Assembly: GCA_021613535.1 (NCBI GenBank)
Contig: CP075495.1
Coordinates: 10,974,001 to 11,038,000, forward strand
Source of the DNA: Adineta vaga
Lineage: Eukaryota; Animalia; Rotifera
DNA: 64,000 nucleotides
Direction of reading: 5' to 3'
Shown: piece after piece, positions 1-64,000 of the stretch
Layout of the letters: each line of letters opens with the position of its first letter
Position numbering within the stretch: the stretch's first letter is position 1
Notes under the pieces: model-generated
The model's input: the letters and a program-made list of their open reading frames with translations, nothing else
Told to the model about the DNA's origin: nothing
Database searches by the model: none
Program-made: the position numbers and the translations under genes

Positions 1-329
1 AAAGATATGAATTTTCATTTTAAAGTTAGAGATGTACTTTTCACTTGCGAGGGTGTATACGAACAAATCTCTTCATTTCTCATTTATCTAATAGATACTT
101 TTTGCTATAAATAATGATTTTGATAATTCTAATTCCGACTTTTTTCTCATTTAGAGAAGTATAAAAACATATCAAGGCGACAAAATGAAAGATTTCAGAC
201 ATTTTTGACGACTTATATGAAATCGTCGTGAGTATTTATAAAACTTATAGAATCTTCTATGTTTTAGTTCAAAGAAATTATAGAACTAGAAACTGTTCAT
301 CATCAAGCATTTCTATTACAAAGATCATT

Positions 330-1339
330 ATGTCATCTCCAAGTGCCTATGTAGTCACATTATCCACAACAATTCGATATATTTCATTGACTATCAATTT
401 CATTACATTGATTATCGGTACATTCGGAGCTTTGTGTAATTTAATTACTTTTACTTCACCACAATTACGTCGAAATGCTTGTATATTTTACTTAGTATGT
501 GCAACAACATTTCAGTTACTTTCTATTCTTTTTATTGTTCCAAGTCGTATGGCATTGGATAGTTTTGGAAGTAATTTAGAACGTGAATCAATTATCTTCT
601 GTAAAATTAGATATTATCTCGTTGTTACATTACCTGAACTAGCAACATACTATATCTTATTATCAATTATGGATCGATGTTTAGCTACATCAGCTTGCTA
701 GTATACGAGCATGGAGTCAACTTAAAGTAGCACATCGATTATCATTTGGTATTCTTACATTTATCTTTATTTCAAATTCTCATTTGTTAGTATACTATAC
801 AATCTATAATAATAGTTGTCAAACTGTACCCAGTACTTTTTATACTACATTTGTGGCTGGTTATACCTTGGCTGTAGTCATTGTTATACCACATGCATTT
901 ATGCTGATTTTATCGATTATTACTTTTTTAAATATGAAAAGAACAAGACAACGAGTAGCACCAGCTTCAAACACACTACATCAACGACAAACACATCGTT
1001 TCGAATCACATATTATTATGGTCAGAATATATTTCTCTATTTTATACTAGTTTTAATGCATTTCTATTTTAGGTAATTATCTTACAAGTAGTCGTCAGTT
1101 CTATTCTTCTACTATTACGTATTGGATCATATCTGTACTCGGTTTTTACAAGTGGTAATTTGAATAGAACTCTTGAAGAACGTGTTGCTGAAGGTTTTGC
1201 TCTACAACTTGGTGTATCCTTATATTATCTTAGTTTTGCTCTTGCTTTCTATGTATCAACTTTAACAAGCAAATATTTTCGTGAAATATTTTCGAAACGT
1301 ATTAGTGATTTCTATCGTCATTTACATGGTGCGGGTTAG
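330..1339 (+). CDS. Rhodopsin-like (class A) orphan GPCR, 2 exons, with an apparent frameshift near 695
   Basis: TM1 GTFGALCN, TM3 end SIMDRCLATS, hydrophobic TM4-7 and TM7/helix-8 FYVSTLTSKYFR. Intron 1021-1072 (GT..AG). Frame changes after DRCLATSA and continues as SIRAWSQLKVAHRL. Confidence 0.85.
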
Positions 1340-2880
1340 TTCTAATGGTATTATAAATGACATGAAAGTAATGGTATTTATCTTCAATATTGTAGAATTA
1401 AAAAAAAGTAAAAGAATTTTTGTGCAAGAAGATATTTGCCTCGAAGCAATACGTATAATGTGCTTGAATAATGATCATTAGAATCTCTAACTTCATTCGA
1501 ATAAGAGGTCATTCAACCATTTATATAGAAACACTTGAATCTTATTCTTTGATCTATGAATTGAATGATTTTAGTTCTTTGAAGTTAAACTATATTTATT
1601 GTTTATAATGTATGAATAAAGTCTCCAGTCTTTTTTCTTAAATGTAACTTTACAAGAATGTTCATCATTTTAAATTGAACATTTCTACTTCTATCTACTA
1701 CAATTATTCTTTTGAAAAAAGACGAAATAATGTCTGATAAAATTGCTAATCAAGAGTTGTTCGAGATGAAAATTTATCTAGTAGTTTAAATCAATAGATA
1801 TTTTCTCATGGATTATTACGAAATTTCGAAGAGAAAAAAAGGGCAAGTACTTTATTTTATCAGACATATTTATTTAACCTTATGTTTTCTTTCTCAGTAT
1901 AGAAGACATTAATGAACAATAACAATCAACTTCATATAAATTCACATAACAAAAATGCCAACATCATTTTATCAAAAACATATTTCAGAGGTTTCTTCAA
2001 ATACTTTTATTAAGTTAAATTTATTGTCGATGAGTTTCTTTTTTCCTTCCTTCAATCTGATGACTATCAACAGTCAGCAATTACTTGTATTTTAAGTCAT
2101 GATGATGGTATATGTTCAGATGTATTACATAACAAGAAGATTATTTTTCATGTTTAGATATGAAAAGAACAAGCATAGACATATATATATACATATGAAC
2201 AAATCTTTTCTTTGATGTATTCAAATCGAACATCTCGTTCTTTCTTTCTTTTTTCTTTGACTAATTCTCTAATAAAATAGATTAATGATTGAATGATAAA
2301 GAATTGTAAAGACCTTGAAAACAAAGACAACTAAAGTTCATTTGATTTCAATATGCAAATTTATTGATCCATTAAAGATTGATGTCAGCATTAATATATC
2401 TCTGACTTTCTCACATTTCATGAATTTTATTTGATCATCATTCGAATACTATTGATTCAATCGTGTACGAAAAGAGAAGAAGAAGAAAAAAGATCGACGT
2501 TCATTGACTAAATAATCACTTTAGTCTCTCATTTACTGAAGAAACGATAACAATGATCAATAAGACAAATAATGTCTGGCGTCTACTTTGGACTCTACTA
2601 TACAAGTGGTTTTATAACATATTTATTGATTTCTATATCATTCATGCGAGATCAATTTTTCAAAATAATAAGAATGATCAAACTAATGACGAAAGTAAGT
2701 TTATATAAGGATTTCTAAGGATTCAATAGACAGACATCTACACATCTATATACATATTTGTATAATATGAGTAATCTTCGTCGAGCTTTTTTCCTTGAAT
2801 GTTTATTTTTCTAATTGATGAGTAGCGTTTTTCAATGCTGAACACTTGACGTTCGTTCGCACCTTTTATAAATATAAATC

Positions 2881-2904
2881 TATATATATATATATATATA
2901 TATA
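2881..2904. repeat. (TA)n microsatellite
   Basis: Perfect TA run seen directly. Confidence 0.9.
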
Positions 2905-3146
2905 TTAATTTCATCCTTATTGAGTTCTTTGTTTATTTAACAAAGAGACGTCAATGACTATTGAGTTGATATTTTATACTTAGGGGAAAGTAAAATGCAA
3001 AGAACCTTGTATTCAAATTGAAACCGATCATCTTCTATTTATGTGTATTGCACAACTTAATGAATAAACAAAACGTTCTTTCGAGCATTTTCAATTTATC
3101 ATCTTCAGGCTACACGGATATAAATGACAAGTTTATTCATAGAACT

Positions 3147-3174
3147 TTCTCTCTCTCTCTCTCTCTCTCTCTCT
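3147..3174. repeat. (CT)n microsatellite
   Basis: CT run seen directly. Confidence 0.9.
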
Positions 3175-3644
3175 TTGTCTCGCTTGCACAATTCACATCT
3201 ATACCAATCTTTTGCACACTTGTAATGTTAAGGGAAAAAAAGAAAAGAAGTGAAAGCGAATTTATCGATAAAGCCTCCGGTTAAGAACTGCTTGTGTGTG
3301 CATGTATATGTATATGTTCGGTCGAACGTTGCTGCGATTACAAAAAAACGAACAAGAAGAAGAAGAAGAAGACGAAGAAGGAGAACAGAGGCAAAATCGT
3401 TAAAAGAGAAAAAAAAGAAGAGAGAAGAATTGAAGTAACGTTCGTTCTTGTCTTCTATATTCCATTGTTCATCATCATCATCATCACAATTATTTTAACC
3501 AACGCCTACCTGTTTGATTCTGCATTCAATTTCTTTCCTACATTCATTAATAAGACGATTACAAACATCTACGAATTCAAAAATTGCTCTTGTTCTTCTT
3601 TATACATTCTACAATATCATCACAGCTGATTTTGCTGTTGATTG

Positions 3645-11859
<8,215 letters not shown>

Positions 11860-13124
11860 ATTATTCAATTTTTCTTTTGCTGCTTATTTGTGATTTCTTT
11901 TTCTTTCTCTCTTTTTTTTCTCTTTTGCGCTTATTTATTCTTAAATAATTTTAATAATAACAGCCAAGCAGCAACATATTTGTGTCATTTTGTGATCTTT
12001 TATTGTTCTTGTATAAAATGATTTCTTTATTTCTTCTCTTTTTCAATGAGCACTAAATTATATGCATTAATCTTAATCTTGTGTGCGCTATTGTCGCTTT
12101 TCTATCTCTCTCTCTCTCTCTGTTATTTGTCATCACGCAATATGAAAAAAAAAAGTTTTATTAAAACAAGAAAGAGTGTTTCTTTTATCTATATTTTGTT
12201 CGCTTCATTTGTTAAATTTCGCTTATACAACAAACAAATTTGTTTTTTTCTCATTACTCTCTCTTCTTTGGATATACTAGAGTCGTAGGAGAAATTATGT
12301 ATACTTATTCAGAGATGATTCAAATGAGAGTAACACCATTAACATCTTTCAAATCGTTTAACCTCTGTCAATCATTTTAAAATTCTAATATCACAATCTC
12401 AACTATCCAGCTAGAGAACATACTATTTCGTCAATTCTATGATGTTTGCATACATTACTCTTACAAAAGCATCAGTTCAGTTTTTTAATTTCAACCGTAT
12501 TCTTGCAGTTGTACACCGTCATATCTATTTGATTTTCTTCTGATTCCGTATTTTTGATAGTATGAAAGTAACCCTTTATTGACGTTGACTGTTTAATGAT
12601 AGACTTCATTTACAATAGATGAATTGAACAAGAGTAAATAGGACATATTCGAAATCTTAGTTTTCCCCCACAACATTTTCAATGTTATATCGATTTTAAG
12701 AGAAGCATATTGTATGAAGGACAGTGTCCTTTAATAGAATCTTTAATATGCATTGAAAGAAGTTTTTTAATGAAACTTGATAATGTTTATATAATTTTTC
12801 ATGATCATTGTCAAAATGCTAAATATATGTATAGTTTGATTCTCTTATTTTCAAAACGTCATTGATCATTGAATTAAATCTTGTCAATATACGTTTACAA
12901 CAACACCAAAATTGTTCGAGAAGGTTTTTGCATGCTACCCAATCAAGTTCATCTTTACATTTCGGCATGATAAAACAGCATTTTCTTTAGTTGTTGCAAT
13001 GATCAACTAAAACGTTCATCAGTGACTACTGAAGAATTACTATAAGTTGCTTTAATAAAACAATAAATAAAGAAATTATGTTTTAAACCAACGAAACAAG
13101 CAAAACGATATACATTTATGTAAG

Positions 13125-14091
13125 CTAAACAATAAAAGGATGAGATTTTCGTCTTGATGGTTGTTCTTCTAACCATTTTTGATAAGTAAATGCGCGTCGT
13201 TCGAGATCTGTATCAAAATTAGACGGTCTACCTTTATATTTAACAAAAACTAATTCATATGGATCAGGAGTTAATGTATCCATAGAACGATCAATAAATA
13301 TTGGACTTCTCTTATAATTACAGTTCCAATTTTCTTTCTTACGAAAATCTACACCTTGATATTTGACTTGTAATGATGCTATTTGATAATTAGAATGCAG
13401 AATTAATTGACTTGCACCTATTTCACCATTAAAGACGGCATCACTATAATCTTTCTTACAATGAAATACACCTTTTCTATCATCTGTTAATATTGCTAAA
13501 CCAGTTCGATCAGTGACTAGTAAATAGCTTTGTACATGTGGTTTATGTTCACAATTTATTGTTGAACCAACAAGTTTCGTTTCATTATTAAAAAGTCTTG
13601 TATAAATATGATACCACCACATAGATTCATCATCAAAATAAGCAACTAAAAACGGTCCACGTATTGATGCATTCATAAGAATGAAATATTTATATAGATT
13701 TAAATCTTTTAATTTGTTCGAAAGAAACCATCCAAATGTTCCAAAATCGAAGCATTCATTTTCATGTTCGAGATAATGTGCATTGGGTGGAAGGCGTGGT
13801 AAACTTTCGATTTACGGGTGTATTGTTAACTTTTTGTAAAATAAAATAATAGTCAGCATTTTGAGCCGGATGAACGCCATGACGAATAAAAAATTGTAAA
13901 TTACCAAGTGATTGAACATCTGTATCAGCCCATACATAGATTACTAATACTCGACCTGTATCTGTTGGTTTAAGTAAATAAATTCGTCGAGATGGTACTC
14001 GTGAGTGAGAAATATAAGAATAAATAACAATTAAATAAGGAAGTAAGACTAAAAATATGAATGAAGATCGATGACGTCTTGTAAAATCCAT
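13125..14091 (-). CDS. Intronless non-metazoan-like protein (RgpF/rhamnan-synthesis-F-like putative glycosyltransferase) with an N-terminal membrane anchor and a frameshift near 13810
   Basis: ORFs 13762-14091 and 13125-13676 join by a frame change: ...TPVN/ESLPRLPPNAHYLEHENECFDFGTFGW..YKYFILMNASIRGPF..KLVGSTINC..PHVQSY..EIGASQ. Family assignment is from recalled motif similarity, not a search. Confidence 0.65.
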
Positions 14092-15846
14092 TTCTAGAAC
14101 ATTATGTTTTAGGAAGCATGTTTTATTCGATAAAAAAATATAAAGTTTACTGCTTCTCCGTCTGTGTTATTTCCATTTGTATTTAATTAGTTTTTCTTTG
14201 CAAAAGACTTTCCCTTATAAATTGAATATTCTCACATGAGACAACAAACAATCTCAATTGATGCAAAATTTCAAAGAAAATTGTTTTTTTTAATATTCTG
14301 CACTAAAAACTTCTAAAAATTGTAAATGTAACTTCTTTTAATCATATACAATTTTTTCTTGCGTTTGATTTCTTTCTCAAACGAATGTAAAAAAACGAGT
14401 GTTCTCTTTTCTTTCTTGCCTTTCAAGATTAGTGTACATTTGAAAAAGATTGTGAACATGATTTATGCCAACTAGAGAACAACAAAGGAATCTAACACAT
14501 GGTTAAGTTATTCTTTCCTGTTCCATTGTGTCTTTGAGTAAAAGATGAATTGTAAACTTACATAAATGAGTTCTGCAGTAAATTGATTGGTGTATTTTGG
14601 AAGAGATAATCAAGAGTGAAAAAGTTTTATTTAGATTCGAATAAGGATTGGATGAATACGAGATGTTGTCGAAATTTGTATTTGACAGATTTAACGATTA
14701 TCCAAACAACATTCTTTTATACGTTTTTGGACGCGAAATGACGAAGGATCTAAATTGAATTCATTCAAACTATTATTTTTGCATTACAAAAAAAGAATTG
14801 TTTCATAGCGAATCGAAAGCAGTAGTATTGCATTAACAATGACAGTCAATTCCTAGTTTTAGTTTAATATCTAGAAGAAAGAGGATGTTAAGAATACACT
14901 ATTTCAAACTGAGAAGAAGCAATGCTTTTAACTATATTTTTCTTTTAAAATTTGTAAAGAAACAACTTTAATATCCATTTCAGTTTAAGTCATTTTTCAT
15001 TAAAATTACTTGTCGAATACCGTCAAAGCAGGAAAGAAAACAATTACAATCATTTCTTTATTCCGTCCTTGTCGATAACGTTTCCAACATTCTCGAAAGA
15101 AAGAATATAACAAATAGTAATTTTTAAAATGCATTTCATCAGACTTTTTATTCTTTATATTTCTTGACACTTTCAGGGAAAGATAACAAAATTCGTAAAT
15201 ATTTTACTTATTGAATCTAGCGAATAGCTTTTCATAGAAAAGAAAACTGTAGCATTGAAAGTTTTGAGAAATAATGGTAGAAACGATGAATTTATTTTCT
15301 TATATTTCGATCGAAACGTGATGATAATTATCTCATAAGAAGAACTTGATAACCCATATAAAAGATCGTATGATTAAATGGAAGCTTTTTAATAATATTC
15401 GTATCATGACTCAAAATCTCAAATTCATGATGAAACTTTCACCTCATTCTAATATTATATGCTGCATTCAAAAATATATTCAAACTTATCGTATTTATCG
15501 ATTAACTTAATTGTCATTGTTTATGCATGCCCTCTATCCGTTTCTTTTTGATTGAGTCAATACGTTACGAATGACCACGTAACGTAGAATTTCTGGTGGT
15601 GGTTGCTGCTGTTTCTGTTTCGTCAGTTACAGTTATCTCTCTCTTGTCGGAAACCAGACATCTCAATTATGTTGATATTCCATATAAATTTTCGTTCATC
15701 TTTATTGAAATGATCATCAGTAAAAATAAAACAACATGTTCGATGCTCATTTTTAAAAACTCCTATTCCTTGTCAATGTATTTAACTACAGATGACTTTA
15801 TAATTTGTCGAATGGTAAAAGAAAATTTTTCTGTTTATTGTAGAGA

Positions 15847-17033
15847 ATGTTAGATTGGAATTGGCTTTGGGTCGTTGGTGAACTTGGCGTCTCATATGGA
15901 TTTTATCGATGGTGGAAGTCAAATGATACACTTCTGACAGCTCTTGAGGTAAAAATAGTAGTGAAATTTCTATGATTTATACTGATTAGAATATTTTTGA
16001 ATGAAACGTTCCTTGCTTTTTTCCATATATTCACCATCATAACACTAATTATTCTTTTCAGATATCTCCAGATATTGATATCGATGCTTTAAAAAGAATT
16101 TCCTCGATACAAACAACTATTGACTACGCCACTGTACATGGTCTCGTGCAACCAAATGATTCGAAAACATACTCACTATTGACGTCCCAGTTTATACCAG
16201 ACTGTACCGGTGTTCTTCATCGTATAACGATACGTGAACAAAAATTAGAAAAAATTCGTAATGTTTGGTAAGATGAAATTGATTTCTTTCGATTATTTCT
16301 TTGTATTTAATTTTCATAAAGGTCTGAAACGAAAAGTTTAATTAGTGATTTAACACGTTATGTGCCATTTCGACTTGTATCATCAAAAGGAAATTTTATT
16401 CGTATTGATAAACCATTAGAATTCAGTTCGATCAAAGATCAATTGGAAGTTATTCATGTAAAATTTGATCCGACTTCATCATCATCTATAAATAAAGTTG
16501 TCGAAACACTTATCGGAGATGTTTCAAAAGGTATTGAAACACAAGAACAAATGTTATTAAGCAATACACCATTGACTGGTGTTGGCCGTTTGGAAAGACG
16601 ATCCGGTACATGGTATCTTGTTCCACATGAACAATGGGGTGGAATGTTAACACGATTATCTCGAGATCAAATTTTAACTTCCTATCGAAAACATTCAAGT
16701 TGGGCGCGTATTTTTACTATTCTATTTGGTATTATTACTAGTGGTACTGCTTTATATTTAATCTACAGATATTACTCTAAAATTCGACGACAATCAAATC
16801 GTTCATCGCGAATTACACCAATAATTCCGCGAAATACAGATAATAATGATACAAACCGATTACAATGTGTCATTTGTTTAGATAATGAAATTATTTATAG
16901 TTTACAACCATGTTCACATTTAGGCTTGTGCGAATTATGCTCAGAACAATTACAACGACAAAATCGATCTGAACAAAAATGTCCAATTTGTCGTACACCG
17001 ATTCAAAATTATCAACGTATATTTTTACCTTAA
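15847..17033 (+). CDS. MUL1: Mitochondrial E3 ubiquitin ligase MUL1/MAPL-like (TM-GIDE-TM-RING)
   Basis: 3 exons. N-terminal TM, KGIETQEQML..LTGVGRL GIDE motif, second TM, C3HC4 RING CVIC..PCSHLGLC..C..CPICR..RIFLP. Confidence 0.85.
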
Positions 17034-17427
17034 ACATTAGTTTTCTTGTTTATTTGTATACCGTGATTTTTTCTTACTTAGGATATCTAGGAGAGAACAG
17101 ATGTGTAGTTTTTATTTTTCAATTATTTAATCGTGAATTCTGCTGAACAAAGAGACGTTTTATTTACTTTAATAGTGTTTTTTAATAATCAAAAGAGCAG
17201 TTTTGTTACAATGGTTTTTTTTGTACGAAAGTATAATAATATGAACAAACTATCTGTTTTGATGAAGATAATAGAAAAGGCAAATTGAAAAAGAAACTGT
17301 TTCATTGAGTGTAAGTAGAAAAATATGAATTCAATGATCTGATTGTACATTATAGTATTCAGGATGATATTGATCGTTATACATTCTATTTCATCAATGA
17401 TAGTTTTTCTATATTATAGATAAAATT

Positions 17428-19665
17428 ATGATTTCTCGGTATCGATCATTATTTTCACAACAGTCATTTTATTGTTCCATATTCTATCGTCGATTTCTAA
17501 CGTAATTCACTAATTTCTATGATAATACTATTACAAAAACTCGTTTATTTGAACTTTAGTAATGTCAATTCGGTAAAAGATCTTAGATCATCATCGAAAG
17601 ATTATGATGCTCTAGTTATTGTCGCCACTGAGTTAGATCAAATCAAAGATCATGTAGATAATTCAGTAACAAAAGATCTTGAAGCTTATCGTCAAGTTAG
17701 ATTTAAAAAATAATCTATTTCGCTCACTAGTTTAATTCTATTTTAGCTAAATAAAAAATTTGATAAAGATGTTACTGTAACTATGAATGATATTGTTCCT
17801 GGTAAACGATTGGTAACTATTCTATTCCGAAATAGAAGATAAAACATGATAAATGATTTTCAATTAGATCTATTCTTCAACTGGTAAAATAAATCGAGAT
17901 TATGATGATGTTCGTCGTTTTGCGGATGCAGCAGCAGCAGGAATGAAAAAAGCTTTATCACTCGGTGCTAAATCTCCATTGATCGCTAGTTTTGGTTCGA
18001 AATTATACAAACAAGCACATTTAGTTACGTTGTTATCTGCTTTGGCAACAACATATGTGGTAAATACGAACAAAGTTCATTTCTATAAAATCTATTTCGA
18101 TTCGTTTTCTTTTAGCCCTTACAAGTTCGAGAAGATAAACCTGAACATAAAGCTAAAGTGGATCGATTAGGTGTATATCTTGGACAAAATTTATCTGATC
18201 ACACTGATAAATTAGTTAGTTATGCTCGTGCTATTGAATTGGGACGTGTAGTCGGTAGAGATATTGGTGGAGGAGATCCTGAACGTATGGCACCACCCCG
18301 AGTAGCTGAGTATGTTCAAGAGCTCTTTGGTAAATCATCCGGTGTGAAAGTAAGAAACTCGACTTATTATTGAATGGAAAAGTATTGTTATGTGACATAG
18401 GTAAATATAATAAAAGATCAAAATGAAATTGATAAAGATTTTCCTTTGTTTGCTGCTGTGAATCGAGCATCTAGAAGTAAGTCTGAGAGAAATGTTTTGG
18501 AAATACAGAAGAATTATCAACTACTTATGTTTAGATATTGATCGACATCAAGGTCGTCTAATTTTTCTTGAATATACAGGTGAAGGTGAAATCAATTCGA
18601 CGGCATTATTGGTTGGAAAAGGTGTTACGTACGATACTGGTGGTCTCGATCTAAAAAGTAAGTAAACGGTTATCTTCTTCTTCCTATTCTGATTGATATT
18701 GAATTTCTTTCTAGCTGGTGGTGGAATGGTAAAAATGATGTTTTGATTCGTTGAAACTTGTTGACGAATATATTTTTAGACGAGCATGTCATATGATAAA
18801 TGTGGTGCAGCGAATGTTGCTGGGTTTTTTAAAGTTCTTTCTGAATTGAAACCAAAACAATTCAAAGCTATTGGAGTTCTAACTGTGGCTCGAAATAATT
18901 GTGGCGAAGAAGGATATGCTACGGATGAAATTCTTAAAGCAAGAGCTGGTGTTCGTATTCGTATTGGAAATACAGATGCTGAAGGTATAAAATACTTGTT
19001 TTTGAAAGGAAATTGAATTGAGTGCGTGAAATCTAGGTCGATTGGTTATGGCTGATGCGTTGTGTCACTTGAAAGAACTCGCATTGAAAGAAGTAAATCC
19101 ACAATTGTTTACTATAGCAACATTAACTGGTCATGCAGCTCGTGCATATGGAGATCACTATACAGTAGGCAAAAATTGATTTGAAAGATATAAAAATATG
19201 ATTGATCATCTATTTATTTTACAAGGCAGTAATGGATAATGGACCAGCTCGAGAAAAGAGAATAGCTCAAAGACTTCAAGCATTAGGTGATGATATCGGT
19301 GATCCATTCGAAATTTCCACTGTTCGATGTGAAGTTTGTGTTTTTTTGGTTGATGATTTTTTTTTGAAAAAAAAAATGCAAATATTATTATTTAGGATTA
19401 TGACTTTATAAACGATAAAAGCAAAGTCGCGGATATTTTACAATGTAATAGACAACCTAGTAATGCTACATCTCGTGGTCATCAATATCCTGCAGCATTT
19501 CTTGCTCGTGCATCTGGTCTTGATAAACATGGTCGTGATTCTGACAAGCCATTAAGTTATACACATTTAGATATTGCTGGAAGTGCAGGGAAATTACCAG
19601 GTTTACCGACTGCTCGTCCAATTCCAGCACTATGTCAAATGTTTATTGCTGATCGTGTTTTGTAG
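17428..19665 (+). CDS. M17 leucyl aminopeptidase with a probable mitochondrial presequence
   Basis: Motifs RDIGGGDPERM, VGKGVTYDTGGLDLK, MSYDKCGAA, NTDAEGRL and HLDIAG across many short exons, including a 14-nt exon at 18715-18728. N-terminus is Arg/Ser-rich with no acidic residues. Confidence 0.92.
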
Positions 19666-20728
19666 TTTTGTTATGATTATTTAGTATTAACATAAAGATT
19701 TAATAGATTATCTCAAAAGATTTTTATAATTTTCCAGTACAAAATATAGTTCAATCGAGTACAATAAGATTCTAATGATTGCTTTCTTTTTTACAATGAA
19801 TAGCAATCATAGAAAAAGTCTGTCCTTCAAAGTTTATTATGATATATATTAGTTTCAATCAAACTGAAGTGGAAACAAAACTATTCTTCCACTTTGAGAA
19901 CATACCGAGTTGTTGTGTAATAATAAAGTTCATTGTGTTCTCATATTTTTTCACAGCATCTGATTGACTACGATTGTTATCCTGTAAGAGAAACTTCACC
20001 AGTTTAACAATAATATTGTATTAAAAAAATGTTTATATACAAATTAGAAAAACTGTCATTGAAATATTTCATTGTGTATTTGTACTGCATCATCAGGATT
20101 AATTCCTGACCTGAATGTAATGCAAAAAAAAACAATTGGAAAAAAGAACTCATTTTTTTTTGATCTTTGTCAGAAAAAAAATTGTCCGGGATGTTTTTAA
20201 TTCACAGATGTCAACAACAAAGTTTGACGTGAAATATTTTACGAATTACAATAGTAAATATGATGTATAGTATGAGATTTTCTCAAGTAAATCAAACAAT
20301 AGTATTCTTTTATTTCAAATTAAGATGTTTCTTTGCTAACTCTTTCGGTTTTTCTAATAAAATTATCATCGATCTGTGTGAGAATGCCCTCTATCGTAAC
20401 TTGATTTTAATCTGTCAATATTTTTGTCCAATACGCAACAGCTCTTAGATTATTCAATCCATCCCGAACAGTGCATGTAGCATGTAGCGATGCGATTCTC
20501 TTCTAAGTTAGTTTTCCACTGTTCCAACAGAGCATTTATCGTTTTCTTTTTCTTTTTTCATTCTTTCAGGAAGCAGACAGGAATACGAGTGCTTCATCTC
20601 TTTATTCTCGTTCTTTCTTTTCATCATATAGAGATTGCAATCAATCGCGCGTTCAGTCATTCACACTTATATAGATATATATTATTTTTATTGAAAATAC
20701 AAAAGGCAAGAAAGCACGAAGCTATATT

Positions 20729-21787
<1,059 letters not shown>

Positions 21788-22187
21788 TCATGACAGAATT
21801 ATGAACAAAATCGTTATTGATCGACATTTTATTTTGTTTCTTATTACATTGTCAGATACTTCTTATTTATTATTATTTTTCGAAGGACAAACATTTTTCT
21901 TTCGTATTAATTTATTTATCTGGTGTTGTCATTGATTTTATTTTTCAATTTCTAGTCATATTTCATCTATGGTATGACCAATATTTATCTCTTTGTTGTG
22001 ATGTGATACACACACAACGTGCTTGTTTTGTTTTCTTGTTCGAATTTTATGCGTTCTTTTTTTGTCTTCTATTTATTGTGTGTATTGTAGTTTGTTTGTT
22101 TTTTGTTGGTAATAAGAAAAATGAAATTTCTTTCTATACAATGAAATATATATTTAATTAGGTTTTCAGTTGAAATAGTTCTTTAGA

Positions 22188-23100
22188 TGTATATACGGCC
22201 TGATCGAACACAAACATTATCACCTTCAAATATTGAAATTGAAGATAAAAATGGTGAACAATATTCCAATCGTGAAGATAAAAAGAAAAAAGTAAGATAG
22301 CTTTTTCTTTTCTCTTCGTTACTTAATATATTCTGTAATTCCTTAGAGAACAAGATTTTTATGATGCTGTTTTTCTTTTCTTTTCTAGCGGTTCAAAAGT
22401 CCCATGAGGTAAGATGAGTATTATCATCAGGTTATAAATGATTGAAAGAAAAAGAACAAAATATTTATTATGATTATTGTTTAAAGTGCTACCGTCTATC
22501 GTTTTACAAGGTAAACTCGAATAAATGTCACACTGACTCTAATTCCGAACTTTGGCTAACTGAATTCATGATTTTCAATGCTAAAATACAGAAGAAAATC
22601 GATCGAATGTCAAAGAATTTCTTCTTATTTTAGAAAGATTTTTAAACCAAAAAGTGATGACGATTTGCAATCATCGTATTATCGACTCGAAGAAAAAGAA
22701 ACACAATATTCTGATTTACAGGTAAAATTAAATATTAGGTTTGTTAATATATCTTTTTCTTTATTACAAATAGTTTCGTGAACCAAAACCTAAGATTCCG
22801 ATTCATGCCATCGTTTTGGCTACTGCTTTATTCCTTTTCGGATCTATTATGATTACATTAGGTTCATTAATGTTAACAGGTTATATAAAAACACAAGTGT
22901 GTATACTCATTTCTATTTTTGTCATTCAAAACTTATTCATTTCGCGTGATTTCTAGTATAGCGATCGTACATGGCCACTAATCTTTATCGGTTCATTAGT
23001 CTTTCTTCCAGGCTTCTATCATTTACGTATTGCTTATTGGGCATGGAAAGGTGATAAAAATTTTTCTTTCGCTGATATACCCGATCTTGATTGGTTTTGA
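22188..23100 (+). CDS. TMEM230: Transmembrane protein 230
   Basis: [17 protein letters not shown]...[30 protein letters not shown]. 5' exons 22188-22291, 22389-22408 and 22487-22510 splice in frame, but the true start codon is uncertain. Confidence 0.9.
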
Positions 23101-23167
23101 TGCAAATATTCTAGTGATAAACGTCCATTCATATTTTCTTTTTCTTGTTACTTGTTCTACTTTACTA

Positions 23168-24339
23168 TCATTCGATTAAATATTCTCTTTGATCAATTGA
23201 TATTCTGTTTGATTTATCAAACGGTGAGCGCCGTCTAATAGAAAACAATTGTGTCCTATCACATATGTTCAGAACATACTTACAAGCACTAGGAGGTAAT
23301 GAAGTACAAAGTTTTTGCGCTAAATTTAAATACCATCGATGTGTATTAAATGGATTTTCATTCGTATAAATGCCTTTATCGTCTCTTCACGAGTTGTTAA
23401 TGCACGGCTCGCTATCATACAATGATATCCTAATAGATTACATGTATAGAGTGCACTTGGACCTGTGATAATCAGTATAAAATAGGTTGGAATTGACTTG
23501 AGAAATGATCGCTTGTCATTCGAAATGAAAATCTATGATAAATAGAGATGTTTCATAATATTTCTATTTTCGTAAAAAAACAATGAATTTATCAATACTT
23601 GAATTAAACTTGTAATAAAGAAAAACAGATCTGTTTGTAATAGACATAGCAAAAATAAGATAAAAAATCGATAATTTCTCATTCCAATACATGTACTTAA
23701 AAATGGACAATGATGATCGAGCATTGCAATGCAATTCGAACATATCGGACAATGTGATGAACGTGGTGATCGAATCATTTGACATGTAATACAATATTTA
23801 CATTTTACTACGAAATCGTTTACTTGAATATCATATATGAGATTATTCAATTGATCCGGTGTTATTCGATTTAAATGAAATTTTTTATTTAAAATTGAAC
23901 GTTCTAGAACTGATGGACGTTGAATAATACCTGGTTCCGTACACATCGATCGAAAGAAATAGACTACATAGAATAGTTCAAGTCAAAATATTCAGTTTTT
24001 CTCTCTTGTTTTTCTCTCACTGTATGTATAGAAAATGAGAAGAAGACCAACGATAAGAATCAATTGATTATAAGGTAATTCATTCATTAGAATAGGTAAT
24101 TCAAAAACTAACCAGATAATAGTTGTTAATGAAATAAGACTAAGGAGAATAATGGCACCAGATAGATTTCTTCCAGTAACACAATGTCCATTGAAACAAA
24201 AATGATTCTTACCAGGATGAATTTGCCATCGACGAATATTTCCTAAACGTTCATATTGACTGCTTGAAGACACGTTTTCATCATAATAGATTATATAACG
24301 CGCGTGATTTGCATTCTTTTTTTCTTGTACCTTATTCAT
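23168..24339 (-). CDS. DHHC palmitoyltransferase, ZDHHC9/14/18 (Erf2) group, with an apparent frameshift near 23385
   Basis: RRWQIHPGKNHFCFNGHC N-terminal signature, TEPGII, CRD ..RSSHCPICSNCIAMLDHHCPFLSTCIGMRNYRFF, TTREE, then ENPF..LCTSLPPS in a shifted frame. Confidence 0.9.
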
Positions 24340-24563
24340 ATTGAGAAGGATGTCTATTACCTTTACTTTCTCACTTCAATGATATTGAGTTTTTTTTCTT
24401 CTTTGCACTCTTAGCTACAAGGTTTCTTTGTTATGTATCATTAAAACAAAAAGAACAATGATTATTTCACATATTATTCTAGATTAATATGAAATGGTTG
24501 ACTTGTTTTGTTTCGATTTTTTTTCTTTCAGATTATTTACTTTGTAGAGAAATAAACGATAAG

Positions 24564-24974
24564 ATGTGTATGAGAACTGACTGTAAAGAATGTGGAAAGC
24601 CTACATGGAAAGGTTGTGGAAAACATATTGAAGAAGCCTTAAAAGGTGTTCCAGACGATGAACGATGTAAATGTCCAAGAGAATCCTGTGCTGCAACTGC
24701 AGCTATAACGAAGAAAATTGAAGAAGTGAAAGTCGAATCAACAACTAAAGAAGAAACAAAAACTGATGAAACGAAAATCGAAGATGAATCTGCTGTTTCT
24801 GAAACAAAAGCAGAAGATAAAGTCATTGCTGCTGAAACAAAAGCTGATGAAGAAGTTAAATCTCATGAGACAACTGTCGAAATAAAAATTGATGATAAAT
24901 CGGAAGTAAATAAGGAAACAACAGCAGACAAGCAAAATATTAAAAGTGAAGAAGCCAAAGTAAAAGAAGATTAG
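24564..24974 (+). CDS. Intronless small Cys/His-rich domain protein with an acidic E/K/T-rich tail
   Basis: MCMRTDCKECGKPTWKGCGKHIEEALKGVPDDERCKC, followed by ETKxE/D-rich low-complexity repeats. Confidence 0.8.
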   Translation: MCMRTDCKECGKPTWKGCGKHIEEALKGVPDDERCKCPRESCAATAAITKKIEEVKVESTTKEETKTDETKIEDESAVSETKAEDKVIAAETKADEEVKSHETTVEIKIDDKSEVNKETTADKQNIKSEEAKVKED

Positions 24975-25564
24975 ATATTACTTTTATTCAATAAACATCT
25001 TTTTCTATTCATTCATCAATAAAACAGTGATACAAACTTTTTGAACAGATGATTGACAAAAAAAAACTTCCATCATTTTTACTCGACAGCCTGTCAACAA
25101 AGTGTTCTCAATAATTTGATAGAACATATTTAGTATGAATACTTATGTTATATTTGCTTTCTCATCACTGTCATTCTTTGCTCCATTGCATTCTCCTCTT
25201 GAGTACACATTTGTTGAAGAACATCGATTGATTCGATGTAACTAAGAGGCATTTTCCGTCAATAATCAGTTGGTTTAATTGTATACTTATCAAATTTCAT
25301 ACAACCATGACTGAAACTCAAAAAAATCATTTAATAGACTGCATTGTTCTATTCTACATTAGAAATAATAATCTCAGAGAATATAATTTCTATCATAGAT
25401 AAAGCATCGATTTTATAACGATAGATTTTCAAACTTGATTTGCAATCTTATCTTTTTTTGTGTATGATAAAGCACACAGAAATAAAAACGAGAAAAAAAA
25501 ACAGAAGACCATTCCTAATAATACAAATGAACAAAAAAGACGAGAGAAGAAACAAGGGATTATC

Positions 25565-27970
25565 TTAAATATGCCATGTATTATTGACTAGATGGATAAA
25601 ATCATCATCTTGATCAATAGCGATATTGAGTGCTTCATAAACATTAAGAAATTCGGAATAAGAAACACGTGGATAATCTAGGGCAAAACGAAATGTATCA
25701 CAGAAACGTGACCATAATTGTTCATCTGTTAAATGATCTAAATTATAAAGAAATATTACATTCGATCTATTTCATTCTTCCACTTTACTTTGAATTCCAT
25801 ATGGATGTCCATAGAGATTAACGAATTTCTTCATTGTATCGATATCTGTATGACCTGTTTTTGATGAATCTAATTTCGAATAAGCCTGAAAAAGAAATCC
25901 TTGATTAAAAGTATCAATATTATTTTTCGAAATTACCTTTATCACTTGTGCAAATCGTCTTTCATTCAATTCACCAAATAATAAATTAAGAAATTCATTT
26001 GCTTCACCTTGTATTGACATATGAGACCAAATATATGCAAAATGCTTTGATGAAAAGTAATCAATAATAAAAATACGAGTTAACTTCGTTTTCTTTAACT
26101 TACTCCTGCACTAAGATGTATTTTATATTCATGTAAACCAGCTAATAAATCTTCTTTTTCACATATACAAATCGAATCTTTATCGTCATGTCGATCTATA
26201 TGTGCTCGTCGACGATAATATTCAGCTAAACTTGTATAAACAATTAATGTTCGATTTTTCAACTGTGGTTTTGTTAATTGATGAACATCAGCTAAATATC
26301 TTTGATGTTCAAGTTGTTCAGTACTATATGGATGTTTAATAGAATAGAGAACTTCTCGACGTTTTAAATCTTGAATACCATCAAGTCTAAAAAGAAAGAC
26401 ATAAAATTGTTTTTTTTCTCTCTCGTGCGTAGTCTAAATAACATACAATAAAACTTGTTTTTCTTGTTCATTAATAGAAGTAATACATATTGTTAGTTTC
26501 GTTCGATGACGAACTGTCTCTGGTAAAGACACTATTGATCGAGTATCGAAATCAATACGAGCTCCCTAAATATATTGTAAAATATAAAAATCAAGATAAT
26601 ACTCTTGTTTCTTTTAGAAAATCTATACTTGATAAAAATCGAGTAACGTATATGGTTGTCCCTGATTATAACCTGATAAATGGATATATTGTGTACGAGG
26701 AATCAATGGTAATGCATTTGAACTATTTAGAATAAAATGAAGATAAAATTGAACTAGAATTTAAAATATACCGTTTGCCTAATATTCGATATTCATAAAT
26801 AGCTAATGTTCTATCCAACATGAAATAAAAACCAAATAATTCTCGTAATGCATCTTTTCCGTCTCTAAAGATACAGATAAAAGAACAATGAAATAATACA
26901 TAAAAATTTGGTTTTTTTTCTTGTAACCTGGTTAAAATTCGACATGAAAAACGAATACGTTTACTAAGTAAATTTTCTGTTAATGATGTACTTGTCTTAA
27001 CTCTAAAACATATCGAATTAATTGATAAAGATCGAGACTTTAAAGAATAGAATTACCTTGTGTCATGCATACGTCTATCAAGATTTCGTTTTGGTTGTTG
27101 TTGCATTATAATTGGTTTATGACGATCTTCTTCTTGTTCAATATCACTTAGAACATAACGGGATAATTGATCAGATAAAACTTGTTCATTCATTAATTCG
27201 TGTTTTCGTTGTTCATTTTGTTCTTCAGCAGCTACTTTCTGAAGAGAATCTTGATGATTACCACTTTCTAACCAAGCTAATTGAAATTGATCAATTGCAG
27301 AATTGACTGATGAAAAGGATGAATTTCGAGGAGTAAATTCTGTTTTTCCATCTAATATCATTGCTGGACGAACAGAATCTGGTAAACGAGTTGATAATGC
27401 TCGTTGAGAACGAGATGACATAGGACGTGGTGGAGGAACAACAACTTTAACATCCATTGCCGGAACACGATCTGGATTCAGATCATATTGAGTATTTTGC
27501 TGTAAATTGTATGATCAGATAAATGATTGACAAAAAATTCTATATCTTACCAATCGATTACCATGACGATTGGTATAAATAGCTTGTTGATGATCAAAAT
27601 TTCCGTATGCTCGACTTTCTGGTCGATGTGAACCTAAACGAGCACTCACACCTCCTTGTGCAGATGGTGGTCTAAAAGTATCATATTTCGAAAAGTATTT
27701 TTTCTTTGAGTTATATTGTACCTTGCGGATCCCTGATATTGTTTAGCTAAAGGTGGTGGTTGTCTATCACTATCAGTGACATCAGTTAGATCTAACGTTG
27801 GAATACTAAAACAAAAGAATAGAAAACAAACGTAATTTACTTAAAAATACATACATTGGTGTAGTTTGATCTTTGATAAAATGTGCCTTTTTACTGTAAT
27901 CAATTTTTTCTCCAGTAATTGGATTTGTACTTGTTTGTTGACGACGAGCAGAAGATGGACGATAGGCCAT
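25565..27970 (-). CDS. CAPS2: Calcyphosin-2-like EF-hand protein
   Basis: Multi-exon. IRFSCRILTRDGKDALRELFGFYFHVDRTLAIYEYR, NALPLI, FGELNERR..IKAYSKLDSSKTG, and C-terminal SYSEFLNVYEALNIAIDQDDDFIHLVNNTW. Confidence 0.8.
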
Positions 27971-28714
27971 ATTTATTCAATTTCTTTAATGATTTTTCAA
28001 TCAAATGAATTTAAAATTATACTAATATAACCACCATTATGGTTCAACATGTCACGATGACACCTCTTCCGTTCTTATGTACACAGGAGGAAATCGAACA
28101 GATGTCGTTCATTTAAAAGAACAAATTCTCTAAAATCAGCATTACTATAAGAAGTTGAACATTATTCTTATGCGATAAGAATGAAATGAAATTTGAGATA
28201 AATAACAAGAATCAATTTTTAATTAAACTAAATTTTTGCTGTGCAAATTATTTCTATACTATATTTACTATTTATTTTTAGTTTTCCTTTACAAAGTTTC
28301 TCTCATTGACCGATATAATCAATTATCAACTAAAATATAAAAAGCTGAACAATTCGATTGTATGTAGAACTTTGTGTGAGAAAATACTTGGTAAAATAAG
28401 CGCGTCTTATGTATAATGATACTCGATGGTTTCTATTTTGTATTATTCGGTATCTACCGACATCTTTCCGAACATCCAGGTTTCATTTTTTTTTAATCCA
28501 AATATTTTCAATATGGTATCATGTGGAATAAACAGGAATATGATTGCGACGAACGATGTCATCTGTTTGATTTATTTTTTTTGCTTTTCTACTATTTTTT
28601 TCGATATTTCGTTTTTGTTTTTTTCCACAAATTACGAACTTTTCCTTGATTTTTCTTCTTAATTATATTATTTATTTTTCTTTTTGTTACAAAGATTATT
28701 ATTTACCACTGAGA

Positions 28715-29714
28715 ATGGGCAATGTATGTCAGTGGTGTTGTAAAAGTTCCGACGAGTCACAATCAAATCAGAATCATAATGATGGATCGGCAATTACAAA
28801 TTCCCAACGATCTATAACTACATCGGAACCTACTGATAGAACACCGTTTGTTATTTTATAATTCATTAAAAATCGAATCTAATCTTCTCTTGTGATTATT
28901 TTCATTTTATTAGATTGTTATCAAAATCCGACAGTTATCATACATATCATCAACCGGTGAATACAGTTACACTTAATGCACCGACTAACATAGACTCATC
29001 GTCGTTTGTAACAACCATTGAACCACCACCACCACCACCGATGGTATATGAAAACCACAATGATTTAAATACACGTAAGTATTTCTTTCTCACTATATAC
29101 AAGCTTACATTATCTTTTTACATAAACAAACGACATATATAGATCTTTGTCATGATCAATAGAGAGCTCGTATCACGAGAGGAAAAAATTGAAATCAACT
29201 TCTTTTCTTTATATGAGATTTGATCCGTTTGTCGAAATGAAACGAGTCATAAAAACTGATTGCGCTTCTCAAACGAAAACTCTTAATAATGTTGTCGAAT
29301 AAATATTTGTTAAGAGAAAAAACCCTGCTACTGCTTTTTTTTATTGCAGCGAAATTTTCATCAAATGAGACGGCTGACTCATCGATGGCTATCATTGTTG
29401 ATCGTATATTACCAAATTTAATTGATGTTGGCGGTTGGGGTGCTACAACGCATCAAGCAAATGCTAATGCCACAAATTCTAACGCACAAAATGATCAATT
29501 AAAACAAATATTAAGTCAATCATTACAATCAAACCGAATTTCAGCTTTATTACCAGATGTTGGTACACCAAATTTGTCGTCATTGCTTTCAAATCGGCCT
29601 ATATCAGCTGATGTATGTCATTTCGTAGCGCATACTGCAAGTGAACTGTCCCGTCTACTAATTGATGAAATCAAGATTGTCCATAAAGAAGATCTTGTAG
29701 TTACATTCGAATAA
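28715..29714 (+). CDS. LAMTOR1: Ragulator subunit LAMTOR1/p18
   Basis: MGNVCQWCC acylation motif, DRTPLL dileucine signal, NLIDV, and C-terminal IKIVHKEDLVVTF. 3 exons. Confidence 0.8.
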
Positions 29715-29995
29715 GACAAATCCAAAGAAGATAGTGCTTGATTTTATATGGATGGTTTTTCTTTCGTTGTTTTTTTTTCTCGCTTTTTTACTACTTTGAT
29801 ATGCGATAGGAAAAGTAAACGAGTGCGTTTGGCCATTATTTTTGAATGTTGATTTCTGTTCCTCTTTTTCTTGTCTGTTTGTATTTCTTTCATTGATTTG
29901 ATTTCTTGATAGAGTTAACAACAGAACAAAACACATCTGTATTTGTGTATTGTAATTAGTCATTTTTTTAGATATAAATATTTTTAATCAGAACA

Positions 29996-31586
29996 ATGGT
30001 AATTTCAAACACAAAAATATATCGTTTTTATCCTTGTTTACAAAAAAAATTCTATTTTAAATAGACTTCTGATATAGAAAAAGATGCAAATGTGTATACC
30101 AGTGATAGAAGTGGTGTTACGACTGAAGACGAATTCTTCAATGAATTATTAAATGCACCACCTGAATTCGAAGATTGTTTAAGTGAGAAGAGAAAAGAAT
30201 TTTAATGATATCAATATGATATATTTTTTTTCATTTTAGTTCCTGATAAATGTCCAAATGAATTTGTAGCTCTTGAACATTTAACTCGATGTCTTAATCG
30301 ACGTTTTTGTACATATCCAGCAGTTTTTATGGGTCCATTGAAAGATGCATTAATAGAAGCTTTAAGCCCAAAAGATATCAATGAAGTAAATAAAAACATT
30401 TAATAGGATTTTATTTCTACGTTTTCTCTTTTCTTCCTTATTCTTAGCGTCGTCCACTTTTGGTTTATATTAATAATGACAAAAGTGTTTATACAAATTT
30501 ATTTTGTAAACAACTTTTATGCAATGAAAAAACTGTAGAATATTTAATGAGTAATTATGTTCTTTGGGCATGGGATGTTACTTACGAATCAAATGAACGC
30601 AAGTAAATAAGATAAGATTTTTCTACCATGAAAATAAGGGAAAAAAACCAATGACTCATTTATTTTTCTTTGTTTTCTGTCATCGACGACACACGGGATA
30701 GAGAATATTCGGGGTGTCTCCGTTGCTCCGCAGCTTTTGTTGTTGACTATATAGGAAAGAAGAAAATTTCTACCAACATATAATTGAAAGTGAAACATTC
30801 AGATTTTTATAGAAATTAGTTTAAGATCTTTTTTTTTTCGACGCTGTTATTCAAATATAATATAGATTCTATCGAATAGGTTTTAATAAGATGATATAGA
30901 TCGTTGTTTTATCAGTTTCACTTTGATTCGATAAGCTCTTATGTCTGCTTATTTTGTTCTAAGGTTAAATGACATATTGAAAAATGCTTTCGCTCCATGG
31001 TCCATCAACAAACAATTTCAGTCCGATGCAATCGATCAATATCCATTATTATTTGTTGTCTACCGAGATATTAATGGTGCTTTTACATTCCGTTATCTTC
31101 TCGAAGGTTCAAATAAGAAACAGTCTCTAAATGAATTTCTCAATTCTTTAAGTGAATTCAAAACTCAATTCTATACATATGAACAACAAATGGAAGCAGC
31201 AAAAGTAATTCATTTGTTTTTGTTTCTTTTATTTAAAAACAAAATCAATCTATATTTAGGAAGAAGCAAAACGTCAAACATTATTAAATCTATTTCAATC
31301 TCGTTCTGTTCATGATCGACGTAGAGATCGTCATTTCTTACGTTCAATCTCGATGTTACCACATTCGAATAATAATAATCAATTGAATGTAAATCAATCA
31401 AAATTTGCTCGATTGTACAGTGGTGATATTCATATGAGTTCACATAAACCTTTCTCCGGACAGTATCCAACAACAGAAGATTTGAAACGTGCATTTGAAC
31501 AATGTGAATTTGAGTCGGATGATGCTGATGATGAAGATGAGGAACGCACACCGACAGTTGGACATTCGAAACCGAAATTTCCGTGA
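29996..31586 (+). CDS. UAS-domain-only FAF1 paralogue (no UBA, UBL or UBX)
   Basis: ATG-only first coding exon, then IPDKCPNE..RRPLLVYINNDKSV..NLFCKQLL..EYLMSNYVLWAWDVT..YPLL. The open frame is intact across 6 exons. Confidence 0.8.
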
Positions 31587-31777
31587 TATGTTTCCTTCTT
31601 ATTTTTCTCACATTGACGATCAATTTATTCATTTCCGGTTCTATGCTTTTTCTTTCAAGTTTACTAATACTAGTGTTTTACTACTATTTTATTTTATTAA
31701 TAATCAATATTAAGCAATTTAGTTTACGCTGAATCATTTTAGATTTCATTATTCTTTATTTTCTTCAACAATTGAAT

Positions 31778-34700
31778 ATGAGTGATGCAAAACGTGACCA
31801 GATCCTGTCTGATTTTCAGGTATAGTTTTTCTTCCTAAAAAAATATATGAATTCTTTTATATTTCTTTTCATTTAGGAATGTACAGGTTTGGAAAATATA
31901 GAAGAATGCATAAGTCTTCTTCAACAACACCAATGGAATTTATTAGTAAATGTTCTTTTGTTTAAAAAAAACAATTCTTATCATATTTTGATTTATCTTT
32001 CATAGCATGCTGTACAAGCAGTGCATGTCCAGATCGGTGGTGGAGATAGTACAACTAATAAATCAACCATACCAAAACAGTCAAAAACAACAACACCATC
32101 AACTCATCGATCAACAACAATGACACAACATTCCTCTGTATTAAAAAAACCTACTCAAACTAGTAGCAATTCGAAACGAAATACGAATTCTGATGGTGCG
32201 GATGATTCAGATGAACCACGAGTTATCAAAAGTATACCAGGTGTTACAAGAATTAGTAAAGGAACAAATGAAGCGACCAGTCGAGGATCAGGTTTGATAT
32301 TATTTATTTCTTTAAAACGCATACTTAATCACACATATTCTTCTGAAGAATGCTACCATTTTTAAAGAGAAACTTATATTCATAGTTTCTCATTTTATAT
32401 TATAGCTCGTGAATTACATTTTATGGTTGAATATAAAGATCATACAGAAAATATTACAATACTGGACAACGAAACTATTCGTACGTATTCATGTTTTTCT
32501 TTTATGAATATTTCTATCAAATTCATTTCCTCTATATATTTTTAGATAAATTGCAAACAAAAATTAACGAAAGAATTCATGTACCTATCAGTCGACAAAA
32601 ATTTTCCAACTGGACGTCGAAACAATATGATGAGCATGTATGATAAATTTAATAAAGTGTTTTGTTCTATGACTAGAAAGTAGAGAAAGATTAAATTCTT
32701 AGCAATTTTTCTTAAGAAATATCAACACGTTTCAATTTTCGTAAATTCTATGAAGTGTATATCTCTTGATATGAATAACTATGAATTATTATGTTCACAA
32801 CAAATATATGAGTTTGTCTTTTGAATCTATTTAGACAATCTTAAAAGATCTTCATTTACCTAAAGATAACATAATTCATTTAATTTCAACAGCATCGACA
32901 CTATCGAATGGTGCCATGCGATCATCTTCATCTTCGACCAGTTCATCACATGCCACAAAGTATAAACTATTCATTTTCTCTTATGTTAATCACTCTTCTC
33001 TTTGATTCTAGTCGTACTCATCGTTATCCACTATCACCATCAGAAAAGATTTCAACGACTGCAGCAAGTAGTGATATTCCTATAACGGTACTTTGTGCAG
33101 ATAAATCAGGCAAAACTACTCCATATGAATTATTTATGAAACATAATGTAACAATTGGCGAAGTTTGTTATTGACTTTTATTGTTCTTTGCTTAGTAATA
33201 TTTTTGAATAATGAATATTTAGATTAAAAAAGAAATCGAACGTGTGGCTCATATTCCACTTCGACAACAAGATTGGAGTGGTTTGGGTAATACCAAAGAT
33301 TCAGTAAGATTTTTTAAAACGTCAAGTATGTGTTCTGATGATTATCTTTTCAGGATGAATTTCGTCGTACATCTATCGGCCGAAAAGGTCAACTTCTTGT
33401 ACGTAAAAATGAACCAACATCAATGATTAAACGCGATATTAAAGTAAAAATAATTTATTTCAATTCGATTTCAAATATTTTTCTTTTTTGTTATATTTTA
33501 TAGCAAACAACAATACAAAGACATAAAAGCGACGATGAAGTCATGGATATTGATCAAGATATTGATTTAGAACGTTTTGATGATGATATGGGTACTGTAA
33601 ATCAATTTGTATTGGGTTCAACAACGGTCAGTAGTGTTGCATCAAGTCGAGAATTACTTAGTAAGTGATCTATTTATGAAAGAAAAAAGTTCTTTCTTTA
33701 TCTCATCAACATTACAACTTAATAAGCACTACCGAAGAAATCCATTATTTTGATGTTTCTATCAGCTGTTCACTTCGCTAGATAATTCATCAAACTTCTA
33801 CTTTCTTTTCCTTTCCAGTTCCTGAGAATTGTACAGATGATACCATGGGTCTTGAACAATTTACTCGTGTTTTTCATGCACGCTATGGTTCCACTGGTCC
33901 AATACTCGATATCGGTTCATTAGATAAAGCTATTCAAGATTCAGTTAGTGCATCTCGTGCTGACGTAAGATTTTTTCTTCTAATCTTTCTATATAGAAAA
34001 TATTCTCTTGATTTGTTTTTCTTTTTATAGAGACGTCCATTAGTTATCTATCTTCATAATGATCGATCTGTTTGTGCCAATGTTTTCTGTGCTCAAGTAT
34101 TAGCTGCTGAAACAATTATTGAATATTTAGCAAATAATTATGTCGTATGGGCTTGGGATATGACATGCGATGCTAATAGAATAAGGTACATATAATAAAA
34201 TAAACCCATTTAATTCTATTTATCGCATTATTCTCTTGATTTTCAGGTTGTTAGAAATGTTCAAACGTTGTTTAGGTCCAACCTATACTCAGCAAATATT
34301 TCGAATGGAAAAAGATGCTTATCCATTGATACTTATTCTCACACGTTCTCATGGCTCTTTAGAATTGATTAATGTTATCGAAGGAAAGAGTACAACAAGT
34401 GAAGTACTACTTCAATTGATACAATCAAATGATGCATTTGAAGAACAAAAACAACGTGATGCTAAAGAAGAAACTGTACGTGAAATGCGTGAAAATCTTA
34501 AACGACAACAAGAAGATGAATATCATCAATCATTACAAGCTGATAAAGCTAAAGAAGAAGCACGATTAGAGGATGAGCGAAGACAAAAACGAGAAAAAGA
34601 TGCACATGATAAACGACAACAAGAACGATTGGTAAATGTTTTGAATATGCGAAATAACATACAAAGACAACATTACTATTTCATTTTTTAGAAAGAACAA

Positions 34701-35104
34701 CAAAGATGTAAGGCTAGTCTTCCTTCAGAACCAAGTGAAACAGAAAAAGACATAACTCGATTTAAAATTCGGTTACCAGATGATGAAGGTATTCTTATGA
34801 GACGTTTTCGTATTAGAGAAACACTTCAAGTACGTTGAATAAATTTGTTTTGAATTGTTGAACAAAAAATATTTTTTATTTTATAAATTTAGACTCTATT
34901 CGATTATTTATCCAGTCTTGGACGTATATTTGGTGAATACAAATTGTTAACTACATATCCTAAACGTGACGTATGTTTTTTCATAATTTATTGAAATATG
35001 ATTTTCATTCAATTTCATTCTAGTTAACAACACTCAATCGATCAGATACATTTGAACAGTTAAAATTATTTCCACAAGAACAACTTATTCTGGAAAATTT
35101 ATAG
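31778..35104 (+). CDS. FAF1: FAS-associated factor 1 (UBA-UBL-UBL-UAS-coiled coil-UBX)
   Basis: RDQILSDFQECTGLENIEECISLLQQHQWNL (UBA), LKDLHLPKDN (UBL), UAS WAWD, RENLKRQQEDEY..SLQADKAKE coil, UBX LPSEP..RRF..TTYPKRDL..LKLFPQEQL. Confidence 0.92.
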
Positions 35105-35803
35105 TATTTTCATTAATGATAAACTAAACATATATGTGTTTATATAAAATTCTTTTCTTTTCTCACATACGAGATGAAAACAAAACAACTTGAATGAGTT
35201 TGTATTCACTCGTGTATGCGCGTGTATATTGTATTCCTATTTTTGAAAAAAAAACACCTTATTTCTCTCTTTCTTTTCTAACACTATTGATCCTTCCTAT
35301 CGAGTCTTCACTCTTGGAAATAATGACATTTTTCTTTCCACTTGCATATCAATGTATGTTTCTTTTCTCTTATTAAAAAAACACATGATTTTATATCCTT
35401 AGACTATCTGATTCCAGCAACTATGAATAAAATTGCAACTGTAATGGTGTATATCTATATTAAAGAAGTTTATTGAATATGATTATATTTTTCTACAATC
35501 TTTCGTTCTTAGTTAAATTTATTTATCTTATTATTGAAATAACTTCATTTTCATACGAATGCACATCGTTCATCCATTACGTTCCGGGGCACATAATTGT
35601 TTAAGATAATGTATAAATGTATCTTACATAAACGAAACAAACAAAAAAGAGAAGGAACAGAAAAAAATCACTACCAATGATAACAAAAAAGGAATAGATA
35701 GATACGCAAACGAATGCGTATGTTTTCAATAAGAAAAAGAAAGAAAAGTAATATCTGTATCAAACAATAAGAATATGAATTTGACTTATCAGAATGGGGA
35801 TGA

Positions 35804-38136
35804 CTAGATTGTTATTATAGAATTATCTGTTGTACAAGTCGAATTATTATTCGGACGATGATGACTTCGTATTGTTGAAAGTGTTGTATTATTATTTGCA
35901 AGAAATGATGAAGGTGTCATACGTATACCAACACTTTCACCGCCTATTTAGAAAAAGAAAGTTTACAATATTTATTTATAGTCTCTTAAGTATATTTATC
36001 ACACATTGTAATAAAAAACGATTGACTCTATTGTCACAACAAATTTGCAAAGAATGTGTGATAAACATTATAAATTTATTCAATGATTTTTCTTACTTGA
36101 TTGACTTTTTGTTTTCTTATTAAAGGATGATGCAAGTGATGACGTTGATGCATATAGAACTGGCACATTATTTTTATCAAGAAAACCATACGTTGGACGT
36201 GTAATAGCTTCATAATTCATTGTACTCTCACCTATTGTTAATTGTGACATTTCATTGATCTGACTATTATCTTCATCTTCATTATCATCATCATTAAAAC
36301 GTCCAAATACATAATAACAAGATTTACTAAAACCACGCGTTAATAAACCAACAATTGGATGTCGAATATAACCACGTTCAAGTAGAGCACATGCATAATC
36401 CTTTGCATCTTGTTTATCAATAAATCCATCCACATGTTTATATAACCAGTGTACAAGATCCGAGCCGAGAAAAGAATTTTTCAACATTATTTTAAGCCAT
36501 AAACGATCACGTATATCTAAACCTGAGTGAGCTTGTTGCATAGCACGACAAATTGTTTCCATATCAGAATTACGTGTTAAATTTAAATCATAGCGATATT
36601 CTATGAAAAGACAATTGTTTTAATTGATGTCTTTTCTATTCGTAATAAGAAAATACTTACTTTTTACACCACTATGATTGTGTGGTGAATTTGAAGGTGA
36701 GGAAGATAATGTTGAACTAGCTACTGGTGGAGGCGAGAGTGAAGAACGTCGTCGCATAAATACGGCATTAGTTTGAGCAACCCATTGACGTGGATCGATT
36801 GGTCTTATTGGATCTTGCCGTGGATTGTTATTCTTATTATTATTATTCATTATAGCTTGATGTGGAAGTGGAAAATAACCATCACTTTCATCATCATCCA
36901 TAAAACCATGATGATCATTCCATCGTTTTGCTATAACTAATTTTATTGATCTAGACAACAGATAGAAATTATTCTTGATTAAAAAACAAACTAGTATTGA
37001 AATTTTACTTGGCATCTTTCACAGTTTCTCGTAGTAAACGTACAGCATCACTGTTTGATATATGTTCAAAACTGATATCATTCATCTGTAAAATCATATC
37101 ACCTGGTTGAATACGACCATCAGCATCGACGGCACCTCTAAAAATAAATCGTTCATGTAATAGAAACGTATTTATGAAAAAGCGTTACCCTTTCATAATT
37201 GATCCAACGATAATTCCACCATCAGATTCACCAACCACAGTCATACCAAGATATTTAATACGTTCTAAATAGAATAAGTAAACATTAAGTTAGCCATGTT
37301 GATTAATTATTAACATACCCAAACTTAGAACAACAGTAACAACATCCATTGAAATTGTTGAATCCGTCATACTGCTCATTGATGATGCCTTGAATTGATT
37401 AAAAATTGATTTGATTATATTTCAAAATTCTGATATAACTTACTCTTTCTCGGCGATGCTGCTGATGGTGTTGATGCCGTCTTCTTCGTCGTCGCCGTGT
37501 TCGATGATAATTACTACTAGCATCTGTTGTATTTGTTGTTTCTGTAATCGATGAAAATCTAAAGGCAAACGAAATAATCTAACATAGATTTTCTTTTCTT
37601 TTCAAATTCTTCTTTTACCGATCATCATCATGATCAAGTTGACTAGCAGTATCCGTCATTTCCGAAGCACTAGTATCACTAGTAAAAAGTGAATCATCTT
37701 GTTGACGATTTCTTCTTCGATAACTTGTATTTGCTGTTGTAGTTGTTATATCATTGGTTGTATCTTGTGCTAAAGCAGCTGGCATAAGCCAGGCAGCAAT
37801 ACGTCCGTTTGCTGAAGGTAATAATTGTTGTCGATCAGTTATTTCTTCTCGAATAACACCAAGAACAGGATCGATCGATTTGAAGAAGTATTTATAACTT
37901 CGTGTATATGGTCGTGGAATAGCATTAAGAAAATCATCGAGTGTAATGGACGTCGATGGTTTATTCAGTTTGATAGAAAATGGCTCATTAGCATCATCTC
38001 GATTACTATCAATATAGATGAAAATTTTTGTTATGGAATTAATTGTACTTGTATTTAGTGTATTCGAAGATGATGGAGGAAGAGATGAACTCGATGATGT
38101 TGCGATTGATAATGTTTGTGGACAAATTTGAGACAT
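35804..38136 (-). CDS. Dvl: Dishevelled (DIX-PDZ-DEP)
   Basis: [78 protein letters not shown] motif. [15 protein letters not shown]. Confidence 0.95.
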
Positions 38137-38575
38137 CTAGAAAGGGAGAAGAAAACAAAACAATTTCTGAGGTCAATATATATTTTGATATGATATGATA
38201 TCTGCTGAACACAATTATGTGTGAGTGTGAGCTGAGAAAAGTAATACACAATCAATCGAACTGTCCAATGGCTATTTTATAGAGAATGGACGATTGAAAT
38301 ATGTTGAACATAGATGTCACTGAAGAAAAGAAATGTGTTGTTTCTGAGAGATATGTGCATGTATATTTCTTGTTTGTGATAAAATATTTAAAAACATCTT
38401 TACTTTTATCTTTCACATAAGGCAATCATTGGAAAAATACAGTGCGATTCTATTTTTTTTTGTTTTTAAAAATAAATCTTTTCGATCACTTCTGAACAAC
38501 TATCACACAATCTTGTTTTTATTTTATTCACTTTCTTATTATCAACTTCAATTAAAATATCTGAAAAGGTTTTAT

Positions 38576-39307
38576 TCAAACTGTCTTTCCATTTGCTGTA
38601 ACTGCTGCTTTAAGATCACTAATAACCACTTTACATATAGCTTTATGTAGCAATTGACATTGTTTCACGGCTTCATCCGTTAATGAATCAAGTTCAGCTG
38701 GTGTTGCTTCTCCATCAAAAAATAGACATGAAACTTGTGCTAAATTTGGCATATAACATAATGTAAATAATGATTGATCTGTTTTCAATGATTTCGCTAC
38801 CACTGTATCGTACAATTCAATACAAGCATCAATTAAAGCAACAGTAGCTGAAAGAATAATCGCTGAAAGTAAATATTGACCATCATCTTCAATAACATCA
38901 ATAATAATATCAATTTGAGATTTTGGATATCTATGAAGGAGAATGCATGGTAATAATGCTTCTTCAAGACGTGAACATAATTCAGCTTCTTCACAATCAT
39001 CATCATTATCGTATTGTACTAATAGCGGATCAATACGTTTTTGTCGAGCAAAGGGTGAAAATTTAATGGATGTTTCAAGTAAACATTTTGAATACGATTC
39101 GTCCGATGAGGATGATGTTTCACGTGGACCATAGATCGCACATGTCACTTTCGTTGATGCTAATTCAATGTAGGATGAACCATTCGCTTGATGAATAAGA
39201 CCTTTTGATATGTAAACTTTTTCATCCGATTTCAAATCTGTTGATTTTGACAAATTAAGATCGACAGCAAATTGTAATGGATCAAAACATTCGTCGGGTT
39301 GTTCCAT
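38576..39307 (-). CDS. EXOSC6: Exosome complex component MTR3 (RNase PH-like), intronless
   Basis: GLIHQANGSSYIE..TKVTCAIYGPRE, KFSPFA, LEEALLPCILLHRYPKSQIDI..IEDDG, ALIDACIELYD. Confidence 0.85.
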   Translation of the reverse strand: MEQPDECFDPLQFAVDLNLSKSTDLKSDEKVYISKGLIHQANGSSYIELASTKVTCAIYGPRETSSSSDESYSKCLLETSIKFSPFARQKRIDPLLVQYDNDDDCEEAELCSRLEEALLPCILLHRYPKSQIDIIIDVIEDDGQYLLSAIILSATVALIDACIELYDTVVAKSLKTDQSLFTLCYMPNLAQVSCLFFDGEATPAELDSLTDEAVKQCQLLHKAICKVVISDLKAAVTANGKTV

Positions 39308-39436
39308 GATCTATTCTGAAATCAAATAAAGCAAAAGACTGAACTGAAATCCATAGCAATTTCGAGATTTTTGTTCGAAATATTTATTTAACAAAGCAGT
39401 CTAATAATGTTAGTTTTTAAAAAAAAAAAGAAAGGT

Positions 39437-40959
39437 TTATTCGTCGTAAACGACTAGATTTTCATTGCCAGGTGTTGGTTCATGATCATTGAGATTGTGT
39501 AATTCATCACTAACACTATTGAGATCAATAAATTTCGGATCCGCTGCACGAATACCATCATTTAACAGAAGTACACAACCATCCTAAAGAATCATTCGAA
39601 TAAATATCATTTATGAAATTCGAAAAATCAATTCAAACCTTGATTAATTCAATTGCAATTCGTGCAATATTGATGGAATCATCAAGACCAGAATGATGTC
39701 GGCCATCGAATACAAGACCAAGATTTTGCAACATTTTACCAATGCCTAATCACATGAAAAAGATCGAACATAATAGAAGAAAAACTTTCATTCTTTTCTT
39801 TCATACCACATCGTTGTACAGAATAAAAATTCGAAAATTCTTTTCGAACATTGATCCATTTTTTTGCCCACCTTGGATAGGGTATTGAGTTGAAACCACA
39901 TTGTAGTCGAAGAAATTTTGCAAAGTCCCACGGCCTATCAATGCAATGAAACGACAACGTTGAAGAAATAACAAAGTACGAATTTCTTTTTCGATTTTAC
40001 CCATCAGTAGCAAAACCACATTTACGTTTATTGGATGATAGAAGTTGTCGTTCATTTAACCAGTTTTCAACATTACGTAGAACTTCAGGAAATGTTGGAG
40101 CTGCATCGACTTGATGCTAAAAGATAAATTCATCGATTATTCAAAACTTATTTTCATTTCTTCCGAGACATGACACCAGTTCTAATCAATCCTGTACATC
40201 AAGATAAAACATACCTGTTCAATACCAGTTAATTCTGTACAAAAATCAGACAAAATTGGTTTAATTGTTGGTCGACAATATGATTGAAATTTATCAACCT
40301 AAAATAAAACATACAGATTAGAAAAGAATCGATTCCATTAGGATTTTTACAATCATTTGTTGTCGAACATCAATCAGAACGATAGGAAATTCAATAATTT
40401 CATGTGGAAAACTATTGCCTTGATTATGATTACATGTCGCTTCGAAATCAATAACCGCAATGAATTCAAAATGTTGTTCAATCATTTTCAATGGATTTTC
40501 ACCTCCCAATGTTACTTGTGCTTTGTAATAATGTTTTAAACGAAGACGACGAATTTCGATCTCACCACTAGCTATCCCAAACAAAGAAATTCTTCGAAAT
40601 TTTCAAATAAAAAACTAAAAATATCTATAACTTTGTTGATAATTGTCGTTTTTGTAATTCTTCATCGACTTGTGCTGGTGTCATACGATTAACAATTCCA
40701 TTGTATTTACTCAAACGTTTCTGACATCCATGGTCAGTTATTGGTTTTTTTAATATATGTCGATCACTAGGTAAAAATGATCTAGCATTTGTCTGATTGA
40801 TCCAATCAAGATCATATGCCTGTCGAAGAATTCAAATATATATTATTCAAAAAAAAAAATTATACGAAAAATATTTACATGATCTTTCGTGGATTTTAAA
40901 TTTTTCTTTGGCATTACAGAGGCATTTTCATTTTGAATGTCAGAAGGTGACGATGCCAT
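39437..40959 (-). CDS. ERI1: 3'-5' exoribonuclease ERI1 (SAP + DEDDh)
   Basis: SAP-like NGIVNRMT..RLKHYYK, then VIDFEATC, HEIIEFP, LSDFCTELTGI, TDGPWD, WAKKWINVRK and GRHHSGLDDS. Confidence 0.92.
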
Positions 40960-43900
40960 TTTGACTTTTTTAGTTCGAAGAATTGATCTAACAAAAGAAG
41001 AAATATTTTGAATGAACTTCATTTCATAGAAAAACCCATAATTCTATGCATGCAATAATAGCGTGGTAAAGTCAAGCAACAGATATGAAACAATACTATT
41101 GGTTATATTCATTTAGCATTGAGATGTCGCTCGTTCTAAGTACAAAATTTGAAGAAGATGTTTATGATATCTTTTTAAAAGTTCAACTACTAATGATTTT
41201 AAATCAATAATAGTGAGAATACGTCCTTCGTATAATTTGTTTTTTTACGAGGTACTTAGACAAAATCGATTCGACTGAATAGAATCACTAGACGTTAAAT
41301 ATCAAGGATATTTCCAGATAATCGATTAGCATTCTTCGGAATACATGTACATTGGAATCTATTTCAAGTGCATTTTTGACGAATAATTCATTGCTTGTCG
41401 TTGTCTTTAAGGAACGATCTGCGTGAAGGTTTCCCCTTTTCTAGTCGATTAGAACGTCAGATATGTACTTATAATATAAAATGTGTATGTATGTGTTTGA
41501 CGATTCAAAAGCAAACATTTGATATAGATTTTTATTTGAAAAATACAGTCTTAACTAGACAGATTGTTTCAAATCGTTCTTTATAATTTACCTAAATAAG
41601 TATAAAATTTGTTTTTTTTCTTTCGCAGTAAATGTTTCCTTTTCAAACTTAATAATAACCATTTGTGTTGATTAAATAGGTAAATACAGGTATTGTTTCA
41701 TATCAGTGTTAGTCGATCAATTGATTTATATGTAGTAATTTCACTCTCTTTTTTTGCTTCAATCAACTAAAAGTGTCACCGATGTGTGATATTTTTTTTT
41801 AATTAAAAAGTAATGTTTTTCTTTTTTCTTTCTTCTTTCTCTTCATCCTCTTCTCTTCGTTTTGGTTATGTCTACTTTTCATGATGCACAAAAAGAAGAA
41901 GAAGAAGAAAAAAAAAGCAAACAGTAATTGACTTTATATCAACGTGTTTATCAAATCTATGCTCATTTCAAGAAAATGACTTGTCAAGTATTCGACAAGG
42001 ACATAGTGAATTATATACCTAAGTGTTCTTGTATTGAATGTCAAGAATATCGATCAAGTAGATCTTCAGATAAGAAATAAAGAAATGAATCAAATACTAT
42101 TTGCTTTTTTACTTCCTTTTCTTCTATGATTGGTAACAGATGCATGTATCATTTGATGAAATTTTACTCTTTTTTTTTACTAAAATGAACTCAATCATGA
42201 TGATGATGATGACAATAAGAACACATCTTTCCAATGTTCTTTTGATTAGATATCTTCTGTTAAAAAATAGTTGTTCGATTGATAAACGTACAGATCTGAT
42301 TAGATATGATGACAGTAGGAAAACCTTGTTATCATCACTTTGTCTTGGGTGTCAATCTCATTTGTCTTGTTCCAACGAAGGTTATTTGTATGTCATACTG
42401 TATATCGATCGATCGATCGATATATATGCTTTTCTGAACATTATATCAATTGCTTTTACGGCGACTTGTTTTTTCGCTTCATCAAATTGCAATTGGTTCC
42501 ATTTCAAAATACTTTTTCTGCTCACTTAATTTCTACATTTGTCTGATTAGTATTATTGCTCATTTGCTATTTTTGTTTCTTTTCTTTTACGTAGTGTCTT
42601 CAATGTCAGCAATGTGATGATAAGTATATAAGCATCTTATGTTTTCAGTCAAAATAATAATAGAAAAGAGACTATGGATGAATTTGCTTTGCATATAATT
42701 ATATGTCATCATTGTTTCAGACACAGTGTCTCGTTTTCTTTTAAATACACTTTATATCAATCGCCTGTATGCTTATGCGTGTGTGTGCAGCCTACTGTCA
42801 TTTTCAATGATATATACAAAACACATATTCATGTAGGCAAGTCTAAAGTTTATTCGAGATGACCTTAATACGTATTAATGTTCTCGTTCTTTCTCTTTCG
42901 AATAGATTTCTCTGAGGAAATCGAATAGCACACCTGTTAATAGTGAATAATGGTCACAACCGTTAAGCATATGAATCTATCGAAAAGGGTAAAAAGCTGT
43001 CTTGTATACAAAAAAAAGATGATACAATAGTAGTAGGATGATAATGGCCTTGTTCATAATGTATCTGGATATATATGTATAAATGTATATGTTCGACCTC
43101 GTCGTTTTCATACCTTGACATGTGACAGACCACATATACAGTTAACATGTACAATCATCACTCAACAATCGACATAGCAGGGTCATTGCTAATATCTAAG
43201 TTGTTAAGTCGGAAAACGGATCAGATCGAACATCTGGCTAGAACGGAAATTGAATCTCTTACTCATTTGCTTTTCTTTTTTCTCTGTATACTTATGATAA
43301 TAACTATGAATTGTAATTAGTTCTCATACCGAATGCGATTGATGGTCAAATGTCACTTATTTTCCTACAGTAATGACCGGATATTTGTATGATCAATGAT
43401 TAATTACTTCACTAACTTTATCATATATCGATGTTGTTTTTTTCATATCTATATTAAATATTAATACTTGTCAATAGACATATAGTTTTTTTTTCTTCGT
43501 TCTTTGTATTGTCACATACAATTTTGATGTTGATCTCTCATTAAAACTTTCACAATTGAAAAGTCGCTTTTCAAATAGTCCCCATGTGTCCTATGCTTCT
43601 TTCTCTCTCTCATTCATTCATTCATTCATTCCATTCTTAATGTCCTTTCAGTGACATACGACGACAACAAATTGTTTCTCCCTCGGTCCGATTGACGCCG
43701 CATTACAGCAATATATTTATATATATGTGTGTGTGTGTGTCGAAGAGTGGCGAGGAAACATTACCATGCAATAACACACAAATGAAGCGAAGGACAGAGA
43801 AGAAGAAAAAAGAAATCACTGAACGATCTGTAAAAGAAAAGAAGAAAGAAAAAAAGAGAATCTCTAATGCCACCAAATAGGTGATTCATTCTTGTGGTAT

Positions 43901-46257
43901 ATTCTATGTGAAGAGAGAAGAGAAACAGAAGGGGGAGAGAGAAAAACAGAAGAAACAAAGATTTTTTTATGGGTATGTAATCAAAAGAAAAAACGCTTGA
44001 TGTAGCTCCATTTTGTTTCGATACAGTATATTGATGTCTATAAAAGATAGTGTTAAAGACTTTTCGAAAAGACTAAGCAACAAAAAAGAGTAAGTTAATC
44101 GACTGTTACTAATACTCTCATTTTATTTTCTCGACCGACTAAACGCGATAAACTTATGTGTATACATACACACATATACATATATATATATATACGTATG
44201 TAATGTATGTACGTAGATGCTTAAAACTTCCTCACATCTTTAGAAATAGCAGTACACTCATCACTAGACATTCTCTTGTCTTCATTGAACACATATGACA
44301 GATTAAGTTACGTACGGTATAGAGCACGTAAAACAAACATAATACATCCGTTCTCATACAACTACGAAACTCTCCTATTCCTTACATTTAGAGAAAGTTG
44401 TATAAACATACACGAACTAGTTATGATTTCCAGCTTGTATATATTATGATATATGATGTATTAGAATAAATAGGTCGTTGTTCAATGACAGAATAGAATA
44501 GGTAATACATTTGGCATCGATTCTTTTTTCTCTTGTTTAGTAATTAGTGTCTTGAACAAGTACGACGATTTTCTCGTCATTAATGATACTTTAAGAAATA
44601 GAGAGTTTTTATCTGAACGAAATAATGATTTTGTACGCCTGTCTCTCTCCTTTTCTTTTCATCGTTTTTTACTTGTAATTTACCGACTATTATGAAAATA
44701 GTCCGTGAAATTTGATTTAAATCAACAATGACACCTCTCATCATACTTATTACTGTTTTTATATGTCTCTCCTTTTCTCTGGTGCTGTCTCGTTTACTGT
44801 ATTATATGACAAATAAAATACGAAATGTGACAATAATAAAGTGCAACTATTTTGATTGTCACCTGTTTGCATATATGTTTTACTCGTTCTTGTCTACTTT
44901 GCATATTTATGCAGTTACAGTTAATCAAAGACTTCCTTTCGCTACGCTTCTTTTGTTGAGTTGTTTTCCTATTTTCGATATGATTTTTGCATCCATTCAT
45001 CTATCTGCTCAACAACTCATACTCTTTACAAATATATATATATATATCCTTTCGGTTAACAAACGAGAATGTTTTCCGTATTTTCTCTCCTTCTCCTTCT
45101 TCTTCTAGCGTTGCCGTCTTCGTCGGCTCGTGTCAAGGACATTGTAGTCCCTTGAGAGAGAATATGCGAGAGCCATTTCCGGAGTGGAAAAGGAAAAACG
45201 TTTTTTCTTATTAAGTCTTTTTCATTCCAATATATCTATCTACAATGATTATAGACAAGAACAAGGTACAGATATCACATTCTTAAAATACGTAGAAATC
45301 AATCATAGTTTTTTTTGTTCGAAAAATTCCTCGCACAATAAAATCAAACATTTTTTATATAAGAAATCTGATGTAAGATTGTCTATCTTAATCTAATATA
45401 GTATGTCTAATAATTCATTAGTTTTTCTTTCTTCGTTTTTTTTCTATTTGAACATATAATAGAGTCCGTCAGTGACTATTACGCGCGTCTGCTTGTCTGT
45501 CTATATCAATCTCTCGGTCAACGCATTGTATATTGATAAAAGCGGTGGTAGTAATAGTATACCCTGAAGGGAGTCGTTGTATTCTTATTTAATTGCCAAT
45601 GCATATACTAGCAAGTTCATCTCTTTTACTGATGTATAATGTTGAAGAAAATGAGTTCGTATTTATAAAAGAAATTGAGTGAGTAGAAACCTTGTCGTGC
45701 CTTAATGATGATGAATATTGACTAGTGGAACAATAACTTGGTTTTTGTTCACATAAATAATCCAACTGTGCCTTTAGTTCATGCAAGTTACACATCTGTC
45801 GCTTGTAGAAATAAAAACTGTAGACACATGCACAACTATGTTTATATAAGTATGAGAGAACGATGAATCGAGATGAGAAGATGAATAAGATGAAGGCGAA
45901 AAAGAAGAAGAAGAAGAGAGCAAGATATGATTACAAAATTAAATAACCATTCTATTTCTCTCTTTTATCGTCTTGTATAGAATAGCATTCACCAACTTTC
46001 CTTCTCAGTTGCAGTAGTAGTGGCAGCAGCTGAAGAGAGATGAAACGAACCGTACACTAAATACGCTAGACAGAGAGTTCGCAATAACTGTAAAAGAAAT
46101 GCGATAGAAAAAAAAGAGATTACCGAATACTATACAATGTAATTATGATCAAACACTTGTGTGCTTGTGTCATATATGAGGCGTCTGTTTCTATCATCAA
46201 TTTGAACTGATATGTCTATTTTAGATTTCTTTTGAAAAACAATAACAACGACAACAG

Positions 46258-48365
46258 ATGAAATTCAAAGATTATTTAAATTCTCTTGTATCTCGACGTA
46301 AAAGCACTCCATCGACATCAAAGTTTCATCAACCCACAAATAATAAAAACCTTTCTCATGAATCAAATACATCAGCTGATATTCATTATGATATATGTGG
46401 ATATGAAGATATAAATGGAATCGGTAACGAAGATCAACATAGTCGTACACAAATTTTACTTGCTCGTCATGCTGAATTAATTAATACAATTGTTGAAACA
46501 CGATCATCACAAGAGAACACATTTCCTTCATGTGCTCAATGTCGAATTGTTCAACAATCATCCCCAGTTATTCCACCAATGGTACCACTTCCTCTACCAC
46601 CTAAATTTTCGATTGAACCACAAACACCAATTCTTAGTCGTAATTATTCAAGTACATTAGCGACATGTAATCCACGACGTGAATGTCAACAGCAGCAACA
46701 AAAATATTTCTGTCAAGCACCTTTAACTTCATCACAATATTCGACACCAAATCCAAGTGTGAATTCATCAAGTAGTAGTTCATTATGGACAACAACAGCG
46801 AGTTTATCGAAAAAACAACGTTCAAGAATTCGAACTAATCCTTGGATTGGAAATGTTTCGACGAATAATCGAACATCGACTTTTATTGAAACATCCAGTA
46901 TATTGAATAATCATATATTACCAGATCCGTCTCTATCACAGCCTGAATATGGTATTTATGATCCAACTTATCGTACATCACCGTCAGGTATAACACATTC
47001 AGAATCATTTCCGCAAACAACACCAACAGGCAATATTCATGTCATTAAACCTCCTAGTCCTTCTCCGGTTGTTCCACCTCTTTCATCCGTACCAGCACAA
47101 ACGTCTAGTATTATTCTACATCAAAGTGATAGCGGCCATGGGTTTTCTCTAGCAAGTTCACGAGTCATTGATTCATCGTCGTCGTCGTCGTCGTCGTCTT
47201 CTTCCTCTTCATCATCTCCGCCATCGAGTTCATCTTCACCAGATGATACCAGTGCCGATGGAATTATAACACATGATAAACAATCTTATCGACAGAAGAA
47301 ACTTAAAAAGAAAACATCATCAATATCACCTTTACTAAGAAAGAAAAGTCCAAAACGTCATATGAATACAGAGAAAAATTTTTGTTCAAATACAATATCT
47401 TCTGATAGTGGCAGTCTAACAAGACGAACAAAAGGTAAAGTAAATTAATGAAAAGAAAGAATAATTATTGTTGTTATAGTTCGTCAAATACCTGGATCAG
47501 TTGTTGCTCAATATCGTCAACAACGATCACTAGGTAAAACGAAACTAAATCCAATGATATCATCGATTGAACGAAAACATCAAAATCAAGCTTCACAAAG
47601 TTCATCTTCACAATCAATCAATGATCATTTTTCACTTGAATTTGAAGAAATTCTTGAAAATGAACGTTCGTGTCAACAGCGTCAAGAGAAAGCATCATTA
47701 TCATCACCATCGTCAACTAAATTAAGATCACCAGCAAAAAGTCCATTTATACTTCCATTAGATGGTATAAAATATGAAATTATTATTATCATCATCTAGA
47801 TCTCTTGTTTTTTTTCTCAGGTACTTTAACCAAAACAAATTCACGAACAATATTAAAACATATTGAAGAAATTGAAAATGAAATTCGATTAATTAAAAAT
47901 TTAGATCTTGCACATAATGACGACGACGACGATGACGATGATGATCATCATCATAATGTTGAAGATGAATTTGTTTTCTCACCACATGCTTATCCTGAAG
48001 ATGATATTGATTTAGAAAATGAGAGTCATAATGATACGGAAGAAACGGAAATTAAAGATGACAGACAATCTATTTATGATCAAGTTGATCAGTGGGTAGA
48101 AAAATGTTTAACAACAACAATAATAACAAATAAAACAGATAAAACAGCAACACTTCTTCGTACAGAATGTGATCATTTATCGAATACAATCAAAGATTAT
48201 GTTGTATGTGTTTGTCCGAATAATGAACATCAACCAACGACATCAACTGAATCCACACCGAAATTAATGACAGCTTTCTATTTAAGTTCAATACCAAATC
48301 AAACAACAAAACGAACATCTTCATTTGTTGCTGAATCATTAAAACTCGCGAATTTCAGACATTAA
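46258..48365 (+). CDS. Uncharacterised Ser/Pro-rich, probably disordered protein, 3 exons
   Basis: Long ORFs joined in frame by introns 47435-47479 and 47765-47820. No recognisable globular domain. The true end may be 48403 if there is an indel. Confidence 0.75.
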
Positions 48366-50098
48366 CTCAAAATTCAAAATCAATACATGAATGTCCTTTT
48401 TAAAAGCGTGACATGAGCAGTATATGTATATCTAGTGTTCTAAATCTAGTTCAGATCAGTATTGAGTTGTTTTCTTTCGTTCGTTTTTTCTTTCTTGTTC
48501 GTTTTCGTGTACGATATATGAATATATCGTTATAAATTAATAATGAGAAATTTCTTATACATATACATATATATATATACTAAAATTTTGTTCGAATGAC
48601 GTAGATGGTGCAAAAAGATATCACGATTCACAGTGAATTATGTCGAGATTTAATCAATGATTTTTTACTTAGATATTTGAGATATATGTAATAGAAAAAC
48701 CCGTTCGTTTTTCTTCATCTAATATTAGCTATTCTAATCATCACTAAAAATGTTCATGTCATCTAAATCTTCATGTGATGAAGCCTTGAATGATTATAAC
48801 ATTACTCAGAAGAATGGTACCGAGAAATGATTAATCAAATGAATGGAAGACTATCACTTATAACTCAATTAGATCTCTCTTCCTTTACTTATAATGTAAT
48901 AGTGAATCATTACGAGTGTTGTTTCTCTTAAAACAAATATTCATAAATACAAAGATAAGTTAAATATTTTACAGTCATAAATAAATTTCTCCTACTTTAA
49001 ACTTCTCTCTATGTGTGATACATAATTGAAATCGTATTATTCTTATCCACTGCTTGACTCATGATTTTACAATAATCTTGTTGTAAAACATAGAGCACAC
49101 AAGTACTCATATCCATCTACAGGCAGTCATATGAAGCAGTAAATGATTCACATACAACAATAATAATCAGCCATATTAGAAGAATGATTAGATATCAAAC
49201 GGAATAAAAAGATTTCTATTTGAAACGTACTAGAAGTCAAAAACTGAATTATATGAAGATCGAAAAACAACCATGAGAAATGATTTGTGCTTTAAGTAAT
49301 TAAAAATGCACCTTGATATAAGCAAAGATTCTCTATTGATAAGCAACTTAATGTTATTTTTGTCTTTCGCATATATATACCAACGTTAACTTAAAAATGC
49401 AATAAATATGCGATAAAAGAACTACTATTCAGAATACCAAATAAGTTTTTTCGTGCATCTATTCATTTACTTTTTTCTTCTTCTACTTATACATACATTT
49501 GTACAAGAAAAGTTTTTTTTCCCCTTGAGATGCATTAACTATTTTATGTATGTAAACATCATTACTTTGAATATGTTCTTTTTTTTTGTCAAGTACAGTG
49601 ACATCTAATTTCGATATCGAATAGAAATCGAAATTCAATCCAATAAAATGCAAGTTATTGATCATTGCTGAGCAATCAAAATTCGTTTTAGTTTATAAAT
49701 ATATATTAGTGTCTTTTTCTCGTTTTTACTGTACACATTTAATTGACCTAGACTAGAGAAAGAACAACGAAGTTCTTATCTTCTTTTTCATTTCGTTTCA
49801 ATTGATCATAAACGAGGAATATTCGAATCGAATAGTTTGGCAAACAAAGATATCAGAAAGAAAACGCTTTGATTGATTGTTATTACCAAACATACATAGA
49901 TGTCAAGTGCGATGACAATAATCTCTTTGTAAAGGTGAGAGTAGAAACAAAATGCTATCTTTTTCTTTTGTCCGGATAATTTATATTCAAGTTTCTTTGT
50001 CTTCTTTTTCGACAATCAACTATATAACAATCTCTTTGTCTTAGTATTATTAACAATAGACGAATAGAAAAAACGACGACAACGACAACGACAATATC

Positions 50099-53047
50099 AT
50101 GATTGTTCTTGAACCATATTCTTCCGAACTTCTATGGATATTAATTGTGGGTTTTATTATTGCATTTGTGTTAGCATTTGGAATCGGAGCTAACGATGTT
50201 GCTAATTCATTCGGTACGAGTGTAGGTAGTAAAGTAATAACATTACGACAGGCATGTATCCTTGCAACAATATTCGAAATACTTGGATCGATTTTAATTG
50301 GTAAGAAGAAAATAAATTTTATTAGAAAATTTATGATTAATAATTTAGGAGCAAAAGTGTCAGATACGATACGGAAAGGGATCATCGATCCAATGTTATT
50401 CGAAGATCCAAAAGAATTAATGCTTGGTCAAGTATCATCATTACTTAGTAAATCAAATAGTGTCAAAGAATTTCTTTTTAAATCATTTTTATTTCTTTTT
50501 AGGTTGTTGTATTTGGTTATTAGTTGCGACATTCTTTAATTTACCAGTCTCTGGTACACATAGTATTGTTGGTGCAACTGTTGGTTTTGCTCTTGTTGCT
50601 CATGGTTCTCGTGGTATCAAATGGATTGAATTTGCCAAAATTGGTATGTAATATAAAAACTAGTAATCAGTTGTTCACTGTATGAAATAAATCTATTATC
50701 AAGGTGGTTCATGGTTTGCTTCACCAGCATTAGCTGGTATCATATCGATTGCTGTTTTTACGTTCATACGAAAATTTATTCTTGAACAAGTAAAAATTTA
50801 TCTATGAATAAAATCGAATAAAATATTGTTTGTTATTAAGAATGATCAATTAAAAGTTGGTCTTCGTTGGTTACCGGCTTTCTATGGTGTTACAATTATG
50901 ATCAACGTTTTTTCCATACTTCTTTCAGCGCCACCTCGTTCGTTATATATATATATATATTTTAATCATTGATTGTAAACAATTTGAAATTGTTAATTTA
51001 GTTTTATATTTTGATCGTATTCCATTATGGGGAAAATTTGTTGCAACAATTCTTGTTGGACTTCTTGTTGGTTTATTTGTAATGGTTTTTGTTAAACCAC
51101 GCATGAGAAAAAGCATTGAAGGTTAGATACAATAATCTTCACTTTTTGAATATGGTATAAGAAAAGTTTTCTTTTTATTTAGAACTACTAAGAAAAAAAC
51201 AAGATCTTGACAGTCGAGGAGAAGAACCACAGTTGACTAAAACTGACGGACGATTTGAAACTTATACCGGTAAATTTTTCATCCGAGCATTTCATTCTAC
51301 TAATACATTTTTTTATCAACATCTAACATAAAAAACTGAGCAAATGATTGTTTTTTCTGCTCTTGAAATTTGCTCAATGTAAATTATCAAATGATGTAGG
51401 TATTGATTATGATGAATAATTTTAGTAACTCGTTTGGAAAATGTGAATACCAGTGACAAAGAAACACAAATTGATCATATATCAATGTTGAAAGAATTTG
51501 ATTTAATTCGTTATCAACAAAAACATCCCGATCAATTTCGTCCTTACGGTAAGAAAAACGACAAATAAATTGAATCTTAATCTGAATGATTGTTTTAGTT
51601 GAAATGCAACGAATTCGAAAAGATTCCGAAACAATGTCGAATGCAGGTGCAAGTACTATTTCACGTGTTCGCCGTGAAAGTGATCGTTATCGTGGTGATA
51701 ATACTCTATCCGATGTTGGAAGTATTAGTGGTCAACGACCCCTACCAATTGTTTGTGAATTCATTTAAATAAGATTCTCTTCATTAAATTTTGTTTTTTT
51801 AAGAAAACCAAAATCTATCGTCTTCCACAATATACCAATCCAACTAGTGCACCTGGTTCAATTTCAAATGAAAATAAAAGTTTATTATTATCTGCGGGTA
51901 ATCATTTTTCTATCTTTTTTACATATTTATTTGGTGATGGTTAGATATATCTAAATATTCTTTTAGTTTATATGTCCCGTAAGTGAGATATTTATTGAAT
52001 CGATCAATATAAATATATATATAAGATAAAGAAAATTTATTGCTAAAATGATTTCAATCAATTTTTTATGCATTATTGTGCATGTAATTCATATAGGGGA
52101 TTCATATTTGAGAAACAATGTATATTGATATTTTGCTCATGCTCATGCTATATTCTCTTTTTTTGGGCGTGCCTTTAGTTATATCATGAAATGAATTGAT
52201 ATATAATATATAAACACGTTTCTTTTCTTTTGTTTTTGTCTTTGATTAGATGATGATGATAATCTGTCAACAACATCAGGCAATCCACACAGTTCAAATG
52301 GAGAATTAGATGAAGTTGAAGATAAAATGCCGGAAATTCCGGAGAAAAAAGTTTGTTAAAAAAATGAAGTGACGTTTAATATGATTTTTTTTATGTAGAA
52401 AATAATTGACACAACCAATGATTCGATTGAAGTTGCTGGAATTTTTAAATATCTACAAATTCTTACAGCTATTTTTGGTGCTTTTGCTCATGGTGGTAAT
52501 GATGTCAGGTAAGTTTTTGTTTCGAAAGGAAAGTAGTTTGCATTCTTGTTTTTCTTTCAAGTAATGCTATTGGCCCATTGATTGGTCTCTGGTTAATCTT
52601 TGTTGATGGTAGTGTAGCTGCTAAATCAAACACACCACTCTGGGTACTTTTCTATGGTGGTCTTGGAATATCAGTTGGTCTATGGGTTTGGGGTCGTCGA
52701 GTTATTCGTACAATTGGTGAAGACTTGACAAAAATTACACCATCAAGGTAATGAATCTTTACTGTTCGTTTATGAATCATTGACTTTCAATCGTTTGATT
52801 TTCTAGCGGTTTTGTAATTGAAATTTCAACTGCATTTACTGTTCTTTTCGCATCAAATTTATCCATTCCAATCAGTACAACTCATTGCAAAGTTGGTAGT
52901 GTCGTAGCTATTGGTCGTTTTCGTTCGAAACAAAGTGTGGATTGGTCATTATTTCGTAATATTATCGTCGCTTGGGTTGTTACTGTTCCTGTCACAGGTG
53001 GAATTGCCGCAGGTGTTATGGCTCTTCTACGTTTTATGTTTCTCTAA
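50099..53047 (+). CDS. SLC20A: Sodium-dependent phosphate transporter, PiT/SLC20 family
   Basis: [52 protein letters not shown] and [11 protein letters not shown]. Confidence 0.96.
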
Positions 53048-53264
53048 GATATTCATTTTTTTTGCTTTAATAACCAGTGTGAACAATACGAATTTATTTC
53101 GTCTCTTCGTTTTTTTTATTTCGCTTTTTTTTTAGTATTGAACACAAACTAATATTCTAGAGGCATGATCTTTTCCGATTATCATTTGATAATGTATTAG
53201 CAAATTAATAAATAATTTTAGATCTTTTCTTTTTTCTTTGAAAAATATTTCTGTATGTTAAATA

Positions 53265-56200
53265 ATGGCACATAGTAAGGTAAATTAGATAGTTAGAATA
53301 TCTAAGACTTCATTTGGTGACTTTGTTTGTTTGTTTGTTTGTCTGTAGGAAGCATTAGCACTTGTTGTTGATATTGGTGCTGGAATGTGTGATGCAATAC
53401 CAGGATATGATTCACCGTTACAGATGGCATCTGATATTCTTCAAATGATTGTTCAACGTAAGGTATGTATCATCGTATAATCAAAGATTTCTTGTAAATT
53501 TTATTTATTTATTAATATTAAGAAATCATTCATAGAAGATCGTATTGTTTAATATCTATTGAAAGTAATATTTATTTGAGTTTTATAACTTTTATATTCT
53601 TGCTTTGATGATAACTGATCGCTTCTAATAATAAACAACAACAACAGTATTCGAGAAGTTCAACTTAGTAATTAGCATACTCTTTGCTTTCGAGAAAAAA
53701 ATAGCTTGTTGATTTAAATTATCATTAAGTTAAATTATTCGTTTATACGTATCTGTTGTTTGCTTACAATTTCTTGCTTTTGTCTTACTATTTTTTCCTC
53801 TTATTATTGATTATTCTTTTTCTATGAATAGATGTTTCAAGAGAGTAAAGATGAATTAGCATTGATTCTCTATGGTGCTGATGAATCAAACAATGATTTA
53901 GCCGATGAAGATAATTATCGTAATATTAATGTTGTCTTTCCACTTTCACCAGCAAATTGGCATCTATTTGAAGAAATACAAAAAATCAAACCTGGCAATA
54001 ATCCGGCTGATTGTAAAAAATACTATTCGTTTGATAGATAGATCGATCATTGAATTGAACTTTGCTTTTCTAGTGGTGGATGCTGTTGTTGTTGCTGCCG
54101 ATCATCTTCGTCGTGAGACTGAGTGAGATGAATACGAACAAGTTTTCGATTAGAAAAAAAATATTTATTTGCAGAGGAAAACATGGTTTTGCAGCAAAAC
54201 GTGTGATGTTATTTACGAATGCAGCAACAACATTTAGTGATCATAGTCTTAAAACAATTCTGGATTCTCTTCGACGTCAAGATATTATTGTAGATGCTAT
54301 TGGTCCAACATGGGGTCAAGCAGATGAAGATGATAATCAAGAAAATAATTATTCCGATTCACCGATAGAATTAAATGGGCATGATAATGATGAAGAACAG
54401 TCAGATGCTGCTCGTCCAACAACAAATGGCCATCAGAATCATCAAACTCAGAAGAAACCTTTAACACAACAACAACAAACGGGTATTCGAGTTATTGGTG
54501 AAATTGTTAATAATACTGAAGGAACTTTATTTACATTTCGGTATGTTTTCAGGGAGAAAAAAAGAGACGTCTTGATCTCTATTTCTTTTCTCTTTTTCTA
54601 GAGAAGCATTAACTATTCTCAGTGTTCATCAATCAAAAATAGTCAAACCTACAGCAACGAAATATATCATGCAATTAGCTGATCTTAAATTACATATTTG
54701 TACTTATATTCAGGTTGAAATGAAATGACAATTAATATTAAAACTGTAACAACTTCTATTTTATATAGGTTAAAGATAATAAGCCCGGAATTTTTCGTTT
54801 TAAAAAAGTGTATGCACGTGATCCAACAACAGAAATAAAAGTTGATCGTGGACGTTATACGAAAGATGAACAAGATCAAGAAATTGAAAAAGAAGAATTA
54901 ACAGATGGCTTTCGTTATGGCACAACATTTGTACCGATTAATAAAGAAACACTTGATGAAATGAAGTATCAAAGTGAAAAATGTTTCTCTATTATCGCAT
55001 TTTCCGATGCAAATATGGTATGTCAGATTTCTTTCTTTTTCGAATGATATTTTCTTATCTGATGCACTGTATTTTGTTTTAGATGAAGCGAAGTTTATAC
55101 TTAGGTGATACTGTTTATGAAGTAATTGCTGAAGCGAGTTTTGAAGTATGTATTCGTTGAATGAAAAATGAATGCTAGATTAAATGACTTTCATTAAGTA
55201 TTGAATAGTTAATTGCATATGATTATTTCTTTGAAAAGAAGAAATATCTTTTCTACTGTAATTTATTGCATTGTAGGAAGAAGCTCAAGCATTTGCTGGT
55301 CTTGTTCAAGCTATGTATGACACAAACACCGTTGCTATTGTTCGTAAATGTTTCAGCGAACGAAGTGCACCTGAACTTGGCTATTTACGTCCACATATTG
55401 CACACGATCATATTGTAAATCAAGAAATAGCTTGTATTGATAAGAGATATGGACACAAATGTTTTTCTATCTAGTGTATGTATTATATAAAATTACCATT
55501 TGCTGAAGATTTACGTGAGTTTGAATTTGATAATCTCGATGCAATTAAAAAGAACCATCCAAGCGATGAACAATTAAAATGTATTGATAATTTAATAACT
55601 GCAATGGATTTGACACATGCTGATCGAGGGTATGATTCAATTAACACTATAGGTAGATGTAAATTCATAATTGATTTTTCTCTACTTAGTGGTGAAGAAG
55701 CACTTCGACCAGAATATGTATTTAATCCATATATTCAACGAATGTTTCAAGTATGCTAATTTCAAAGATTTTCTGTAATTTAAATCGAATTTTAGTCCAT
55801 TGCTCGACGTGCTGTAACACCTGATGAACCATTGTCATTATCGAATACAATTATGGAAATGAATGATACATTATTACGATCACTTGCTGCGAAAAGTAAA
55901 CGAACATTAGATGCAATTCATGAAAAATTTGTTCTTCGAGATACGGATCGTCGACAAAAGATCACTACGGGTGATGCTTTGTTTGGTAATATTGATGGGT
56001 AAGATAAAACAAATTTTTTATGAAATTCGAAAGGAAAATTCTTTTGATTTAGTTCGTCAAAGAAACCTCGTCTAGATGAGAATGAAAATATTGAAGAACC
56101 AACAACGGACTCAGGAATTACAAATGCTGATTCTGCTTCTTTCGAAACTCAAGCAGCAGCAAAAAAGAAAGCAGCTATACGAAATGTTGGTACATTGCAC

Positions 56201-56742
56201 CAGTTGAAGATTTCAAATTTTTAATCGAACAAGGTTCACCATCACTTAATGAAGTCTGCAAACAAATGGCTAATCTTATTCTTGAATTAGTTAATAATTC
56301 CCATGGTGATGCATTATTTGAGAAAGCATTTCAATGTTTACAATGTTTACGTGAAACATGTATGAATAAATTAGAGCCAAAGCTTTTCAATGATTTAGAA
56401 TTCTTAATTAAAAAACAAGCATCAACGATCGATGGACGAAAAGATTTCTGGAAAAAACTTGTTGATGGTATGTTAATCTTAATTTAATACGACATGATTT
56501 CTTCAATGTTCGTCTTTTTTTATTAGAAAAATTTAGTTTAATTACCAATGAAGAATGTGTTGAATCAAATGTTATACCTATTGAAGCTATTAAATTTCTT
56601 GAAGAAGAAACACCTGCTGAAATTCTTAATAATGCTGGAACAACCAATGAACAAGATGGTGAAGATGAAGATCTGGTTAGTTTAAACGGTATTCAAAAGA
56701 AAAAAGTATCATTTTTATTTATTCTAGTTTGATCTTATTTAA
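53265..56742 (+). CDS. XRCC5: Ku80 with an apparent 1-nt deletion near 56194
   Basis: vWA MFQESKDELALILYG, GFRYGTTFVP, YIKLPFAEDLR, IDNLITAMDL, NPYIQR, KAFQCLQCLRE, and C-terminal EDEDLFDLI. Confidence 0.95.
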
Positions 56743-56957
56743 ATCATAATTTCGTACAAATACACGTATACACGATTCGTCAATCATACATTTAGACAAT
56801 GAATTCCAAAGAAAAAAAAATCGTCATGTTTGTAAAACTTAGTTTCTTTTCTTTGACGTGAATTTCTGTCCGTCCTTGTCTTTTGTTATTGTAAAAAAAT
56901 TAAACAAATACACCTCAACGAGTAACGTAGGTATTAATAGTTTATAAATAAAAGTAA

Positions 56958-58225
56958 TTACATAGCTAATGAAATATCTTCTTGTATTGATAATTTTGAA
57001 CTATATTCCGTTTTCATTTTCATACTACTTGTAATAGTTCGTATTGGTTGATCATTACTCAATGTCGTTTGATACAATGATCCAACATCATAAGTATCAT
57101 GTTCAGTTAATACAGCAACTAAACGATAGAATTGTAAGAAAAGAATAATGCCATTTTTACATGTGAAAAAGACTGTTGAATAACTTCGAACATCAAATTT
57201 AATAACAGCAACAAGACGAAGAGCTAATTGTGTTGCTGAACAACTCATGAGATTTAATTCATAGAGATACCATGCATCATTTTCAAATAAACGTTGCATT
57301 GGATAGAGAAGAAACATTCGTCGACGACGACGTTTTTTAATTGCATGACGAAAACTATCTAAATGTGCTGAACGATTGGTTTTACCAGCTGCTGATACAT
57401 TTGTAGCAAATTGTAATAATGACCATGATAGAACAGTTAATGTTGCTAATAACATTCGTTGAGAAGTAAGAACATGATCTTCATTCAATATTGTTAATAA
57501 GTCTACAATATCCGATGCAATTGACATATAAACAAGTAATAATTGTGATAAATTAGAACGACTTGTAATACCTTTTGGTAATAACCAACGACCAACAATA
57601 ATCAAAAATAAAAGTGATAATTCTAATGCCATTATTTTCGTATGTAAATCAACATTGACAGGAAGCTAATCGAAAAGCAAAAGAAAAGATGATGCGATTC
57701 AAATAGAGAAAAAAAAGAAAAGAAAAACAATTCATTTTTATACTTTTTTCAGTAGATCATTATAAGGTAATGCTTGACTCGGATAGAATTCATCAGTACC
57801 CATACGAATCATAAATTGATCGGAGAATGCTGTATTTGTACTATTACTACCTGTACGATAACTCGTTCGTCGTATATCAACACGACGCATTTCTAATAAC
57901 CATAAACATGGCATTGATGATAGGATAAAAATAAGAAACGAAGGTGAAAACCTAAATATACAGAATTTAAATTGCAAACAAAAATCGATATAAATCAATT
58001 GTCATACCATTTTGGTTCATGTCCTTGTCGTTCAATAATAGTAACAACAAGTTCAATCAATATAAATATCGTTCCACATAAATTCATCAAACACCAATAA
58101 TCTTTCATATCATCGTAAAGAAAATAAGTTGCAACTAAATTATGTGAACAAAATGCAAGACGTACAATCGTTGCTTGAAGAATATCAAACGATTGACAAA
58201 TACGATAATGGATTGTTGCAAGCAT
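56958..58225 (-). CDS. TMEM26-like multipass membrane protein, 3 exons
   Basis: KWFSPSFLIFILSSMPCLWLLE, LIIVGRWLLPKG..SRSNLSQLLLVYMSIASDI and VFFTCKN. Confidence 0.85.
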
Positions 58226-59209
58226 TCGATTTCCCTTTTAATATCGTTTTAGTGAATGTCAATAATCATTATTTATATGTCATTTTTAACAATAGATTTA
58301 AAAAAGAAAAGAGAAAAATGCAGGAAAGAAATTTGTGTTTCTATTCATTAGCTTTTGACAAGTGTTAGTTGATTTGATGATGTTATTGTCATTGCCATTG
58401 ACAATCGACAGTGAACGACAACGACAAAATAACAGGAATAGCAGACAAACGAATTGCATGTCTACATTTTTGATTATCATTAGTAAATCGATTAGATATG
58501 AATGATCTCTCATGTACTTGATAATATCTCGATCTTTTCAAACGAATCAACTAATATGATTTTCATATTAGACACGATAATGAAATGTTTTCAAGAACGA
58601 AAATATAAATCAGATGTTGATCTTTATATTAGTACAAAAAAACTTGCCGATAGTTTCTATTTATGCATGGTACGAAAGAATATTTTAACATCAACTACAA
58701 TGAGAATATAATTTGTTAACAATAAAATTATATTTCTTGTAATACGAATAGTTATTGAGTTAATAAAGAGACAAAAAAAAGTAGTTTATTCTTTATTGTT
58801 TATTGATAGATAGATTATTTTTAGACATGCTTTTACATCGATATAATTTGACTGGAGGGAATAGAAATTAATCAATTACACTTCGTATTCAATTCAGTCG
58901 GTAAATGTCAATCATAGTGCATCTGTATATTAGAGAAGAGTATACTGAATTTGAACGTTCATAAATCTAAAATAAAAATAAAAACTTGTCAATATAATTA
59001 ATTATTCCTAATATTTGCCAGACAATCATCTGTTCTTTATATTTAGTACATGAAATAATCAATGCAAGAGTAATGTTTTTTCGTCGTGATCGAATACAAG
59101 GTTAATAGATCCCTGGATGTGAAGAAAGGTTCTAGAATACTAATTATCAACATTGATCTCTGATATCGAACTTGATAATTAAATTTGTTTGCATTCTAAT
59201 TATAATCAA

Positions 59210-61360
59210 ATGGTTTCAAAAAACGATTTCAACGACGAACATTTCGATATAGTTGATATCGATGAAGAAGATAAGGAAAAGAAAATTCATCAATGTATAT
59301 CGAATTCGTCATTTTCTGAGAATAGAAATGAACAATTCAATGATCTTCTAGCATTAAGTTCTCTAATATCACAGCCAGGCAATACAGATGATTTAACATC
59401 GTCTGAAAGTCGTTTGATACATTCGAAAATTCAACGTTTATTTCATTTTCTTGTGAATGATGTTTATAATGAATCAATGACTCGAGCACAAGGCGAACAA
59501 ATTTCAAATTTAACTCAAATTGATCATACATTGATAAATTTAAATCGAAATGCAACTTTAAAATTTCGAAATTATAAACAATTTCGTGAACAAGTTTGTT
59601 TGTTTGAATTCTGTTTTTCATAAAAAAAAGAATACAATCATTCTTTAGCTATTAGCATCTTCTAATATACGACGAAATACAAGTGAACCATTAAGAAATT
59701 CAATTGATCGAAAAACATACTTTAATCAAATGACAAATAATTTTAATTCACAATATCAATCATTGCGTTATCGCATTCATTGGCTTGTTCATAGTTCATT
59801 TTTTAAATGGTTCATCAGTATCGTCATTTGTTTAGATGCCGTAAGTTTAAACTTCATTATTTTATTAACTCATTGACAATATCATATTCATGCAGATTAG
59901 TGTAGCAATTACAGCAGAATATAGTGCACCAGATGATTCTCAAACGATGATTTATCGTATAGCTATATTTATTAATCGATGTATTTTATTTGTCTATTTA
60001 TTTGAATTAATTTTCAAATGGATTGGTATTTATCTCTTAATTATTCTAGTAGATAACGAGAATTTGTTTCTATTTAGATAATTTTACAAATTTTTGGTAT
60101 TCACCCGTTAATATTTTAGAATTCATTCTTACAGCTATATCATTAATTAATTTAATAAGTGAAATTTATATTGATACAACTGATGATACAAGTCTCGAGA
60201 TAAATAGAAAGTTTCATAATAATAATCACGATAAAAAAACAACTCATACTTTACAACGTATCAGGTAAACTAACATATTTTCTTCTCGTTAATTCGATAC
60301 ATAAAATGGACATTATCTATATTTGATATTTAGATCCTATGGTTCGATTTTATCACTATTTCGGACATTACGTATGTTACGTATTTTACGTATATTAGAA
60401 GTTGCATTTCGTTTTACACAAGTACGAATTGTATTTATTGCTTTAAGTCGTTCAGTGAAACTTATTTTTCATGTTGTTCTTCTAACAATTATAATCAATT
60501 ATTTTTTTGCATTGATTGCTCTTTATTTAACACAATTTGGATTGAATACAACATCGGAAGAACATAGCAAAAAGATAAATTTATTATTTGGAACAGGTTT
60601 TACAAAAAGCAATCTTTCTTTTTTGAAAAATCTCTCTCTCTCTATATATATATATATTCGTAGTACCTCGTGCATTTATAACTGTTTTTCGTTTATTTAC
60701 TAAAGATGAATGGTTCGAAATTAAATTAGAAATGTATTCTTTAAAAATCAATCCATTTATTATTGATCTATATGTTATTAGTTGGCTATTCTTTGGTGGT
60801 TATGTACTCAATCCATTGTTGATTGGAGCAATGGTAGATTTCTTTACTTCGATCGAAGAAAACTTTTTTGAGATTTGTTTGTTTCCGTACAGGTTGGAAC
60901 ATTTGATGAAACTCGAAAGGAATTAACTGAAGGTATTAAACATATCATATCGAAAACAGATCTAACATTAAATGAAACGAATTCAATGGAAAATGAATCA
61001 TCATCAACATTTTCTTCATTTCTTGAACATATCAATTCAATTGATACTGAAAATGATCGATTCGATGAATGGCTTCGTCTTACTTCGGATCAAATTCGTT
61101 TACTTAGTTAGTTATCAATATTTTATGATAATTTATGTTTGTTTTTAGTTCAGGATCGTACTGAAGTTCGATGGCCTATTTATACAGCATTTTATTATCT
61201 TCAATTACTTGAAATCTATTTTGAAAATCTTGTTGAACGACAATTATTATTTGATTTTTTTTCAATTCATTTACTAACATTACATGAGAGAGAAACGAAA
61301 TCTTTAAATCCACCAATACTTTCATCATCATCGTCGTCGTCATCGGACGATGAAGGATAA
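59210..61360 (+). CDS. CATSPER2: Single-repeat 6TM voltage-gated cation channel subunit, CatSper2-like, 8 exons
   Basis: S2-S3 ELIFKWIDNFTNFW, S4 RTLRMLRILRILE..RFTQVRI, pore FITVFRLFTKDEW, S6 ..IGAMVGTFDETRKEL, and C-terminal WPIYTAFYYLQLLEIYFENLVER. All GT-AG exons join without stops. Confidence 0.8.
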
Positions 61361-62724
61361 TTATAAACAGATGTTAACGAATATTTTCTCAATCTTCAAT
61401 CATTTATTTTAAAAACTACCGTTTGTACAATATGTGGCCGTGCATAACCCAATCGAACTAGAAGATATTCTAGAAAATAGAAGGCAGATTTATAATATAA
61501 AAAGAACTTATTTATTATATTATTTTACGGAATACAAATAGAAATTCTTCTAGAAATAATAATAATATAAAAACTGTTATCGTTAACATCACTTCTTGAG
61601 TTTTATATTCATTGAAAAGACGATATAGAGGAGAGATTGCTTTTATTTCACACAAATCTGTCATTGAATATAAGATTTGAAAAAAGCGCGTATTAACTAT
61701 TGATAACTAGACTTTCTTGTTTTTTCGCGTTATGCACCGATAACAAGTGTGGTACATAGTCAAGATGTCAAATGTACTACATTAGCCCGGTGTTAACGAA
61801 AAAAAAACTTTTCTTTCTATCTATACACAGACACATAGCCGCAAACGAATTTATTGCAGAGACAAAGAACAAAATATGTTTTCAATTTATTACTTTTCTT
61901 CTTTTTAATCTTTGATTAAATATTGAAGTTAACGAGAAACACGTGAAGAAGATAACAATTCGTACGATGACTAATGTACGTATAGGAAGTAAACAAACGT
62001 TAATTAATATCAATGATCCATATTGAATTGAATGTATTGATGAAAAAGACCGATTAGTTAGAAACAAGGACTCAAGACAGTAAAATTCTTAAAAGTGATG
62101 AATGCTATCATCTTCCGAAGCGAAATATGCATGTTTTATCTTTCATGACTTATTGTGTGTATACTGAACAGTTAGTAGAACAGTATCTGTTGTTGATTTA
62201 TATACATTTATAGTTACACCTCCAACTGCTAGCAATGAGCCTATTTTTTCTATTTAGTGTGCCTAGAATTGAATAATGTTACTTGAAAAAGCAAATGAAA
62301 TCTATATAGGTTAGCCATATTGTTTCAATCGAGTTTATCATTAATTCGTTTCTTTATTGTGTCTATAAGTGATAATATATACATGTATCATCTGTTTAGT
62401 TTCGTGTGTGTCATTAGATATTACGATAAAAATTATCTTTACAAAATGTACTTGAACGTGTTTTAGAAAAGTAAAACAATGCTAAGAAAGATATTTTAGT
62501 AGAGAAACTTGATATAAAGAAGAGTTTTCTTTAACTTTTCAAAATGAATCAAGTGATAATTTCAAGTGCATATTACATTAACCATATTGATTCTTTTCTC
62601 AACCTCTTTCTCGATGTATGTTTAACACACTTATTCCTATTGGTACATATTTTGGCCATAAGAAAATAAATTCATTGAATTCTTCAATCCGTCCGATTTG
62701 AAATAGAGTCTTCTTCATCTATAA

Positions 62725-64000
62725 ATGGATTGTATTGTGGTTTCAGACGACGAGAATGATGAATTCGATGACCTCGAACTCATCACTGCTGCCGAGCAAT
62801 TCGATTCGGAGAATAAGTAGGGATGAAATGTAAATTTTCTTTAGTTTTCTTTCATTTCTTTTCGTCTCTTTAGTGCATCAAATAATAAAACTGATGAAGA
62901 TAACGAATTACTTACGATTGAATTAGAAATCTCGCAAATCGATGAAGAAATTTCTCGTCTTCGTCAAAAACGTTTACAATTAATTGTTCGACAACAAACA
63001 TTAAAAGATAAAATTCAATTAAATCAACGATCAACATTAGACACGAATCTTGTCGAACAATGGCAACGAACCGGTAAAGACATTCAAAGAAAATGTTCGA
63101 CTTTTATATACCTATCATATAATTCTTTAGATTTTCCTTGGAGTTCAAAAGTCGAAGAAGTTCGAACAACAATCTTCAAAATTTCATCATTTCGACAATG
63201 GCAACTTGAAACTATCAATGTCACTTTATCAAACCGTGATTGTATTCTAATCATGCCAACTGGTGGTGGTAAATCATTATGTTATCAATTACCAGCCATC
63301 ATATCAGATGGTAAATAGACAAAGACATTTCCATTTCTCTCAGATTTCGAATTATTTTTAGGCATAACTATTGTTGTTTCACCCTTGATATCTCTTGTTG
63401 AAGATCAGGTATATGCATTGAAAAATCTAAATATTGATGCACGTTCATTGAATACATCAACACCACGTGAGGAACAAACAGAAATTATGCATATACTTGA
63501 TGGAAAAAAGACGACTGATTCCACATTGAAGATACTTTATTTAACACCGGGTAAGAAAGAAGATGATGATTTAAATGAAGATAGAATATAACATGATTGT
63601 TGTAGAGAAAATTGCTAAAAGTAAAACGATCATGGCGAAATTACAGAAACTTTATGAAACCAATCGATTTGCTAGATTAATTGTCGATGAAGTACATTGT
63701 GTTTCACAATTTGGACATGATTTTCGTCCAGGTTTGAATTCTTATTCGATTGAAATTTGCATAATAATTCTTTTTCTTTTTATAAATACAATTTTTAGAT
63801 TATAAATATCTATCCATATTCAAACGGCAATTTCCTAATGTATCTATCTTAGGTTTAACTGCAACAGCAACAACTAAAGTTATCAATGATGTTCAACAAA
63901 TATTAAACATCTCGAATTGTATATTATTTCGTGCGCCATTCAATCGAAAGAATCTTTTCTATGAAGTTTTACATAAATCTGATGTTAGTAAAGATGCCTT
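62725..64000 (+). CDS. RECQL: RecQ1 DNA helicase (5' part, runs off the window)
   Basis: N-terminal coiled coil, [55 protein letters not shown] and [10 protein letters not shown]. Confidence 0.95.

Follow-up and report, generated by a model that had tools for sequence, protein, structure and literature searches.

The best-scoring solved structure for the protein described here, from the bdelloid rotifer Adineta vaga, is mouse CatSper2 (PDB 7EEB chain B; also 9UBW chain B). Both proteins (583 residues in the bdelloid, 588 in mouse) consist of a single 6TM repeat with four basic residues in S4, and both have the filter F-T-x-D-x-W, the S2-S3 motif W(I/L)xxF(T/S)xFW and the post-S6 motif F(D/Q)xxR(K/S)EL; a weak match at the very C-terminus of both follows the pattern WP....F.Y..LLE....NLEER. 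The two proteins differ in the residue before the filter Asp, which is Lys in A. vaga (TKDEW) and Leu in mouse (TLDHW), in the placement of an acidic/Ser run, found in the extreme tail in A. vaga and mid-C-terminus in mouse, and in the N-terminal motif NATLKFRNYKQFRE, which is invariant in bdelloids and without counterpart in the alignment with mouse CatSper2. Similarity over S4-S6 amounts to only about 66 bits and, unlike the mouse, A. vaga has no known sperm.

The remaining pore subunits of the mouse channel, CatSper1, CatSper3 and CatSper4 (7EEB chains A, C and D), have the same architecture and filter type and are the expected heterotetramer partners of CatSper2, but match the A. vaga protein much more weakly. 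Next best after CatSper2 are T-type and L-type CaV repeats, which share the Ion_trans fold, the S4 arginine ladder and T-x-(D/E)-x-W; unlike the A. vaga protein, CaV channels have four fused repeats, lack the CatSper2 tail motif and score lower even when summed over two to four stretches. Bacterial NaV channels (NavAb and the NaChBac family) are likewise single-repeat, tetramer-forming 6TM proteins, but reach only 20-25 bits, are homotetrameric and lack long cytoplasmic ends; their filter is of the TLESW type.

The published record of CatSper in invertebrates was searched for rotifers. Romero and Nishigaki report CatSper as present in Brachiopoda and not in Mollusca, with rotifers unmentioned (PMC6660944), and rotifers are also unmentioned in a 2026 comparison of 47 species (PMC13674862). 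No paper substantively joining CatSper with rotifers, bdelloids, Adineta or Brachionus was found in the literature search, and we consider the A. vaga CatSper2 orthologue under selection to be real and previously unreported.

Gene structure and channel architecture

The window analysed is a stretch of 64 000 nucleotides of A. vaga contig CP075495.1 (positions 10,974,001 to 11,038,000), and all coordinates without a contig prefix refer to it. The gene lies at 59210-61360 on the plus strand, where eight exons with GT..AG borders splice into an uninterrupted frame of 583 codons; the introns are 42-69 nt long, all canonical GT..AG, and the region is AT-rich (27% G+C). The spliced translation of 583 residues is letter-for-letter the NCBI entry 'hypothetical protein I4U23_009204 [Adineta vaga]'. 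An intact eight-exon gene in a bdelloid host had been proposed from the nucleotide sequence alone (hereafter the sequence-only reading); borders, frame and identity to I4U23_009204 bear out the gene model, and the same identity settles the host. Searches of the haploid assembly with exon 5 and with a bdelloid profile found the gene in single copy.

All exons are on the plus strand. Exon 1 (59210-59593, aa 1-128) contains the start codon and the cytoplasmic N-terminus, including NATLKFRNYKQFRE (59549-59590), and is followed by the donor GT at 59594. Exon 2 (59649-59840, aa 129-192; AG/GT borders, phase 0) codes for a linker and the first part of S1. The end of S1, S2 (59959-60015) and the start of KWIDNFTNFW are in exon 3 (59896-60025); this motif spans the exon 3/4 junction, and exon 4 (60078-60264) continues with S3 (60113-60169) and the S3-S4 loop. 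Exon 5 (60334-60596) carries S4 (60347-60406), in which four Arg recur every third residue, the S4-S5 linker and S5 (60473-60529), and exon 6 (60664-60833) the pore helix, the filter TKDEW (60699-60713) and S6 (60753-60830). The post-S6 motif TFDETRKEL (60899-60925), which the profile aligns with TNFQNIRSEL of mouse, lies in exon 7 (60893-61106) together with a variable cytoplasmic linker. Exon 8 (61149-61360) holds the C-terminal helix motif WP..F.Y..LLE....N..ER (61172-61240), PPILSS, a Ser/Asp tail and the stop codon TAA (61358-61360); the tail of the protein reads WPIYTAFYYLQLLEIYFENLVER. The motifs quoted in the sequence-only reading, namely the Arg-rich S4, TKDEW, KWIDNFTNFW, TFDETRKEL and the tail WPIYTAFYYLQLLEIYFENLVER, are thus all present.

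Hydropathy placed S1 at aa 179-197, S2 at 214-232, S3 at 248-266, S5 at 345-363 and S6 at 416-441, and the S4 arginines are R308, R311, R314 and R317. TKDEW (aa 398-402) is the sole T-x-D-x-W in the protein. Pfam Ion_trans matched exon 5 (2.6e-9) and exon 6 (4.6e-4), with matches restricted to these two exons, and the flanking genes contain no Ion_trans exons; the 583 residues hold a single S1-S6 set and not four fused repeats. The features by which a CatSper pore subunit is recognized were found together: a single-repeat 6TM layout, the filter [T/S]-x-[D/E]-x-W with Asp, and basic residues at every third position of S4. An AlphaFold2 model built from a seven-sequence alignment (mean pLDDT 40, pTM 0.19) was too poor for a fold search.

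Family assignment and candidate partner subunits

Family membership was assigned by score ranking against mouse chains, not by tree placement. When exon 6 (pore and S6) was searched alone against all PDB chains, CatSper2 gave the only matches below E 3 (E 0.0032 and 0.0096), the next ones being CaV at E>3. The whole protein scored 73.9 and 68.2 bits to two CatSper2 entries, at most 56.8 bits to T-type CaV though summed over four repeats, and at most 25 bits to bacterial NaV; CatSper1, CatSper3 and CatSper4 were not among the best 60 PDB matches listed, which places them below 19.8 bits. A profile of seven bdelloid orthologues gave 88 bits (E 4.8e-24) to mouse CatSper2 (chain 7eeb_B) and 17.8 bits to CatSper4, with CatSper1 and CatSper3 not reported.

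The profile alignment to mouse CatSper2 runs collinearly from S1 through the final residue and takes in the S2-S3 motif, the filter and the post-S6 motif. Its first domain, the S1-S3 stretch, scored 30.3 bits. In the C-terminal stretch the last 61 profile positions align with mouse residues 526-588, weakly (10.4 bits, i-Evalue 1.6 for the whole bank); the residues common to both ends are WP, F, Y, LLE and NLxER. Neither exon 8 nor exon 4 alone had a meaningful match in PDB, and the C-terminal 138 residues searched against the ESM Atlas scored 0.82, which is chance level. The C-terminal motif match is therefore taken as supportive of CatSper2 and not as decisive. The vertebrate motifs given in the sequence-only reading were essentially right, the mouse chain 7eeb_B having MWLASFSLFW, FTLDHW, TNFQNIRSEL and WPRDSLFRYFELLEKLQYNLEER, and its CatSper2 assignment agrees with the PDB ranking of pore exon, whole protein and bdelloid profile, in each of which CatSper2 stands ahead of CaV/NaV, bacterial NaV and CatSper1/3/4. 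Judged by these comparisons, I4U23_009204 is probably an intact orthologue of CatSper2, which is one of the four pore-forming subunits of the sperm cation channel.

Candidate partners were located on the same chromosome (contig C2, which carries the CatSper2-like gene). The S4-S6 exon of a CatSper1-like gene lies at C2:3940757-3941188 on the minus strand and has six basic residues in S4 and the filter TLDDW. Its best single-repeat match is CatSper1 (82 and 78 bits, each in one stretch), against about 63-66 bits for NavAb-type channels and 35 bits for the best single CaV3 repeat. With the CatSper2-like gene, this makes two A. vaga genes whose best mouse counterparts are two different subunits, as orthology predicts. 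A divergent CatSper3/4-like gene at C2:9098513-9098974 (plus strand) codes for a single-repeat channel with the filter ITLEGV and matches CatSper3 and CatSper4 equally weakly (21 bits).

A fourth pore subunit was not found among about 60 Ion_trans/PKD_channel loci screened for T-x-D-x-W (150 of the 273 scan candidates were scored, and the CatSper2-like gene itself was unlisted). The CatSper1-like gene aside, the other loci screened are Kv, PKD or multi-repeat channels. Paralogue searches with exon 5, the bdelloid profile and the CatSper1-like or CatSper3/4-like exons returned self matches and CaV repeats only; a weak match at C3:11420787 was rejected as spurious. Exon-by-exon scans with the Pfam families CATSPERB_C, Beta-prop_CATSPERD and CATSPERG_beta-prop brought up no A. 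vaga candidates and were equally silent in control genomes. The search for further subunits outlined with the sequence-only reading was thus answered in part, positively for CatSper1-like and divergent CatSper3/4-like genes, while for beta, gamma and delta A. vaga and the controls gave the same silence.

Conservation and selection in bdelloids

Annotated orthologues were found in A. ricciae, A. steineri, Rotaria sordida, R. sp. Silwood1, R. magnacalcarata and Didymodactylos carnosus, with 54-75% identity to A. vaga; in databases they are named only 'unnamed protein product' or 'Ion transport domain-containing protein'. Bdelloid-like contigs of a Logan run and of metagenomes also bear the gene. 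When the annotated proteins of A. ricciae and two Rotaria species were mapped back to their genomes, they gave the same eight exons; exon 5 always measures 263 nt and exon 6 always 170 nt. The seven bdelloid sequences show no variation in S4 (including R308, R311, R314 and R317), the S4-S5 linker, TKDEW, S6, the post-S6 motif or the tail motif. The upstream neighbours of the gene are Ku and Tmem26 in A. vaga, A. ricciae, Rotaria and the Logan contig, and Ku only in Didymodactylos; on the downstream side, A. vaga and A. ricciae both have a RecQ-type helicase. The gene is at the same locus in all bdelloid genera sampled.

Selection was estimated by the Nei-Gojobori method. Values of dN/dS were 0.17 for A. 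vaga/A. ricciae, 0.27 for A. vaga/Didymodactylos, 0.33 for A. vaga/R. sordida and 0.44 for a close Rotaria pair, and 0.08-0.26 within the membrane part; at most one bootstrap replicate in 1,000 reached dN/dS of 1 or more. The N-terminal 170 codons of the closest Rotaria pair were near neutral (0.97). Third-position G+C is 7-15% in most of the bdelloid species compared, with an overall range of 7-32%, so that synonymous divergence is underestimated and the true dN/dS is probably lower. The bdelloid CatSper2-like gene evolves under purifying selection, which is strongest in the membrane domain. The retention claimed in the sequence-only reading, for which dN/dS across rotifer orthologues had been named as a check, is upheld by the range of 0.17-0.44 with bootstrap intervals that exclude 1. 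Both the identity as a CatSper2 orthologue and its selective maintenance in a class without known males are well supported by these comparisons.

Expression, cell context and alternative readings

Public sequencing runs were used to look for transcripts. No run recorded as RNA contains the gene, and nine putative RNA runs with the species label of the runs richest in its sequence words contain almost none of those words (contigs only, RNA type guessed). In a comparison of four runs, two 151-nt contigs from a differently labelled run lie on exons 6 and 7; one enters intron 7 by 5 nt without mismatch, and would accordingly stem from unspliced RNA or DNA, and the second ends at a masked microsatellite. 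A spliced fragment of 287 aa considered as a transcript was rejected, being genome annotation. These data weakly suggest low expression of the CatSper2-like gene in cultured animals and are not evidence of silence. No conserved RFX X-box was found within 700 nt upstream of the gene in five species.

By analogy with the family, the CatSper2-like protein, the CatSper1-like protein (C2:3.94 Mb), the CatSper3/4-like protein (C2:9.10 Mb) and a further subunit would assemble into a heterotetramer whose Ca2+-selective ring would be built from acidic filter residues, one from each subunit. Such a channel would be expected in the membrane of a motile cilium or flagellum, where depolarization or alkalinization would admit Ca2+ and alter the beat. 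The conserved C-terminal helix, which has a weak counterpart in mouse CatSper2, probably serves for the docking of a cytoplasmic partner; no role for the CatSper2 C-terminus was found in the literature search.

To our knowledge bdelloid males have never been described, none having been seen in centuries of observation, and we know of no CatSper protein outside sperm wherever it has been examined. Since bdelloid males are unknown, the gene would function in female cells of a non-sperm kind or else in rare males that have escaped notice, and we lean towards the former. Use in female non-sperm cells, either those with motile cilia in the corona, the flame bulbs or the oviduct, or a different cell type that signals through Ca2+, whether by co-option or as an old second role, has in our estimate somewhat less than an even chance of being correct. 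It agrees with the lack of any described male and with class-wide purifying selection, which is explained most easily if the gene is used in every generation. A precedent for a role outside sperm comes from Ciona, in which CatSper mRNAs occur weakly beyond the testis and CatSper3 knock-outs are stunted in growth (PMC10652287). Hanson et al. likewise found 22 of 39 Brachionus 'male gametogenesis' genes to be transcribed in A. ricciae and concluded that their roles are not sperm-exclusive (PMC3701536). The scarcity of the gene's words in putative whole-animal RNA runs, the lack of an upstream RFX X-box in any of the five species and the restriction of known CatSper protein to sperm argue against use in female cells.

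That same restriction in characterized hosts speaks for the second reading, retention of CatSper2 for the sperm of rare unseen males and hence cryptic sex, which we rate as rather unlikely. The gene is intact and constrained and has a CatSper1-like partner, and RNA-type runs of cultured animals lack its words, a weak point given that contigs only were searched and the RNA type was guessed. Population-genomic recombination signals in A. vaga have been read as rare sex, as cited in a passage of PMC11779601. Selection on male-only genes, however, weakens as males become rare, yet dN/dS in the transmembrane part is as low as 0.08-0.26, and the long record of observation without a male also counts against this reading. 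A HAP2-type gamete fusogen was not found in the A. vaga genome (HAP2-GCS1, 14.6 bits, below cut-off), in a scan that was uninformative. The fuller proposal, in which a working bdelloid CatSper channel of CatSper1, CatSper2 and further subunits is maintained for the flagellated sperm of rare undiscovered males, is in our view distinctly doubtful.

The CatSper2 orthologue, accompanied by a CatSper1-like gene at the least, is constrained across the whole class Bdelloidea, the textbook 'ancient asexuals', and the question of cryptic sex versus co-option becomes testable with one probe set. Should its transcripts turn out to mark a hidden male germ line, bdelloids could no longer count as asexual, and the gene would serve as a molecular marker by which cryptic males or their germ cells could be traced. 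Should the transcripts instead mark cilia of females or some other cells, bdelloids would be the first animals with a main CatSper role outside sperm, which would change the reading of the patchy distribution of CatSper in animals. Either way, the annotations 'hypothetical protein' and 'Ion transport domain-containing protein' can be upgraded.

Both uses presuppose a CatSper2 gene. If the protein were instead a bdelloid-specific single-repeat CaV-like channel, its resemblance to CatSper2 would be convergent or shared ancestral. Three homologue searches (with a full-length relative, a bdelloid alignment and A. vaga residues 175-470) returned bdelloid proteins only, which speaks for such an origin; the word pre-filter of these searches prevents them from reaching a distant CatSper2, which accounts for the bdelloid-only result, and nothing is implied about monogononts. 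A search of representative proteins with exon 5 gave bdelloid fragments and then multi-repeat channels. The nearest named ESM Atlas clusters were CatSper3 (0.96) and CatSper2 (0.95 and 0.95), and the marginal lead of CatSper3 also favours a CaV-like origin, as do the T-x-D-x-W of T-type CaV repeats and the fact that placement in CatSper2 is by score ranking. Against it stand the scores, CatSper2 being ahead of every four-repeat channel despite their summed values, the similarity that runs collinearly from S1 to the final residues and takes in the weakly matched CatSper2 tail motif, and the separate A. vaga gene that pairs with CatSper1. We regard a non-CatSper origin of the gene as unlikely, and the CaV-like channel in particular as improbable.

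That the gene is a decaying, non-functional relic of a sexual ancestor, as the lack of RNA evidence in the runs examined and the near-neutral N-terminal codons of the closest Rotaria pair might suggest, is extremely improbable, since at least eight species, drawn from across the deepest bdelloid split, have intact frames, splice sites are conserved and overall dN/dS is far below 1; the selection data contradict a pseudogene.

Candidate pore subunits on the window chromosome

The A. vaga chromosome carrying the window (G000:C2) contains a CatSper1-like gene at G000:C2:3940757-3941188 on the minus strand (positions 2258-2689 of locus L008), in which S4 has six basic residues, one at each third position, the filter reads TLDDW, and CatSper1 scores highest among the single-repeat matches in the PDB (82 bits). 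A divergent single-repeat channel gene is located on the plus strand at G000:C2:9098513-9098974 (2514-2975 of locus L009). Its filter, ITLEGV, has Glu in place of Asp and no Trp, and its matches to CatSper3 and CatSper4 are both weak and equal, at 21 bits. This gene may encode a third or fourth pore subunit, or a channel of altered selectivity.

Internal features and neighbours of the CatSper2 gene

The cytoplasmic N-terminal motif NATLKFRNYKQFRE (window 59549-59590, amino acids 114-127) was unchanged in all bdelloid orthologues, whereas mouse CatSper2 has no aligned counterpart. Most of intron 5 is occupied by a (CT)n(TA)n microsatellite (window 60617-60665), which was masked in the read alignment, so that alignments end at the exon 6 border. 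Neighbouring genes are a PHO4 phosphate transporter (50099-50539, +), a Ku70/80-like gene (54080-55759, +), Tmem26 (56958-57632, −; Pfam 4.6e-36) and a RecQ-type helicase with a DEVHC...GHDFRP motif (63385-63805, +). The order Ku, Tmem26, CatSper2 is common to bdelloid genera.

Orthologue models, metagenome copies and codon composition

The public Didymodactylos carnosus model (L072 4001-5342) has a single first exon of 1,342 nt and 19 additional residues within S1, which look like unremoved introns or mis-annotation and not a genuine difference. Bdelloid-like homologues with 62–86% identity to Adineta and Rotaria were present on three metagenome contigs of 27% G+C (L075 1345-1638, L076 and L077). 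Their similarity ends where S5 begins, and exon 6, sought downstream, was not found within 600 nt; the copy may be damaged, or its intron may be longer. Across the coding sequences of the five CatSper2 orthologues, Rotaria and A. vaga have extremely low G+C at third positions (7–9% and 15%, respectively), compared with 32% in A. ricciae. Owing to this unevenness, synonymous distances among the AT-rich species appear smaller than those within Adineta.
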